Shown here: in pieces, positions 1 to 64,000 of the stretch
Numbering within the stretch: position 1 is the first letter of the stretch
How the letters are laid out: each line of letters opens with the position of its first letter
Assembly (NCBI GenBank): GCA_963739245.1
Contig: CAVTZP010000007.1
Coordinates: 26,927-90,926 of the forward strand
Reading direction: 5' to 3'
DNA length: 64,000 bases
DNA from: an uncultured delta proteobacterium
Lineage (GTDB): Bacteria > Chloroflexota > Dehalococcoidia > Dehalococcoidales > BS750m-G39
Made by a program: the position numbers and the translations under genes
Notes under the pieces: generated by a model
The model's input: only the letters and a program-made list of their open reading frames with translations
Told to the model about the DNA's origin: nothing
Database searches by the model: none

Positions 1-1689
1 CGGCATCAGGCTGATGGTTCCGGCCATCGGGCAGAGGAACTTGGATCCGGAATAGATTAATATATCGCGAATAGGCAGCGTCCACCCCTTGGGAACACCC
101 TTGAGGGTGGGGTCATGAGTAAGGCTTAGATGTGTCTTGACCATCATGGTAGCATACTCATCATACTTGGGGTCAGCCTCAAAAGCTTTAGCCTTGGCTT
201 CGGCTTCCGGGCTCCAGGACACACCATCAGCCCCGTAGACTACCTTGGCAACCTTATCTACTCTGTCTCTCAGCTTCATTTCATTGGGATAGAGGAACCT
301 GAAGTCATTCTTCTCCTCGCAGGCTTCTTTGACGGCGTCAGCCAGTTCCAGGGCACCAGCGCCGCCGTTAGAATAATGAGATGATGTGGCACAACGAGCT
401 CCCGCTGCCTCGGCTGCCTTGCGAACGATGGCAATCTCTTCCTTGGTATCAGTGGGGAAGCTATTGACACACACCACCGGGTTGATGCCCGAGGCTCTGA
501 TGATATTGATGTGGTGCACCAGATTGATGCAGCCCTTCTCCACTAACTCCGGTGCTGATTTCTTATAGGCTTCAGGCAGAGCTACACCAGCAACTACCTT
601 GGGACCACCGCCGTGCATCTTCAGCGACCGGACAGTGGCGACAAGCACCGACACATTTGGCTTGAGACCACTGTAGCGGCACTTGACGTTCCAGAACTTT
701 TCAAAGCCAATGTCAGCGGCAAAGCCGCTCTCGGTAACATGGTAATCAAACATCTTCAGTCCGAGGCGGTCAGCAATAATTGATGACTGCCCGACGGCGA
801 TGTTGGCAAATGGGCCGGCATGCACCATACAAGGCTGGTATTCTGCAGTACAACAGAGGGTGGGGTTAATGGTGTTGCGCATCCAGGCGGTCATGGCGCC
901 GGCTACCTCCAGGTCTCCCGTAGTAATGGGGTTCCCCTTCTTATCAAAGGCCACCGTGATGTGATTCATTCTTTCCCGCAGGTCAGCCAAATCTCTGACG
1001 ATAGACAGCATCGCCATCAGCTCCGAGCTCACCGCGATGCCAAACTTGGACTGCATCAGAAAGCCGTCCATACGCCCGCCGATGCCAATGATTATATTGC
1101 GGAGACTCTGGGCGCAGAAGTCCATTATCCAGCCCATCTCCACGCGGTTGGGGTCGACATCCAGCCGGCGCATCTTACTAAGCCTGGCTAGCTGGTCATC
1201 ATCATAGTTACGCTCGTGCTGCATCCGGGCAGTAAGGGCTACCATCGCCAGATTGTGGGCATTCATGATATCATTAATATCACCGGTAAGACCCATAGAA
1301 AACTCGGTGTGGGGGATAAGTATGGCGTTGCCGCCGCCGGCGGCGGTGCCCTTGACATTCATCGTGGGACCACCGGAAGGCTGGCGGATGCAGCCGCCAA
1401 CATTCTCCCCCTGCTTGCCCAAACCCTCCATAAGACCCATCGTGGTCGTTGTCTTCCCTTCGCCCAGGGGGGTGGGGGTAACCGCCGTCACCTCAATGTA
1501 CTTACCGTCTGGTTTATTCTTTAGCCTTTCCATAACCTTCAGGAAATCGAGCTTGGCTACCTTCCCATAAGCAAGTACTTCATCCTTTTTTAGACCCAGT
1601 TTCTCCCGCCACTCCTCTGGTGTTGGCATGTGCTCTTCTGCCGCTTCGGCAATCTGCCAATCTGCCATTTTTGACACATCGTAAGCCAT
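1..1689 (-). CDS. fhs: formate--tetrahydrofolate ligase (3' end runs off the window edge)
   Basis: Open minus-strand frame from the ATG at 1689 to position 1, absent from the ORF track because it is truncated. My translation starts [20 protein letters not shown] and contains the FTHFS nucleotide-binding signature [12 protein letters not shown]. Confidence 0.9.
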
Positions 1690-1719
1690 AGGAACCCCTT
1701 TCGTTTTAATATTTTTTAA

Positions 1720-2493
1720 TTATGATACCACAGTTGGTAACAAGGCATGGTAGATTTTTCTCACTTCACTGATAACCGGCTGACTGGCATCAAGAACCGG
1801 ACGATGGCTAAGGTCAGCATTAACTATTGCCTGGTCATAGGGGATGAAACCGAGGAATTCAAAACCGGAAAGGCTAGAGGCCAGGAATTCCCTATCTGAT
1901 TGACTCCGGACTTTGTTGGCGACTATTGCGATATTTTGTAAACCAATCTCCCCGGCCAGCTTATTGATTCTATGGGCAGTCTCAACGCTCGTTCTGCCCG
2001 GTTCCACCACTATAATCAGCTTATCCACTGCCTTAGCGGTGGCTCGCCCCAGATGCTCTACCCCAGCCTCCATGTCCAGAATAACCACTTCATTTCGTTC
2101 CAGGAGCAAGTGAGTAATCAGGGCTTGTAGCAAGGCATTTTCCGGGCAATAGCAACCACTACCCCCCTTCTTAATTCGCCCCATCACCATTAGTTTGATG
2201 CCGTTATATTCCCGAAAGTATTTTTCGGGCAAATCATCAACCTTGGGATTTAGCTTAAAAAAGCCCCCGACCTGACCGGCTGGTGCTCCAGTCCGTTCCT
2301 CAATAAGAGCGCGCATCTCAGATATAGGGGTTATCTCATCAGGATGGGGAAAGCCAAGGGTGGCTGCTAGATTAGAATTGGGGTCGGCATCTATCGCTAA
2401 AACGGCGTAGCCAGCCTCAGCAAATGTCCGGGAAAGGAGTGAGGCTAATAGGGTCTTCCCTACCCCGCCCTTACCGCTAATAGCAATCTTCAT
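1720..2493 (-). CDS. cooC: CooC/AcsF-type Ni-insertion accessory ATPase (MinD/ParA fold)
   Basis: 257 aa with the deviant P-loop SGKGGVGKT at the N-terminus and a GSGCYCPEN Cys-x-Cys metal motif. It lies immediately upstream of fhs on the same strand. Confidence 0.75.
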   Translation of the reverse strand: MKIAISGKGGVGKTLLASLLSRTFAEAGYAVLAIDADPNSNLAATLGFPHPDEITPISEMRALIEERTGAPAGQVGGFFKLNPKVDDLPEKYFREYNGIKLMVMGRIKKGGSGCYCPENALLQALITHLLLERNEVVILDMEAGVEHLGRATAKAVDKLIIVVEPGRTSVETAHRINKLAGEIGLQNIAIVANKVRSQSDREFLASSLSGFEFLGFIPYDQAIVNADLSHRPVLDASQPVISEVRKIYHALLPTVVS

Positions 2494-2615
2494 TGGAATC
2501 CTGCTTTAGGCACAATTAAAGCTAAGACTTAAAGGAGAAAACTTTCAAGCTTAGCTCCGTCAGATTGCCCGTTAGTTATTAATAAGGACTATATCTTGGG
2601 TACTAAACCATAAGT

Positions 2616-2645
2616 AGTATATCTTATCGGTGAATGAGAAGTCAA
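2616..2645 (-). promoter_or_regulatory. candidate sigma-70 promoter for cooC-fhs
   Basis: Read on the minus strand: TTGACT, 18 nt, TATACT. It sits about 115 nt upstream of the cooC ATG. Confidence 0.35.
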
Positions 2646-2661
2646 TAGATTGCGTTGTTCC

Positions 2662-3900
2662 TTATTTAGTTCTCTGCTCTTCTATCAATTTCTCCCCATA
2701 CTCAAGTAAAAGCTTGGCTCGTTCTAGGGCTATCTTCTTTGATTCAAGATAAGCCTTCAGGGCGTCAAGGGGGGTTATTTCCTCAGCTGTCCACTTTCCC
2801 AGCCTGAGGCGGGTCTCCCGCTTAATATCCTTGGCAATGGTAAGGTAATAAGCCTCTTTCATGGCATTCCTGATGTCATTGTCCCTCAGCCCACCTTCGC
2901 CCTCCGCCGGCAGGCTAATGCTCAGCCGTACTATGGCATCCTTTATCTTGTCTTGCTGCTCAGCGATAGCTTTGAGCACTGTTGCCGTCGGGCCGGTGTC
3001 CTCCGGTTTAATATCGGCACTAATAGTAAGAAATCGGCGGCCAGTCACCGGATGGAAGTCAAAGGAAATAACCCTTCCCCCCTTTTCCTTACTCGGGTCA
3101 ATTTCCACGAGGTAAAAGCCCTTATCATCCTTCTCCTCGCCGAAATCAAGTCGCTCCAGACTGCCGGGATAAACTACCGGCGGGTCACTATTCAGAACCT
3201 GGTGTTTGTGAATATGACCTAGGGCAATATAATCAAAGGCAGGATTGGCAACATCGCTCAGCAGTAAGGCATGCTCCTGCCCGATGACCATTGACCTCTC
3301 TGAGCCTACCTGGGCGCCGGAGACCCAGACATGGGCCGCCAGTATCGCCGGCAATTCCGGGGCAAGCTTTGCGATATCGGCCGCGATGACACTGCTTAGT
3401 GCCTGCTCCAGCCTCTGGTTTATCTGGTCAAGGGTTAGATTTTTGGTCTCTTCTCTAGTCAGTAGAGCGCTGCGCCTCAGCCAGGGTAAGGAGACGATTT
3501 GAACTGTCCCGCTATTGGTCGGAATACGGTATATCTCAGGGCGGTTGGAGACATAGACATTTCTCACCGCCAGGGTATCAAAGATTTCAGTGGTAGTAGC
3601 CCGGCCGATGGCATTAGGCAGGTCGTGGTTGCCGACGAGGAGAAAGATAGGAATACCGCTGGTGGAGAGGCGATTAATTCTTTTGGCAAACTCCCGCTGG
3701 TGAGTCTGGGTTGGCTCGCGGCTTCTATAAGCATCGCCGCAGAAGAGGACAAGGTCTACCTTATTCTCTATGGCAAAATCCACTACCTGGTCTAAAGCAT
3801 TTAGAAAGTCAAGCAGGCGCGAGGATAGTCCAGTAGCCGGGTCAAGATGACCATAGGTCTCAACGCCAAGGTGAAGGTCGGCAAAGTGGAGGATTTTCAA
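2662..3900 (-). CDS. sbcD: SbcD/Mre11-family nuclease (calcineurin-like phosphoesterase)
   Basis: 412 aa with metallophosphoesterase motifs HFADLHLG, GDAY and GNHD. TTG start. No sbcC-like partner is adjacent. Confidence 0.75.
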   Translation of the reverse strand: MKILHFADLHLGVETYGHLDPATGLSSRLLDFLNALDQVVDFAIENKVDLVLFCGDAYRSREPTQTHQREFAKRINRLSTSGIPIFLLVGNHDLPNAIGRATTTEIFDTLAVRNVYVSNRPEIYRIPTNSGTVQIVSLPWLRRSALLTREETKNLTLDQINQRLEQALSSVIAADIAKLAPELPAILAAHVWVSGAQVGSERSMVIGQEHALLLSDVANPAFDYIALGHIHKHQVLNSDPPVVYPGSLERLDFGEEKDDKGFYLVEIDPSKEKGGRVISFDFHPVTGRRFLTISADIKPEDTGPTATVLKAIAEQQDKIKDAIVRLSISLPAEGEGGLRDNDIRNAMKEAYYLTIAKDIKRETRLRLGKWTAEEITPLDALKAYLESKKIALERAKLLLEYGEKLIEEQRTK

Positions 3901-3917
3901 CCTCTCCCCCCCCCTAT

Positions 3918-3945
3918 TATTAAAAAGAGGGGCTTCGCCCCTCTT
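3918..3945 (-). terminator. Rho-independent terminator downstream of glyQS
   Basis: Minus strand reads AAGAGGGGC-GAA-GCCCCTCTT followed by TTTTTAATAAT, starting 7 nt after the glyQS stop. Confidence 0.7.
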
Positions 3946-3951
3946 AACTCC

Positions 3952-5331
3952 CTACTGTTTAGATGTTCCCCCCTCTTTCCATATCTTGCCGCCGGGGGGA
4001 AGGATAAATAGGTCTTCGCCTTCCAGCTTGGCTTGGAGGGTCTTCTTTAGCTCGGCGATGGGGACTCGTATCTGGTTCAGGCTGTCGCGCTCCCTGATGG
4101 TGACCTGCTTATCCTCAAGCGACTGGAAGTCAACGGTAACACAGAAGGGGGTGCCAATCTCGTCCTGGCGCCGGTAGCGCCGCCCGATTGACTGGGCATC
4201 ATCATACTGCGTCATAAAGTGCCGGCGCAGGTCAGTGTATATCTCCTTAGCCAGAGAGGCCAGGTTCTCCCGCCGGCTCAAGGGCAATATCGCCACCTTA
4301 ATTGGGGCCAGGTCGGGGTGGAGATGGAGCACCACCCGTAGTTCGCCCTCAGCCATCTCTTCATCATAGGCATCGCACAAAAAAGCAAGGCAGGAGCGGT
4401 CAACCCCAGCCGATGGCTCAATGATATAAGGGGTGATATGCTCCTTGGTCTCTTCATCATAATAGCTCAGGCTCTTGCCGCTAAAACTTGAGTGCTGAAC
4501 CAGGTCAAAGTCGCCGCGGTTGGCAATACCCTCCAGCTCCGCCCAGCCCATAGGGAATAGATAGTCAATGTCAGAGCACTCCTTGGCATAGTGCGCCAGT
4601 TCTTCTTTGCTGTGCGGGCGAAGCCTGAGGTTTTCCTTCTTGATGCCCAGCTTCGCATACCAGTTGGTGCGCTCCTCAACCCAGTAGTCAAACCACTGCT
4701 TAGCGCTATCCGGCTTAACGAAGAACTCAATCTCCATCTGCTCAAACTCGCGACAGCGGAAGATAAAGTTGCCGGTGGTAATCTCGTTGCGGAAGGCTTT
4801 GCCTATTTGAGCGATGCCGAAGGGCAGCCTCTTTCTGGTGCTATTGACCACATTCTCAAAGTTGACAAACATACCCTGAGCGGTCTCCGGACGCAGATAG
4901 ACCACACTAGCCTCGTCCTCAATCGGACCGATAAAGGTCTTAAACATCAGGTTAAACAGGCGAGGCTCGGTCAGCTCGCCACCGCAGGAGGGACAGCTAC
5001 TGCCCTTTAGCTCATCACTGCGCCAGCGCAGGTGGCAGCTCTTGCACTCAACCAGAGGGTCAGTAAAACTTTCAATATGTCCGCTGGCTTCCCACGTCCG
5101 GGGGTGCATCAGGATACTGGCATCCAGACCCACCATATCCTCGCGTTCCTGAACCACTGCCCGCCACCAGGCCCTTTTTACATTCTGTTTCAGCTCTACA
5201 CCCAGAGGTCCGTAGTCCCAGCAGCTGGACAAGCCGCCATAGATTTCGCTGCTGGGGAAGATAAAGCCGCGCCGCTGGCACAGCGAGACAATCTTTGCCA
5301 TATCAACCTTCGCTGGTGCTGACTCAGCCAC
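3952..5331 (-). CDS. glyQS: glycine--tRNA ligase (single-chain class II type)
   Basis: 459 aa with the typical N-terminus RRGFIFPSSEIYGG, class II motifs and a C-terminal anticodon-binding region. Confidence 0.9.
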   Translation of the reverse strand: MAESAPAKVDMAKIVSLCQRRGFIFPSSEIYGGLSSCWDYGPLGVELKQNVKRAWWRAVVQEREDMVGLDASILMHPRTWEASGHIESFTDPLVECKSCHLRWRSDELKGSSCPSCGGELTEPRLFNLMFKTFIGPIEDEASVVYLRPETAQGMFVNFENVVNSTRKRLPFGIAQIGKAFRNEITTGNFIFRCREFEQMEIEFFVKPDSAKQWFDYWVEERTNWYAKLGIKKENLRLRPHSKEELAHYAKECSDIDYLFPMGWAELEGIANRGDFDLVQHSSFSGKSLSYYDEETKEHITPYIIEPSAGVDRSCLAFLCDAYDEEMAEGELRVVLHLHPDLAPIKVAILPLSRRENLASLAKEIYTDLRRHFMTQYDDAQSIGRRYRRQDEIGTPFCVTVDFQSLEDKQVTIRERDSLNQIRVPIAELKKTLQAKLEGEDLFILPPGGKIWKEGGTSKQ

Positions 5332-5815
5332 GCTGCCCTCCTCTCACCTTTGACAAAATCAAGACTCCGAACATCACTAGACTAATAGTAACTAGCCCCA
5401 GAACAACTAACAGAAATACCCACATCGGCATAAGGTGTATTTGGTATGAATTGTAGCTGAAAATATCAACCATTGCAAAGCAGATTATAAACTGAGGCAG
5501 GGCAACGAAATTACCCGTAAATAAGACTAACCTCTCCGGTTTTATCTTGGTGCTCCCGGCTTGCCCGAATAAAGTGCTTAGTTTAGTTACCCCCCAAGCA
5601 ATGCCCCCACCCAGAAGGACAAAGACAAGCTGTAGCGCAAGCACCCAGAACATGGTCATCTCCCGGCTTAGCCACCTATCTGGTGTGCCATCAGGCTCAA
5701 AGTGGTAGGCTACCTCGGCAGGAAGCAGGGGGTAAAAGTAGGCTGACAAAGCCGCAGACAGGAGTAAAATGGCTATCGGCACTATGATGTAGCTCAGGCG
5801 CATATCAATTTTCAA
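5324..5815 (-). CDS. DUF1648-like integral membrane protein
   Basis: 163 aa with 4 predicted TM helices. The N-terminal segment YHFEPDGTPDRW resembles the DUF1648/SdpI-type N-terminal domain. Confidence 0.45.
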   Translation of the reverse strand: MKIDMRLSYIIVPIAILLLSAALSAYFYPLLPAEVAYHFEPDGTPDRWLSREMTMFWVLALQLVFVLLGGGIAWGVTKLSTLFGQAGSTKIKPERLVLFTGNFVALPQFIICFAMVDIFSYNSYQIHLMPMWVFLLVVLGLVTISLVMFGVLILSKVRGGQRG

Positions 5816-5816
5816 T

Positions 5817-6683
5817 TCAAAGATACGGGGCTAATACCCTCATTGGTGATACTATGTTTCGTGACAGCCCCAGGGCGTCAGGCTTGATACCCAGGGCGAC
5901 ACCGACCAGTTGCGTAAGGAAGAGGACGGGAAGGTTATACTTGGTCTTGAACCGGCTGTTGACCTGGCTCTGGTAGGCATCAAGGTTAATCTGACACAAG
6001 GGGCAGGGGGTAACCAGACATTGGGCGCCATTCTCCTGGGCATTGCGCAAAAGTTTATTAATCAGCTCCAAGGCCACCCCTGGCTCAGGCATAACCAGAG
6101 AGCTACCACAGCAACGAGCCTTCAGCTCCCAGGAAACGACATCAGCCCCAAGACTGGCTACCAGCTCATCCAGTGAGTGGGGGGACTCCGGGTCATCGAA
6201 GCCATCGGGACGAACCAACTGACAGCCGTAGTACGACGCTACCCTAAGCCCCTTGAGGGGCTTGGTTACCTTAGCCCTGATCGCCTCAGGGGTAATATCG
6301 TTATATAAGACCTCAGCCAGGTGCCGAACCCGAACTCCTCCCTTATAGTCCAAACCAGCCGCAGCCAGTGCCTCACCTACCTTCTTTTTGAGGATGGGGT
6401 ATTCCTTAAGATGGACATTGGCTCCGTGTAAGACGACAAAACAATTGGAGCACGGGGTTACCAGGTCAAGTCCGGTCTTTTCCGCCAGTACTAGATTTCT
6501 GGCGGCAATGCAGGCCGCCTCCAGCTTATCTACCGAACCGTAGGGGCTGGAGCCGCAGCAATTCCAATCATCAAGCTCAACCAAGTCCATATCCAATTCC
6601 TTGGCAACAGGTAGGACCGAAAGACCTAAGTGTGAAGCTGTAGCCTCAGCTGAGCAACCAGGGAAATAGGAATAACGTTTCAT
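5817..6683 (-). CDS. hdrB: heterodisulfide reductase subunit B-like (two CCG domains)
   Basis: 288 aa with two CCG-domain motifs: NCCGSS...PCSNC and RCCGSS...PCPLC. Confidence 0.85.
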   Translation of the reverse strand: MKRYSYFPGCSAEATASHLGLSVLPVAKELDMDLVELDDWNCCGSSPYGSVDKLEAACIAARNLVLAEKTGLDLVTPCSNCFVVLHGANVHLKEYPILKKKVGEALAAAGLDYKGGVRVRHLAEVLYNDITPEAIRAKVTKPLKGLRVASYYGCQLVRPDGFDDPESPHSLDELVASLGADVVSWELKARCCGSSLVMPEPGVALELINKLLRNAQENGAQCLVTPCPLCQINLDAYQSQVNSRFKTKYNLPVLFLTQLVGVALGIKPDALGLSRNIVSPMRVLAPYL

Positions 6684-7231
6684 TTAGCACCTCCCAGAAC
6701 CCTGGCTTTATTCAGGATAGCCCTAAGTTCGCCTATTCCCTTTATCCGGCTTGGCTTTAGTGGCAGGCGCTGATGCAAAAGTAACCCCAGCCCGACCGGT
6801 GCTAGCTTAAGGGCGGCAAAGGGATTGGTTTTAAGGAAGAGCTTGAGCATCATGCCGAGCTCATATACCCGCCCATTGCCCTTAGCTGAGTCAACAAAGC
6901 ATTGATACATCACCGGTGTCCGGCTTAGCCTGGTGCTCAAGCCATTCTTGATAGCTAGGACTTCCAGGGCATGCATAATATCCGTAGGCTTAATGTCCCG
7001 CGGGCAACGCACGGTGCAGGCATAACAAGAAGCACAGAACCACATGGAATTGCTGGATAATAACTCGTCCCTCAGCCCAGCCCGCACCATAGCAATAGTC
7101 TGCCGCGGTGCGTAGTCCCATTTGGTAGCAGTAGGACAGGAGCCGGTGCACATACCGCACTGAATACAGGAACGAATAGCCTCGCCACCGGGGACGGAAC
7201 ACACCTCATCAATAAAGCTCATCTCAGCCAT
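6680..7231 (-). CDS. hdrC: heterodisulfide reductase subunit C-like (2x[4Fe-4S])
   Basis: 183 aa with CIQCGMCTGSCP and CASCYACTVRCP motifs. Translationally coupled to hdrB by a 4-nt overlap. Confidence 0.8.
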   Translation of the reverse strand: MAEMSFIDEVCSVPGGEAIRSCIQCGMCTGSCPTATKWDYAPRQTIAMVRAGLRDELLSSNSMWFCASCYACTVRCPRDIKPTDIMHALEVLAIKNGLSTRLSRTPVMYQCFVDSAKGNGRVYELGMMLKLFLKTNPFAALKLAPVGLGLLLHQRLPLKPSRIKGIGELRAILNKARVLGGAK

Positions 7232-7246
7232 TTAGATTCCTCCTTC

Positions 7247-10200
7247 TTATACCAAAACCCCCTCTATCTCAGCCATTAATTCCCGGGTAGTAAAGTGCCT
7301 GCCAGCAATGGCGCCGCTGGGACAGGCAGCTACGCACACACCACAGCCCTTGCATAGCGTCTCGTTAACCCGGCTGACCCTCTTTTCCTCATCAAAGGAA
7401 ATGGCATGGAACGGACAGAGAGCACTACATGTCTTGCATCCGGAGCAGAACTCCTCGTCAACCACGGCCGTAGTCGCCTCAATCTCTATTTCGCCGGCAG
7501 TGATGGTAGCCAAAGCCCGGGCGGCAGCCGCTGAAGCCTGAACCACACTCTGCGGAATATCCTTGGGCGACTGACAGCAGCCGACGACGAAAATGCCATC
7601 GCTCATTGTTGCCACCGGGTCAAGCTTGGGGTGCTTCTCCAGGAAGAAACCATCGGCACTTCGACTGAGTGAAAACAGCCTAGCCATCTCATCGGCATCT
7701 GCCCTCGGTTGGAGAGCCGTGCTCAATACTACCATATCAACCGGGACACGGCGCTGGCGACCGATGAGGGTGTCCTCAACGACTATAATAAGCTTGCCCT
7801 GCTCCTCGGGACTCTCGGTGATATTGGTTACCTCCGCCGGGCGGCCACGGACAAATATTGTCCCTTCATCAAGAACGCGGTTATAGAACTCCTCAAAGGC
7901 TTTACCCACGCATCGGAGGTCAATATAGAATTCGTAGACCTGGGCTCCGGGGACATGCTCTCTTATCAGGTGACCAAACTTCATTGAGTACATGCAGCAC
8001 ACCTGCGAGCAATACTCATGATACTTCTTATCCCGGCTACCCACGCAGTGGATAACACCCACCGTCTTGGGATGGGAGCCATCCTTCAGCTTAACCTCGC
8101 CGCTGGTTGGTCCCGAGGCATTAATCAGCCGCTCAAACTCAAAGGCGGTGATGACATTATCAAGACGTCCATAGCCATAATAGTAGAGCGGAGTCGGGTC
8201 AAAGGCATCGTAGCCAGTAGCTAGGATTATGTTACCAACCTCCACCTCCACTAGCTCCTCCCTCATCTCCTGATTGATTGCCCCGGCTTGGCATATCTTA
8301 ACGCACTCCATGCACTCAGAACACACACCACAATTCAAGCAACGCTTGGCTTCGTCAATAGCCGTCTTTTCATCAAAGCCGAGCTCAACCTCGGCAAATC
8401 CCTCCCGCCTCTTAGGGTCAAGCGTTGGCATAGTATGCCTTGCCCTGGCTACTACCCCCTGCTTTGACACCTCTTTCACCCTGGTGATAGGGGCTGGTCT
8501 CCCCGCTTTCAGGTCAACCCCCCTGAGGTGGCGGTCTATTGAGATGGCGGCTTCCTTGCCCGCAGCAATGGCGGCAATGACATCGTCAGGACCGGAAACT
8601 ACATCGCCACCGGCAAAAACACCCTCAATGTTTGTCTGCAGGGTTACCTGGTCAACAGCCAGAGTCCCCCACCCGGTGTATTCAAGCTCCTTGGGCAGCG
8701 CTGCCTTATCCATCGCCTGCCCGATGGCGACAATTACACTATCAACATCCATATTGAATTCCGAGCCCTTAATCGGCATCGGGCGCCGACGGCCACTGGC
8801 ATCAGGTTCCCCCAGCTCCATCCGAATACACTGGATGCCAGTTACCCGCTCATCCTTAGCTAGAACCCTGACCGGCGCGGTCAGGAGGTGGAGATTTATT
8901 CCCTCACGCTCCACCTCATCCATCTCAGTGGAAACAGCGGGCATCTCAGCTCGGGAGCGCCGATAGACAAGAGAAACCTCTTTTGCCCCAAGGCGATGGG
9001 CTACCCTAGCGGCGTCTACCGCCGCATTGCCCCCGCCGATAACCACCACCCTCTCCCCAAGGTCAACCTTAATCCCCAAGCTAACCTGCTTTAGAAAATC
9101 CAGGGCATGGATTACACCCTTGGCGTCTTCATTAGGTATCCCCATCTTCAAACTTTCCCCGGCACCGCTAGCCAGGAATATGGCTTCATAGCCCTGACTG
9201 AAGATATCCTCAAGGTTCTTCATCGGGGCATTGGTCTTTATCTCCACCCCCAGCTCTTCAATATAGCTAATTTCATTAGCCACTACCTTCTTTGGCAGCC
9301 TGTGTTCAGGGATACCGTAGCGCAGAAGACCACCGCTTGCCGGGGCAGCCTCAAAGACGGTAACCGGATATCCTTGCCGTATCAGGTCGTAGGCGCAGGC
9401 CAATCCCGCTGGACCAGAGCCAATAATCGCTACCCTATCTTCCTTCGTCCGTTCAATCGGGGTTGCCTTCTTCCTCCCCACCTTCAGCTCGTAATCAGCC
9501 ATGAAACGCTTTAGAGCGCGGATGGAAACCGGCTCATCAACCTTCCCCCGCTCACACTCCAGCTCACAGGGGTGAGTGCAGACACGCCCGCAGACGCCGG
9601 CAAAGGGCATAGTTCGCCGCAGCACCTCAAGGGCTTCCTTAAACTTACCCTGAGAGATAAGGGCGACATACCCCTGGGCATTTACCCCGGCCGGACAGGC
9701 AGAGCGGCACGGTGGGTAGCCCCGCTTATCAACAGTAAAGGCATTGGGCACCGCCTGAGGGAAGGGCCTATAGATTGCCTTCCTCTGCCCCAGCCCAAGG
9801 TCAAACTCGTTGGGTACCGTAACGGGGCAGGAATTAGCACACTCACCACAGCCGGTGCACTTATCAATATCTACATATCTAGCCTTCTTTTTTATCTTAA
9901 CCTTGAAGTTGCCAACATACCCTGAGACATCAACCACCTGGCTATAGGACATTAGCTCAACATATGGGTGAGCCCCAGCCAGACTCATCTTAGGGGTAAG
10001 AATGCAAGCCGAGCAGTCAAGGGTGGGGAAGGTCTTATCCAGTTGCGCCATATGCCCCCCAATGCTGGGCGTTCTCTCCACCAGGTAGACCTTATGCCTG
10101 GAATCAGCAATCTCCAGTGCCGCCTGAATGCCGGCAATGCCCCCTCCCACCACCAGGGTATTGGGGTTGACCGGGACTCTCTTGGGCTCCAGGGGCTCCT

Positions 10201-10588
10201 GATAGGCAACACGCCTTATCGCGGCGCTAACCAGAGCCTTGGCTTTCTCGGTGGCAGCAGCACGGTCTTCGGTTATCCACGAGCAATGCTCCCTGATATT
10301 AGCCATCTCAAAGAGGTAGGGGTTTAATCCTGATTCCTGGCAGACCCGGCGGTAGGTTCGCTCATGCAGCGTTGGGGAACAGGAAGCTACCACCACCCGA
10401 TTAATCCCCAGCTCCTTAATATCCTGTCGGATAAGCTCCTGCCCTGGGTCAGAACACATATACATATAGCGGCGAGCAATAGCTACAAAAGGCAATTCCC
10501 GGGCAAATTCAGTAACCGCTTCCACATCCACCGTGCCCGCGATATTGGTCCCACAATGACAGACATAAACACCGATTTTGGGCTCCAC
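7247..10588 (-). CDS. hdrA: HdrA-like flavoprotein with a nested GltD/NfnB-like NAD(P)H-binding module
   Basis: 1113 aa, GTG start preceded by GGAGGA. It has an HdrA N-terminal Cys domain (VYVCHCGTNIAG), the FAD motif VVGGGIAGIQAA, and a C-terminal 2x[4Fe-4S] domain. Residues ~288-690 are a complete glutamate-synthase-small-subunit-like module (GRVCTHPCELEC, IIGSGPAGLACAY, VIGGGNAAVDAA, FAGGDVV). Confidence 0.85.
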   Translation of the reverse strand: MEPKIGVYVCHCGTNIAGTVDVEAVTEFARELPFVAIARRYMYMCSDPGQELIRQDIKELGINRVVVASCSPTLHERTYRRVCQESGLNPYLFEMANIREHCSWITEDRAAATEKAKALVSAAIRRVAYQEPLEPKRVPVNPNTLVVGGGIAGIQAALEIADSRHKVYLVERTPSIGGHMAQLDKTFPTLDCSACILTPKMSLAGAHPYVELMSYSQVVDVSGYVGNFKVKIKKKARYVDIDKCTGCGECANSCPVTVPNEFDLGLGQRKAIYRPFPQAVPNAFTVDKRGYPPCRSACPAGVNAQGYVALISQGKFKEALEVLRRTMPFAGVCGRVCTHPCELECERGKVDEPVSIRALKRFMADYELKVGRKKATPIERTKEDRVAIIGSGPAGLACAYDLIRQGYPVTVFEAAPASGGLLRYGIPEHRLPKKVVANEISYIEELGVEIKTNAPMKNLEDIFSQGYEAIFLASGAGESLKMGIPNEDAKGVIHALDFLKQVSLGIKVDLGERVVVIGGGNAAVDAARVAHRLGAKEVSLVYRRSRAEMPAVSTEMDEVEREGINLHLLTAPVRVLAKDERVTGIQCIRMELGEPDASGRRRPMPIKGSEFNMDVDSVIVAIGQAMDKAALPKELEYTGWGTLAVDQVTLQTNIEGVFAGGDVVSGPDDVIAAIAAGKEAAISIDRHLRGVDLKAGRPAPITRVKEVSKQGVVARARHTMPTLDPKRREGFAEVELGFDEKTAIDEAKRCLNCGVCSECMECVKICQAGAINQEMREELVEVEVGNIILATGYDAFDPTPLYYYGYGRLDNVITAFEFERLINASGPTSGEVKLKDGSHPKTVGVIHCVGSRDKKYHEYCSQVCCMYSMKFGHLIREHVPGAQVYEFYIDLRCVGKAFEEFYNRVLDEGTIFVRGRPAEVTNITESPEEQGKLIIVVEDTLIGRQRRVPVDMVVLSTALQPRADADEMARLFSLSRSADGFFLEKHPKLDPVATMSDGIFVVGCCQSPKDIPQSVVQASAAAARALATITAGEIEIEATTAVVDEEFCSGCKTCSALCPFHAISFDEEKRVSRVNETLCKGCGVCVAACPSGAIAGRHFTTRELMAEIEGVLV

Positions 10589-10646
10589 TTTGTCCTCCTA
10601 TGTCCGGCGCAGAATATACCAAAGGGTCTAGTTATTAAACCAAATT

Positions 10647-10675
10647 ATCTTAGCATAGGCGAATAGCAGGGTCAA
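10647..10675 (-). promoter_or_regulatory. candidate sigma-70 promoter for hdrACB
   Basis: Minus strand reads TTGACC, 17 nt, TAAGAT. It lies about 60 nt upstream of the hdrA GTG. Confidence 0.5.
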
Positions 10676-10707
10676 GACACTACCACTGCCAGAATTTGAT
10701 AAATTTA

Positions 10708-10736
10708 TTGACATTCCTATAGCGCTGTAGTAAAAT
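10708..10736 (+). promoter_or_regulatory. candidate sigma-70 promoter for the sigma-54-like/kinase/activator operon
   Basis: Consensus -35 TTGACA, exactly 17 nt, then -10 TAAAAT. It lies 22 nt upstream of the ATG at 10759 and is divergent from the hdrA promoter. Confidence 0.6.
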
Positions 10737-10758
10737 TTTTATACAGGTTAGGCAGCCA

Positions 10759-11817
10759 ATGGAGCAAAAGCAGTCCCCGCAGATGAGGCAGGAGCTAAGG
10801 CAAGTCCTCAGAATGGAGCAGGCAACCCTGCTGGAGATGCCTGAGGAGGAGTTCCAAAAGCTCATTGTCGAGATAGAGAGAAATCCCATCTTTCAAAGGC
10901 TGTACCAGAGGGAGGAGGTAATCCGCCGCCAGAGATTCCCCAGGACTGATATTTCCTCCAACTTCTATCAAATTAAACCGGAGCTAGTAGCTGATATCGG
11001 CTCACTTGATGTCGAATCTCTTCTGCTCAACAAGAAGCACATTGCCCATCAGATACAGAAACTGGGAATAGAAAAATTCAAGCGGTATTTCCTATTTCCT
11101 GAATCAGGGATGAGCGCAGAAGAAATCGCCGGGGAATGCAACCTGGCTGTTTCCGAGATGCAAAAGATTAATCGCCTCATTGATGAGTTCTCCATCTTGA
11201 GCGAGTTCTATCACCCTTCAGCTCTCAGCTCTGGAGGGGTGTATTATAGCAAGATTGCCTCAGTGGAGAAGAACCGGGAGGGCTTTATCATTGGCTACTT
11301 TTCACCCTCCCTCGCCCGGGGGAGGTATTCCATTGATTATGAAAGGTTTGAGCAATTAAAGGATACCCTAACCGCGGTTGAGATTAAGCAAATCAGGCAG
11401 TTATTAAAGAAGGTGGAGCTCGTCAATACCCGCAAGGATACCCTAACCCAGATACTGCAAGCCGTTGTTGAACGCCAAGCACTTTATCTGGAGTCTGGCG
11501 ATTTGAAGGCGCTCCTACCCTTCAACCAGAAGGAACTGGCCAGAAAGATCGGGCTTGCCCCCAGTTCAGTAAGTCGCGCCATCAGGGGCAAAAGCATTGA
11601 CACGCCGTGGGGTGAAGAAGTCCCGCTTAAGCACTTTTTCCCCAGACCGAAGAGTTTTAAGAAGGAGCTTTTAAGACAGCTTCTTGAAGCCGACAGGGAG
11701 CTTCCCTCCGATGAGGCAATCAAGGCAAGGCTACAGGATAAATTCGGTGTTGCTATCTCCCGGCGCTCGGTAGCCAACCTGAGGAAGGAACTAAAAATCT
11801 CACCAAGAAGGAGCTGA
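10759..11817 (+). CDS. rpoN: short sigma-54 (RpoN) family protein
   Basis: 352 aa. The N-terminus is region-I-like (LRQVLRMEQATLLEMPEEEFQKLIVEIERNPIF). The C-terminus has the sigma-54 DNA-binding HTH (SSVSRAIRGKSIDTPWGEEVPLKHFF) and an RpoN-box-like ISRRSVANLRKEL. Confidence 0.75.
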   Translation: MEQKQSPQMRQELRQVLRMEQATLLEMPEEEFQKLIVEIERNPIFQRLYQREEVIRRQRFPRTDISSNFYQIKPELVADIGSLDVESLLLNKKHIAHQIQKLGIEKFKRYFLFPESGMSAEEIAGECNLAVSEMQKINRLIDEFSILSEFYHPSALSSGGVYYSKIASVEKNREGFIIGYFSPSLARGRYSIDYERFEQLKDTLTAVEIKQIRQLLKKVELVNTRKDTLTQILQAVVERQALYLESGDLKALLPFNQKELARKIGLAPSSVSRAIRGKSIDTPWGEEVPLKHFFPRPKSFKKELLRQLLEADRELPSDEAIKARLQDKFGVAISRRSVANLRKELKISPRRS

Positions 11818-11818
11818 A

Positions 11819-13759
11819 ATGAGCATAGTTTATACTGACCGAGAAAAATGTAAGGGGTGCTATGCCTGCATCCGCATTTGTCCATGTAAGGCAATCAAGG
11901 TGGAGGAGGGCTTGGCCCAGGTGATAAAGGAACGCTGTATCGCCTGTGGCACCTGCCTTCAGGTCTGCGCTCCAAAGGCAAAGCAGGTGGAGAGCGACAT
12001 CGGGACAGTCTGGCAATTACTGACACAATATCCTAATGTAATCGCCGTCCTCTCCTCATCATTCCCCGCCGCCCTGCTCAAATGCAGCGCCGGACAGCTG
12101 GTAGCTGCCCTGAAAAAACTAGGGTTTAGCGAGGTTATGGAAGACTCCTTCGGTGCTGAGCTTGTTGCCAGGGAATATGCCCGGCTCATAAGTAAAGACA
12201 AAGGTAAGCCCCTTCTCTCCTCTAACTGCTCGGCAGTGGTAACCTACATTGAGAAATATCATCCTCAGCTAGTTGGCAACCTGGCGCCCATTGTTTCGCC
12301 AATGATTGCCACGGGCAGGATAATCAAATCGCAGTATAATCCCCAGGCTAAGGTAGTCTTCATTGGTCCCTGCGTAGCCAAGAAGGCAGAGAGCCGGGAT
12401 GAGAAAGTGGCCGGAGCCGTAGACGCCGTCCTGACCTTTGCCGAGCTGAAGGAGATGTTTGCCGCCAAAGGGGTTACCCCTGAAACCGAGGGAAGGGAAC
12501 CATTCTCCGGTCCCACACCCGGCATTGGTCGTCTCTTCCCATTGTCAAAAGGGCTATTCAGGGTGGCTAGACTACCCGAAGATATTGTTAAAAATGACAC
12601 GATAAACGCCCATGGGAAAGACTACGTGATTAGAATCCTTCGGGAATTCGCTGAGGGAGAAATCACCGCCAGACTTATTAACCTACATTTCTGCCATGGC
12701 TGCATTGATGGACCGGTTATTGATAATGAGCTGAGCGGCTTCAGGCGGAAGGAGCTTGTCGCCAGCTATGCTCGCAGCGAGATGAACCCGGACCAAACCG
12801 AGAAGGATATCAAGGAGTACTCCGGCACTGACCTTAAGCGCAAGTTTACCGCCCGAGGTGTGGGACTGGCAACGCCGAGTGAGGAAGAGGTCCAAAGCAT
12901 CTTAAAGAAGATTGGCAAGGAAGAGCCAAACCAGATAGACTGCGGCGCCTGCGGGTATAGCACCTGTCGGGAGCTGGCAATCTCTGTTTGCCAGGGCTTA
13001 GCTGAGGTTGAGATGTGCTGGCCATATGTGCTTCAGACGTTAAGGTCTACCCAAGAAGGCCTGATCCAAGCCGAGAAGCTGACCTCTTTGGGTCAGCTGG
13101 CAGCCTCCGTTGCCCACGAGATTAACAATCCTCTGGCCGGTGTCCTCGTCTATACCCAGTTACTAGCCAAGAAGATAAATAGCGACACATTCAGCAAAGA
13201 AAGTGCCACCGAATATCTGTCAAAGATGGAGACTGAGCTCATCCGCAGCAGCCGGCTAATCCGAAACCTTCTGGACTTTGCCCGGCAATCACCACCGAGG
13301 TTCTGGGAGGTGGACATTAACGAGGTCATTAACCGAAGTTTTGAACTTGCGGCTCACTCTGCACAACTACAGCACGTTCAGGTATTAAAAGAGCTTGACC
13401 CGGCACTGCCAAGGATTTCAGCTGATTTTGACCAGCTTCAGCAGGTTTGCACCAACCTTATTATGAATGCCATTCAGGCAATGCCAAATGGAGGTACGCT
13501 GACCATACGCACCTCGGCTGATAACACTCAGGTCAAGATAGAGGTTCAGGACACTGGTGTTGGCATTTCTCCGGAGAACATGCGCAAGCTGTTTACCCCC
13601 TTCTTCACCACCAAGCGGGAGGTGAAAGGGGTGGGGCTGGGCCTGGCGGTGTCCTATGGAATTGTCCAGCGACATCGGGGAAGGATTGAAGTGCAAAGTA
13701 AAGAGGGAGAGGGTACCACCTTTAACGTCTATTTACCACGGCACCATGAAGAAAGCTAA
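11819..13759 (+). CDS. soluble [FeFe]-hydrogenase-like sensor histidine kinase
   Basis: 646 aa, no TM segments. In order: 2x[4Fe-4S] ferredoxin motifs (CKGCYACIRICP, CIACGTCLQVCAP); H-cluster-domain-like motifs SSNCSA, GPCVAKKAE and FCHGCIDGP; a 4-Cys motif DCGACGYSTCRELAISVC; then HisKA (SVAHEINNPL) and HATPase_c (DTGVGI, GVGLGLAV). Confidence 0.8.
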   Translation: MSIVYTDREKCKGCYACIRICPCKAIKVEEGLAQVIKERCIACGTCLQVCAPKAKQVESDIGTVWQLLTQYPNVIAVLSSSFPAALLKCSAGQLVAALKKLGFSEVMEDSFGAELVAREYARLISKDKGKPLLSSNCSAVVTYIEKYHPQLVGNLAPIVSPMIATGRIIKSQYNPQAKVVFIGPCVAKKAESRDEKVAGAVDAVLTFAELKEMFAAKGVTPETEGREPFSGPTPGIGRLFPLSKGLFRVARLPEDIVKNDTINAHGKDYVIRILREFAEGEITARLINLHFCHGCIDGPVIDNELSGFRRKELVASYARSEMNPDQTEKDIKEYSGTDLKRKFTARGVGLATPSEEEVQSILKKIGKEEPNQIDCGACGYSTCRELAISVCQGLAEVEMCWPYVLQTLRSTQEGLIQAEKLTSLGQLAASVAHEINNPLAGVLVYTQLLAKKINSDTFSKESATEYLSKMETELIRSSRLIRNLLDFARQSPPRFWEVDINEVINRSFELAAHSAQLQHVQVLKELDPALPRISADFDQLQQVCTNLIMNAIQAMPNGGTLTIRTSADNTQVKIEVQDTGVGISPENMRKLFTPFFTTKREVKGVGLGLAVSYGIVQRHRGRIEVQSKEGEGTTFNVYLPRHHEES

Positions 13760-15107
13760 GGTTCTCGTTGTTGATGATGAAGCCATTATCCGCCAGTCAC
13801 TTCATGACTGGCTAAGCGACGCCGGTTACAAGGTGCTCACTGCGGAAAATGGACCAAAAGCCCTGGAGACTATTCAAAGGGAAGGTCCGAGGATTGTTAT
13901 TACTGATTTAGTCATGCCGGGGATGGATGGAATCGAGCTAATGAAGCGAGCCAAGGAGATATCCCCTGACATTGAAGTTATCGTCATTACCGCTTATGGA
14001 AGCATCCCTACCGCTATCAGCGCAATGAGAGAAGGAGCCTATGACTATATTGAGAAGCCATTCTGCCCAGAAAGGACTGAAATATTGATTGAAAAACTGG
14101 TGGAGCACCAAGGACTAATTGAGGAAAACCTTTCCCTGCACCAGAAATTGGAAGAGCGTTACCGATTTGAAAATATCATCGCCAAGAGTCCCAGAATGCA
14201 ACAGGTGATTGAGGTAATTAAGGTTGTAGCTAAGAGCAATGCTACTGTACTAATTACCGGCGAGACCGGCACCGGGAAGGAGCTGGTAGCACGGGCTATC
14301 CACTCCCAGAGCTACCGTTGTGGCAAGCCCTTTATTGCTGTCAGTTGTGCCGCCCTGCCTGAGACTCTCCTTGAGAGCGAGCTATTCGGTCATGAGAAGG
14401 GAGCTTTTACCGGGGCTTATGCTCAAAAGAAAGGGAAGTTTGAAATCGCCAGCCGGGGAACCCTGTTTCTAGACGAAATTGGCGAGATGAGCACTAATAT
14501 CCAGGTTCACCTGCTGAGGGTCCTGGAGGAGAAGGAATTCACCAGGGTTGGGGGCAATGAGCCAATTAAGGTTGACGTGCGGGTTATTTCCGCCACCAAT
14601 AGAGCCACGAAGGAGGCAATAGCCGAGGGGCGATTTCGGGAAGACCTCTATTATCGGTTAAACGTGGTCAACATTGAATTGCCTCCGTTAAGAGAGAGGA
14701 AGGAAGACATTCCCCTTTTAGCTCAGCATTTTTTGAAGGAGTTCGCCCTGGAGAATAATAAAGAAGTTAGCGGGTTTTCCTCCGAGGCTACCGATTTTCT
14801 ATTGAGATACGATTGGCCGGGTAATGTCAGGGAACTGGAAAATGCTATTGAACGAGCAGTCATACTTGCCCAAAAACCCCTAATTGAGCTTGATGACTTG
14901 CCTCAACAAACCTTGGTAGCCCCCTCAATCTCAGCGGAGAAAAACCTTAGGCAGGTGGAGAAAAACCATATTTTGAATGTCCTGGCTCAGACCAAGGGGA
15001 ATTATACCGAGGCAGCCAGAGTCCTGGGCATCTCAAGAATGACCCTCTATAATAAAGCCAGGGCATACGGAATAAATGTAAAGAAAGTAGACAAAGCCGA
15101 TAGTTAA
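13746..15107 (+). CDS. sigma-54-dependent response regulator (NtrC family bEBP: REC-AAA+-Fis HTH)
   Basis: Preferred start is MKKAKVLVVDDE at 13746, a 14-nt overlap with the kinase; the track start at 13656 is less likely. It has a receiver Asp (ITDLVMPG), Walker A GETGTGKE, the sigma-54 contact loop GAFTGA, and a C-terminal HTH (AARVLGISRMTLYNK). Confidence 0.9.
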   Translation: MKKAKVLVVDDEAIIRQSLHDWLSDAGYKVLTAENGPKALETIQREGPRIVITDLVMPGMDGIELMKRAKEISPDIEVIVITAYGSIPTAISAMREGAYDYIEKPFCPERTEILIEKLVEHQGLIEENLSLHQKLEERYRFENIIAKSPRMQQVIEVIKVVAKSNATVLITGETGTGKELVARAIHSQSYRCGKPFIAVSCAALPETLLESELFGHEKGAFTGAYAQKKGKFEIASRGTLFLDEIGEMSTNIQVHLLRVLEEKEFTRVGGNEPIKVDVRVISATNRATKEAIAEGRFREDLYYRLNVVNIELPPLRERKEDIPLLAQHFLKEFALENNKEVSGFSSEATDFLLRYDWPGNVRELENAIERAVILAQKPLIELDDLPQQTLVAPSISAEKNLRQVEKNHILNVLAQTKGNYTEAARVLGISRMTLYNKARAYGINVKKVDKADS

Positions 15108-15142
15108 GCCTTCAGCTTAAAATAGAGACGAGGCTATTGTTT

Positions 15143-15158
15143 TGGCAAGAAAATTGCA
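15143..15158 (+). promoter_or_regulatory. sigma-54 (-24/-12) promoter
   Basis: TGGCAA-GAAAA-TTGCA compared with the consensus TGGCAC-N5-TTGCW: exact spacing and one mismatch. It lies 53 nt upstream of the ATG at 15211, in the only sizeable intergenic gap of the locus. Confidence 0.75.
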
Positions 15159-15210
15159 TCTACTAAAAGTGGGAATAGGAATAGAAAGGCGGGTAACTGG
15201 AGGTAAATAG

Positions 15211-16206
15211 ATGAAACCAATACTGGTAGTAGAAGATGAAAGCATTGTGAGAGAGTCGCTCCGAGACTGGCTTACCGACGAAGGCTATCCGGTAGAGACA
15301 GTGGAGCACGGTGAAGAGGCGTTAAAGGTAATCGGGGAGCAGGACTTCAGCCTCCTCATCCTTGACATGAGGCTGCCGGGGAAAAGCGGGCTTGAGGTAC
15401 TAAGGGAAGCCAAGGCACAAAGACCAAAAATCAACAGTATCATCATTACCGCCTACCCGTCAGTAGAGACCGTAGTGGAGGCAATGAAGTTAGGCGCCGT
15501 TGACTATCTAACCAAGCCGCTTAGCCTTGACACCCTGGAAAAGCTGATTCAGCAGACCCTGGGACCAGTTCAACTGGAGATAAAGCCAAAGGCGGCACTC
15601 AAAGAAGCTACAGTTCAGCCTGCAGAAAAGGCAAAGGTTGAAGAAATCATAGCTATTGCCCCGGAGGAAATCCCGCTTCACATTAAACAGGGAAAGGAAT
15701 ACTTTGACACCGGTCGCTACGCTGAGGCGCTAAGGGAATTTGAGTCTATCCTCGCTATTGCCCCGGCCAACATTGAGACCCGGGTCTGGATTAGAAAGAC
15801 AAAGCAAACCCTGGCCGAGCCAAGGATTGAGGGAGTTGTTGTTGTAGAGGCCAAGCCCAAGGAGTGCCTCTGGATGAAGATGGGGCTGGTGTCTTATCGC
15901 ATCTGCACCCGGGATTATGACTGTCTCACCTGCGAGTTTGACCAGACGATGCAGGAGAAAATGGCGGCGGGGGAAACCCCCGAGCTTGACAAGGCATTGG
16001 CGCGATTCAGGGAGCTGCCAGGTAGTCAGCGGCTTTGCCGCTATGCCATCAAGGGCGATGTCTCCCACCGTATCTGCTCTCGCCTCTTCCAGTGCACCGT
16101 CTGCGAGTTCGGGCAGATGATGGAGGACGCCACCCAGCAAAAGCTAGCCAAGCTACAAGCACGACGGGAGGCGCTACTCAAAAAGGAGCAAAAAGCTAAA
16201 GCCTAA
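15211..16206 (+). CDS. response-regulator receiver protein with a TPR-like linker and duplicated Cys-rich C-terminal module
   Basis: 331 aa. REC domain (LVVEDESIVRESLRDWLTDEGY, LILDMRLPG), a TPR-like segment (GRYAEALREFESILAIAPAN), then VSYRICTRDYDCLTCEF ... LPGSQRLCRYA ... VSHRICSRLFQCTVCEF. Confidence 0.7.
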   Translation: MKPILVVEDESIVRESLRDWLTDEGYPVETVEHGEEALKVIGEQDFSLLILDMRLPGKSGLEVLREAKAQRPKINSIIITAYPSVETVVEAMKLGAVDYLTKPLSLDTLEKLIQQTLGPVQLEIKPKAALKEATVQPAEKAKVEEIIAIAPEEIPLHIKQGKEYFDTGRYAEALREFESILAIAPANIETRVWIRKTKQTLAEPRIEGVVVVEAKPKECLWMKMGLVSYRICTRDYDCLTCEFDQTMQEKMAAGETPELDKALARFRELPGSQRLCRYAIKGDVSHRICSRLFQCTVCEFGQMMEDATQQKLAKLQARREALLKKEQKAKA

Positions 16207-16235
16207 TCAGAACCTCCAGACTAGTGGTATTTAAT

Positions 16236-16271
16236 CAAAGGGTATGCTAAACTACAGCAGCATACCCTTTG
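16236..16271 (+). other. perfect 13-bp stem / 10-nt loop hairpin between the two receiver genes
   Basis: CAAAGGGTATGCT (16236-16248) pairs perfectly with AGCATACCCTTTG (16259-16271). No U-tract follows, and the next ATG is 21 nt downstream. Confidence 0.6.
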
Positions 16272-16291
16272 GCATGAGAAGGAGAAAACCA

Positions 16292-16909
16292 ATGGAAGCC
16301 AAGAAGAGAAAGATTCTGCTCGTAGAAGATGAGACCGTGCTGAGAGAAGCTCTGCGGGACTGGCTTACCGAGGATGGATATGATGTTGAGTGCGTTGACA
16401 GTGGCGAGAAAGCCCTGGACAGGGTCAAGAAGGAACAGTTTGGCGTCATAGTTCTTGACCTGAGGTTGCCGGGCATTGATGGCTTACAAGTTTTTGAGCA
16501 TGCCAAAGAACTCAAGTCAGAAACCAAGGGGATAATCATTACCGCCTACCCGTCAAAAGAGACCCTGGAAAAGGCGAAAAGGCTGGGGCTCCTTGACTAT
16601 TTAGTCAAGCCGTTCAAGCTTGAGGAGCTGGAGAAGTTAGTCAGAGGAGCACTGGGAGAGATCGAGGAAAAAAAATTAGGCAAGGAACACCTATGGTTAG
16701 AGCTCGGTGCTGTTTCCTATCGCCTCTGCGATCGCAACTATGAATGTGGGCACTGCGCCTTCGCCCAAGACATACAAGATAGGTTTGGCACGATAGCCGT
16801 CGTTGGCGAGGATGAGGTAAAAAGATTTAAACAGCTGCCCGGCAGTCAAAGACTGTGCCGGTATGCATCGGCACATTTTGTTAAGAAGGAAAAGGCAGGC
16901 TTAGATTAA
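16292..16909 (+). CDS. response-regulator receiver protein with Cys-rich C-terminal module (paralog of 15211..16206)
   Basis: Preferred start is MEAKKRKILLVEDE at 16292, with GGAG 8 nt upstream; the track start at 16244 lies inside the hairpin. REC domain (LREALRDWLTEDGY, VLDLRLPG), then VSYRLCDRNYECGHCAF ... LPGSQRLCRYA. Confidence 0.7.
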   Translation: MEAKKRKILLVEDETVLREALRDWLTEDGYDVECVDSGEKALDRVKKEQFGVIVLDLRLPGIDGLQVFEHAKELKSETKGIIITAYPSKETLEKAKRLGLLDYLVKPFKLEELEKLVRGALGEIEEKKLGKEHLWLELGAVSYRLCDRNYECGHCAFAQDIQDRFGTIAVVGEDEVKRFKQLPGSQRLCRYASAHFVKKEKAGLD

Positions 16910-17547
16910 GGCTTATCTGTAAAGAAACCTGCCAGCTTATCTACCACATCCCTTTGCCCTATAGCTAGAGTCAGGTCGCTGCGCGTCCTCTCCAGTACCC
17001 CGCGAACCATGTCCGTAGTATGGCGCAGACCCCCGGTTATAGCATCGGGGAAGTCTATTGTGACCAGCACGTTGTAAATATCGTCCATGGCTGACAATAG
17101 TTCCTCTCCCCGAGACAGGTCACCCTGCCTCATACTATCCAACAGGTAGCGTCTGAACTCACCGACAGCCTCACCCATTCCGTTCAGGTAGGCAACGGCA
17201 TCAATACCCAGTTCTTCAGGGTCGGGGAGACGGTTGCCGGTTACCAGGGCAAGGGTAATACTGCCCTCGGCAAACTCCTTTTGTGCATCCCTGACAAAGC
17301 CGGCATAGCTAAGCTCGCCATAGCTAGAGATAGCCGGCTCAACCTCGGTTAACAGGTTGCGGGCTGATTTGAGCAACTGCGCTGCCTGGGCAAACTCCTG
17401 GCGGTGGACAGCACGGATGGCATTGCCACAGTGACGAATTGCCTCACGACACCGGGGAAGCACCCTTTCCCTAGCCGCATCCCTAGATGATAAAGTCTGG
17501 CGAATGCGGTCAGCAATTGAATCCAAATTGTCGGTCAATCCATTCAT
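16906..17547 (-). CDS. translin-family protein (COG2178-like)
   Basis: 213 aa, all-helical, with YLNGMGEAVGEFRRYLLD resembling the translin-family core. The call is made from memory of that family. Confidence 0.5.
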   Translation of the reverse strand: MNGLTDNLDSIADRIRQTLSSRDAARERVLPRCREAIRHCGNAIRAVHRQEFAQAAQLLKSARNLLTEVEPAISSYGELSYAGFVRDAQKEFAEGSITLALVTGNRLPDPEELGIDAVAYLNGMGEAVGEFRRYLLDSMRQGDLSRGEELLSAMDDIYNVLVTIDFPDAITGGLRHTTDMVRGVLERTRSDLTLAIGQRDVVDKLAGFFTDKP

Positions 17548-18185
17548 TTGTGCACCTCAAGTTTAGCTATAATCTGTCGAGTTGCTTCTTCCATATCCTC
17601 TGCATTGAGGATGGCACTAATCACTGCCACCGCGTCGGCACCAGCCGCCAGAACCTCAGCCGCATTATCCTTGCTGATGCCGCCGATAGCCACCAGGGGC
17701 AGGCTTACTGCCTGCTTAATCTGGCGCAGCCCTTCCAGACCCACCACCACTGCCCCCTCCTTAGACGATGTTGGGTAGATTGAGCCGACGGCAATATAAT
17801 CAGCACCATCGGACTGGGCAGTGACCGCCTGGTCTACGGTATTCACCGAACAGCCAATGAGCTTGTCAATGGGTAATAGCCTGCGCGTTACCGAGACCGG
17901 CAGGTCTTTTTGACCCAGGTGTAACCCATCAGCATCAGTAGCCAAGACCAAACCGATGTAGTCATTCACGATAAAAAGCACGCCGTGCTTGGAACATAGC
18001 TCCTTTAGCCCTTGAGTTATTGACAGACGCTCGCTTTTGTCTCGGAGCTTATCACGAAACTGGATTATCTTAGCCCCACCCTGAATTAGCTGGCTGGCGA
18101 CCTCAATGTGGCTACGGCCGCCTAGAGCCTCGCTATCTATTATGGCATAAAGCCCGGTTAGCCGCCTTGCTTTATCCTGACGCAA
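17544..18185 (-). CDS. thiE: thiamine-phosphate synthase
   Basis: 213 aa, TTG start, with TMP-TENI family motifs (LYAIID, IQFRDK, GADYIAVGSIYPT, AIGGI). Confidence 0.85.
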   Translation of the reverse strand: MRQDKARRLTGLYAIIDSEALGGRSHIEVASQLIQGGAKIIQFRDKLRDKSERLSITQGLKELCSKHGVLFIVNDYIGLVLATDADGLHLGQKDLPVSVTRRLLPIDKLIGCSVNTVDQAVTAQSDGADYIAVGSIYPTSSKEGAVVVGLEGLRQIKQAVSLPLVAIGGISKDNAAEVLAAGADAVAVISAILNAEDMEEATRQIIAKLEVHK

Positions 18186-18243
18186 TAACTTAGACAGCAG
18201 CTTCTGCTCTATAGTGTAGAGGGCAAAGCGGGCTTTTTTGAAC

Positions 18244-18612
18244 TTATCGCGGGTCTAACTTGGGGGGAGTGCCCGGGATTTTAGCCAGTTCCTCCAGAAT
18301 TCTTAGCGATTCCTGAACTCTTCTGGCATTAGCCACCACCATTATCGGCAGCTCTCTCTCCTTCACCTCCCCGGGGGCTTCAATCTCAACCCCAACGTCA
18401 CCCTCAGAGTTCCGGGACTGAACAAGCTGCTGGTTAAAGGACCAATCGCCCCTCAGTATCTCATGGCGTATAGTTTTTAGCTGCTGGGTCAGACCGCCGT
18501 CATTAAGCATCAGCCGGGCGATATCTTCAAGAAGGTGAAGCCCCTCGCCGGCGCGGTTTAGATTGGCATCAATGACGCGTAGCCTTTCTCTTGACATTGC
18601 CTCTGAAGCCAC
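18244..18612 (-). CDS. ThiE-associated N-terminal domain protein (fused to ThiE in long-form enzymes)
   Basis: 122 aa. LRVIDANLNRAGEGLHLLEDIARL matches the N-terminal extension seen in long ThiE proteins. It lies 58 nt upstream of thiE, in a different frame. Confidence 0.55.
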   Translation of the reverse strand: MASEAMSRERLRVIDANLNRAGEGLHLLEDIARLMLNDGGLTQQLKTIRHEILRGDWSFNQQLVQSRNSEGDVGVEIEAPGEVKERELPIMVVANARRVQESLRILEELAKIPGTPPKLDPR

Positions 18613-18642
18613 AGGCTAATTCTAGCATAGGCACGAGGAGAG

Positions 18643-19014
18643 TTAAAGAGAAGCTTCATCCACCGCATTCTCAATCAGCTCAATTCGTGACGGCTTCCCC
18701 TTCTGGTTTAGCTCCACAGCGACAACGTCAATGCGCCATAACTGGGGCAGGTTATCATGGGTTTGCTGGTAATGAGAGGCAACTGTTATCAACCGCTCCT
18801 TTTTAGTTGCTGTAATTGACTCTTCCGGACTGCCAAACTCTTGACTTCTTTTAGTCCGAACCTCAACAAAGACCAGATAATCCTTATGCCTGGCGATGAG
18901 GTCAATCTCACCCCGAGGGCAGCGGTAGTTAGCCTCAAGGATACGGTAGCCCCGCTTCCTGAGGAAATCTCTGGCCAGCTTTTCCCCCAGGATACCGGTG
19001 TCTCTACGCTTCAT
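18643..19014 (-). CDS. yraN: YraN-family endonuclease (UPF0102)
   Basis: 123 aa with GEIDLIA and LVFVEVRTKR, restriction-endonuclease-like motifs. The rnhB-yraN neighbourhood is typical, although here a PNPOx-like gene lies between them. Confidence 0.8.
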   Translation of the reverse strand: MKRRDTGILGEKLARDFLRKRGYRILEANYRCPRGEIDLIARHKDYLVFVEVRTKRSQEFGSPEESITATKKERLITVASHYQQTHDNLPQLWRIDVVAVELNQKGKPSRIELIENAVDEASL

Positions 19015-19021
19015 TTTACTA

Positions 19022-19104
19022 ACCTCACCCCCTGTATCCCCCTCTCCTTCAAAGGAGAGGGGGAATGGTTATATAAGAGAGGCTTCGCCTCTCTTTGACT
19101 CTTC
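19022..19104 (-). repeat. ~82-nt two-hairpin intergenic repeat, copy A
   Basis: Contains the CCCCCTCTCC-TTCAAA-GGAGAGGGGG and AGAGAGGC-TTC-GCCTCTCT hairpins. It aligns along its full length with the reverse complement of 45680..45762. Confidence 0.8.
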
Positions 19105-19159
19105 TTTTTTGTCCCTCTCCACAATGGGGCCAGGGGGATAGGTTTCTAAAAAATCCCTC

Positions 19160-19576
19160 CTATAACTGAATATAGGTCTTGGGTTCAAGATTGGTGGGAA
19201 AGGTCCAGACAGTCGCCCGCCCCTTCTTCAACCAGTAAATAGCTAATACCTCATACCCTTCTTTGTCCACCAGCGGCTTTAAAAAATGGCGCTGGGCTAA
19301 TATCTCTTTTTTCAACTCCATATCTTCGTCAAGTTCAACCGTGCCACTGACCCTTATCTGCATACTGCCCTTAGGATTGTTAAAACACAGCTCCACGTTT
19401 GGATTTGCCGACAACTGCTTATATAAATCCTTTACCCTGGATGTCTGGATTATAATCCCCTTCTCATCGGCTCTGTACATACCCATAGCGCGCACATGGG
19501 GCTTGTTTCCCTCCACTGTCGCCAGATGGCAGTCGTGGTTGTCGTTCAAAAACGCCAGTACCTCAGCTTTGTTCAT
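19160..19576 (-). CDS. pyridoxamine 5'-phosphate oxidase-family FMN-binding protein
   Basis: Preferred start is MNKAEVLAFL at 19576, with GGAG upstream. The longer track ORF overlaps the rnhB 3' end. The HLATVEGNKPHVRAM motif is typical of the PNPOx-like split-barrel fold. Confidence 0.65.
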   Translation of the reverse strand: MNKAEVLAFLNDNHDCHLATVEGNKPHVRAMGMYRADEKGIIIQTSRVKDLYKQLSANPNVELCFNNPKGSMQIRVSGTVELDEDMELKKEILAQRHFLKPLVDKEGYEVLAIYWLKKGRATVWTFPTNLEPKTYIQL

Positions 19577-19592
19577 ACAAATCTCCTTTTTC

Positions 19593-20222
19593 TTAAAATA
19601 AATGCTCTTGCAGCATAATCTCCCTGACCGGCTTAAATGATTGGCGATGTATCGGGCAGGGCCCAAGCCTAGTTAAACACTCAAGGTGCTCCCTGGTGCC
19701 ATAGCCCTTATGTTGAGCCAGCCCATAGCCGGGGTAGATTCTATCAAACTCCACCATAAGCCGGTCTCGCGCTACCTTGGCGATGATGGAGGCGCAGGCT
19801 ATAGAGAAGCATAGACTATCGCCATTAGTTATCCCCTTTTGCGGCAGCCTGACCTCGGGAAGGCGCATATAGTCTATAAGTAAAGACTCGGCTGGTGGTG
19901 AAAGCCGCTCTACGGCTAGCTTCATCGCCAGGCGTGTTGCTTTAACTATACCATGAGCATCTATCAGATGATGGGGGATTAAGCCAATACCTATGGAAAT
20001 GGCTACCTCGTGGATGCGGTGAAATAAAAGCTCACGCTTGGCTGGGGTTAATTGCTTGCTATCCCTCACCTCACTAAGCCACGGGGCGTCTATGTGGCGG
20101 GGTAAAATGACGGCGGCAGCTACCACCGGGCCAGCCAGAGCACCCCGCCCCACCTCATCAATGCCGGCGATGCGCTGGTAGCCCTGTGCCGCAAGTATTT
20201 CTTCTTCAGCAAAGGACGGCAT
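19593..20222 (-). CDS. rnhB: ribonuclease HII
   Basis: 209 aa with GIDEVGRGALAGPV and the DSK motif. Confidence 0.9.
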   Translation of the reverse strand: MPSFAEEEILAAQGYQRIAGIDEVGRGALAGPVVAAAVILPRHIDAPWLSEVRDSKQLTPAKRELLFHRIHEVAISIGIGLIPHHLIDAHGIVKATRLAMKLAVERLSPPAESLLIDYMRLPEVRLPQKGITNGDSLCFSIACASIIAKVARDRLMVEFDRIYPGYGLAQHKGYGTREHLECLTRLGPCPIHRQSFKPVREIMLQEHLF

Positions 20223-21249
20223 CTATTATTCCCCCACCCAGGACAACATCGCCCTGGTAAAATACCACCGATTGCCCGGGGGTAATCGCCGACTGGGGCT
20301 TAACAAACCGAACCTCAGCCACACTATCACTGGGATGAAGTTCGGCGGCTACCTCAGGTGCCTTATAGCGGATCTTAGCCGTTATCGTCATGAATTCTTC
20401 AGGGGCCTTTCCCCGTACCCAGCTTAGCTCGGTGGCAACAAGCATACTATGTAAAAGCTGGTCTTTGGTGCCCACCACTAATCTGTTATTGGCGGCATCC
20501 AGCTTGAGCACATATAGCTGCTTGCTTGAGGTAAGCCCCAATCCATGCCTCTGCCCCACAGTATATCGTGCCAAGCCACCATGTCTGCCCAAGACCTTAT
20601 CCGTTATGTCAACTATTTCCCCGCCTTTAAGTGGAATACGCCCGGTTATAAATGACCGATAGTCATTATCGGGGATAAAACAGACATCCTGGCTATCGCG
20701 CCGGCTACTGGCAGGCAAGCCAAGCTCAGCAGCCAACCTTCTTACTTCTGTCTTACGCAGATTCCCAATGGGTAGCAACAGATGTTTAAGTTCCTTTTGC
20801 CCCAAAATGTAGAGGAAGTATGACTGGTCCTGACTCCGATCGGCTGCCTTGAGCAAGCGGTAGCCATCTGACGAGCGCCCTACTCTAGCATAGTGACCGG
20901 TAGCCATATATTCTGCCCCCATCTCCAGTGCCCTATCAAGGAGAAGACCAAATTTTATCTGCTGGTTGCAGACGATACACGGGTTTGGTGTCCGCCCCAG
21001 ACCATACTCCCGGCAGAAATAGTCAATTACCAAGCGATGAAACTCTGCCTCAAGGTCAAGCTGATAAAAAGTTATATCTAAGAGTTGGCAGGTATGCTCT
21101 AGCTCTGATATGGTGTGGGCTAGGTCAGGGTCTGACCATAGCTTCAGATAAATGCCAAAGACATTATAGCCTGCCTGTTTAAGCCGGGCGGCGGCCAGTG
21201 ATGAATCCACCCCACCACTCATGGCTACAGCTACTCGCTCTTTAGACAA
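20206..21249 (-). CDS. mnmA: tRNA 2-thiouridine(34) synthase
   Basis: 347 aa with the PP-loop VAMSGGVDSS and conserved Cys residues (NPCIVCN). Confidence 0.9.
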   Translation of the reverse strand: MSKERVAVAMSGGVDSSLAAARLKQAGYNVFGIYLKLWSDPDLAHTISELEHTCQLLDITFYQLDLEAEFHRLVIDYFCREYGLGRTPNPCIVCNQQIKFGLLLDRALEMGAEYMATGHYARVGRSSDGYRLLKAADRSQDQSYFLYILGQKELKHLLLPIGNLRKTEVRRLAAELGLPASSRRDSQDVCFIPDNDYRSFITGRIPLKGGEIVDITDKVLGRHGGLARYTVGQRHGLGLTSSKQLYVLKLDAANNRLVVGTKDQLLHSMLVATELSWVRGKAPEEFMTITAKIRYKAPEVAAELHPSDSVAEVRFVKPQSAITPGQSVVFYQGDVVLGGGIIDAVLC

Positions 21250-21250
21250 T

Positions 21251-21871
21251 CTAGCTCCCAGTTGAAAGCAGTTGGCTTACTCTTTGCCAGATAATCCTAG
21301 TAATTTGCCCTTTAGGCTGGCTGGCATCCACCACCAGCCATCGCTGTGGCTCAGTGGCGGCGAGCTTGAGGTAGCCCTCTCGCACCCGGTGGTGAAAGGC
21401 TAACTCTTCCTGCTCAAAGCGGTCTTGCCTTTTTCTTTTGCGGGCAAGCCCATCTTCGGCTGATATATCCAGCAGGATGGTAAGGTCAGGCCTCAGTCCC
21501 TGAGTGGCAGCATTATTAGTCGCCTTGACCATTTCCAAGTCCAGTCCCCGCCCATAGCCCTGATAGACAGTAGTAGAGTCGGCATAGCGGTCGCAGATAA
21601 CAATCTTCCCGCTTTTTAGATTAGGTTTGATTACCTCGCTTACTAACTGGGCACGGGAGGCATTAAACAGCAAAAGTTCAACGAGTGGCGATATATCTAT
21701 ATCCTGAGCCCACTTCAGCCAGCGACCGAGCTTGTTACCAAGGGGGGTGCCACCGGGCTCATGGGTCAAGACAACAGGGACAGCTAACTTTAGCAGCCTT
21801 CTATATAGCTCTTTCGCCTGGACACTCTTGCCACTCCCCTCCCCTCCCTCAAAGGTTATAAATAGGGACAT
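21251..21871 (-). CDS. tmk: dTMP kinase
   Basis: 206 aa with FITFEGGEGSGKS and DRY motifs. Confidence 0.9.
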   Translation of the reverse strand: MSLFITFEGGEGSGKSVQAKELYRRLLKLAVPVVLTHEPGGTPLGNKLGRWLKWAQDIDISPLVELLLFNASRAQLVSEVIKPNLKSGKIVICDRYADSTTVYQGYGRGLDLEMVKATNNAATQGLRPDLTILLDISAEDGLARKRKRQDRFEQEELAFHHRVREGYLKLAATEPQRWLVVDASQPKGQITRIIWQRVSQLLSTGS

Positions 21872-21885
21872 TTATTAACCCCCTA

Positions 21886-23448
21886 CTACTTATAAATTGT
21901 CACCCGCCGATGGGGTTCTTTGCCCAGGCTTCTTGACAAGAGGTCGTTTCGCTCGGCAACGAGGTGCTGTAACCGCCGGATATAGGCGCTCTGGGGGCTA
22001 AGCTCCACCACCCCCCTCCCAATCTTTACCTGCTCAACTGCCTCCTCTGCCTCGCCAAGGGCAAGCTTCAGACGGCTGGTTCTGCCGGTGCCGAGGCTAG
22101 GGTAGATAGTATCTAATAACTGCCTGACTTGAGCCGGGGTATTGCTCTTGAGGACGTAGATGGGCAGGCTGGCCGCTTCAGCATCCTTGACCCTCTGCGG
22201 CTTCCGCCGATAGTAGCTTTTAGAGGTTACAAGCAGACTGGCATCTTTTAGGTTGCCGACTATATCCAGGCTCAGTCTTAGCTCTTTCGCCGCCTGCTCT
22301 ATTCTCCCCCGATTTACGCCAAAGAGGTAAAGCCGGGGCGGTTCACCCTCCCTAACCTGCCTTCTTTGGGTAGCTTTCTGCATCATGACCGCCGGAGCTT
22401 GCTTTTCTCTCCTGACCTCCCCCGACTTATCCAGCCAGCGAACCTCAATAGCGACCGGCTGACCACGCAGGATGGCATCAACCGCCTCACTGACGTCAGG
22501 ATGAATGGCTACCCTGTCCCGGTCCTGAATCTCAACGACAATAGCAAAGGTTGGCGGTGACTTCCGCTCCAGTATAGACTTCTGCGTGCCTCTTCGTTTT
22601 GCCTCTTCATCACCAAGGGTTACCGACTGGATACCCCCGATGAGGTCAGACAGGGTAGGGTTCATCATCAGGTTTTCCAGGGTGTTGCCGTGGGCGGTGC
22701 CGACAAGCTGAACCCCACGCTCAGCGATAGTCCTCGCCGCCTGAGCCTCAAGCTCGGTGCCAATCTCATCAATGATGATTACCTCAGGCATATGGTTTTC
22801 TACTGCTTCAATCATCACCGCATGCTGCATAGTTGGGGTTTTTACCTGCATCCGCCGGGCGTGCCCAATAGCGGGGTGGGGAATATCACCATCACCGGCA
22901 ATCTCATTTGAGGTATCAACGATGACCACCCGCTTCCTGAGGTTATCCGCCAGCACCCGGGCGACCTCACGGAGCATGGTCGTTTTGCCCACCCCGGGAC
23001 GACCTAAAAGCAGGACGCTTTTGCCAGTCTGGATGAGGTCATCGATAACCTTTATCGTGCCGAAGACGGCTCGGCCCACGCGGCAGGTAAGTCCGACAAT
23101 ACGCCCCTTGCGATTACGAATGGCGGAGATGCGGTGCAGGGTACGCTCAATCCCGGCACGGTTGTCATCGCCAAAATTGCTGACACGAGAAACGACATAG
23201 TCTATGTCCGGCTGGTCAACCTCCCTGGAGTCGAGAACTGCTTCCCGCTGAAAAAAACGGGCTTCCGGGGGGCGACTCAGGTCAAGGACTACCTCCAGTA
23301 ACTGGCTAATATCCTCCTGCTGAATTAATGGCTGGCGAATATGGGGCGGTAAAACGTTAAGCAGGGCATCTAAATCGTCGGTGATTACCTTCTGCAATAA
23401 CCCCCTCCTAAACGATATCCAGGAAATAGCGGTGGAACCTAGTGTCAC
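21886..23448 (-). CDS. R3H-domain AAA ATPase (SpoIIIAA/Ycf45-like)
   Basis: 520 aa with Walker A GRPGVGKTT, Walker B IIIDEIG and a C-terminal R3H-like segment. The annotated start overlaps pdxT by 41 nt, so the true start may be internal. Confidence 0.65.
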   Translation of the reverse strand: MTLGSTAISWISFRRGLLQKVITDDLDALLNVLPPHIRQPLIQQEDISQLLEVVLDLSRPPEARFFQREAVLDSREVDQPDIDYVVSRVSNFGDDNRAGIERTLHRISAIRNRKGRIVGLTCRVGRAVFGTIKVIDDLIQTGKSVLLLGRPGVGKTTMLREVARVLADNLRKRVVIVDTSNEIAGDGDIPHPAIGHARRMQVKTPTMQHAVMIEAVENHMPEVIIIDEIGTELEAQAARTIAERGVQLVGTAHGNTLENLMMNPTLSDLIGGIQSVTLGDEEAKRRGTQKSILERKSPPTFAIVVEIQDRDRVAIHPDVSEAVDAILRGQPVAIEVRWLDKSGEVRREKQAPAVMMQKATQRRQVREGEPPRLYLFGVNRGRIEQAAKELRLSLDIVGNLKDASLLVTSKSYYRRKPQRVKDAEAASLPIYVLKSNTPAQVRQLLDTIYPSLGTGRTSRLKLALGEAEEAVEQVKIGRGVVELSPQSAYIRRLQHLVAERNDLLSRSLGKEPHRRVTIYK

Positions 23449-23974
23449 TGGTCAGTTCAGGGTGAAAGGCGGAGACCAGAATCTTTCCCTGCCGGGCGGC
23501 AACGCTGGTGCCATTATCCAGCCTGGCCAGTATTTCCACGCCGTCATTTGCCTGCTCAATCACTGGCGCCCTAATAAAGACAGCGGGGAAGGGCTTTTCC
23601 CCCAGCACCGGAATAGAAAGTTCAGCCTCAAAGCTCTCCCGCTGCCGGCCAAAGGCATTACGCTTGACCGTTATATCGATAAGCCCCAGTGGTTTTATCT
23701 CCGAGTCTGAAGCTCCGCTGGCGAGAAGAATCATACCGGCGCAGGTGCCAAATATGGGCAAGCCGTTTTTACCCTGAGCTTTTATTTCGCTCATCAGGTT
23801 GTAGTCCCGCATCAGCTTGCCAATTGAGGTGCTTTCCCCACCAGGAATAATTAGCCCATCCAAGCCAGTAAGCTCAGTGGGCAAGCGGATGGGCAAGGCT
23901 TCTACCTTGAGATTGCGCAATATAGCGATATGTTCGGCAAAGGCTCCTTGCACGGCAAGGACGCCAATTCTCAT
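23408..23974 (-). CDS. pdxT: pyridoxal 5'-phosphate synthase glutaminase subunit
   Basis: 188 aa with GVLAVQGAF, GGESTS and FGTCAG (catalytic Cys). Confidence 0.9.
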   Translation of the reverse strand: MRIGVLAVQGAFAEHIAILRNLKVEALPIRLPTELTGLDGLIIPGGESTSIGKLMRDYNLMSEIKAQGKNGLPIFGTCAGMILLASGASDSEIKPLGLIDITVKRNAFGRQRESFEAELSIPVLGEKPFPAVFIRAPVIEQANDGVEILARLDNGTSVAARQGKILVSAFHPELTSDTRFHRYFLDIV

Positions 23975-23975
23975 A

Positions 23976-24884
23976 TTACCATCCTCTGCGTGCCAGCAGT
24001 TCTTCAGCGGGGATTTGCTTTATATCCAGCCCGGGCATGGCTTCTCCCAAGCTCTTGGAAACCTCAGCGATGATTTTAGGGTCTTGAAAGTGGGTAGTTG
24101 CCTTGACGATAGCCTTGGCTCTAACCTCAGGGTCTGAAGACTTGAATATGCCTGAGCCAACAAAGACACCCTCAGCACCTAGCTGCATCATCAGTGCGGC
24201 ATCGGCCGGGGTAGCCACCCCACCAGCAGCAAAATTAACCACCGGTAGCTTCCCGGCTTTATGCACCTCCGCCACCAGCTCAAAGGGTGCCCCCATTTCC
24301 TTAGCTATGGCCATCAGCTCATCCTCAGGGGTATTTACCAGCTTACGAATGGCGTCCATCACTGCCCGCATATGTCTGACCGCCTCGACAATATTGCCGG
24401 TGCCAGCCTCGCCCTTGGTTCTAATCATGGCTGCCCCCTCCCCGATACGCCGCAAGGCTTCACCCAGGTCCCGACAGCCACAGACAAAGGGAACTTTAAA
24501 GTCATGCTTCCAGATGTGGTGGGCTTCATCAGCCGGGGTAAGCACCTCAGACTCGTCGATAAAGTCCACACCAAGAGCCTCAAGCACCTGTGCCTCAACG
24601 AAGTGCCCGATGCGGCATTTAGCCATTACCGGGATAGAAACCGCTTTCATGATAGCTTCAATAATCGTCGGGTCAGCCATACGGGCTACCCCACCAGCCG
24701 CCCTAATATCCGCCGGGACTCTTTCCAGAGCCATCACGGCACAAGCACCTGCTTCTTCAGCAATCCTGGCATGCTCCGGGGTAACCACATCCATAATCAC
24801 CCCACCCTTCAGCATCTGAGCCAGGCCGGTTTTAACCTTCCAGGTGCCAGTTTCCATATTCTTCTTACCTTGCCTCAAACTCAT
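23976..24884 (-). CDS. pdxS: pyridoxal 5'-phosphate synthase lyase subunit
   Basis: 302 aa with [14 protein letters not shown] and DESEVLT motifs. The start may instead be the internal METGTW. Confidence 0.9.
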
Positions 24885-24886
24885 AT

Positions 24887-25309
24887 TTATTCCTTCGCCT
24901 CAAGTTCTTCCTCTGCCGAGGGCCGATAGATTGGCTCCCACCTTACCTTACCAGCCTCGATTAACTCTTTGACCTTCCTCTCCCGAGAGGGAAGTCTGCT
25001 AGACTTACCAGTTTTAACCTCAATAAATACTACTTCGGTCGGTTCCCCTGTTGCCAACCCCGGGAAGACTACTAGGTCAATCGGGCTCCCGATGAAACGT
25101 GCGTCAGTAGGGTCATATTTGAATTCAGGTAGATACGGAGCCATCTGTTCTGTAAATTTACCACCCAAGACTGCCCTGCTTTTTTCAATTGCTTCCCTTC
25201 GAGCTTCTTTCAGCCTCTGCTCAAATTCTTGTCCTACTTTGGACAAACGGGATATAAGCACAATTACAATAACGAAAAGGATTACGCTAACAATAATCCA
25301 CACTATCAC
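24887..25309 (-). CDS. membrane-anchored endonuclease related to archaeal Holliday-junction resolvase (COG4741-like)
   Basis: 140 aa with an N-terminal TM helix and a coiled linker. IDLVVF...FIEVKTGKS is a PD-(D/E)xK-like core. Confidence 0.5.
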
Positions 25310-25379
25310 CTAACTCCCCCTGCCTCAAGCCATAACCTCTTATAAGTGTATTTTACTACTGTCTGGCTTGGTTGGCAAT

Positions 25380-26093
25380 CTAGAGCGGTCTCTTTGCCGG
25401 TATACCGGGGCGGCGGGGGTACTTTGGGGGTGTCGGTGATACCTTATCAATCACCACCAAGTAGCGCTCATCGGCAAACTCCTCAAGGTCAACCGGCCGC
25501 ACCTCCCGTAATCTTCCCCCCAGCACACTAATGGCATAAGCCGCTTGGCTTAATTCTGATTTTATATCTCCCTTTTTCTGAGCAATAAAGCTGCCGCCAA
25601 CGGCACAAAAGGGCAAGGCTAGTTCAACGAGGACAGGTAGTGAGGCAACCGCCCGGGAAAGCACCAGATTAAAGCTCTCGCGATATTGAGCCCGGTGAGC
25701 TATCTCTTCCGCCCGCCCAACCACAATTTCAACGTCTTCCAGTCCAAGTTTCTGGTTTATATGTTGTAAGAAGGCAGCTTTTTTAGCTACTGCCTCAAGC
25801 AAAACCAGCCTTATATCAGGGAAGGCAATCTTAAGCGGGATGCCGGGTATGCCAGCGCCAGTGCCGACATCAATAAGGTGAAAGCCCATATTAATCGCCG
25901 GCTGCCAGGCTAAGGTCACCGTCAGGGAATCAAGGAAGTGCTTTATTTGCACCTCCTCGTAGTCGGTTATAGCAGTAAGGTTTACCCGCTTATTCCAGTC
26001 CACCAGCTCCTGATAGTAGATTTCATATTGGCTAAGCTGCTCTGGCGTAAGCTCCAGTCCTAACTTTTTGACTCCGGCTATTAGCTTTTCCAT
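25380..26093 (-). CDS. rsmG: 16S rRNA (guanine527-N7)-methyltransferase
   Basis: 237 aa with the SAM motif DVGTGAGIPGIPL and the GidB-type N-terminus (WNKRVNLT). Confidence 0.85.
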   Translation of the reverse strand: MEKLIAGVKKLGLELTPEQLSQYEIYYQELVDWNKRVNLTAITDYEEVQIKHFLDSLTVTLAWQPAINMGFHLIDVGTGAGIPGIPLKIAFPDIRLVLLEAVAKKAAFLQHINQKLGLEDVEIVVGRAEEIAHRAQYRESFNLVLSRAVASLPVLVELALPFCAVGGSFIAQKKGDIKSELSQAAYAISVLGGRLREVRPVDLEEFADERYLVVIDKVSPTPPKYPRRPGIPAKRPL

Positions 26094-26153
26094 ATATTAG
26101 AATTATATCATTTATTAGCCAACCTCATCCCCCTTATTTTTGGAGAGGCAAAT

Positions 26154-26182
26154 TTGCTTTTAAGGTTAAGCTTATGTTATAT
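26154..26182 (+). promoter_or_regulatory. candidate sigma-70 promoter for the thiC leader
   Basis: TTGCTT, 17 nt, TTATAT. It sits about 25 nt upstream of the riboswitch aptamer. Confidence 0.35.
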
Positions 26183-26205
26183 TTTATATGTAGAACTTAA
26201 TAGGT

Positions 26206-26298
26206 TTTACCGCTAGGGGTGCTCAAAGGCTGAGAGGCATTTTGACGCCAACCCTTGGAACCTGAACTCGGTAATACGAGCGGAGGGAAGCGGCAGTG
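26206..26298 (+). promoter_or_regulatory. TPP (THI-box) riboswitch aptamer
   Basis: Conserved TPP-riboswitch blocks appear in order: GGGGTGC, CTGAGA, ACCCTTGGAACCTGAACTCGGTAATAC and GCGGAGGGAAG. It lies directly upstream of thiC. Confidence 0.9.
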
Positions 26299-26304
26299 AT
26301 TGAG

Positions 26305-26349
26305 ACCAAGGGTTTAGAGTGAGTGCCAAAGCCCTTGGTTTTATTTTTT
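26305..26349 (+). terminator. intrinsic terminator (riboswitch expression platform)
   Basis: ACCAAGGGTTT pairs with AAAGCCCTTGGT and is followed by TTTTATTTTTT. It ends 13 nt before the thiC ATG. Confidence 0.75.
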
Positions 26350-26362
26350 GGTGGAGGCAGAA

Positions 26363-27658
26363 ATGACGCAACTGGAGCTGGCGAGGCAGGGAACTATCTC
26401 CCCCCAGATAAGCCTGGTAGCCAAGAATGAAGGGGTTGAGGCAGAGTTTATTCGTCAGGGTGTAGCCGAAGGGACGATAGTTATCCCAGCTAATACTAAC
26501 CACAAAAACCTCGTTCCTTGCGGCATAGGGCGGGGGCTTAAGACCAAGGTCAACGCCAATATCGGCACCTCCTCCGATTTTGGCAATATAGATACCGAAC
26601 TGGAGAAGCTCAAGGTAGCTACTAGCTGTGGCGCCGACACGGTTATGGACCTATCAACCAGCGGCGATATACGAGCGATTCGGCGGGCGATTATTACCTC
26701 AAGTCCCCTGCCCATAGGAACCGTCCCTATCTACCAGGCAGGGATTGAAGCCGTAGCTAGATACGGCGCCATAGTCAAAATGAACGCCGATGACCTATTC
26801 TCAACGATTGAGGAGCATGCCCGGGATGGCGTTGATTTTATGACTGTGCATTGTGGTGTCACCCAATCAGCCATTGTCCGGCTCAAGAAACAAGGGAGGG
26901 TGGCTGATGTGGTATCACGGGGTGGAGCCTTTCTCATCGGCTGGATGCTCCACAATGAGCGGGAAAACCCCCTTTACGAATACTATGACCGCCTGCTGGG
27001 GATAGCCAGGCAGTTTGATGTTACCCTAAGCCTTGGTGACGGCATGCGTCCCGGTTGCTTAGCTGACGCTACCGACCGGGCGCAGGTGGAGGAGCTACTT
27101 GTTATCGGCGAGCTGGTAGAACGAGCTCGGCAAGCCGGGGTCCAGACAATGGTTGAGGGTCCAGGGCATTTGCCCTTAAATCAGATTGAGGCTAATGTCC
27201 GATTGGAGAAGGCTATCTGCAAGGGAGCCCCATTCTACGTCTTAGGTCCGCTGGTAACCGATATTGCTGCTGGCTATGACCACATCACTGGAGCGATAGG
27301 TGGGGCTATCGCGGCCGCTAGTGGCGCCGATTTTCTGTGCTATGTAACACCAGCCGAGCACCTATCGCTACCTGACCCCGAGGATGTAAAGCAAGGGGTT
27401 ATCGCCTCGCGAATTGCCGCCCATGCCGCCGACATCGTTAAGGGGGTAAAGGGTGCTCAGGAATGGGACCTAAAGATATCCAAGGCGCGGAAGAAACTTG
27501 ACTGGGAGGAGCAAGCCAGGCTTTCCTTAGACCCCGAGCGCTCGCGCCTGGTTCACAGTAAACATGCTTCATCCGGAGTTGCCTGCAGTATGTGCGGGAA
27601 GTTTTGTGCCATGGAGTTAGTAGAAAAGTATTTAGGTATCTCGGCAATCAAGTGCTAG
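26363..27658 (+). CDS. thiC: phosphomethylpyrimidine synthase
   Basis: Preferred ATG at 26363 ([10 protein letters not shown], with GGAGG upstream). The track TTG start at 26348 lies in the terminator U-tract. ThiC C-terminal CSMCGKFC motif is present. Confidence 0.9.
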
Positions 27659-27676
27659 CTATAAAGGAGGAACAGG

Positions 27677-28471
27677 ATGACGCTATTCCATCCAGTAAGA
27701 GAAAGGGAAGTAACCAAGGCTATTGTCAGCAGCTTCCTACACCAGCTTGAGGAGTATATTGCTAGCGATGTCATTATTGTTGGTGGCGGTCCCAGCGGGC
27801 TGGTAGCGGGGAGGGAACTGAGGAAGGCTGGGCTCAAGGTCCTAATTATTGAGCGGAACAACTACCTGGGAGGCGGTTTCTGGATTGGCGGCTATTTTAT
27901 GAATAAACTCACCCTGAGGGCACCAGCCCAAGAGATGCTTGATGAGCTTGGTGTGCCCTACTCCACCGCCAGTGAAGGTCTATATGTCACTGATGCCCCT
28001 CATGCCTGCTCCAGGCTCATTGCTGCTACCTGTGACAGCGGGGTTAAGTTTCTCAACCTGACCATAGTTGAAGACATAATAGTCCGTGATGATAATAGAG
28101 TCGCCGGGGTAGTGGTTAACTGGAGCCCTATAATTCATCTCCCTAAAGAGGTCGCCGCACTAGACCCAATACCCCTGGAAGCAAAGGTGGTGATTGATGC
28201 TACCGGTCATGATGCCAGCGTGGCTAAGAAACTGGTCCAGCGCGGTATGCTCAAGATGGCTGGCGAAGGAGCACTGTGGATTAATAAATCAGAGGACGCA
28301 GTAGTTGAGTACACTAGCGAGGTCTATCCCGGCTTAATCGCCACCGGCATGGCGGTGGCCAGTATTTTCGGGCTACCCCGCATGGGGCCAACCTTTGGCG
28401 GCATGCTCCTCTCAGGGAAACGAGCCGCTGAGGTGGCGATAAAGATTGTGCCAAGGTCAGCTGTTCCCTAA
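27677..28471 (+). CDS. thi4: Thi4-family thiazole synthase (archaeal-type, non-Cys active site)
   Basis: 264 aa with FAD/NAD motif VIIVGGGPSGL and the active-site stretch VIDATGHDASV. Confidence 0.8.
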   Translation: MTLFHPVREREVTKAIVSSFLHQLEEYIASDVIIVGGGPSGLVAGRELRKAGLKVLIIERNNYLGGGFWIGGYFMNKLTLRAPAQEMLDELGVPYSTASEGLYVTDAPHACSRLIAATCDSGVKFLNLTIVEDIIVRDDNRVAGVVVNWSPIIHLPKEVAALDPIPLEAKVVIDATGHDASVAKKLVQRGMLKMAGEGALWINKSEDAVVEYTSEVYPGLIATGMAVASIFGLPRMGPTFGGMLLSGKRAAEVAIKIVPRSAVP

Positions 28472-28501
28472 TATTTAAATGATATTAAGAGGTAATCAAA
28501 A

Positions 28502-29662
28502 GTGGGTGGTTTTAATCTAGGTAAGATATTTGGCATCCAGGTGAGGTTACACTATAGCTGGTTTATTATTTTCATATTGATAACGTGGGGGTTGGTCGCC
28601 AGCTATTTCCCGGCCACACATCCAACCTGGAGTCTAACCACAAAGATAGCTGCTGGCATCATAACTAGTCTCCTGTTCTTTGCCTCAGTGCTCGCCCACG
28701 AGTTAGCTCACAGCCTCGTGGGTAGGGCTAATGGCGTCCCAGTAAAAAGTATAACCCTGCTTATCTTCGGTGGAGTGGCTGAGATGACCAAGGAGGTAAC
28801 CAAAGCCAGCGCCGAGCTGAAAATGGCTATTGCTGGCCCTGCCTGCAGTCTGGCAATCGGTGGCTTATTTGGCCTGATTTGGTTTCTAACTCGGAATACA
28901 CTTGAGCCGCTAGCGGCTATGTCTTATTATCTAGCTTTTATAAATGTGGTGCTGGCAGTATTCAATATGATACCCGGTTTCCCTCTAGATGGTGGGCGGG
29001 TGTTTCGTTCCATCCTTTGGCGAGCTACCGGTAATTATGGCCGCGCCAGCCGCATTGCCGCACAGCTGGGGCGGGGCATAGCCTACGCCTTTATCCTGGG
29101 CGGCATTTTAATAATCTTCTTGCGCCCATTTGGTGCTTCGTCTTGGTTTAATGGTCTGTGGCTGGCATTTATCGGCTGGTTTCTGAATAATGCTGCCTCA
29201 GCCAGCTACCGTCAGGTTCAATGGCGTGAAGCCCTGCATGGGCTCACCGCATCACAAATGATGACCTCCGACTACATTATAGTTCCACCAAGTATCACCA
29301 TTAACCAGCTGGTTCAAGAGCATGTCATACCTAAAGGGCACCACCTTTTCCTGGTAACTGAAGAGGACAGGTTTAAGGGAATTGTGACACTGCAAAATAT
29401 CAAGCCCATTCCTCAGTCAAAGTGGGATACGACCCAGGTCGAGAAGATAATGGTCCCCGCTGACCGGTTGAAGGTAGCCAGTCCTGACCTAGATGGCCTG
29501 AGCGTGGTTGAGCGGATGGATGAGAATGGGATAAACCAGATGCCGGTAGTAAGCGAAGGTAGGGTTATCGGGCTGGTTACCCGGGATAACCTATTGAGAT
29601 TTTTCCGCACTCGGGCTGAGCTGGGGATAAAGGGCATTTCTCACCCCCGGAGGCAAAGATGA
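28502..29662 (+). CDS. site-2 protease family (M50) zinc metalloprotease with CBS pair
   Basis: 386 aa, GTG start. It has HELAHSL, NMIPGFPLDGGRV, multiple TM helices and a C-terminal CBS-like pair. Confidence 0.8.
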   Translation: MGGFNLGKIFGIQVRLHYSWFIIFILITWGLVASYFPATHPTWSLTTKIAAGIITSLLFFASVLAHELAHSLVGRANGVPVKSITLLIFGGVAEMTKEVTKASAELKMAIAGPACSLAIGGLFGLIWFLTRNTLEPLAAMSYYLAFINVVLAVFNMIPGFPLDGGRVFRSILWRATGNYGRASRIAAQLGRGIAYAFILGGILIIFLRPFGASSWFNGLWLAFIGWFLNNAASASYRQVQWREALHGLTASQMMTSDYIIVPPSITINQLVQEHVIPKGHHLFLVTEEDRFKGIVTLQNIKPIPQSKWDTTQVEKIMVPADRLKVASPDLDGLSVVERMDENGINQMPVVSEGRVIGLVTRDNLLRFFRTRAELGIKGISHPRRQR

Positions 29663-30465
29663 ATAGTGGCAGTCAGCATCCAACCCTAGGCGAGACAGCC
29701 AGTGGTTTCCTGGCTAGCCTGTCAGCTAAAGAGGGGGAAAGAAGTCAGCAGGCAGTATATGGATTTGTTCGGTGGTATGGCTGGGAGCGCTCCTTCGCCG
29801 AACTCACTGCCCATGAGGTGGCTAATTACGCTGAGCAACTATCCCTGGCGCAGGCTAGTTACTCCCAGAACCTTGAGCTAGTACGAGCCTTTCTGGTTTA
29901 TGCCAAGAAGCAGGGCTGGAGCAAGACTAACCTAGCGGTCCACCTCAAAATCAAGAAGGTGAAAACAAGATTGCTCTCCCCGGCACGGCGGGATTTGCTA
30001 TCGGCTACTTCATTAACGCAACAGGGGTATGCTGAATTAGAGGCTGAGATCGCTGACCTTAAGAATAAACGCCTCCAGGTCATTGATGAGATGCGCAAGG
30101 CAGCGGCAGATAAGGACTTCCGTGAGAATGCGCCCCTGGACGCAGCCAGAGAGCAACGAGGACATCTGGAGGGGCGGATTATAGAGCTGGAGGAAACACT
30201 GAAATCAGCAACCATCATTGATAAGACAAAAAAGCTTGGCCTTAAGGTAACTATCGGGGACAGTATTGTCCTGAGTGACATAGTTTCTGGTGAGGAGCTA
30301 TGCTACACCATAGTCAGTTCCAGGGAAGTAGACCCGACCAAGGGTAGGATTTCAAGCAATTCACCCACCGGTAAGGCGTTATTGGGGCGAGTCCAGGGGG
30401 AAATAGTGGAGATAACGGCACCACTGGGCAGGCTTAAATATCAGATTAAGCAGATTGAGCGGTAA
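29659..30465 (+). CDS. greA: GreA-family transcript cleavage factor with a ~115-aa N-terminal extension
   Basis: 268 aa. Residues ~116-268 form a canonical GreA coiled-coil plus globular domain (DFRENAPLDAAREQ, GRISSNSPTGKALLG). The N-terminal extension resembles an integrase SAM-like/core-binding helical domain. Confidence 0.7.
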   Translation: MNSGSQHPTLGETASGFLASLSAKEGERSQQAVYGFVRWYGWERSFAELTAHEVANYAEQLSLAQASYSQNLELVRAFLVYAKKQGWSKTNLAVHLKIKKVKTRLLSPARRDLLSATSLTQQGYAELEAEIADLKNKRLQVIDEMRKAAADKDFRENAPLDAAREQRGHLEGRIIELEETLKSATIIDKTKKLGLKVTIGDSIVLSDIVSGEELCYTIVSSREVDPTKGRISSNSPTGKALLGRVQGEIVEITAPLGRLKYQIKQIER

Positions 30466-30495
30466 ATAATTAAAAGCATCGTCTCACACTATAAA

Positions 30496-30573
30496 TGGTC
30501 GGGGTGAGTGGATTTGAACCACCGACCTCAGCGTCCCAAACGCTGCGCGCTAAACCAACTGCGCTACACCCCG
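30496..30573 (-). tRNA. tRNA-Pro (anticodon TGG), CCA encoded
   Basis: Manual fold: acceptor CGGGGTG/CACCCCG, anticodon stem CAGCG/CGCTG with loop TTTGGGA, T-loop TTCAAAT, 3' ACCA. Confidence 0.85.
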
Positions 30574-30617
30574 CAAGGGGGAGTATAACAAAGCACCAGC
30601 CTTAGGTCAAACGGGGG

Positions 30618-31352
30618 CTAATCTCGGCAGTCAGGGCAGTTATCAAATGCGCTGGGGGCTAAGTTTACCTTTTTAATTATATAGTCTAGCTGTTTTTCTG
30701 GAGCCCAGAACTTGCCACAGGTTTTACACTTCTTTAGCTTGAACTCCATACCATTGCTTGGCCACTGAATGCGTCTTGTATCACCCACATCCTCAAACCC
30801 TATCGCTGCGGTAGGGCAGACATAGGCACAAGAACCACAGCCGATGCAGACATCCGAAGGCTGGTAAAAGGGGGTAGCCATCTCCCGACCAGTACCCCGC
30901 CCCACCAGGCTGATTGCTGAGACACCGACAACCTCCTGACATACCCGAACGCATAGAGCGCATAAAATGCAGTGATTATCCTCAAGCTTAAAGCCTGTCC
31001 CATCAACACCGAGCTTATGAGCCAAATCCTGCACTGCTTTATTATTAGGACACCGGGCGAGCAGTAGCTCCATAAGCATTCTACGGTTGCTGGCGATTCT
31101 CTCCGAGCTGGTCTTTACCTGAAGCCCTTCTTCCGCCTCATAAAGGCAAGATGCTACCAGTCTTTCCCTCTTACCCTTGGTAATCTCAACCAGACACAGG
31201 CGGCAGGCACCATAGGGTTTAACCGCCTCGCTAAAACATAAAGTCGGTATATAAATATTGTTATCTTGAGCCACCTCCAGTATGGTTGCTCCCTCTTTTG
31301 CTTGAACCTGTCGGCCATCAATCGTCAGTGTAATCATTTCTCCCGCCTTCAT
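30618..31352 (-). CDS. NuoG/HndD N-terminal-type Fe-S protein ([2Fe-2S] + [4Fe-4S] clusters) lacking any catalytic domain
   Basis: 244 aa. It has 2Fe-2S motif CRLCLVEI, then a bacterial-ferredoxin 2x[4Fe-4S] domain ([23 protein letters not shown]), and a C-terminal CKTCG...CPDC ribbon-like motif. Confidence 0.7.
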
Positions 31353-32821
31353 TTCCTTATCACCGCATCAAGCTTGCAGACGTCGTAGCAAGAGCCGCAC
31401 TTTATGCACTTCTTCTGGTCCAAGACCACCGGCTTCTTCTTCCCCATAAAGGTTATTGCCTCCACCGGGCAGGCTTTGACACACTGCCCGCAACCGGGGC
31501 ATTTCGCCTCATCAATGAGATAGGTGACCAGCTCCTTGCAGACGCCGGCGGGGCATCGCTTATCTTTAATGTGGGCTTCATACTCGTCCCTAAAATAGCG
31601 TAGCGTGGTTAATACCGGATTAGGCGCGGTGCTGCCCAAGGCACACAGCGAACTATCAATAAGCGTGGCCGACAGCCGCTCCAGTAAGCCAATATCGCCG
31701 TCTTTACCTTTACCCTGAGTGATGTCAGTTAATATCTGGCCCATCCTTTTTAATCCCTCGCGGCAGGGAACACACTTGCCACATGACTCACCCTCAAGGA
31801 AACTAACAAAGTATTTGGCGATATCCACCATACAGGTATCCTCATCCATAACAATCATCCCACCCGACCCCATCATCGAGCCAGCCTTGGTAAGCTGGTC
31901 AAAGTCTACCGGCAGGTTAAGCATACCCTCGGGGATACAACCGCCGGAGGGGCCACCAGTCTGCACCGCCTTGAACTTCCTCCCCTCGGGAATACCACCG
32001 CCAATATCGTAGATAATCTCCCTCAAGCTTATCCCCATCGGGACTTCCACCAGACCAGTGTTATTTATCTTACCCACCAGTGAGAAAATCTTGGTTCCTT
32101 TGCTGCCATCAGTGCCTATCTTTGAATACCAGCCAGCCCCTCGGTTGATTATCAGCGGGACATTGGCCCAGGTCTCCACATTGTTAAGATTAGTCGGCTT
32201 ATCCCATAAGCCCTTCTCCGAGGTGTGGACATACTTTGCCCGGGGCTCACCCACCTCACCTTCCAGCGAAGCCATCAGTGCCGTTGACTCCCCGCAGACA
32301 AAAGCCCCCCCTCCCCTACTTATCTTGATGCTGAAGTCAAACCCAGAACCCAGGATGTTCTTCCCCAGAAGCCCATACTCCTCAGCCTGTTTAATAGCTA
32401 TCTGGGCATTTCTTACTGCCAATGGGTATTCATTGCGAATATAGATATAGCCTTCGTGACCTCCAATAGCATAGGCACCAATTATCATCCCCTCCAGAAC
32501 ACTATGGGGATTACCCTCCATAAGGCTTCTGTCCATAAAGGCACCAGGGTCTCCCTCGTCACAATTGCAGATGATGTACTTGGTGTCGCCATATGCCCGG
32601 CGGCAGGTTTCCCACTTGGCGCCGGTGGGGAATCCCCCACCACCCCGACCCCGCAAGCCCGATTTCTTGACCTCCTCAATTATTCCCTCTGGCGGCATCT
32701 TAAAAAGGGCTTTACTCAAGGCGGCATAGCCACCCAGAGCCAGGTAGTCCTCAATTACGGTGGGGTCAATATTGCTATTGTCGCCAAGGAGAAGGCGCTT
32801 CTGTTTTTTATAGAATGGCAC
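31349..32821 (-). CDS. NuoF/HndC-like NAD(P)H-binding FMN Fe-S flavoprotein
   Basis: 490 aa with [23 protein letters not shown] and the SLBB/[4Fe-4S] region [12 protein letters not shown]. It carries an extra C-terminal 2x[4Fe-4S] ferredoxin domain. Confidence 0.85.
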
Positions 32822-33221
32822 TTCGGGTTCGTGGGTTACTTTCTCGCCGGTATCTCAGGTCAATGTAGAGTAATCTGTCAACAATATTGCCCTTAATCGT
32901 CGCCGAGACTATTTCGGGAACATCCTCACCTCTCACCTGCTGGTAAAGGATGTTTTCTGGCTTAATTACCACCAAGGTGCCTCTCTCGCAGAAGCCGGGG
33001 CAGCCGGTTACCCTGAGGCTTACCTTGCTCTGCAGCCCACGCTCTCGTAATTCTCGTTTGAAACCAGCGATAACATCCTCTGCCCCCAGCGCCAGGCAGC
33101 CAGTGCCACCACAGACAACGATGCAAGTCCTATCGGGGTCTCTGCTTTCGACTATTGATTGTCTCAACGCTTCCAGCTCATCGGGAGAGTTTAGCCTATT
33201 TACTATTGATTTCTTTTTCAT
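32808..33221 (-). CDS. HndB-like thioredoxin-fold [2Fe-2S] ferredoxin
   Basis: 137 aa with VVCGGTGC...GCPGFCE motifs. Confidence 0.65.
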
Positions 33222-33223
33222 AG

Positions 33224-33718
33224 TTACTTGTAGCTTCCCAATAAAGGTTTGACCTTATCGGTCTTCATCTGCCCTGAGTATTTCTCATCAACGATGACTA
33301 TAGGGCCCAGGGCACAGGCACCAACGCAGTTAACCGTCTCCAGGGTGTATCTAAGGTCTTTAGTCGTCTCGCCACGACTGATTGCTAACTCCCGCTCAAT
33401 CTCATCCAGGACTCTAACCGCACCCCTAACATGGCAGGCAGTACCGAGACAGACGTTAATTAGGTGACGTCCCCTCGGTTTTAGGCTGAACGCCCTGAAG
33501 AAGGTGGCGACACTATAGACCTGGGTCAGCGGGATATCTAAGCCCTGACTAACCTGTGTCAGGGCTTCACTAGGCAGATAATTATACTCCGACTGGATAT
33601 CCTGCAGGATGGATACCAACATACCACGGTCACGCTGGTGACCATCCAGTACTGATTCTACTTTCTTTTTTGTTGGCTTATCCTTGAACTTCGTGCGCTC
33701 TTTCCTTGAGCTTGGCAT
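33224..33718 (-). CDS. NuoE/HndA-like [2Fe-2S] subunit
   Basis: 164 aa with CLGTACHVRG...CVGACALGP motifs. The start overlaps the upstream beta-subunit gene by 41 nt. Confidence 0.8.
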   Translation of the reverse strand: MPSSRKERTKFKDKPTKKKVESVLDGHQRDRGMLVSILQDIQSEYNYLPSEALTQVSQGLDIPLTQVYSVATFFRAFSLKPRGRHLINVCLGTACHVRGAVRVLDEIERELAISRGETTKDLRYTLETVNCVGACALGPIVIVDEKYSGQMKTDKVKPLLGSYK

Positions 33719-34613
33719 ATTCTTTCTCCACTCTATATTGAATCTGCTTTACCGTTTCCTCAGATAGGTGCCGGAACCTACCCTGCAGCTTCATGTAATC
33801 AGCCAGCGGTCTAAGCTTGGGGAAATCAACGCTTAGCTTATACGTGCCATTCTCCACTTCATACAGCGGGAACATCCCCGTCTCCACCGCCAGACGACCT
33901 ACCCTGATGCTTAAATCAGTGGCACACCTCCAGCCGGTGGGGCAAACCGACAGGATATGAATATAGGCTGGACCCTGGATTGCCGCCCCCTTCTCCACCT
34001 TAGCTATCAGGTCAAAGGGATAGCTGGGGCAGGCAGTAGCCACATAGGGGATATCATGGGCGGCAGCAATCGCCGGCATATTCTTCTTCCAGGTAACCTG
34101 CCCGATGCTCACCTTGCCCGCAGGGGAGGTGGTAGTGGCAGCGCCAAAGGGGGTGGCTGAAGAGCGCTGTACCCCGGTGTTCATATAGGCTTCATTGTCA
34201 AAGCAAATATAAAGGAAGTTATGCCCCCGCTCCAGGGCTCCGGAGAGCGCCTGGATTCCAATATCACTGGTGCCACCATCCCCAGCCATGGCTACCACCT
34301 TAATATCCTTTTTAGCGATTCTGCCCTTCTTCATCAGCATCCCCAGCCCTGACTCTATGCCTGAAGCCACGGCGGCAGTATTCTCAAACAGGGTATGAAT
34401 CCAGGGAACGCGCCAGGAGGTATAAGGTAGCGGTGAGGAAACTATCTCCATACAACCGGTGGCGTTGGCGATTATTATGTTCTGTCCCAGTGCCTTACAG
34501 GCAAGCCTCACCGCTAGAGCCTCGCCACAGCCGATACAAGCCCGATGACCGGGGGCAAAGTTCTCCTTTTTGGTTACTAATCTGGGAACATAGATACTGT
34601 AATTCTCCATCAC
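33678..34613 (-). CDS. 2-oxoacid:ferredoxin oxidoreductase beta subunit (TPP-binding)
   Basis: 311 aa with the N-terminal Cys motif CIGCGE and TPP motif GDGGTSDIG. Confidence 0.85.
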   Translation of the reverse strand: MMENYSIYVPRLVTKKENFAPGHRACIGCGEALAVRLACKALGQNIIIANATGCMEIVSSPLPYTSWRVPWIHTLFENTAAVASGIESGLGMLMKKGRIAKKDIKVVAMAGDGGTSDIGIQALSGALERGHNFLYICFDNEAYMNTGVQRSSATPFGAATTTSPAGKVSIGQVTWKKNMPAIAAAHDIPYVATACPSYPFDLIAKVEKGAAIQGPAYIHILSVCPTGWRCATDLSIRVGRLAVETGMFPLYEVENGTYKLSVDFPKLRPLADYMKLQGRFRHLSEETVKQIQYRVEKEYAKLKERAHEVQG

Positions 34614-35785
34614 TCCCTCACCCCAAATATCTCAAACTCGTTCTCACTTCCCTTCTGTGAGATTTCTATGCCTCGATTAATAATGCTCTCAAATCCAGCC
34701 AGGGTAATATCCCTGCCCCCCAACCCGCCGACAAAGCCGATAACCTTCGGTTTCTTGGCCTCACCATATAGGGCTGACCTGACCTCGGAGCAAACTGGAC
34801 CTCCAGGACCACCAAAGGAGAGCGCCCGGTCCAGAACGATGAGCACCTCAGCACCTTTTACCGCCTGGCGAAGTTCGTCAAAGGGGAAGGGGCGCCATAA
34901 GCGAAGCCTTACTAGGCCAACACTCTTACCCTCCCCCCTCATCTTATCTACGGTGGTCATTGCCGTTTCACTAAAGCTGCCCATGGTCAGTAGCAGCACC
35001 CTGGCATCCTCACTGTGGTAGTGTTCTACCGGAGAATAATATCGCCCAAAGAGATCGCCGAACTCCTTCCAGCACTGGAGAATCACCCCTTTAGCCGCTC
35101 TCAGATTTACCTCCTGCGCCCACTTTGCCTCTGAGTAGATAATTGGTGGGGCAAAATCCCCCATGGTCACCGGTTTATCCGGATGCAGGGGTAAAGGGTA
35201 CTGATTAGGCGGGATAAACTGGTCAACCTCACTCTGCTCAGGTAAAAGTATCGGCTCAATGACATGCGACAGGTGGAAGCCATCAAGGTGAACCATCACC
35301 GGAAGTAAAACCCTGCGGTCTTCAGCGATACGAAAGGCACAGAAAACATTGTCCACCACTTCCTGACCATTTTCAGTGAATATCTGAATCCAGCCAGTAT
35401 CACGAACTGCCATAACATCGGAGTGGTCGCCCCAGACGCTCAACGGAGCTGATAACGCCCGGTTAGCCACCGCCATAACTACTGGCAGTCTCATAGATGA
35501 GGCAACATACAAGACCTCATGCATTAGCTCCAGCCCCTGACCGGCGGTAGCGGTAAAGGTTCGAGCCCCAACTGCCGCTGACCCCAGGCAGGCACTCATT
35601 GCCGAATGCTCGGATTCAACTGGAATATAGGCGGCATCTAGTTCGCCGTTGGCGACCAGCTCAGCCAGATGCTCCACAATGTGGGTTTGGGGGGTGATGG
35701 GGTAGGCAGCGACAACATCAGCATTAGCCAGTTTAACTGCTTCGCCAATGGCTACTGACACCTCCATTCCCACTTTTCTTGCCAT
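34610..35785 (-). CDS. 2-oxoacid:ferredoxin oxidoreductase alpha subunit
   Basis: 391 aa with POR_N-type N-terminus AYPITPQT and downstream transketolase-like domain II. Confidence 0.85.
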   Translation of the reverse strand: MARKVGMEVSVAIGEAVKLANADVVAAYPITPQTHIVEHLAELVANGELDAAYIPVESEHSAMSACLGSAAVGARTFTATAGQGLELMHEVLYVASSMRLPVVMAVANRALSAPLSVWGDHSDVMAVRDTGWIQIFTENGQEVVDNVFCAFRIAEDRRVLLPVMVHLDGFHLSHVIEPILLPEQSEVDQFIPPNQYPLPLHPDKPVTMGDFAPPIIYSEAKWAQEVNLRAAKGVILQCWKEFGDLFGRYYSPVEHYHSEDARVLLLTMGSFSETAMTTVDKMRGEGKSVGLVRLRLWRPFPFDELRQAVKGAEVLIVLDRALSFGGPGGPVCSEVRSALYGEAKKPKVIGFVGGLGGRDITLAGFESIINRGIEISQKGSENEFEIFGVRE

Positions 35786-36087
35786 TATTCTTTCTCCTCA
35801 ACCATGGTTATCACCTGGGTCGGGCACTCCCGGGCGCAGATGCCACACCCCTTACAGTAAAACAGGTCAGCCTCAAAATATCCCTCAGCGTTCTGCCCAA
35901 TGCACCCCTCGGGGCAAAAGATGTAGCAAATGCCACACTTTATGCACTTACTAAAATCATAGGTCGGCCTCTGCGACCGCCAGTCGCCAGTCTGGTACTG
36001 GCTAGCGTTTCCCGGCTCGGTTACTACTGAGCCGATTTCCAGGTCTTTCCAAGTCAACTCACCTTCGGGCTTGGTCATCCCCCTCAC
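35785..36087 (-). CDS. 2-oxoacid:ferredoxin oxidoreductase delta subunit (2x[4Fe-4S])
   Basis: 100 aa with CIKCGICYIFCP and CKGCGICARECP. Confidence 0.85.
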   Translation of the reverse strand: MRGMTKPEGELTWKDLEIGSVVTEPGNASQYQTGDWRSQRPTYDFSKCIKCGICYIFCPEGCIGQNAEGYFEADLFYCKGCGICARECPTQVITMVEEKE

Positions 36088-36653
36088 TCCTTTACCATAG
36101 TCTCATCGTAGGCTCTCTGCATCGCCTTAATATTTTTTTCTGCCAGGCGGCCAAAACGCTGCTGCAGCGGTTCAATCACGGATTCCAGTTTAACCACCCC
36201 AGTGGCTCTAACCAAGGCACCAATCATGGTAGTATTGGTCACCGGAATCCCCAAGACCTCCCTAGCGATAGTGGTGGCGTCAACCTTTGCCAGCTTACAT
36301 TTAGCCTTGAACCGAGCTTCAATGTCGTCAAACGACCTTCTGGTATTAATCACCAGCATGCCGTTTGGCTTAAGCCCGGAGACGACATTGACAATACTAA
36401 GTAATCCGGGGTCAAGCACCACTACTACATCAGGCTGGGTTATCTCCGCCCTTATCTTGATAGGTTCCCGGCTACTTATCCTAACAAAAGCCAGTACTGG
36501 TGCTCCCCTCCTCTCCGGTCCAAAGCTGGGGAAGGCATGGGCATACCTATCTTCACTTATTGCCGCCTGTGCCACCAGCTCGGCAGAGGTAACCGCACCC
36601 TGCCCACCGCGGCCATGCCACCTGATTTCAACAAGCCGATTTTCTTCTACCAC
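36084..36653 (-). CDS. 2-oxoacid:ferredoxin oxidoreductase gamma subunit
   Basis: Start moved to the GTG at 36653, with AGGAGG 5 nt upstream, because the longer track ORF (to 36737) runs through tRNA-Arg. Contains HGRGGQG, the gamma-subunit motif. Confidence 0.8.
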   Translation of the reverse strand: MVEENRLVEIRWHGRGGQGAVTSAELVAQAAISEDRYAHAFPSFGPERRGAPVLAFVRISSREPIKIRAEITQPDVVVVLDPGLLSIVNVVSGLKPNGMLVINTRRSFDDIEARFKAKCKLAKVDATTIAREVLGIPVTNTTMIGALVRATGVVKLESVIEPLQQRFGRLAEKNIKAMQRAYDETMVKE

Positions 36654-36679
36654 CTTAGCCTCCTGGCTAATACAGCAAA

Positions 36680-36752
36680 CGCCCCTGGAGCGACTCGAAC
36701 GCTCGCACCCAGCTCCGGGGGCTGGTGCTCTATCCATCTGAGCTACAGGGGC
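36680..36752 (-). tRNA. tRNA-Arg (anticodon CCG), no encoded CCA
   Basis: Manual fold: acceptor GCCCCTG/CAGGGGC, D-loop AGATGGAT, anticodon stem CCAGC/GCTGG with loop CCCCGGA, T-loop TTCGAGT. Confidence 0.75.
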
Positions 36753-36801
36753 TGATACAATTTAATATAATAACCGATAGCCAGTAATGATGCAAACAAC
36801 T

Positions 36802-38142
36802 TCAATGGGCAAAAGGGATAACCCAAAAGATAAGCATCAGGATGAAAGTAATGACGAGGGTTATTACCACAAAAGGAACAGTGTAGCTGAAAAATTGCTT
36901 GATACCTATCTTACAGGAATCTTCTCTTTCACATATATTCAGAGCAACAAATAGGGCGGGAGCACCGGCTACCGTCAAATTGCTGCCCAGTGTCCCTGCC
37001 CAGAGTAAAGCCCACCATAAAGGCCAGGGATTGATACCGGCTGAAGCTGCCATGTCCCGAATTAAGTTCAAAAAGACAAGGATATAGGCATCATGCTCCA
37101 CAATCCCGACAATCGGCGCCGTTACCCAATAGAGGGTTGAGGTGCCGACAATGAGGCTCTTTTGAAAAAAGGGAGCTATAGCATCAGCAATCATCTTGAT
37201 TATGCCGACATGGCTAATCCCCCCAACCAATATAAAAAGCGCTATGTAAAATAATAGCGCCCTCCAGTCCAGCTCACCAAGTATTTCCTCAAAGCTGGGG
37301 CTCTCCAGTTTTTTGCGGAATATTTCCGTTACCAGGACTAATACCACCATCCCAACAAGAGCGATAAAGCCTAGATATAGTCCGGTAAGCTGCCGAAAAG
37401 CCATAGCTAGAATAGTCATTAAAAAAAGCATAACCGCTACGGCAGCAAATTTTTTATTTTTTATGTATTCCATCGGCTTAGTGTTGGCCATTGCTAAAAG
37501 AGCCATATTATCAATAGTGCTTCCGGAATACATCTTCTTAAACTTGAACTGATAGAACAAAAAGGCGGTTAGCAAAAATGTTATGGTCAGGATGATAAAC
37601 GAGGAAGGTCTTCCCATTTGCCAGATGAACTCAGGAAATTCTATTCCAGAAACGGAATGAAGCATTTGAGGTGGCAGGTCGCCCAAAAGTAAGGCGGTAC
37701 CCATAAAATTAGCCCCCAACCCCACCCAGATTATGAAAGGGAAAGAGGCCAGTTTCATTCTTTGGGTGATATGTAGAACCAGCGGCGCCATCATCAATAT
37801 GACAACCACGTTGTCCACAAACATGGAAATAAAACCGGCAAGAACTCCGATAAGTGTTAAGAAGATGGCGATATTATTACCAGAAACCCTCAGCATAGTT
37901 ATGGCTAGATACCGGGGTACCCCCGATTTGCCAAAATAAAGGGCAATTATCCAGATGCCGAAAAGGATGGCAATGACATTCCAGTCGACAAACATAAAGG
38001 CTTGTGGTGCATTCATCACCCCAAGCAATACCATTAAAGCCACACCAACTATACCGATAACAGCCCTATCTATCTTTCCCCAGATAATCAGACCAATGGC
38101 TACAAGGAAGATAATTAAGGCGGTTAGCTGTATTGGCTCCAC
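36802..38142 (-). CDS. ArsB/NhaD-superfamily permease
   Basis: 446 aa, GTG start, about 11-12 TM helices and an internally repeated topology typical of the ArsB/NhaD (CitMHS-like) ion-transporter superfamily. Confidence 0.55.
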   Translation of the reverse strand: MEPIQLTALIIFLVAIGLIIWGKIDRAVIGIVGVALMVLLGVMNAPQAFMFVDWNVIAILFGIWIIALYFGKSGVPRYLAITMLRVSGNNIAIFLTLIGVLAGFISMFVDNVVVILMMAPLVLHITQRMKLASFPFIIWVGLGANFMGTALLLGDLPPQMLHSVSGIEFPEFIWQMGRPSSFIILTITFLLTAFLFYQFKFKKMYSGSTIDNMALLAMANTKPMEYIKNKKFAAVAVMLFLMTILAMAFRQLTGLYLGFIALVGMVVLVLVTEIFRKKLESPSFEEILGELDWRALLFYIALFILVGGISHVGIIKMIADAIAPFFQKSLIVGTSTLYWVTAPIVGIVEHDAYILVFLNLIRDMAASAGINPWPLWWALLWAGTLGSNLTVAGAPALFVALNICEREDSCKIGIKQFFSYTVPFVVITLVITFILMLIFWVIPFAH

Positions 38143-38177
38143 AGATTTAATCTCCTTCTCAGTAAAAACTATTTGAC

Positions 38178-38186
38178 ATTATAGCA
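38178..38186 (-). promoter_or_regulatory. extended -10 element (TGCTATAAT) for the permease gene
   Basis: Minus strand reads TGCTATAAT about 35 nt upstream of the GTG at 38142. Confidence 0.4.
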
Positions 38187-38200
38187 AAAAAATTGAGCTA

Positions 38201-38209
38201 TGGTATAAT
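38201..38209 (+). promoter_or_regulatory. extended -10 element (TGGTATAAT) for the tRNA-Ser pair
   Basis: TGGTATAAT ends 10 nt before the first base of tRNA-Ser(CGA). Confidence 0.55.
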
Positions 38210-38219
38210 TACGGTAATT

Positions 38220-38310
38220 GGAGAGGTGTCCGAGTGGTTCATGGTGCCGCTCTCGAAAAGCGGTCTCCGCGTTTAGCGGAGCGTGGGTTCGAATCCCACC
38301 CTCTCCGCCA
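38220..38310 (+). tRNA. tRNA-Ser (anticodon CGA), CCA encoded
   Basis: Manual fold: acceptor GGAGAGG/CCTCTCC, anticodon loop CTCGAAA, long variable arm, T-loop TTCGAAT, 3' GCCA. Confidence 0.85.
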
Positions 38311-38318
38311 TCTATTAT

Positions 38319-38405
38319 GGAGAGGTGCTGGAGTGGTCTATCAGGCACGCCTGGAGAGCGTGTGTAGCCGTAAGGTTACCGTGGGTTCGAATCCCACCCT
38401 CTCCG
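38319..38405 (+). tRNA. tRNA-Ser (anticodon GGA), no encoded CCA
   Basis: Manual fold: same acceptor and T-arm as the neighbouring tRNA-Ser, anticodon loop CTGGAGA, long variable arm. Confidence 0.85.
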
Positions 38406-38423
38406 CTTTAACTAACTTTAACA

Positions 38424-39545
38424 ATGACTAGCAAAGAACTTAAATACTGGGTTGGCTTTAGTATGATACCCCGCATCGGGCGGGTGAAACAGTCACAGCT
38501 CGAAGGCTGCTTTGGTAATCTGGAAAATGCCTGGCAGGCTACCCCGTCCGAGCTAAAACACGCCGGGCTGGACAAGGGGGTAATAAGTGCCATTACCTAC
38601 TGCCGCCCCAAGATTTCCCTGGATGAGGAGATGGAAAAGCTAGACCGCTACGGGGTAAAGGCAATCAGCTTTCATAACCCGGAGTACCCCTCCCGCCTAA
38701 AAGAGATATACGATTACCCGCCGCTACTCTATGTCCGGGGTTCCCTGCTCCCCCAGGATGAGTGGTGTCTGGCAGTGGTCGGTACCCGCCGGGCTACGGT
38801 TTACGGCCGGCAGGTGGCGGAGGAGATAGTAACTGACCTGGCGCGAAGCCAAATCACCATTGTCAGCGGCTTGGCCAAAGGGATTGACTCTATCGCCCAC
38901 CAGAGTGCCCTCGAGGCCGGGGGCAGAACTATTGCCGTATTTGGCTGCGGGCTTGATATTGTTTACCCCGCCGAGAATGCCACCCTCGCCCGTGATATTA
39001 TCCAGCACGGAGCTCTGCTCAGCGAGTACCCATTAGGCACCAGACCTAAGGCGGATAACTTCCCCCGACGCAACCGAATTATGAGCGGACTGAGCCTTGG
39101 GGTGCTGGTAGTTGAGGGTGATGAGAAAAGCGGAGCGATGATTACCGCTCGCATGGCCCTGGAGCAAAATAGAGAGGTGTTCGCCATCCCCGGCAGTATC
39201 CTGTCATCAGCCAGCCGGGGGACTAACCACCTCATCCAGGACGGGGCTAAGCTGGTTCGCAACTACACCGATATTCTGGAAGAATTGAATCTGACGGCGG
39301 TAGCTCAGCAGATAGAGCTTAAAGAGGTTATACCTGCCTCCGATACTGAAGCCTTATTATTAAAGCAACTGAGTGCTGAGCCGGCTCATATTGATGAGGT
39401 CTGCTGCAGCACCGGGCTGCCGATAGCAACGGTCAGCAGCACCCTGGCGATGATGGAGCTCAAGGGTTTGGTCAAACAGGTAGGAAATATGAATTATGTC
39501 TTATCCCGGGAAGCAAGAGAGGGATACAAAGTAAAAGTAGACTAA
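38424..39545 (+). CDS. dprA: DNA-processing protein DprA
   Basis: 373 aa with a Rossmann-like core (VVGTRRAT.YG, SGLAKGIDS, GAMITA) and a C-terminal winged-helix domain. Confidence 0.85.
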   Translation: MTSKELKYWVGFSMIPRIGRVKQSQLEGCFGNLENAWQATPSELKHAGLDKGVISAITYCRPKISLDEEMEKLDRYGVKAISFHNPEYPSRLKEIYDYPPLLYVRGSLLPQDEWCLAVVGTRRATVYGRQVAEEIVTDLARSQITIVSGLAKGIDSIAHQSALEAGGRTIAVFGCGLDIVYPAENATLARDIIQHGALLSEYPLGTRPKADNFPRRNRIMSGLSLGVLVVEGDEKSGAMITARMALEQNREVFAIPGSILSSASRGTNHLIQDGAKLVRNYTDILEELNLTAVAQQIELKEVIPASDTEALLLKQLSAEPAHIDEVCCSTGLPIATVSSTLAMMELKGLVKQVGNMNYVLSREAREGYKVKVD

Positions 39546-39546
39546 G

Positions 39547-41643
39547 ATGAAGAAGAACCTGGTCATAGTTGAGTCACCGGCCAAAGCCAGGACACTGAGC
39601 AAGCTTTTAGGTCATGATTATAATCTTAAAGCCTCAATGGGGCATATACGAGACCTGCCCAAGAGCCAGCTGGGGGTAGATATTGACCAGGGTTTTGCTC
39701 CCAAATATGTGGTGCCTCGGGGAAAGAAGAAAATTGTCCTTGAGCTTAAGCAAGCGGTTAAAACTGCCTCTACTGTATATCTCGCCACTGACCCCGACCG
39801 CGAGGGGGAAGCCATCTCCTGGCACCTGGCCCAGGTGACAAAATCAAATCGGATACCCTATCGCCGTGTCGTCTTCCACGAGATAACCAAGCCCGCTATC
39901 GAGCGCGCCTTCGCTCACCCCCGTTCAATAGACATGCAGTTGGTCAATGCCCAGCAGGCGAGGCGCATCCTGGATAGACTGGTCGGCTATAAGATTAGCC
40001 CGCTACTCTGGCGAAAGGTGAGAAGAGGTCTATCCGCCGGCAGAGTTCAGTCGGTGGCAGTGAGGATTATCGTTGACCGCGAGCGGGAAATTGAGAATTT
40101 TGTCCCCGTAGAGTACTGGTCTATCGAGGCTGAACTCGCCAAGACTCCCGACATACCAACCTTCCGAGCCACGCTGGTTGGTCTTACCGATGGCACCAAG
40201 CTAGATATTCATAACGAGAAAGAAGCAATCGAAATCACCAGTGAGCTGAAACAAGCCAGCTACAAGGTTATCAAGGTCAGTACCAAGAAGGTGACCCGCC
40301 AGCCGGCGCCACCATTTATCACCAGCACCCTGCAACAGGAGGCGTGGCGCAAACTCCACTTCCCGGCCAAGCTAACCATGCAGGTGGCTCAGGAGCTTTA
40401 TGAAGGTCTACCCATCGGTGATGAAGGAAATGTCGGGCTCATCACCTATATGCGCACTGACTCCACCAGAGTCGCCCGCTCCGCCATTGCTGAAGCCAGG
40501 GAATTTATTACCACCAAGTATGGCCCCCAGTTTCTTCCCCAGCACGCCCGCTCCTTTGCCACCAAGGTGAAGGGGGCGCAGGAAGCCCACGAAGCTATTC
40601 GCCCAACTAAGGTCTGGCGGGAGCCGTCTTTGCTTAAGCCATACCTCAGCACCGCTCAATTTAAGCTATACCAGCTCATCTGGAAACGAATGGTAGCCAG
40701 CCAGATGGCCGCCGCCATTTTTGATAACACTGCGGTCGATATTCAAGCCAGATGCCGCTATTCTAAAGCCGACTATCTATTCCGAACCTCAAGCTCGGTA
40801 ACTGACTTCCCCGGGTTTATGATTCTCTATAGTGAAAGTAAGGATGAAACTGAAGAAGAGAAGCAAATCCCCACCCTCCCCCAGCTGGAAAAGGACGATA
40901 GGCTTGAGCTTATAGAGCTTTCCCCCGAGCAGCACTTCACCCAGCCCCCACCACGCTTCACCGAAGCCACGCTGGTCAAGATGCTGGAGCAATGGGGCAT
41001 CGGGCGCCCCAGCACTTATGCCCCCATCATCTCAACTATTCAGGAGCGGGGGTATGTCACCAAGACTGGCGGCAGCTTCCAGCCGACAGAGCTCGGCATC
41101 GTGGTCAATGACCAGCTCACTAAATACTTCGCTGACATCGTTGATATTGAATTTACCGCCCACATGGAGGACGAGCTGGATAAGATAGCCCATGAAAACA
41201 AGGACTGGGTGATGGTGGTTCAAGACTTCTATATACCCTTTGAGAATAGCCTCCACAAAGCCACCGAGCTTATGGAAAAGGTAAAGCTGGAGGAAGCAAC
41301 CGAGGAAATCTGCCCCGAATGCAGTAAGCCCCTGGTAATCAAATTCGGGCGCTATGGGAAGTTCATCGCCTGCAGCGGCTTCCCTGAGTGCAGGTACACC
41401 AAGCCTTTCCTGGTTAAAGTTGGGGTTAAATGCCCTCAGTGCGGCGGCGATATTATAGAGAAGCGAAGCAAAAAGAAGCGCATCTTCTACGGCTGCAGCA
41501 ATTACCCCGATTGCCATTTTGCCATAAATCTTAGACCTCTCTCTAAACCCTGCCCAAAATGTGGCGGGCTTCTTACTGTATATAGAAGAAACTGGACAAA
41601 GTGCACCAAGTGCGAGTATAGAGGCAGGCTCAAGCAGGCTTAA
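39547..41643 (+). CDS. topA: DNA topoisomerase I
   Basis: 698 aa with a TOPRIM N-terminus (LVIVESPAKA), catalytic Tyr region (YMRTDS) and C-terminal Cys4 zinc ribbons. Confidence 0.95.
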   Translation: MKKNLVIVESPAKARTLSKLLGHDYNLKASMGHIRDLPKSQLGVDIDQGFAPKYVVPRGKKKIVLELKQAVKTASTVYLATDPDREGEAISWHLAQVTKSNRIPYRRVVFHEITKPAIERAFAHPRSIDMQLVNAQQARRILDRLVGYKISPLLWRKVRRGLSAGRVQSVAVRIIVDREREIENFVPVEYWSIEAELAKTPDIPTFRATLVGLTDGTKLDIHNEKEAIEITSELKQASYKVIKVSTKKVTRQPAPPFITSTLQQEAWRKLHFPAKLTMQVAQELYEGLPIGDEGNVGLITYMRTDSTRVARSAIAEAREFITTKYGPQFLPQHARSFATKVKGAQEAHEAIRPTKVWREPSLLKPYLSTAQFKLYQLIWKRMVASQMAAAIFDNTAVDIQARCRYSKADYLFRTSSSVTDFPGFMILYSESKDETEEEKQIPTLPQLEKDDRLELIELSPEQHFTQPPPRFTEATLVKMLEQWGIGRPSTYAPIISTIQERGYVTKTGGSFQPTELGIVVNDQLTKYFADIVDIEFTAHMEDELDKIAHENKDWVMVVQDFYIPFENSLHKATELMEKVKLEEATEEICPECSKPLVIKFGRYGKFIACSGFPECRYTKPFLVKVGVKCPQCGGDIIEKRSKKKRIFYGCSNYPDCHFAINLRPLSKPCPKCGGLLTVYRRNWTKCTKCEYRGRLKQA

Positions 41644-41645
41644 AC

Positions 41646-42588
41646 ATGCAAGAAGTCTTTAATAAATATATCCAATACCTTGAACTGGAGCGCAGTGCTT
41701 CCGCCTATACCGTGCGTAACTATATTACTGACCTTTGCGGCTCAAAAAATATTAAAGGGCTTCTTTACCTTCCTTAAAGAGAAGGGCATAAGCTCTCCGG
41801 GGGAGGTAGACAGGCAAGTTCTTCGCGATTACCTGGGCTATCTGGTGGAGCAGGGGATTGTCAAGGCAAGCATTGCCCGCAAGCTATCGGCTATCCGCTC
41901 CTTCTACCGTTATCTAGTGCGGGAAGGAATTTTAGCTGCCAACCCCATAGAAAAGGCGTCTTCACCCAAGCTAGACAAGCGCCTACCTTCGTTTCTTACC
42001 CTAAATGAGGTAGAGCGCCTGCTGAACGCCCCTGACCTTTCCACACCACAGGGGCAGCGCGACCGGGCCCTACTGGAACTACTCTACGCCTCCGGTCTCA
42101 GGGTAAGCGAGCTGGTCGGCTTAGACCTGGGAGAAATCAACCTTGGTACCAATGAAATCCGCGTCTGGGGAAAGGGCTCAAAGGAGAGGATGGTGCTGAT
42201 GGGTAATCCCGCCGCCGAGGCAGTGCGTAATTACCTTGAGCAGGGCAGGCTCAAGCTCTTGGGAGACAAAAAGAAAACCAATGCCCTGCTCCTCAATCGC
42301 TATGGGCAGCGGATACCAGAGCGAAGGGTACAGAGAATATTGGAGTATTATGCTAAAAAAGCGGGCATAGAAAAGAGGGTCCACCCTCATATACTACGCC
42401 ACACCTTCGCCACTCATTTGCTTGATGGCGGCGCCGACCTGAGGGTGGTTCAGGAGCTTCTGGGACACGCCCAACTATCCTCAACCCAGATTTACACCCA
42501 TGTCACCAAGAGCCAGGCGAGGAAGGTATATCTAGCCGCCCACCCCATGGCAAAAGAAAAAGACGATGAGCCTGAAAATAGGCAATAG
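41646..42588 (+). pseudogene. xerC: tyrosine recombinase XerC/XerD, interrupted by a +1 frameshift at an A6 run
   Basis: The ATG at 41646 gives MQEVFNKYIQYLELERSASAYTVRNYITDLCGSK, then a stop at 41775. The remainder (FFTFLKEKG ... HILRHTFATHLL ... GHAQLSSTQIYTHV) continues in the +1 frame as track ORF 41680..42588. Confidence 0.8.
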
Positions 42589-43642
42589 AATACAGAAGTT
42601 GTGCCAAGGACTAGGTGAAAGGGAGATTGACGGCATCCTTATCTCCCAACCAGAGAACCGACGCTATCTTTCTAATTTTGACGGCTCGGCTGGCTTTCTT
42701 CTGGTCACGCCAAAAAATAAAATCTTAGTCACTGATTTCCGCTATACGGCGCAAGCCAAAAACCAAGCCCGTAATTATGAGATTTTTAGCATAACCAATG
42801 ATATTAGCAACTGGTTTCCCCGACTGGTGGCTGAGCTAGATATAAAAAGACTGGGGTTTGAGGCGGGACATATGAGCTTTGCCCTGCACCGGCAGTTATG
42901 TGATATACTAAAGAAAGGCAAATCACCGCTTAAGCTTGTCCCAGTAGATGGAATGGCAGAATCCCTCCGAGCAATAAAAGAGCCTGAGGAAATCGAGTTC
43001 ATTACCAAAGCCGCCGAAATAACCGATGCTGCCATTGAATATATCCAGGATAAAATTCAACCGGGCATGACGGAGAGGCAGGTAGCCTGGGAGATAGAGG
43101 AGTTCATGCGGGAGAAAGAAAGCGAGACTATACCCTTTGATATTATCGTTGCCTCGGGACCAAACTCCGCCCTGCCCCACGCCCGACCTTCAACGAAGGT
43201 TATCAGAGCCGGCGAGCCGACAATGATTGATATTGGCGCCAGGATTGAAGGCTACTGCAGCGACCTGAGCCGGACTATCTGCCTTGGTGCCTCCGATGAT
43301 AACTTTAAGAGACTCTATGATATTGTCCTTGGCGCCCAGCTTGGGGCAATGGCTATAATTAAGGAGGGGATGAGCGGGGCTGAGGCTGATAATCTAAGCC
43401 GGGTGATTATTGAGGAGGCCGGCTATGGTGAAGCCTTTGGGCACGGCTTAGGTCATGGTGTCGGGCTTGCCCCCCACGAGCAGCCACGCCTGGGTCCAAA
43501 CTCTTCTGACCACTTATCTGACGGCATGGTATTTACCATTGAGCCCGGCATTTATCTTGACGGGTGGGGAGGGGTGAGGATTGAGGATTTGGTGGCGATG
43601 GAAAAGGGGAAGGTCAGGGAAATTTCAAAGGCCAAAAAATAA
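42566..43642 (+). CDS. pepP: Xaa-Pro aminopeptidase (M24B)
   Basis: 358 aa with a creatinase-like N-domain and the pita-bread metal ligands (DIGA, HGLGHGVG, EPG, IED). Confidence 0.85.
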   Translation: MSLKIGNRIQKLCQGLGEREIDGILISQPENRRYLSNFDGSAGFLLVTPKNKILVTDFRYTAQAKNQARNYEIFSITNDISNWFPRLVAELDIKRLGFEAGHMSFALHRQLCDILKKGKSPLKLVPVDGMAESLRAIKEPEEIEFITKAAEITDAAIEYIQDKIQPGMTERQVAWEIEEFMREKESETIPFDIIVASGPNSALPHARPSTKVIRAGEPTMIDIGARIEGYCSDLSRTICLGASDDNFKRLYDIVLGAQLGAMAIIKEGMSGAEADNLSRVIIEEAGYGEAFGHGLGHGVGLAPHEQPRLGPNSSDHLSDGMVFTIEPGIYLDGWGGVRIEDLVAMEKGKVREISKAKK

Positions 43643-43658
43643 CCACTAGGAGCCAACC

Positions 43659-44219
43659 ATGATAGACAGCGGTGAGCTAAAGAAGGGGATTATCATTGAG
43701 CTTGACGGGAAGCTATATCAAGTCCTTGACTACCAGCATATTAAAATGGGACGAGGCAGTGCCCAAATCAGGCTTAAACTTCGTGATATCCGCAGTGCTC
43801 ACACCATTGAGCGCTCCTTCCAAGCCAGTGAAAAGTTTGCTCGGGTACGTCTGGACTATCACACCATGCAGTATCTTTACAATGACGGCGATTTACATTA
43901 CTTCATGGATGAGGAGAACTTTGACCAGGTACCACTCACGGCTAACCAGCTCGGCGATGCTCTTAAATACCTGAAAGAGGGAATGTCGCTGGAGGTATTA
44001 AATCACAAGGGCGAGCTGGTGGGGGTGGAGCTACCGATTACCGTTGAGCTTCGGGTGGTTGAGACCGGGCCCGGTTTCAAGGGGGACACGGCTACCGCCG
44101 GCAATAAACCGGCTAAGCTGGAGACCGGCATCACCATCCAGGTCCCCCTGTTTGTTAGTAACGGGGATGTGGTTAAGGTCGACACACGCACCGGCGAGTA
44201 CCTAGAGAGAGTTAGTTGA
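43659..44219 (+). CDS. efp: elongation factor P
   Basis: 186 aa with the three-domain EF-P pattern. Loop sequence is HIKMGRGSAQIRLK. Confidence 0.9.
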   Translation: MIDSGELKKGIIIELDGKLYQVLDYQHIKMGRGSAQIRLKLRDIRSAHTIERSFQASEKFARVRLDYHTMQYLYNDGDLHYFMDEENFDQVPLTANQLGDALKYLKEGMSLEVLNHKGELVGVELPITVELRVVETGPGFKGDTATAGNKPAKLETGITIQVPLFVSNGDVVKVDTRTGEYLERVS

Positions 44220-44225
44220 ATCGAA

Positions 44226-44870
44226 TTGCTAAAAGCTGACCTTCACGTTCATACTAAATATTCCTTGGACTGCAACACGCCCCTGGAGAAGATAGTTAGT
44301 CGCTGCCTTGAGACTGGGATAAACTGCATTGCTATCTGTGACCACGGTACCGCCGAAGGAGCACTAAGGATGCGGGATATCGCCCCCTTCAAGGTAATTG
44401 TCGCTGAAGAAATTATGACCCCATATGGCGAAATTATGGGCATGTTCCTTAAGGAGACTATACCCAGCGGGCTGCCAGTAAAAGAGGTAATATCCCAGAT
44501 CAGGGCTCAGGGAGGATTAGTATGCATACCCCACCCCTTTGATATGCTACGCAGTTCCGCCTTGAGCAGCAATATTATAGAAGAAATAGTCAAGCAGATT
44601 GACATTATAGAAGTGTTCAATTCACGAACTCTATTTCCCCAGCATTCGGCTAAAGCCCTAGCCCTTGCTCTGAAGTATGGCATCCCAAAAAGCGCCGGTA
44701 GTGATGCCCACACCCCCAACGAGATTGGTAGCACCTATATTGAGATGCCTGAGTTTGAGGGCAAGGATGACTTCCTCAGGGCTCTGGAAAGGGGCAAGAT
44801 TTCAGGACATAGGACAAGTCCTTTAGTCCATTTTGCCAGTACCTGGACAAAGATCAAAAAGAAGCGCTAA
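44226..44870 (+). CDS. PHP-family metal-dependent phosphoesterase
   Basis: 214 aa, TTG start, with the DLHVHT, CDHGT, HP and SDAH His/Asp motifs. Confidence 0.7.
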   Translation: MLKADLHVHTKYSLDCNTPLEKIVSRCLETGINCIAICDHGTAEGALRMRDIAPFKVIVAEEIMTPYGEIMGMFLKETIPSGLPVKEVISQIRAQGGLVCIPHPFDMLRSSALSSNIIEEIVKQIDIIEVFNSRTLFPQHSAKALALALKYGIPKSAGSDAHTPNEIGSTYIEMPEFEGKDDFLRALERGKISGHRTSPLVHFASTWTKIKKKR

Positions 44871-44873
44871 CGG

Positions 44874-45681
44874 GTGGTGCCGATGTATGAACTTGGCTGG
44901 TTTTCCACCGGCAGAGACAAAGCCGCCAGGGATCTGCTGACAGTAGTTCAGCGGGGTATTACTCTGGGTGAGATTGAGGCTGAAATAGCCTTTGTTTTCT
45001 GCAATCGTGAGCCCCGGGAAGCAAAAGAGAGCGATTTATTCCTCAAATTGGTAGAGAGTTATGGCATACCTCTTGTCTGCTTTTCCTACCGCAACTTTAA
45101 AGCCGACTAAAGGCGCAGAGTGGCGGCTTGAATATGACCGCAGGACTATGGCAAAACTGGAGGGCTTCCACCCTGACCTTTGCGTCCTGGCTGGCTATAT
45201 GCTTATCGTCGGCAAGGAGATGTGCCAGCGCTATAATATGATTAACCTCCACCCCGCCGCTCCCGGCGGCCCTTCTGGAACCTGGCAGGAGGTAATCTGG
45301 CAGCTGATTGATAACAAGGCTGAGGAAACCGGGGTAATGATGCACCTGGTAACCCCGGAGCTGGACATGGGACCGCCGGTAACCTACTGCACCTTCTCCA
45401 TCAGGGGCAAACCGTTTGATAAACACTGGAAAGAAATAGAGAAACAGCCGCTAGACGAGATTAAAAAGGGTCAGGGTGAAAATAATCCCTTGTTCCGGCT
45501 CATCCGCCAGCACGGTCTGGCCAGAGAATTCCCACTGATAATAGCCACCCTCAAGGCTTTCAGCCAGGGCAAGGTTAAGATAACAGCCGACAAAAAACTC
45601 GTTGATGCTGAAGGAAAAGCGATTAAAGGGTATAATCTGACCGAAGAGATTAATGAACAGGTGGCAAGAGCAATTTTGTGA
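44874..45681 (+). pseudogene. formyltransferase (PurN-like) family gene split by a +1 frameshift
   Basis: Track ORFs 44874..45110 and 45061..45681 are the N- and C-terminal halves of one Formyl_trans_N-like protein (...GIPLVCFSYRNFKAD* and ...AEWRLEYD...DLCVLAGYMLIV...NLHPA). Confidence 0.6.
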
Positions 45682-45762
45682 AGAGTCGAAGAGAGGCTTC
45701 GCCTCTCTTAAAAATCTCCTCCCCCTCTCCTTTGAAGGAGAGGGGGATAGAGGGGGTGAGGT
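45680..45762 (+). repeat. ~82-nt two-hairpin intergenic repeat, copy B
   Basis: This is the reverse complement of 19022..19104, with about 85% identity by eye and the same two hairpins. It overlaps the stop codon of the upstream gene and ends in GGGGGTGAGGT. Confidence 0.8.
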
Positions 45763-45830
45763 AGATAAATAAATTTATCTGCTTTGACCTTGAAGGACCT
45801 CTGTCACCTCAAGACAATGCCTATGAGCTA

Positions 45831-46757
45831 ATGAAGCTTTTCCCCAATGGCGACAGGATTTTTGAGGTTATCAGTCGCTACGATGACCTGCTGACACTGG
45901 AGGAAAAAGAGGGCTATGAACCGGGTGACACCCTGGCTCTCATTGTCCCCTTCCTCATCCTCCATAATATCTCAGAGGCTAATATCTCTGCCCTAGCCGC
46001 CCAGGCCAGCCTGACCGGTGGCGCACAAAAGCTTACCTCCCAGCTTCAGCATAGCGGCTGGAGGATATTCTGCATCAGTACCAGCTATGAACAATATGCC
46101 ATCCACATTACTCAGAAACTGGGTATTTACGCCCATAATGTCGCCTGCACACCATTCCCCCTGGATAAGCTCCGGGCAACTTTATGTCAAGAAGACCTCA
46201 AGTTGCTGCAGCAGGCTGAGCAAGATATACTGACGATGCGCCCTATTGCTGATGATAAGCGGATTAAGTCAAGCCTTGACCGGTTCTTCTGGAAGAAGAT
46301 ACCGGCGACTAAGCTGGGTGCGGCAATAAGCCAGGTGAAGCCGGTTGGAGGGAGGCGTAAGGTAGCCGCTTTAACCAGATTTGCTGAGGATAATCACCAG
46401 CCATTATCTAACTGGGCGGTGATAGGTGATAGCATTACCGATTTCAGAATGCTTCAAGCAGTAGAGGAGGCGAGGGGGTTAGCCATTGCCTTCAACGCTA
46501 ATGAGTATGCCCTGCCCTACGCCACCATGGGCCTGGCTTCGACCTTCATTAGTGATTTGACGGAAATACTCCCGGTGTGGGAGCAGGGTCAGCGAAGTAA
46601 GGTGGAGAAGGTAGTAAAAGAAAAGGAGAAAAAGGGGGGCAGCGGGGATAGAGGCTACTTCCACTGGCTATCGGGCAGGAAAGACATAGACGATATTATT
46701 AAGATTCACAAGAGAATCAGGCAGGTGGTCAGGGAGGAAGCAGGAAAGCTAGGATGA
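45831..46757 (+). CDS. HAD-superfamily-like protein (start unresolved; minimal ATG-initiated ORF given)
   Basis: 308 aa from the first ATG. The frame stays open upstream to 45765 and there encodes [22 protein letters not shown], which looks like a HAD motif-I (DxD/E) segment. Confidence 0.5.
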   Translation: MKLFPNGDRIFEVISRYDDLLTLEEKEGYEPGDTLALIVPFLILHNISEANISALAAQASLTGGAQKLTSQLQHSGWRIFCISTSYEQYAIHITQKLGIYAHNVACTPFPLDKLRATLCQEDLKLLQQAEQDILTMRPIADDKRIKSSLDRFFWKKIPATKLGAAISQVKPVGGRRKVAALTRFAEDNHQPLSNWAVIGDSITDFRMLQAVEEARGLAIAFNANEYALPYATMGLASTFISDLTEILPVWEQGQRSKVEKVVKEKEKKGGSGDRGYFHWLSGRKDIDDIIKIHKRIRQVVREEAGKLG

Positions 46758-47717
46758 GTAATATTGAAGTCGTTGGGCTGGGGGCACTCAATATCGACCG
46801 TATATACAAGGTCGAGCGTATCCTTGATGATGGCGAGGCGGTGGTATTAGACGCTTGTTCATCTCCCGGCGGCTCGGCGGCTAATACCATCTACGGTCTG
46901 GCAAAACTTGGAATAAAAACTGGCTTTAGCGGGGTTGTTGGCGATGATGAGGACGGCAAGATATTGCTCCAGGATTTTCAAGCAGTAGGAGTAAATACCA
47001 GCAGAATTAAGGCTAAACATAGGGCGGAAACTGGCTCGGTATTATGCCTCAGTGACCAGTTGGGCCAGCGCTCCCTCTATGTCCTGCCAGGCGCCAATAA
47101 CCTACTCACCCTAGATGACCTTGACCTTGCCTATATCAACCAGGCAAGTATGCTCCACCTCTCCTCCTTTGCTGATGATAGGCAGTTCAAGGTGGTGCTG
47201 GAACTGATGGACAGGCTGGATTCGTCAGTCAAGCTCAGCTTTGCCCCGGGAGCGCTATATGCGGCCAAGGGGCTCAAAAACCTCGCCCCGATACTGAAGA
47301 GAACCTACCTCCTGTTCATTAACCAGAGTGAGATGCGCCAACTAACGGGGAAGGATGTTATCGCCGGAGCCGAAAGCTGTCTTAGACAGGGCTGCCAGAT
47401 TGTTGTGGTTACAATGGGGACAGGGGAAGAAATTGAAAAAAGCGACCGCTGTCGGCTATATTAGAGATTCTGAGAATGAATATGTAATCAAACCGTTAGC
47501 AGATATCGGGGCGAGTATGGATACTACCGGCGCCGGAGATGCCTTCGCCGCCGGGTTTATCTATGGGGTACTTAAGGGAAAAGGTCTTAAGGAATGCGGC
47601 CGACTTGGTAATATTGTCGCCCAATTCTGCATTAGCAAAATAGGAGCACGCAAGGGTTTACCTACTCTAAGCGAACTGACTCAGCGCTACCAGGAGCTTT
47701 ATAACCAAAAGCTATAG
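46754..47717 (+). pseudogene. PfkB-family carbohydrate/nucleoside kinase split by a +1 frameshift
   Basis: Track ORFs 46754..47464 (ribokinase-like N-terminus VVGLGALNIDRIY) and 47355..47717 (C-terminal DTTGAGDAFAAGF motif) join if one base is removed between 47416 and 47441. Confidence 0.7.
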
Positions 47718-48323
47718 CTACTTTGGAGCCGGCTTAGTCAGGACCTCATCTATAAGACCGTACTCCACTGCCTGTTGCGGATTAAGGTAGAAGTCACGGT
47801 CAGTATCGTGGGCTATCTTTTCCAAAGGTTGCCCGGTATGCTTAGCCAGAAGACCCTGAATTACTTCTTGCATCCGCATAATCTCGCGGGCAGCTATGAC
47901 CACATCGGCGGCTTGCCCCTGCACCCCACCGTATGCCTGATGCAGGTGAATAGTAGAGTTAGGTAAAGCATATCGCTTGCCCTTGGCTCCGGCACAAAGC
48001 AGCACCGTGGCCATACTAGCCGTCATACCAACGCTGATGGTAGACACCGGTGCGCGTATTAGCTGCATTGTGTCATAAATCGCCAGACCAGCGGAGATAT
48101 TACCTCCCGGGCTCTGAATATACATGCTGATGTCTTTATCCGGGTCCTCTCGGTCCAGATAAAGAAGCTGAGCGATTATAGTATTAGCCACCGGGTCATT
48201 AATCGGCGTGAATAACATAATTATGCGCTCTTTTAACAGTAGGGAATATATATCCCAAATTCTTTCACCCCTTGGCCCGCTCTCAATCACACCGGGGATA
48301 ACATTCATTGGTTGGACATTCAT
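47718..48323 (-). CDS. clpP: ATP-dependent Clp protease proteolytic subunit
   Basis: Preferred ATG at 48323, with GGGAGGAG immediately upstream; the track GTG at 48356 adds 11 aa. Ser/His motifs are GMTASMA and HLHQ. Confidence 0.9.
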
Positions 48324-48373
48324 CTCTCTCCTCCCACTAGCTTTTTTATGGTTCACTATTATTTAATTATAAC

Positions 48374-50419
48374 TCATTCCCCAATTTTTCTCACCTGACA
48401 TGAAATGGCCTTAAACGCGGGATAACCGGAAATTGGGTCATGCTGCTCATCATCAGTCAGGATATTGGCGTTGGCTTCAACCCACCCATGTTGCAGGCTA
48501 AGCACCTTAGGATGAATATCAGGGGTGAGCTTGGCTTGCAGCTTGATGCTCCCCTTTGCCGACTCAACAACTACCCAGTCTCCATCAGCAATATCCAGGT
48601 CTTTTGCTGTATTAGTATTAATCTCAACCAAGGGTCGCGGCACCAGCTTCCTTAACCGGGCAATATCGCGATACTGGGAATGGGTGAAGGCATTTACCCG
48701 GGTGCCGGTAATCAAAACGAAGGGATACTGGGCAAGCCTAGAGGTTTCCCCCGGCTCGGTGAATGTTGGCAGGGGGGCATATCCATGCTCTGCCAGTATC
48801 TGCGAGAATAGTTCTACCTTCCCCGATGGAGTATCCAACCCCTCCTCCTCATATTTTCGCCGGTGGTCAAGCCGGTGATATATTATGCCACCGCGATTCT
48901 GCTCAAGCTGTTCTAGGGTAATGCCCGATGGCTCAAGCAGATAGGCGAGAAGCTCATTACTACTCTGCCAGGGGAAATAGTCAGCGTAGCCCATTTTTCT
49001 GCCCAGTTCCGACCATATTCGCCAATCCTCCATACACTCAGCCGGAGGCTCAACCACCCGGTCACTCAATGCAATTAGCGGTCGCCCTTCAAAGGCATAG
49101 TCCTTAAGCATTCTCCTCTCGGCGAAGGTAGTGGCAGGGAGGAAGATATCCGCCAACTTGGCGGTTTCGGTCAGAAACAGGTCAGCTACCACCAACAGGT
49201 CTAATTTCTGGAATGCTTCCTTCACCTTATTACTATTGGGCCAGGTTAAGGCAGGATTACAACCGTGAATGATTAGGGCCTTAGGCAGGTATGGTTTCCC
49301 GGTAATTATGGCCTCGGCTACTGGCATAGCCGTCGTCTCACCGATAAATCGGCTAAATATTGGATAGCGCGCCCCAATACCCTCGGCGAGGGAAACCTCA
49401 CTCTTTACCCTAAGACCGGCGTACCTCAGCATGGGGTTATAGATATTCCCCCCGCTTATATCAAGGTTGCCGGTGATAGCTATCAGGGTGGAAACAGCCC
49501 GGATATTCTGAATGCCATTGATGGAGTGGTCTAATGCTGTACCATGAGTGATGGTCGCCGGCTTCGTGGTGGCATACATCATGGCAAACTGTCTAACTTT
49601 CTCGGCAGGAACCGAGGTAATCCCTTCTACTATTTCAGGACGATACCTCTTGACATGCTCCGCTAGCTTATCAAAACCAAGGGTCCAATCTCGGACAAAA
49701 TCCCTATCATATAATCCCTCAGCTATGATTACATTCAGTAAGCCAAGGACAAGAATACCGTCAGTCCCCGGCTTAATCTGGATATGAATATCGGCTTCTT
49801 TAGCCAGTCTGGTCGCCCTGGGGTCAACGACGATTAATTTTGCCCCTCGCTTCCGGGCAGAAAGAATCCTTGCCTCCTCCCCTACCTTTGATTGCTCTGG
49901 GTTATGCCCCCAGACGACAATGCAACGGCTGTTTTCATGGTTTGCAAACACGAAAAACATTCGCCGGCTTAGAGTCAAACCATATCCGACTCCCCGGGCA
50001 ATAAAACAAAGGGAAGCCCCGCTAGTATAATTGGGTGTCCCATATAAGCTACAGAATCTGGCAGCTAGCCCAAGTGGCTCTGGGCCCAGAAGCGGCCCGT
50101 CGAAATGTACCACCAGCGCTTTAGCCCCATAACTCTCCTTTATACCAGCCAGTTTGTCGCCAATGATGTCAAAGGCTTCGTCCCAAGAGATTCTCTGCCA
50201 CCTGCCATCAACCTTCCTCATGGGATGGGTGATTCGCTCCGGGGAATATAGCAAATCTGGCAGTGCCCGCACCTTGACACATAGCCTATTGACTGGGTGC
50301 TCCTTCATCGGGGCGACTTTCACCAGCCTGCCGTTCTCCACATGAGCATCTATTCCGCAACCGCTTTGACACATATGGCAAATAGCTTTTACAACCCTGG
50401 TTTTACTTTCCCCGGTCAT
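48374..50419 (-). CDS. cytoplasmic molybdopterin (bis-MGD) oxidoreductase, DMSO-reductase superfamily, substrate unknown
   Basis: 681 aa with no Tat signal. It has an N-terminal [4Fe-4S] motif CHMCQSGCGIDA...C, a candidate Mo-ligand region GASLCFIARG, and a C-terminal beta-barrel (molydop_binding-like) region. Confidence 0.75.
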   Translation of the reverse strand: MTGESKTRVVKAICHMCQSGCGIDAHVENGRLVKVAPMKEHPVNRLCVKVRALPDLLYSPERITHPMRKVDGRWQRISWDEAFDIIGDKLAGIKESYGAKALVVHFDGPLLGPEPLGLAARFCSLYGTPNYTSGASLCFIARGVGYGLTLSRRMFFVFANHENSRCIVVWGHNPEQSKVGEEARILSARKRGAKLIVVDPRATRLAKEADIHIQIKPGTDGILVLGLLNVIIAEGLYDRDFVRDWTLGFDKLAEHVKRYRPEIVEGITSVPAEKVRQFAMMYATTKPATITHGTALDHSINGIQNIRAVSTLIAITGNLDISGGNIYNPMLRYAGLRVKSEVSLAEGIGARYPIFSRFIGETTAMPVAEAIITGKPYLPKALIIHGCNPALTWPNSNKVKEAFQKLDLLVVADLFLTETAKLADIFLPATTFAERRMLKDYAFEGRPLIALSDRVVEPPAECMEDWRIWSELGRKMGYADYFPWQSSNELLAYLLEPSGITLEQLEQNRGGIIYHRLDHRRKYEEEGLDTPSGKVELFSQILAEHGYAPLPTFTEPGETSRLAQYPFVLITGTRVNAFTHSQYRDIARLRKLVPRPLVEINTNTAKDLDIADGDWVVVESAKGSIKLQAKLTPDIHPKVLSLQHGWVEANANILTDDEQHDPISGYPAFKAISCQVRKIGE

Positions 50420-51698
50420 CTACTGAGCCTCCAGCTATCTCTGTCAGACGTTGTATGGTCTTTCGCCTAGTTAACAATTGCTTGATTGAGTTATGAGCCT
50501 GAGGTAAATCTAGCCATTTCTGCACCTCGTCTTTATTCCCGGAGACACTCTTGGCTATACTTTCTAGCTCAGTCTTTATCTCGGCATCACTAACCTCAAT
50601 CTTTTCTTCTGTGGCAACCTCTTCCAACACTAATGAGCGGGTAACCCTCTTTGTTGCTAACGGGCGCAGCTCCTCCTGCAATTCCTCCCCCGTTTTATTA
50701 ACCTGGCGAAGGTACTCCTCCAACCCACCACTCGCCTGCAGCCACCTTGCCTGCTGGTCAAGGAGTCGGGCAATCTCCACCTCAACCAAAATCGGTGGGA
50801 ATTCCATCTGGCTGATTTCAACCACCCCGTCAATTACCCGCTCCTCAAATTCCTCCTTAGTTCTCTCCTCGGCCCGGAGATGCATACTCGCTGAGATTTT
50901 CTCCCGGAGAGAGTCCAGGGTCTTTAACTCAGGGTCAATTAAGGTGGCAAATTCATCATCCAGTGGAGGAAGCCGACGCTGCTTTATCTCACTGACCTTC
51001 ACCTTAAAGTGAGCCTCCTTCCCCGCCAACTCAACCCTGGGATAATCTTCAGGGAGCTTGAGTTTAAACTCCTTCTCCTCACCGACTTTCACCCCAAGCA
51101 ACTGCTCGGCAAACCCGGGCACAGGAAGGGGCTGGTTCTGAAGAACCTCATATTGAATCCCTTGTTGATTTATAAACGGCTTCCCATCTATATTGCTTGC
51201 GATATCCAAGGTCACCAAGTCGTCAAGGGTTACTTCGCGCTCTACCGGCTCCCAGGTGCTATGCTGACGGCGTAGCTGCTCAATTACGGCATTAACATCA
51301 TTCTCGGCTATTTCTACCACTTCCGGGGTAAGCCGAATCTGATGGTAGTCACCGAGCTTGACCGTAGGTCTTAATGGGACTGTCGCCTTAAATACCACCG
51401 GGTCAGTCTGCTCTACCTCGATAGACGGGCGGGCAATAGCCTCAATCCCCTGCTCCTTAATTGCCTGCTCATAAGCCCGGGGAAGCAGACGATTCAGCGC
51501 CTCCTCAAGAAGGTTCTCCCTACCGATATGGCGTTCCAGTATCTCCCGGGGCGCTTTCCCCTTGCGGAAGCCGGGAATTTTTGCCTTCTTAACCAAGTAG
51601 TGGTAAGACTCCGTCAAGGACTCTTCTACCTCAGTCGGCTCCATCTCAATCCGCAGAAACGCCTGACTGTTCTCTATTTTCTCTTTACTTACCTTCAC
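50403..51698 (-). CDS. tig: trigger factor
   Basis: 431 aa with a ribosome-binding N-domain (GFRKGKAP), an FKBP-like middle domain and a C-terminal arm domain. Confidence 0.9.
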   Translation of the reverse strand: MKVSKEKIENSQAFLRIEMEPTEVEESLTESYHYLVKKAKIPGFRKGKAPREILERHIGRENLLEEALNRLLPRAYEQAIKEQGIEAIARPSIEVEQTDPVVFKATVPLRPTVKLGDYHQIRLTPEVVEIAENDVNAVIEQLRRQHSTWEPVEREVTLDDLVTLDIASNIDGKPFINQQGIQYEVLQNQPLPVPGFAEQLLGVKVGEEKEFKLKLPEDYPRVELAGKEAHFKVKVSEIKQRRLPPLDDEFATLIDPELKTLDSLREKISASMHLRAEERTKEEFEERVIDGVVEISQMEFPPILVEVEIARLLDQQARWLQASGGLEEYLRQVNKTGEELQEELRPLATKRVTRSLVLEEVATEEKIEVSDAEIKTELESIAKSVSGNKDEVQKWLDLPQAHNSIKQLLTRRKTIQRLTEIAGGSVDDRGK

Positions 51699-53491
51699 TC
51701 TTCCTCCCGCAGACGTAGGTGTAATTCAGCTAGTTGCTCTTCACTGACCGATGCCGGGGCATTAAAGGTTAAATCAGCCGCGCTCTGGTTCTTGGGAAAG
51801 GCAATAACCTCCCTGATTGTCTCCTCACCCGCCAGCAGCATCACAACGCGGTCAATGCCGGGGGCAACACCACCATGGGGAGGAGCACCATACTCAAAAG
51901 CCTCAAGCATATGCCCGAAGCGCTCATTAATCTCTTCATCGCTGTAGCCCAGCAACCTGAATATCTTCCGCTGAAGCTCGCTGATATGAATCCTGATGCT
52001 GCCGCCGGCAATCTCATACCCGTTGCAGACAAAGTCATAATGCTTACCCCTCACCTTCTCCGGGGCGCTATCAAGTAATGGTATATCCTCGTCCCTGGGC
52101 GCTGTAAAGGGATGATGCATCGGCTCCCATAGCCCCGTCTCTTCATTCCTGTCCAGCAAGGGAAAATCCACGACGAAGGCGAAGGCAAGCAGATTGGGGT
52201 CGGCAAGCTTCAGCCGACGGCCCATCTCCTGGCGCAGCCCGCTCAGTGCCATATCAACCAGTTTGGGTTTGCCGGCAACGATAAGCAGAAGGTCTCCCAT
52301 ATTTGCCCCCAAACGGTGCCCCATCTGCTTAATCTGGTCCAGGGTTAGAAACTTGGCAGCAACGGACTTGGCCATTTCCATGGTCAGCTCGTCCAAACTA
52401 CCGCCTCCACTGCCCAGCGCTATGGTTACCACCCCTCCCGCCCCAAGGCTCTGCACAAATTTATTTAGTTCCTCAAGCTGACGGCGAGTATAATCCCCAC
52501 AGCCGGGGGCACACATACCCTTCACCTTACCCCCCTGGTCAATAGCAGAACGAAAGATAGAGAAGTCCGACTGAGCGGCAATGTCGGTCAAATCTCTCAG
52601 CTCTAAACCAAATCTCAGGTCGGGCTTATCCATGCCGTAACGCTCCATTACCTCAGCGTAGGTAAGACGAGGGAAGGGCGTTATCATTCTCATCTCCGGC
52701 TTAATCGCCTTCACCATCGAAGTGAACAGCTCCTCCAGCAGGTTAAGGATATCCTCCTCCTCGACAAAGCTCATCTCCAGGTCAAGCTGGGTGAACTCAG
52801 GCTGGCGGTCAGCCCGGGTATCCTCATCACGAAAGCACTTGGCTATTTGAAAGTACTTCTCCACACCGGCAACCATCAGTAGCTGCTTGAGCTGCTGGGG
52901 CGACTGGGGAAGGGCATAAAACTTTCCCGGGTGTAGGCGGCTGGGCACCAGGTAGTCACGAGCCCCCTCCGGAGTACTCTTAATCAGAATCGGTGTCTCT
53001 ACCTCAATAAACCCCCGGGCACACAAAAAGTCACGCATAAACTTCACCACCTGGTGGCGGAGAAGTAGGTTCTTTTTCATCCGCGCCCGTCTCAGGTCAA
53101 GATAGCGATACTTGAGCCTGAGGTTTTCCTCCACCTCAACATCTTCATTGATATAAAATGGCGGAGTCTTTGATGGATTCAGTATAGCGGTATTATTAGC
53201 GATAACCTCAATCTCACCGGTAGGCAATTTAAGGTTCTCCGTCCCCTGAGGGCGGGGTGAAACCTTACCGCTAACCCTGACCACATACTCACTGCGCATC
53301 TCGCTGGCTATTTTATGGCAAGAAGCTGATACCTCCGGATTGAATACTACCTGAGCTATGCCTTCTCTATCGCGCAGGTCAATGAAAATCAGCCCACCGT
53401 GGTCCCGGCGGCGGTCTACCCATCCCGCCAGGGTTACCTCGGAGCCAACATCCTTTTTGCTCAGCTCGCCACAGCTATGAGTTTTAAGCAA
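51695..53491 (-). CDS. aspS: aspartate--tRNA ligase
   Basis: 598 aa with an OB-fold N-terminus, class II motifs (FRDEDTRADRQPEFTQLD, GGIRIH) and the bacterial insertion domain. Confidence 0.95.
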   Translation of the reverse strand: MLKTHSCGELSKKDVGSEVTLAGWVDRRRDHGGLIFIDLRDREGIAQVVFNPEVSASCHKIASEMRSEYVVRVSGKVSPRPQGTENLKLPTGEIEVIANNTAILNPSKTPPFYINEDVEVEENLRLKYRYLDLRRARMKKNLLLRHQVVKFMRDFLCARGFIEVETPILIKSTPEGARDYLVPSRLHPGKFYALPQSPQQLKQLLMVAGVEKYFQIAKCFRDEDTRADRQPEFTQLDLEMSFVEEEDILNLLEELFTSMVKAIKPEMRMITPFPRLTYAEVMERYGMDKPDLRFGLELRDLTDIAAQSDFSIFRSAIDQGGKVKGMCAPGCGDYTRRQLEELNKFVQSLGAGGVVTIALGSGGGSLDELTMEMAKSVAAKFLTLDQIKQMGHRLGANMGDLLLIVAGKPKLVDMALSGLRQEMGRRLKLADPNLLAFAFVVDFPLLDRNEETGLWEPMHHPFTAPRDEDIPLLDSAPEKVRGKHYDFVCNGYEIAGGSIRIHISELQRKIFRLLGYSDEEINERFGHMLEAFEYGAPPHGGVAPGIDRVVMLLAGEETIREVIAFPKNQSAADLTFNAPASVSEEQLAELHLRLREEE

Positions 53492-53559
53492 GACTGCCTC
53501 CAGATACCTTACCCCCGATTATAGCTGATGCTGGGGTTAGCTTCAACCCAAGGGGTAAA

Positions 53560-53588
53560 TTGACAAGCCCAATCTTTAGCATTATCAT
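53560..53588 (+). promoter_or_regulatory. candidate sigma-70 promoter for the COG1900 cluster
   Basis: TTGACA, 17 nt, TATCAT. The -10 ends only 9 nt before the ATG, which implies a very short or absent leader. Confidence 0.35.
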
Positions 53589-53597
53589 CTTGGGGAT

Positions 53598-54803
53598 ATG
53601 GCAAAAACAATTGAAGAAATAAACGAGAAGATAAAACAGGGCAAGGCGGTGGTGGTCACTGCCGAGGAGATAATAGGCATTGCCCGAGAGAAGGGTATTA
53701 AGAAGGCAGCCCAGGAGATAGATGTGGTTACCACCGGCACCTTCGGCCCAATGTGCTCATCTGGCGCCTACCTTAATATTGGACACTCCAAGCCGAGAAT
53801 CAAGCTCGGTGGTGGTAAAGCCTACCTTAATGACGTCCCGGCTTATACCGCATTGGCGGCGACAGACATATTTATCGGCGCCGGCGCCCTTCCCGATGAT
53901 GACCCCAGAAACAAAATCCACCCCGGCGAATTCAACTACGGTGGTGGGCATGTGATTGAGGAGCTCGTTGCCGGCAAGGATATCAGACTGGTGGCAACTG
54001 CCTATGGCACCGATTGCTACCCAAGGAAAAGGCTTGAGACCTGGATTAATATAAAAGACCTAAACGAGGCGGTACTATTTAACATCAGGAATGCCTACCA
54101 GAATTATAATGTGGCGGCAAACACCTCAAATAAAACAATCTACACCTATATGGGGGTATTGCGGGCAAACCTGGGTAATATCAATTATTGCAGCGCCGGG
54201 CAACTCTCACCATTACTTAATGACCCCTATTACCAGACCATTGGCATCGGCACCAGGATATTCCTGGGGGGTGGAACTGGCTTTGTCGCCTGGCATGGCA
54301 CTCAGCACAATCCAAACGTGCCCCGCACTGAAAAGGGAGTGCCTAAAAGAGGCGCAGGGGCGCTGGCAGTAATAGGTGACCTGAAACAGATGAGCCCGAG
54401 ATGGCTGGTGGGAACCAGCATGCTTGGCTATGGCTCTACCCTGACCGTAGGGATTGGCGTACCTATCCCCATACTCTCGGAAGAAATCCTCAGTTATACC
54501 CTAGTAACTGATGACGAGATTTTCGCCGCTATCGTTGATTATTCTGATGCTTACCCCAATCTGAAAGCGGATATCCTTGGCGAAGTCAGTTATGCCCAGC
54601 TTAAGAGCGGGAAGGTAAAGGTTAAGGGCAAAGAGGTGCCCACCGCCTCCCTGTCTAGCTATCCACGGGCTCAAGAGATTGCCAATGTTTTAAAGGAGTG
54701 GATACTAAGCGGCAAATTCTTACTAACTGAGCCAGTAGCACCCCTGCCCAGTGTCGAATCAGGTTATACCTTTAAGCCGCTCAAAGAACGCCCGATAGAA
54801 TAA
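53598..54803 (+). CDS. COG1900/DUF39-family homocysteine biosynthesis protein (archaeal sulfide-dependent route)
   Basis: 401 aa. The N-terminus (VVTAEE..., VDVVTTGTFGPMCSSGA) matches the methanogen COG1900 family as I recall it. Confidence 0.65.
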   Translation: MAKTIEEINEKIKQGKAVVVTAEEIIGIAREKGIKKAAQEIDVVTTGTFGPMCSSGAYLNIGHSKPRIKLGGGKAYLNDVPAYTALAATDIFIGAGALPDDDPRNKIHPGEFNYGGGHVIEELVAGKDIRLVATAYGTDCYPRKRLETWINIKDLNEAVLFNIRNAYQNYNVAANTSNKTIYTYMGVLRANLGNINYCSAGQLSPLLNDPYYQTIGIGTRIFLGGGTGFVAWHGTQHNPNVPRTEKGVPKRGAGALAVIGDLKQMSPRWLVGTSMLGYGSTLTVGIGVPIPILSEEILSYTLVTDDEIFAAIVDYSDAYPNLKADILGEVSYAQLKSGKVKVKGKEVPTASLSSYPRAQEIANVLKEWILSGKFLLTEPVAPLPSVESGYTFKPLKERPIE

Positions 54804-54814
54804 AGGAGACAAAA

Positions 54815-55225
54815 ATGGCTGTTTCCCGGAAAATAGTCCTGCACTTCCCCAAGCGAATTGTGGAGCGTACTATAGTCTGCCGACTGGCTAAGGACTACGA
54901 CCTTGAATTTAATATTTTAAAGGCTCTAGTTACCCCAGATGAGGAAGGGCTGCTGGTGCTGGAATTGAGCGGCGAGCAGGAAGAGTATGATAAGGGTATC
55001 AGGTATCTGACCGAGACCGGGGTGAGGATAGAATCGCTGAGCCAGAATTTTATTCGTAATGAGGAAAGGTGCACCCATTGCGGTGCCTGTGTCACCATCT
55101 GCCCCTCCGGCGCCTTTGAACTTGACCCCGCCACCAGACTGGTCAACTTTCATGACGAAAAATGCGTCGCCTGTGGGCTGTGCATAAAGGCTTGTCCCCC
55201 GCGAGCTATGGAGGTACATTTCTAG
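54815..55225 (+). CDS. NIL-domain / 2x[4Fe-4S] ferredoxin fusion protein
   Basis: 136 aa with an N-terminal NIL-like domain and C-terminal CTHCGACVTICP and CVACGLCIKACP motifs. Confidence 0.7.
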   Translation: MAVSRKIVLHFPKRIVERTIVCRLAKDYDLEFNILKALVTPDEEGLLVLELSGEQEEYDKGIRYLTETGVRIESLSQNFIRNEERCTHCGACVTICPSGAFELDPATRLVNFHDEKCVACGLCIKACPPRAMEVHF

Positions 55226-55227
55226 CC

Positions 55228-55953
55228 GTGTATGAGCCCAGGCTCTACCGCCACTGGGTCAAAGATAAAGACCTAGTCTCTTTTAATGCGGTGGTAAAGG
55301 AGACAGATTTGTATATTCGCGCCTCATCTAACCTGAAGCGAAAAGCCCTCAAGCTGGTAATGAAATATCGTGACATGCTGGAGCGGTATATTGAGCGACA
55401 TCCCTCATTCCTCACCTCCCTTGAGCCCATTGCCATTGAGGACGATGCCCCTGATATTATAACCCAGATGGCAGAATCAGCCAGAAAAGCTGGGGTTGGT
55501 CCTATGGCGGCAGTAGCCGGGGCTATCGCCGAATTTGTTGGCAGCGAGCTTCTCGCCTTCTCCCCGGAGATTATTATTGAAAACGGTGGTGATATCTACC
55601 TCAAGAGCCTGAAGCAAAGGCTGATAGGAATTTATGCCGGAAAATCGCCGCTAACTGGTAAGATTGCCCTGGAAATCAACGGGGAGGAGACGCCGATGGG
55701 CATCTGCACCTCCTCAGGAACAGTGGGGCATTCCCTGAGCTTTGGCAAAGCCGATGCCGCCATAGTTCTTTCCAAATCAGCCACCCTGGCTGATGCCGCC
55801 GCCACTGCCATCGGCAACCTCATTATCCAGCCCGCTGATATCCCTCTGGGGATTGAACTTGCCCAGAGTATTGATGGGGTGGCTGGGGTAATCATCATTA
55901 AGGATGATAAAATGGGACTGTGGGGCGAGGTAAAGGTCTGTCCAATGTCCTAG
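55228..55953 (+). CDS. UPF0280 (ApbE-superfamily, COG2122-like) protein
   Basis: Start set to the in-frame GTG at 55228, just after the upstream stop. The sequence (VYEPRLYRHWV...VKETDLYIRAS) fits the UPF0280 N-terminus, and the track ATG at 55162 would overlap the upstream gene by 64 nt. Confidence 0.55.
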   Translation: MYEPRLYRHWVKDKDLVSFNAVVKETDLYIRASSNLKRKALKLVMKYRDMLERYIERHPSFLTSLEPIAIEDDAPDIITQMAESARKAGVGPMAAVAGAIAEFVGSELLAFSPEIIIENGGDIYLKSLKQRLIGIYAGKSPLTGKIALEINGEETPMGICTSSGTVGHSLSFGKADAAIVLSKSATLADAAATAIGNLIIQPADIPLGIELAQSIDGVAGVIIIKDDKMGLWGEVKVCPMS

Positions 55954-55969
55954 AAGAAAGGGGGTATAA

Positions 55970-56209
55970 ATGGCAAAACGACGAGTAATGTTCACCTTTC
56001 AATCCAAGGTAAGCGCCGAGCCAATTATCTATAATATTGGTCAGCAGTTCCATCTAGTAACCAATATCCACCGGGCTAACGCCGCTGAGGATAGAGGCTG
56101 GATAGAAGTGGAGCTTGAGGGCGAGGAGAAGAACATTGAAGCTGGGCTTGGCTGGGCTATCGCTAGAGGGGTGAGAGTCGACTCGCTTAATAACCTGGCC
56201 GGGGTTTAA
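55970..56209 (+). CDS. stand-alone NIL-domain protein
   Basis: 79 aa, similar to the N-terminal half of 54815..55225 and to the MetN C-terminal NIL domain. Confidence 0.55.
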   Translation: MAKRRVMFTFQSKVSAEPIIYNIGQQFHLVTNIHRANAAEDRGWIEVELEGEEKNIEAGLGWAIARGVRVDSLNNLAGV

Positions 56210-57379
56210 TTAACTACTCAAATTGCGCGATTTCAGCCATTTTTGCTTCTGGCTGAGCCGTATTTGCTCATCAGTCGGCTGGTAATTTTTTAAGAAGCTA
56301 TCTTTGAAAGCAACGAAAGTGCCATCCAAGATGGCACTTCTTATTTTATTCATTAGGTTACTTATAAAGCTCAGGTTATGAATAGTAGCTAATCTATAGG
56401 CAAGCAGCTCCTCACAGTTAAACAGGTGGTGGATATAGGCGGCGGAGAAATTACGGCAGGTATAGCAATCACAGTCGGCGACAATAGGCTGCTCCATCTG
56501 GCCATAGACCGCGTTCCGAATATTCTGCCTCCCTCCCCAGGTAAAGAGACCACCGTTTCTGGCGACACGGGTCGGCAGGGCACTATCAAATATATCACAC
56601 CCCCGGGCTACCGCCCCAACAATATCCTCGGGAGAGCCTACCCCCATCAGATAACGCGGCTTACCCTCCGGCAGCAAGGCTGCCGTCTCCTCAATCATGG
56701 CCAAGGTCACCTTCTTTGGCTCCCCCAGGCTCAAGCCGCCAATAGCATAACCGGGAAAGTCCAGTGAAGTAAGGTATTCCGCCGATTGGCGCCGGAGTTC
56801 GGGAAAGACGCCGCCCTGCACAATGGCGTATAGCGCCTGGTCACGGCGCTTCTGCGCTTTCTGGCACCTATCTGCCCACCGGTGCGTTCTCTCCGTTGCC
56901 CGCTTTATCCTCTCAAAGCCGTCATCATATGCCGGACACTCGTCCAAAGCCATAATAATGTCAGCACCAAGGCTCTCCTGAAACTGAACAGCTAGCTCCG
57001 GGGTGATATGATGCTCACTACCATCAATATGAGAGCGAAAGATTACCCCGTCATCGCCTACCTGGCGCAGCCGGGCGAGGGAAAATATCTGATAGCCACC
57101 GCTGTCGGTGAGAATAGCCCCCTCCCAGCCCATAAACTTATGTAAACCACCTACCCTCTCAATCACACCGATGCCCGGTCTCAGGTAGAGATGGTAGGTG
57201 TTAGCCAGCACCATCGCTATGCCAAGACCCTTGACCTCCTCAGGGGTCAGGGTTTTAACCGCACCCTGGCTCGCCACGGGCAAAAATACCGGCGTAGCCA
57301 CGACGCCATGGGGTGTCAGGAGCTCTCCAGCTCGAGCCTTACTCTGAGAGCAGGTTTTTATTAAACGGAAGCCAGTCAC
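56210..57379 (-). CDS. tgt: tRNA-guanine(34) transglycosylase
   Basis: 389 aa with LTDSGGYQ and the zinc site CDCYTCRNF...H. Confidence 0.9.
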   Translation of the reverse strand: MTGFRLIKTCSQSKARAGELLTPHGVVATPVFLPVASQGAVKTLTPEEVKGLGIAMVLANTYHLYLRPGIGVIERVGGLHKFMGWEGAILTDSGGYQIFSLARLRQVGDDGVIFRSHIDGSEHHITPELAVQFQESLGADIIMALDECPAYDDGFERIKRATERTHRWADRCQKAQKRRDQALYAIVQGGVFPELRRQSAEYLTSLDFPGYAIGGLSLGEPKKVTLAMIEETAALLPEGKPRYLMGVGSPEDIVGAVARGCDIFDSALPTRVARNGGLFTWGGRQNIRNAVYGQMEQPIVADCDCYTCRNFSAAYIHHLFNCEELLAYRLATIHNLSFISNLMNKIRSAILDGTFVAFKDSFLKNYQPTDEQIRLSQKQKWLKSRNLSS

Positions 57380-58503
57380 TTTTGAATCAAATGGTTAGCG
57401 ATAATACTGCGCTGTATCTCCGAGATACCGACGTATATCTCAGTCATCTTAGCATCGCGGTATAGGCGTTCCAGGGGCATGGCTTTCATCGTGCCGTATG
57501 AGCCACAAATCTGCATCGCCATCCGGGTGACATCAACCGCCACCTGAGAGGCAAAGAGCTTGGCTACCGAAGATTCATATTTAATGTCCAACCCCTGCTC
57601 ACGGAGGAAGGCAGTCCGGTATACCAGCCACCGGCCCGCCTCTATCCGGCTTGCCATTTCCGCCAGGTGCCACTGGATAGTGGGCAATTTGGTAAGAGGT
57701 TTACCCATGGCCTTTCTCTGCCGGGCGTAATCTAAAGAGAGCTCCAGCGCCGCCTGAGCCACAGCTATACCCCCCACAGCTACCCCAAACCTCCCCAGGC
57801 TTATCGCTTCAAGAAGGATGGCAAAGCCCTGTCCCTCCTCCCCAAGCCGGTTTTGCTCCGGGACATAGACATCGTCAAGATATATCACCGAGGTGCCCAG
57901 CCCCCTCACCCCCATAGTCTCACATGGTTCGCGGACACTATAACCCGAAGAGGAGGTATCTATGATAAAGGCATTTAACCCCTTCCCCTCACGCCGGGTA
58001 AAGACCAGGGCTAAATTAGCTGCTGGGGCAAGGGCGACAAACTGCTTCTGGCCAGTGATGACATAGCCGTTACCGCTTTTCCTGGCCATAGTAGTAATTG
58101 CCTGTGGGTCCGAGCCGGTCTCAGCCTCGGTAAAGGCAATACTACCCAGCAGCTTGCCCTGAGCCAGGGGCACAAGGAACGTCTTTTTCTGTTCCTCAGT
58201 GCCAAAGCGAAATATCGCCTCCTCGGGGACGGTGTTTACTGCCATAATGGCGCCAACGGTCATTGATGCCTGGCAAATCTGCTCCAGGGCCAGGGCATAG
58301 CTGATATAACCCGCCCCACCACCCCCATATTTAGCCGGATAGGGCAAGCCGTGGTATCCCCGCTTGCCTATTTCCTTGGCCAGGTCAAAGGGAAATTCGC
58401 CGGTGGCATCAATTCCAGCGGCTCTGGGCTTGACCAGCTTAGTGGCAAACTCCCCCGCCACCCTTTGTAGCATCTTCTCTTGTTCGGTTAGATTAAAGTC
58501 CAT
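57376..58503 (-). CDS. acyl-CoA dehydrogenase
   Basis: 375 aa with the three-domain ACAD pattern (FTEAETGSD, C-terminal EIYVGISEIQR). Confidence 0.85.
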   Translation of the reverse strand: MDFNLTEQEKMLQRVAGEFATKLVKPRAAGIDATGEFPFDLAKEIGKRGYHGLPYPAKYGGGGAGYISYALALEQICQASMTVGAIMAVNTVPEEAIFRFGTEEQKKTFLVPLAQGKLLGSIAFTEAETGSDPQAITTMARKSGNGYVITGQKQFVALAPAANLALVFTRREGKGLNAFIIDTSSSGYSVREPCETMGVRGLGTSVIYLDDVYVPEQNRLGEEGQGFAILLEAISLGRFGVAVGGIAVAQAALELSLDYARQRKAMGKPLTKLPTIQWHLAEMASRIEAGRWLVYRTAFLREQGLDIKYESSVAKLFASQVAVDVTRMAMQICGSYGTMKAMPLERLYRDAKMTEIYVGISEIQRSIIANHLIQK

Positions 58504-58525
58504 ATCCCACGACTAGCGAGGCAGG

Positions 58526-58951
58526 CTACGGTAAATTTGGCTCACGTTCTTCGTCCAGATAACCCTGCAGGATGATAGCCGCGGCTTGAGCATCATTCCC
58601 GGCTTTTCTTCTCGTCTTTTTGCCACCAGCCGACCGTCTCAGCCGCTCCGCCATTACCGTAGTTAAACGCTCATCCCGGTACTCAACCGGGGCTTCAGTC
58701 TGCTCACATAATTTTTGGGTAAATGCCTTTACCTTCTCCGCCTGTTTACCCAGGCTGCCGTCCATAGAGCGGGGCAGACCGACAACAACTTGCCCCACCT
58801 GTTTCTGGCTGACAATATCGGTAATCGCCTTTATATCCTGGCTTTCATCCCTGCGGTTGATAACAGTAAAGGGGCTGGCTAGTATACCACCAGGGTCGCT
58901 GAGCGCCACCCCAATCCTCTTATCGCCAATATCAAGTCCCAGGCTACGCAT
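58526..58951 (-). CDS. ruvX: Holliday junction resolvase-like RuvX/YqgF
   Basis: 141 aa with LGLDIGDKRIGVALSD and DERLTT motifs. Confidence 0.85.
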   Translation of the reverse strand: MRSLGLDIGDKRIGVALSDPGGILASPFTVINRRDESQDIKAITDIVSQKQVGQVVVGLPRSMDGSLGKQAEKVKAFTQKLCEQTEAPVEYRDERLTTVMAERLRRSAGGKKTRRKAGNDAQAAAIILQGYLDEEREPNLP

Positions 58952-61563
58952 TATATTAAGCTCTTTACCAGCTTGAGGGCTTCCTCCAGCTTCTTCTTGT
59001 CCTTACCCCCCGCCTGAGCTAAGCTTGGCTTGCCTCCACCACTGCCACCGGTAACCTTAGCCACTTGCTTAACTATCTCCCCGGCGTTGTAGCCTTTAGC
59101 CACTAAATCAGGGGTTACCGCGGCAAGAAAGGCCGGTCTATCCTCATAGACTGTACCCAGAACCACTATGGCGCTCTTCAACTTATCCCTGAACAGGTCG
59201 CTCATCTCGCGCAAAACCTCGGGGCGAGAAGAGGGAATCCTGGCAACGAGCACAGTTACCCCATTGATAACCTCAGCCTGAGCCAGTAAAGACTCAGCCC
59301 TTAGCTTAGCCAGCTCACTATCCAGGGCCTGCCTCTGCTTGCGCTCTTCTTTTAGCTCGATAGACAGGCTATTTGCTTTATCTAAAACGGTCTCTGCTTC
59401 AGCGTCTAGATTGTCGGCAATCTTCTGCAAATCTGATAAGCGTTCATTAATATATGCCTCCGCCCCCCTGCCGGTAACCGCCTCAATGCGCCTTAACCCG
59501 GCGCCAATGCTACTTTCGCTGATAATGTGAAAAAGACCTATCTCGCCGGTTGAAGCGACATGGGTGCCGCCGCACAGCTCAGCGCTAATCCTGGGTTCAC
59601 CAACCCTCACCACCCGAACCACATCGCCATACTTCTCATCAAATAGGGCGATAGCCCCCTCGTCCATAGCCTTCTTATAGGGCATATCCTCAGCATCTAC
59701 CCTCAGGTTGTGGCGGATTTTGTCATTGACGATTTGCTGCACCTTTTGTATTTCCTCTTTGGTCAAGGCGGTAAGGTGAGAGAAGTCAAATCTGAGTCGG
59801 TCTGGGGCAACCAGCGAGCCCCTTTGCTGAACATGCTCGCCCAGCACCTGTCTTAGCGCCGACTGGAGTAAATGGGTGGCGGTGTGATTGCGGGCAATAT
59901 CAAGCCGCCGCTCCCTATCCACCTCAGCCTCAACCTCATCCCCAACAGTCAGGCTACCCTCAACAACTTTACCTTGATGAACAATAACATCTGGCTGGGC
60001 TTGGGAGCGAATAGTATTGGTGACAGTAAAACGCCCCTTTGGTCCCCGTATCTCCCCGGTATCCCCTACCTGCCCACCCATCTCGCCGTAGAAGGGTGTT
60101 TCAGAGAGAAAAATACCAACCTTCTGTCCCGCTGATACCGTGTTTACAGGCTCATCAACCAAGAAACCAGAAATAACAGACCTATGCTTTAGGGAATCAT
60201 AACCAACAAACTCAACATCAGTAACAGATAGGTTGGACTTTCCTGTTATTACCTTTACTTTGAACTCATGACTGGCTCTGGCTTTCCCTTTCTGCTTCTC
60301 CATCTCCCGGTTAAAACCGGCCAAATCCACAGAGAAGCCACGGTCGGCGGCAATCTCCTCCGTCAGTTCTTTGGGAAAGCCATAGGTATCATAGAGCTTA
60401 AACGCCTCTTCGCCCGAGATTTTACTTGCCCTCTGGCTGGTGGCTTCACTCATAATCCTATCCAGTAACTCCAGCCCGATGCTAAGCGTCTCGCTGAACC
60501 TAGCTTCCTCAAGCCCAGTTACTTGGAGAATGAAGTCCTGCCTCTGGACTAACTCAGGGTAAACACGCCCCATCTGTTGGATAGTAGCCCTAGCCATTTC
60601 GCCAATAAACGGCTCATTTAGCCCTAACCTCCGGCCAAAGAGGGCAGCCCGCCGCAACAGTCGCCGCAGCACATAACCCCGCCCCTCATTGCTGGGGATT
60701 ACCCCATCAGCAACGAGAAAGGTAACCCCCCGGCTATGCTCAGCAACTACCCGCATCGCATTATCTATAACCTGGTTAGAACCGTATCTCTTTCCGGTAA
60801 GCTTGGATACGCACTCCAGTAAGGGAGAAAAGAGGTCGGTTTCGTAAATAGAGGTCTTGCCCTGGACTACAGCCGCCGTCCTCTCCAGGCCCATGCCGGT
60901 ATCAATATTAGGCTTGGCCAGTAAAGTGCGGCACCCCTGTTTATCCTGGTTATACTGGGTAAATACCAGGTTCCATATCTCACAGAAGCGGCCGCAGCCA
61001 CAATTGGGGGCACAAGACGGCTTGCCGCAGCCAACCTCTTTGCCAAAGTCATAGTGGATTTCACTGCATGGCCCGCAGGGTCCGGAATCACCGGCTGGTC
61101 CCCAGAAGTTATCCTCTTCGCCAAACCGCAAAATCCTATTCTTAGGGACACCCACCTCCCGCCAGATAGCGAAGGACTCATCATCGTCAAGAAAGATAGT
61201 TACCCACAATCGCTTGGGGGAAAGCCCCAACCGCTGCGTAACAAACTCCCAGGCCCAGTTAATTGCCTCCCGCTTGAAGTAGTCGCCAACGCTAAAGTTG
61301 CCCAGCATCTCAAACAAGGTGAGGTGGGAGGGGTCGCCCACCGAGGTAATATCAGTAGCACGAAAGCATTTCTGACATGAGGCCAGACGGGGGCTGGGTG
61401 GTACTGCCTCCCCCAAAAAGTAGGGCTTGAACTGCACCATTCCGGCACTGGTCAGCAGCAGGGTTGGGTCACCCCGGGGTATCAAGGAGGAGCTGGGAAT
61501 AATCTTATGACCCTTCTCCTTAAAGAAACTCAGAAATTCCGCTCGAACTTCATCGCTGGTCAC
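58951..61563 (-). CDS. alaS: alanine--tRNA ligase
   Basis: 870 aa with class II core motifs, the editing-domain HxxxH/CxxxH (HTATHLL, CGGTHV) and a C-terminal DHHA1-like domain. Confidence 0.95.
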   Translation of the reverse strand: MTSDEVRAEFLSFFKEKGHKIIPSSSLIPRGDPTLLLTSAGMVQFKPYFLGEAVPPSPRLASCQKCFRATDITSVGDPSHLTLFEMLGNFSVGDYFKREAINWAWEFVTQRLGLSPKRLWVTIFLDDDESFAIWREVGVPKNRILRFGEEDNFWGPAGDSGPCGPCSEIHYDFGKEVGCGKPSCAPNCGCGRFCEIWNLVFTQYNQDKQGCRTLLAKPNIDTGMGLERTAAVVQGKTSIYETDLFSPLLECVSKLTGKRYGSNQVIDNAMRVVAEHSRGVTFLVADGVIPSNEGRGYVLRRLLRRAALFGRRLGLNEPFIGEMARATIQQMGRVYPELVQRQDFILQVTGLEEARFSETLSIGLELLDRIMSEATSQRASKISGEEAFKLYDTYGFPKELTEEIAADRGFSVDLAGFNREMEKQKGKARASHEFKVKVITGKSNLSVTDVEFVGYDSLKHRSVISGFLVDEPVNTVSAGQKVGIFLSETPFYGEMGGQVGDTGEIRGPKGRFTVTNTIRSQAQPDVIVHQGKVVEGSLTVGDEVEAEVDRERRLDIARNHTATHLLQSALRQVLGEHVQQRGSLVAPDRLRFDFSHLTALTKEEIQKVQQIVNDKIRHNLRVDAEDMPYKKAMDEGAIALFDEKYGDVVRVVRVGEPRISAELCGGTHVASTGEIGLFHIISESSIGAGLRRIEAVTGRGAEAYINERLSDLQKIADNLDAEAETVLDKANSLSIELKEERKQRQALDSELAKLRAESLLAQAEVINGVTVLVARIPSSRPEVLREMSDLFRDKLKSAIVVLGTVYEDRPAFLAAVTPDLVAKGYNAGEIVKQVAKVTGGSGGGKPSLAQAGGKDKKKLEEALKLVKSLI

Positions 61564-61625
61564 TTAGTATTCTCCACAGATTACAAGATATTTATCTCTG
61601 ATTTTAGTTTAACCCCTACTGGCTG

Positions 61626-62640
61626 TCAACGAGCTATCCGGCGTTGCTGGCTCAGCTCGGCAATTAGCAGATTGAGGGCTAACTCTCCGTCATATTTCCC
61701 GGTCTTAATTGCTAGGTCAGTTTCTAAAAGCTTATTATATACCTCCCTGAGCCGCTCCATGGGATACCTCTGGGCCTGGTCCAATGTTTTACGCAAGGCA
61801 AATTCCGAGGTCAAACCCAATCTATCCTGAATCTCTACCTCGGGTCTCCGCTGGCGCCTTAGCTCCCTAGCCCGAACAATCATCCGAACCTGTCGTGCCA
61901 GCATAACCAGAAGATAGGCGGGAGAGGCTCCTCTCTCTAGTAACTGCTCCAACAATTGCTCTGCGACCCCAGCCTTAAAGTCAAGGATAGCATCAACCAT
62001 AGCAAAGACACTGGTCTCCTGCGCCAGGCTAACTATCGCCTTAATATCCTCTACCTCAATACGGCGACCTAAGGTAAATAAGGCTAGCTTACTTATTTCA
62101 TTGGTCATAATCCATAGATTACCCCCCACCAGTTTAGCCAGTAAGTCCACCGCCTCGGGGGAAATGCGTGGCACCCTGCTCCGCCACCCCCCCCTTAATC
62201 CACTGACGTAGCCTATCCTCTTTAAGTATCGGGAAAGACCTTACCTCTGCCCGGGATGAAAGCTGCTTAAACAGGGGGTTACCGCCTTTTATCTTGCCAT
62301 CTATTAGGACTAGAACCGTGCAATCCGGAATTTTACTCAGACAGTCAGCAAATGACTTATCTTCCGGTTCCTTTTCAACTAGGGGGGCGGCCTTCCTCCG
62401 CCGGCGGGATTTGCCCTCGGGTTCAAAACGCCCCAGCAACCCCTGGACAATGACCAAGCGCTTCTCCGCCAGAAATGGCACCGTCTCGCAAACAGCCCTC
62501 AGTTGGTTCAGGGTAACCTGCTGACCATCAAGGATAGTGGTATTAGCCACCAACAGGGACTGGTCACCGATACCCCGTTTTAGCTCCTCAAGCGACCTGG
62601 TCAGGGAAAAATCGTCCTCACCTAATAATATATACAGCAA
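61626..62640 (-). pseudogene. holA: DNA polymerase III delta subunit, interrupted by a +1 frameshift at a G8 run
   Basis: Track ORFs 62134..62640 (N-terminal MLYILLGEDDF...VIVQGL) and 61626..62174 (C-terminal ISPEAVDLLAKLVGGNLWIMTNEISKL) are consecutive HolA segments in frames offset by one base. Confidence 0.75.
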
Positions 62641-62774
62641 GGCTCACCTTCAATATTTATAGGTTCCCCCATTTTACCACAGGAGGCATAAATAATCTCT
62701 AAGGCATCCAGCGGGATATTTGATGATGCTGGGCTATGGTGCTAAACTAAGGAGTATATTACCGAGGAGGGAAA

Positions 62775-63377
62775 ATGAAAAAGACGGAGAGATTTCTCCT
62801 TTTCATGTTCTTAGTTGCCATAGTCATAATAATGATGTTCTCAGCCTGTAGCTCGAAGCAGTGGTCTAGCCCGCCGCCAATGAGCATTGACCAAAGTAAA
62901 GAATACCAGGCAACCATCAAGACCAACTTCGGTGACATCGTGGTACAGCTTTTTCCCGAAGATGCCCCCATCGCCGTCAATAATTTCGTTTTTCTGGCTC
63001 GCCAGGGTTTCTATGACGGCGTAAAGTTTCACCGGGTGATGAAGGGCTTTGTCATTCAGGGCGGTGATCCAACGGGCACTGGAACTGGCGGACCAGGATA
63101 TAAGTTTGCGGATGAGGAAGTGACACGGGACTATATTGCGGGCACCCTGGCCATGGCCAACGCTGGCCCCAATACCAATGGCAGCCAGTTCTTCATCACT
63201 CTGGTCGACCTCAGCGGCCAGCTACCCAAGAACTATACTATCTTTGGTCTAGTTGCCAGCGGCTTTGATGTGGTACAGCAGATAGGTAATGTGTCAGTCA
63301 CCAAAGCGACAAGCGGCGAGTTGTCACTACCTACAGTTGACGTTCATATAGATAGTATTACTATCGAGGAAAAATAA
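62775..63377 (+). CDS. cyclophilin-type peptidyl-prolyl isomerase, lipoprotein
   Basis: 200 aa with a signal peptide and lipobox (MFSAC), and FHRVMKGFVIQGGDPTGTGTGGPGY. Confidence 0.85.
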   Translation: MKKTERFLLFMFLVAIVIIMMFSACSSKQWSSPPPMSIDQSKEYQATIKTNFGDIVVQLFPEDAPIAVNNFVFLARQGFYDGVKFHRVMKGFVIQGGDPTGTGTGGPGYKFADEEVTRDYIAGTLAMANAGPNTNGSQFFITLVDLSGQLPKNYTIFGLVASGFDVVQQIGNVSVTKATSGELSLPTVDVHIDSITIEEK

Positions 63378-63403
63378 AGGCAGGCTAACATTAGCCGCCT
63401 TTA
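63376..63403 (+). terminator. possible terminator hairpin after the PPIase gene
   Basis: AAAGGCAGGCT pairs with AGCCGCCTTT (one bulged A) and is followed by a short T-rich stretch, TTTATAA. Confidence 0.4.
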
Positions 63404-63425
63404 TAACCAGACTCAGGATTAAACG

Positions 63426-64000
63426 ATGAGCATTGATATCGGCATCATTGGGCTGGCGGAAAGCGGCCGGACCACCATCTTCAACGCCTTAACCAAAGGT
63501 AAAGCTGATACCAGAAGTTCCACCCCACACATTGGCATAGCCAAGGTGCCAGAGCCACGCCTCAAGGTTCTAGCCGATATGCTCCACCCCAAGAAAGTGG
63601 TGCCGGCTGAGGTGAGTTACACTGATATCGGTGCCTCAGTCAAGGCTGGGGGCAGCCAAATCCTGAACCAAGTCGGTAATGCCGATGCCCTCCTCAATGT
63701 TGCCCGAGCCTTTATCGATGACAGCGTTCCCCATGTTGCAGGTAGCATAGATGTAGATAGAGATATTGCCACTAACAATCTGGAGCTTGCCGTTTATGAC
63801 TCGGGCATTATTAGCCGAAGACTGGAGAAAATAGAGACGTCGCTGAAGGGGGCTAAGCCGACTGAGCGAGCGGGCTTTCTCCATGAGCAAGAACTGCTAA
63901 CCAGGCTCAGGACTGAACTGGAAAAAGAGACGCCCATCCGCGAACTAAGCCTGACTAGTGATGAGGTTAAAACCATAGCCAACTATCAGTTTCTCACCGC
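63426..64000 (+). CDS. ychF: YchF/Obg-like GTPase-family protein with atypical P-loop (3' end off window)
   Basis: Frame is open from the ATG at 63426 to the window edge, so it is not in the track. It reads MSIDIGIIGLAESGRTTIFNALTKG ... VPEPRLKVLADML ... YTDIG, with YchF-like motif order. Confidence 0.6.
   Translation, partial: MSIDIGIIGLAESGRTTIFNALTKGKADTRSSTPHIGIAKVPEPRLKVLADMLHPKKVVPAEVSYTDIGASVKAGGSQILNQVGNADALLNVARAFIDDSVPHVAGSIDVDRDIATNNLELAVYDSGIISRRLEKIETSLKGAKPTERAGFLHEQELLTRLRTELEKETPIRELSLTSDEVKTIANYQFLT

Follow-up and report, generated by a model that had tools for sequence, protein, structure and literature searches.

Two adjacent open reading frames in the 64 kb window, the whole stretch of DNA that was analysed, encode response regulators that carry cysteine-rich elements behind their receivers. 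This raises the question of what these elements are and what output they could give to proteins that end in them. Both frames had been described in an earlier note, and both were recovered here, each with a PF00072 receiver and C-terminal cysteine elements. The genes, named RR1 and RR2, lie downstream of a sigma-54 cassette, and the locus is composed as follows.

5817..10588, minus strand: hdrA(GltD-fused)-hdrC-hdrB-like operon, divergent from the cassette (Pfam)
10759..11817, plus strand: compact sigma-54 of 352 aa, heading the cassette (Sigma54_DBD, E 2e-21)
11819..13759, plus strand: sensor histidine kinase with an N-terminal [FeFe]-hydrogenase-like domain (Pfam)
13656..15107, plus strand: NtrC-type sigma-54 activator with REC, AAA+ and HTH_8 (Pfam)
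15143..15158, plus strand: sigma-54 type -24/-12 promoter TGGCAAGAAAATTGCA, 53 nt upstream of the RR1 ATG
15211..16206, plus strand: RR1, response regulator of 331 aa (open reading frame; Pfam REC, 101 bits)
15220..15549, plus strand: RR1 receiver, aa 4-113, phospho-acceptor Asp52 (Pfam; CheY alignment)
15661..15819, plus strand: RR1 TPR-like helical hairpin, aa 151-203 (TPR_2 below cut-off; AlphaFold helices)
16117..16203, plus strand: RR1 long C-terminal helix (AlphaFold, pLDDT 83-92)
16236..16271, plus strand: hairpin in the RR1-RR2 intergenic region, 13 bp without mismatch and not followed by a T-run (sequence)
16292..16909, plus strand: RR2, response regulator of 205 aa from the ATG at 16292 (open reading frame; REC, 98 bits)

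Receivers and layout of the two regulators

The PF00072 Response_reg profile scored 101.4 bits on RR1 and 97.7 bits on RR2 at a cut-off of 30.2. The receivers of RR1, RR2 and the NtrC-type activator were aligned with E. coli CheY. CheY residues D13, D57, T87 and K109 are kept in all three, and D12 is replaced by Glu. The three receivers are 43-53% identical to one another. In RR1 the receiver is followed by the TPR-like hairpin, two full Cys4 units and the C-terminal helix, and in RR2 by one unit with a His at the Cys1 position and a stump of unit 2. TPR_2 reached 22.4 bits on RR1 against a cut-off of 27. AlphaFold predicted three helices in this region with a pLDDT of 92-96, and the region is common to RR1 and the stand-alone paralogues described below; precomputed TPR matches are present on some RR1 homologues. 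The modelled C-terminal helix is possibly a coiled coil.

The longest open reading frame of RR2 runs from 16244 to 16909 and encodes 221 aa, its 5' end overlapping the intergenic hairpin. The true start is probably the ATG at 16292. A GGAG ribosome-binding site lies ahead of this ATG, and in public gene calls RR2 has the 205-aa form.

The exact RR1 sequence occurs in public collections, where its sole names are 'CheY-like chemotaxis protein' and 'TPR repeat protein'. The public names for RR2 include NtrC/OmpR-type DNA-binding response regulator. This assignment was rejected, as Pfam and NCBIfam detected no AAA+, HTH or winged-helix domain in RR2 and nothing past the receiver. The NCBIfam matches span only residues ~3-160 and stay far under their cut-offs, and the PF01597 GcvH domain is absent from both proteins in Pfam. 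At the level of Pfam-A and NCBIfam profiles, the earlier view that neither regulator has a DNA-binding or enzymatic output domain was confirmed. Two open reading frames that overlap the cysteine region (15730-16140 on the minus strand and 15917-16120 on the plus strand) were discarded as spurious, the RR1 frame being conserved in 125 homologues.

Among the upstream genes, the compact sigma-54 shows a region-I-like N-terminus and the RpoN-box-like motif SRRSVANLR. The kinase combines Fer4, Fe_hyd_lg_C, PF04060 FeS, HisKA and HATPase domains. The divergent hdr operon encodes Pyr_redox_2 with Fer4_20 and Fer4, Fer4_8/17 and two CCG domains.

A tandem four-cysteine module outside the known families

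The cysteine region resolves into repeats of about 30 residues, each with four cysteines in the spacing C-x12-C-x5-C-x2-C.

15865..15945, plus strand: RR1 Cys4 unit 1 CLWMKMGLVSYRICTRDYDCLTCEFDQ, with C219, C232, C238 and C241
15946..16014, plus strand: RR1 linker between the units, two predicted helices (AlphaFold, model residues 31-42 and 46-56)
16015..16116, plus strand: RR1 Cys4 unit 2 with its LPGSQR lead-in LPGSQRLCRYAIKGDVSHRICSRLFQCTVCEFGQ, with C276, C289, C295 and C298
16688..16768, plus strand: RR2 unit 1 HLWLELGAVSYRLCDRNYECGHCAFAQ, with H149, C162, C168 and C171 (221-aa numbering)
16835..16876, plus strand: RR2 unit 2 remnant LPGSQRLCRYASAH, with C205 and H209 invariant in 13 orthologues

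Cysteine elements had been placed at both C-termini with the pattern C-x6-C-x2-C. Their location was correct, whereas the spacing was not: the true triad is C-x5-C-x2-C, and a regular expression with the C-x6-C spacing had no matches. LPGSQRLCRYA, formerly taken for a separate element, turned out to be the head of unit 2 with its first cysteine. The two RR1 units are 39% identical (E 5e-10), indicating an internal duplication, and the RR1 and RR2 modules share 49% identity (E 5e-22). The earlier '3+1' grouping of the cysteines may be right for RR2, because conservation favours C205, kept in 13/13 orthologues, as a ligand over position 149, which is His in 12 of them and Pro in one. We conclude that the repeats make up a domain, about 95 residues long and so far unannotated, in which a helical hairpin joins two homologous units.

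The earlier note could not place the element in a family, and this held after tests against Pfam-A, NCBIfam, PDB sequences and, with Foldseek, PDB structures. When RR1 and RR2 were scanned with hmmscan against Pfam-A and NCBIfam, only the receivers and weak TPR matches were found. A set of 75 diverse modules gave only sub-threshold matches to Pfam that follow Cys composition. Zinc-finger-type matches of this kind occurred in 27 modules, the best being zf-CHY (E 0.007, 15.3 bits against a cut-off of 31.3). The known zinc-finger and zinc-ribbon families (zf-CHY, Zn_ribbon, ZZ and others) were rejected, since none reached its gathering score and Foldseek returned no match. A ferredoxin of the Fer4 clan was rejected on the C-x12-C-x5-C-x2-C spacing and on the lack of a Fer4 match in RR1 and RR2; at a limit as loose as E<=1, the list of families obtained with the 75 modules likewise includes no Fer4. 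The ZAS domain (zf-HC2) was rejected because its H-x3-C-x2-C motif is missing, the residue four positions before C-x2-C not being His (RR1 '..RDYDCLTC', RR2 '..RNYECGHC'), and no zf-HC2 profile match was found in either protein. Sequence profile searches of the PDB gave nothing beyond a chance C2H2 match at E 5.5.

The fold was predicted with AlphaFold. With the diverse alignment of 75 sequences, the module model reached a pLDDT of 87.8 and a pTM of 0.72. With residues 140-331 of RR1 and a shallow alignment of 126 close homologues, the Cys units stayed below a pLDDT of 50. In each unit of the confident model, a beta-bridge residue is located just ahead of Cys1 and of Cys2, and Cys3-x2-Cys4 is found at a helix N-cap. 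A Foldseek search of this model against the PDB showed no neighbour (best E 5.6, TM below 0.27).

Across 125 close homologues each of the eight cysteines of the module reaches 95% conservation or more, and across the 75 diverse modules, down to 23% identity, none of them varies. The earlier note had named two findings that would speak against it, loss of the pattern in homologues and a confident profile match to a characterised domain; neither was observed. The pattern is far beyond chance. Natural variants that lost a cysteine are mostly gene fragments; the few real ones are affected mainly at Cys1 of either unit, and they gave no means of deciding between an intra-unit and a cross-braced site. 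Like Cys4 metal domains in general, the module has four invariant putative ligand residues per unit and tolerates Cys/His exchange. The metal or Fe-S site suggested earlier is consistent with the invariant cysteines and with the Cys-to-His swap. We infer that the four cysteines of a unit ligate a metal centre, either an Fe-S cluster or a Zn-thiolate, and that the module is probably a new tandem Cys4 metal domain.

Relatives, promoters and gene neighbourhoods

The spread of the module was determined by an exhaustive profile search of 1.84 billion representatives, which gave 488 protein clusters at E<=1e-3. A word-index search with the RR2 module found only 5 proteins, and one with the GcvH-type profile found short proteins only. 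Where a source organism is named, it belongs to the Dehalococcoidia or the Desulfobacterota and is a strict anaerobe; lineage, and not an oxygen-labile cofactor, could account for this.

Its fusion partners are receivers, GcvH-like domains without the lipoyl lysine, a histidine kinase and HoxU-like ferredoxins. In 51 of 146 representative relatives of the module PF01597 GcvH was present, and the lipoyl Lys was retained in one of 46 module-fused GcvH-like domains. In the fusion protein P0132, TPR and module are joined directly to a HisKA/HATPase kinase that is encoded beside a NarL-type regulator, and the link between module and HisKA occupies the position of the C-terminal helix of RR1. In the HoxU-like proteins, the module follows 2Fe-2S and 4Fe-4S domains.

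The promoter upstream of RR1 is the only TGGCA-N6-TTGCA match in the window, where 0.12 would be expected by chance. An equivalent site was observed 53-153 nt upstream of 49 of the 54 REC-fused orthologues, and a sigma-54 promoter precedes 68 of 73 GcvH-type module genes. None of the 22 stand-alone paralogues has such a site, the background being 0.02 per 260 nt. The NtrC-type activator, whose gene is directly 5' of RR1 in most Dehalococcoidia loci, probably acts on this promoter; no inverted repeat hinting at an activator-binding site was found in 14900-15215. Upstream of hdrA in the window no sigma-54 promoter was detected, even with 4 mismatches, and the hdr genes have a sigma-70-like promoter. 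Co-regulation of RR1 with Hdr is not supported in this genome, since the hdr genes are divergent and preceded by a sigma-70-like promoter without a sigma-54 site.

Among 86 tabulated loci, ntrC precedes 56 REC-fused genes, and the majority of these belong to an rpoN-HK-ntrC cassette. In 17 of these 56 Dehalococcoidia loci hdrC/hdrA come immediately after RR1 in the same orientation, and in 10 more they are upstream, as in the window. About 18 REC-fused loci with adequate flanks have no Hdr gene nearby. Of 80 metagenome loci, 63 have the GcvH-type module gene downstream of a histidine kinase, a sigma-54 activator and a peptidase M54, and 23 contain an HdrA-like gene in their 8-kb flanks; the 80 loci represent one sub-clade only, scanned with a closer subset of the alignment. 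In a Desulfacinum-type locus, a module-GcvH gene heads hdrC-hdrB-hdrA. The stand-alone genes encoding TPR and module are divergent from a NarL-type two-component system in 22 of 22 cases. The link to HdrABC at which the earlier note had hinted is supported by this recurrent synteny in two phyla.

A proposed circuit and its alternatives

In the reading that we favour, to which we give an even chance, the new tandem Cys4 metal domain is a redox or protein-interaction module that links a two-component/sigma-54 circuit to Hdr-like complexes. It would be a cofactor-bearing sensing or docking unit that always accompanies two-component signalling and is neither an enzyme nor a DNA-binding output. The hydrogenase-like sensor kinase would phosphorylate the NtrC-type activator, which with the cassette's own sigma-54 would fire the promoter at 15143-15158. 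This promoter would drive RR1 and probably RR2 too. Since the receivers are intact and closely related to that of NtrC, RR1 and RR2 probably take phosphate from the same kinase. They would then act by binding a partner through the Cys modules and, in RR1, through the TPR and the C-terminal helix. The likeliest partner would be the HdrABC-like flavoprotein complex encoded nearby, or else a kinase, and the outcome would be a redox-gated branch or feedback rather than control of transcription.

The small units of about 30 residues might instead be structural zinc finger-like domains for interaction or dimerisation that have no redox role, with RR1 and RR2 serving as sigma-54-induced phosphate sinks in a negative feedback on NtrC. 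The helix N-cap at Cys3-x2-Cys4 and the beta-bridges before Cys1 and Cys2 resemble many Zn knuckle folds, a Cys-to-His swap as in RR2 is common in Zn sites, and the sub-threshold Pfam matches are to zinc-finger families only, none to Fer4. The receivers are intact, and the genes would be induced by the very cassette whose kinase they drain. A sink, however, leaves unexplained why receiver-less versions (the GcvH fusions and stand-alone TPR+module proteins) take the same sigma-54-controlled position, why the module is fused in line after HoxU-like Fe-S domains and why it is used as the N-terminal part of a kinase. The restriction of named sources to anaerobic Dehalococcoidia and Desulfobacterota also speaks against it, and we regard it as possible, if rather unlikely. 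Conserved basic residues next to the cysteines (R230, R274 and R277 are invariant, and relatives show 'RKCRYML') and the frequency of DNA binding among response regulators would fit a nucleic-acid-binding zinc finger, which would make RR1 and RR2 conventional transcriptional or RNA-binding regulators whose DNA-binding output has escaped recognition. Yet no HTH or known DNA-binding profile was found in Pfam-A or NCBIfam, Foldseek showed no match to nucleic-acid-binding folds in the PDB, and DNA binding makes little sense in fusions to GcvH-like domains, HoxU-like ferredoxins and the sensor end of a kinase. This explanation appears very improbable.

The position of the module gene at the head of hdrC-hdrB-hdrA operons suggests a different role, that of a redox-active carrier (thiol/disulfide or cluster) that is the physiological substrate or electron partner of the CCG-domain HdrB and to which the receiver fusion adds control by phosphorylation. 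Hdr-like complexes are known to pair with small carrier proteins, as DsrC does with DsrK and the lipoate-bearing LbpA with the sHdr of sulfur oxidisers. The GcvH-like fold to which Desulfobacterota fuse the module has lost its lipoyl lysine, and therefore the Cys module, with its eight invariant cysteines, could be the replacement redox group. On the other hand, the predicted secondary structure groups the ligand segments of a unit, which is easier to reconcile with a buried metal site than with an exposed dithiol. Moreover, the stand-alone and kinase-fused versions adjoin NarL-type two-component systems and no Hdr genes, and the hdr genes of the window are outside the RR1 operon. We consider a carrier unlikely. 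Equally doubtful is its extension, in which the module is the protein partner that bacterial HdrABC-type complexes have so far lacked, a carrier with a cofactor or thiol on which HdrB acts or with which it trades electrons. Its fusion to receivers in Dehalococcoidia would then allow the hydrogenase-like kinase to gate an electron-bifurcating-type complex directly by phosphorylation of its partner, besides the sigma-54 induction.

The favoured reading, a sensing or docking module, was compared with known systems. Single-domain and protein-interaction response regulators such as CheY, CpdR and the RssB-type adaptors also have an intact CheY-like receiver and no DNA-binding or enzymatic output, and the output of RR1 and RR2 is presumably partner binding as well. 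Unlike these proteins, RR1 and RR2 have an added conserved Cys8 or Cys4 module, plus the TPR in RR1, and their own genes are putative sigma-54 targets of the adjacent kinase/activator pair. The module can also be likened to the Fe-S or Zn-thiolate sensors NreB and RsrA, the latter a ZAS anti-sigma factor. OrpR is described as a sigma-54 activator that senses redox by an Fe-S cluster (PMC8359166). In NreB, OrpR and RsrA, as in the module, a small domain on signalling proteins of anaerobes has a conserved set of four Cys/His ligands, those of the module and its cofactor being predicted from its sequence. The module differs from all three in its C-x12-C-x5-C-x2-C spacing and its tandem units, shows no sequence or fold similarity to them and lacks the H-x3-C-x2-C of ZAS. 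The [4Fe-4S] site of RumA/RlmD is formed by C-x5-C-x2-C plus one distant Cys. This triad with a remote fourth cysteine recurs in the module and serves as a lead only; RumA/RlmD have a TRAM/methyltransferase context, and the module has no sequence or Foldseek match in the PDB. Relatives of the module resemble the LbpA of sulfur-oxidiser sHdr systems in being GcvH-like-fused and encoded beside hdrCBA-like genes. In contrast to LbpA, the proteins of the window have no GcvH domain and the module-fused GcvH-like domains have no lipoyl lysine; to our knowledge, LbpA proteins have no Cys module. Literature searches on a Cys-rich GcvH-like domain or on such a type of regulator found nothing relevant.

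Taken together, Pfam, NCBIfam and the PDB lack a domain that occurs in no fewer than 488 protein clusters of anaerobes. It is hidden under names such as 'CheY-like protein', 'NtrC family response regulator' and 'glycine cleavage system protein H', and defining it would correct many annotations. The domain marks a conserved target gene of a kinase/sigma-54-activator cassette; since the Dehalococcoidia cassette senses via a hydrogenase-like domain, it may reveal what sensory hydrogenases control. Few physiological partners of bacterial Hdr-type complexes are known. The repeated place of the module at the head of, or next to, hdrCBA-like operons in two phyla makes it a candidate regulator, partner or substrate of these complexes.

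Genes, receivers and the repeated cysteine unit

The earlier note had singled out the interval 15829-16909, which comprises the 3' third of the RR1 gene and the entire RR2 gene, for two neighbouring receiver proteins with a repeated Cys-rich module. This description holds, with receivers scoring 101 bits (RR1) and 98 bits (RR2) against a Pfam cut-off of 30 and modules that are 49% identical (E 5e-22). When aligned with CheY, both receivers keep the phospho-acceptor Asp and the Thr/Lys switch residues; the first acidic residue is a Glu. Pfam and NCBIfam gave no other match in either protein, save for TPR matches at RR1 residues 157-191, all sub-threshold. The genes and the promoter are as follows.

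Features of the window
5817-10588, −, hdrA-hdrC-hdrB, divergent from the cassette
10759-11817, +, compact sigma-54, 352 aa
11819-13759, +, histidine kinase with a [FeFe]-hydrogenase-like N-terminus
13656-15107, +, NtrC-type activator
15143-15158, +, sigma-54 promoter TGGCAAGAAAATTGCA, 53 nt before the RR1 ATG
15211-16206, +, RR1, ORF of 331 aa
16244-16909, +, RR2, longest ORF, 221 aa

In the public gene calls RR2 is a 205-aa protein starting at ATG 16292. Since a GGAG ribosome-binding site stands in front of this ATG and the extra 5' codons of the 221-aa form overlap a perfect hairpin, ATG 16292 is probably the true start; residue numbers follow the 221-aa form for comparison with the earlier note. 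The hairpin (16236-16271, +) lies between RR1 and RR2 and has a 13-bp perfect inverted repeat, a 10-nt loop and no T-run behind it. On the other side, a 213-aa ORF (16906-17547, −) without a Pfam match converges on RR2 and overlaps its stop by 4 nt. It is kept beside RR2 and thiE in related loci, with 82% identity in one of them (L010).

What repeats is a unit with four Cys, C-x-[WY]-x10-C-x5-C-x2-C, and the two units of RR1 align without gaps (39% identity, E 5e-10). The spacing C-x6-C-x2-C given previously has to be corrected: an x6 regular expression matched nothing and the x5 expression matched, as encoded by the note's own expression. With the repeat being a four-Cys unit in two gapless copies, LPGSQRLCRYA is not the separate element it was taken for; it is the lead-in and the first Cys of unit 2.

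Cysteine units of RR1 and RR2
RR1 unit 1, CLWMKMGLVSYRICTRDYDCLTCEFDQ, C219, C232, C238, C241
RR1 unit 2, CRYAIKGDVSHRICSRLFQCTVCEFGQ, C276, C289, C295, C298
RR2 unit 1, H149, C162, C168, C171; His replaces Cys1
RR2 ends soon after C205, the first Cys of its unit 2.

Conservation, fold and putative metal site

In an index of 5.8 billion proteins, 194 close relatives of the module are present. Searched exhaustively with a profile, 1.84 billion cluster representatives yielded 488 clusters with E<=1e-3, of which 122 had E<=1e-10. Among 125 retrieved relatives plus RR1 and RR2, each Cys column was at least 95% conserved, and His was the sole substitute at Cys1. When 75 diverse modules, some of them as little as 23% identical to RR1, were aligned, only the eight Cys columns were invariant; nearly so were a Gly, the W that follows Cys1, the Arg behind Cys1 of unit 2 and the Gln behind Cys4. 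The earlier note had named a non-conserved Cys pattern as grounds for giving up its proposal; the Cys are conserved in both sets.

That the module could not be placed in a family and that no output domain was evident were both borne out. An hmmscan of RR1, RR2 and the 75 modules against Pfam-A gave only sub-threshold, composition-driven module matches (top match zf-CHY, 15 bits, cut-off 31), NCBIfam matched only the receivers, and module profiles found nothing among PDB sequences barring a chance C2H2 match (E 5.5). AlphaFold failed on the Cys units with a shallow alignment; with a diverse alignment it yielded a confident model (mean pLDDT 87.8, pTM 0.72). Foldseek of this model against 350,542 PDB chains gave no match (best E 5.6, TM <0.27). 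The module and the regulators also failed each defining test for Fer4, the zinc-finger families, ZAS and the NtrC/OmpR outputs, and the literature searched yielded nothing on this domain. Taken together, the Cys4 unit is real, duplicated and strongly conserved, in a domain without family or fold neighbour. Both the Cys-rich metal-type domain and the response-regulator architecture are new.

In the predicted unit, one beta-bridge residue stands right before Cys1 and a second one before Cys2; Cys1 is followed by a short helix, and Cys3-x2-Cys4 sits where a long helix has its N-cap. The units are joined by two helices. The units would bind metal, with Fe-S and Zn about equally probable and a small chance of no metal at all. 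Whether Cys1 joins the triad of its own unit or of the other one is a question on which the evidence is mixed. Single-unit relatives such as the protein P0270 retain Cys1, which favours an intra-unit site. All 13 RR2 orthologues have C205, while at position 149 twelve have His and one has Pro; this makes C205 the likelier fourth ligand in RR2. The natural Cys losses surveyed did not discriminate between the two groupings.

Conserved sigma-54 control and gene order

On the + strand of the window, sigma-54, histidine kinase, NtrC-type activator, RR1 and RR2 follow each other. The promoter pattern TGGCA-N6-TTGCA has its single match in the 64 kb at 15143-15158, with 0.12 expected by chance. GTDB genomes carry the module gene in 80 distinct loci, nearly all from Dehalococcoidia; with six fetched earlier, 86 were tabulated. 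Receiver fusions account for 56 of the 86, mostly ordered rpoN-HK-ntrC-RR1, and an RR1-type promoter lies 53-153 nt upstream in 49 of the 54 scorable ones (background 0.02 per 260 nt). RR2-type genes occur in 13 loci, after RR1 or directly after the kinase. Receiver-less TPR+module genes make up 28 of the 86 loci, and the RR1-type promoter is missing from all 22 stand-alone genes that were scored.

The arrangement was also found with genes in which the module is joined to a GcvH-like domain, sampled as 80 metagenome loci from one sub-clade. Kinase, sigma-54 activator, peptidase M54 and module-GcvH gene stand in this order in 63 of the 80, and a sigma-54 promoter lies 58-149 nt upstream of the module-GcvH gene in 68/73 (background 0.03). 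The hydrogenase-like kinase appears again in one such locus. Sigma-54 control of the receiver- and GcvH-fused module genes is conserved. Since order and promoter recur at these loci in another phylum, the Cys-module protein, receiver- or GcvH-fused alike, looks like the conserved target gene of a kinase/activator cassette.

The archaemetzincin-like M54 gene is close to the module-GcvH gene in 68/80 loci (L094-L173), mostly between activator and module-GcvH gene, and occurs in further loci (L093, L088, L174). In the compact sigma-54 the N-terminus is region-I-like and SRRSVANLR resembles an RpoN box, and Pfam matches the DNA-binding domain only. As it heads the cassette here and at most Dehalococcoidia loci, kinase, activator, sigma factor and target promoter form a self-contained travelling unit. 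The hydrogenase-like region of the kinase (Fer4, Fe_hyd_lg_C, PF04060 FeS) resembles sensory hydrogenases; its first H-cluster motif is SSNCS, where only a single Cys stands in place of the usual adjacent pair. Another sigma-54-like site, TGGCACCAGCGTTGCC (23498-23513, −, one mismatch), lies within the 3' end of a pdxT-like gene, about 50 nt upstream of a gene for a 520-aa R3H/AAA/PTPase-domain protein (21886-23448), and may have arisen by chance.

Fusion partners, Hdr-like complexes and possible roles

Among the best 146 representatives, the module is joined to a GcvH-like domain (PF01597) in 51, to a receiver in 16, to a TPR-like region alone in seven and to a HisKA/HATPase kinase in one; the remainder are mostly fragments. 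Public sources call the GcvH-like fusions 'glycine cleavage system protein H', Desulfacinum and Desulfosoma being examples. Their lipoyl lysine is missing (relatives P0134-P0264), with Lys in 1 of 46 at a column set by alignment to the E. coli GcvH sequence. Two proteins carry a unit and a GcvH-like domain behind the 2Fe-2S and 4Fe-4S domains of a HoxU/NuoG-like protein.

The receiver-less TPR+module paralogues are about 206 aa long and lie next to thiL-tsaE-tsaB (L001-L006 and 22 GTDB loci, e.g. L018, L042 and L085). Each of the 22 checked lies divergent to a NarL-type regulator, accompanied by its HisKA_3 kinase in 21. One genome (L091, 7001-8428) has TPR+module joined to a HisKA/HATPase kinase, with a NarL-type regulator next to it. 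Such a Rosetta-stone fusion is an argument for the module being able to serve as a kinase's sensing end. Some genomes combine receiver-fused, stand-alone and kinase-fused forms.

Heterodisulfide-reductase-like (Hdr) genes are frequent neighbours. In 17 of the 56 Dehalococcoidia loci hdrC and hdrA directly follow RR1 on the same strand, and in 10 further loci Hdr genes lie upstream (four divergent, as in the window, and six on the same strand), 11 more being too short for judging. In a Desulfacinum-type locus the module-GcvH gene leads hdrC-hdrB-hdrA, with PAS-HK, sigma-54 regulator, M54, FlpD, DUF5981 and MTHFR on the divergent side, and 23 of the 80 metagenome loci have an HdrA-like gene in their 8-kb flanks. 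The module is thus tightly linked to two-component systems and frequently to Hdr-like genes. The HdrA of the window, 1113 aa long, is fused to a GltD-like NAD(P)H module (Fer4_20, Pyr_redox_2); HdrC comes next, and then HdrB, which has two CCG domains. A search before this hdrA revealed no sigma-54 site, which gives no support to co-regulation with hdr in this genome; by eye, a sigma-70-like TTGACC-N17-TAAGAT lies there instead.

As the receivers of RR1, RR2 and NtrC are 43-53% identical pairwise, RR1 and RR2 may be phosphorylated by the adjacent kinase. They would act through protein contact with the Hdr-like complex or a kinase, working like protein-interaction response regulators and a Cys4 metal sensor combined. 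We rank first, at about even probability, that the module is a redox- or cofactor-dependent adaptor or sensor; the kinase fusion and the Hdr neighbourhoods are consistent with this. A purely structural Zn domain on regulators that are phosphate sinks comes next and is rather unlikely. The module as a redox carrier or substrate for HdrB we regard as improbable. Least probable is a nucleic-acid-binding finger. What makes the domain of interest is its breadth, the clean regulatory and synteny signal, and the bearing it has on the communication partners of bacterial Hdr-type complexes and of sensory hydrogenase kinases.
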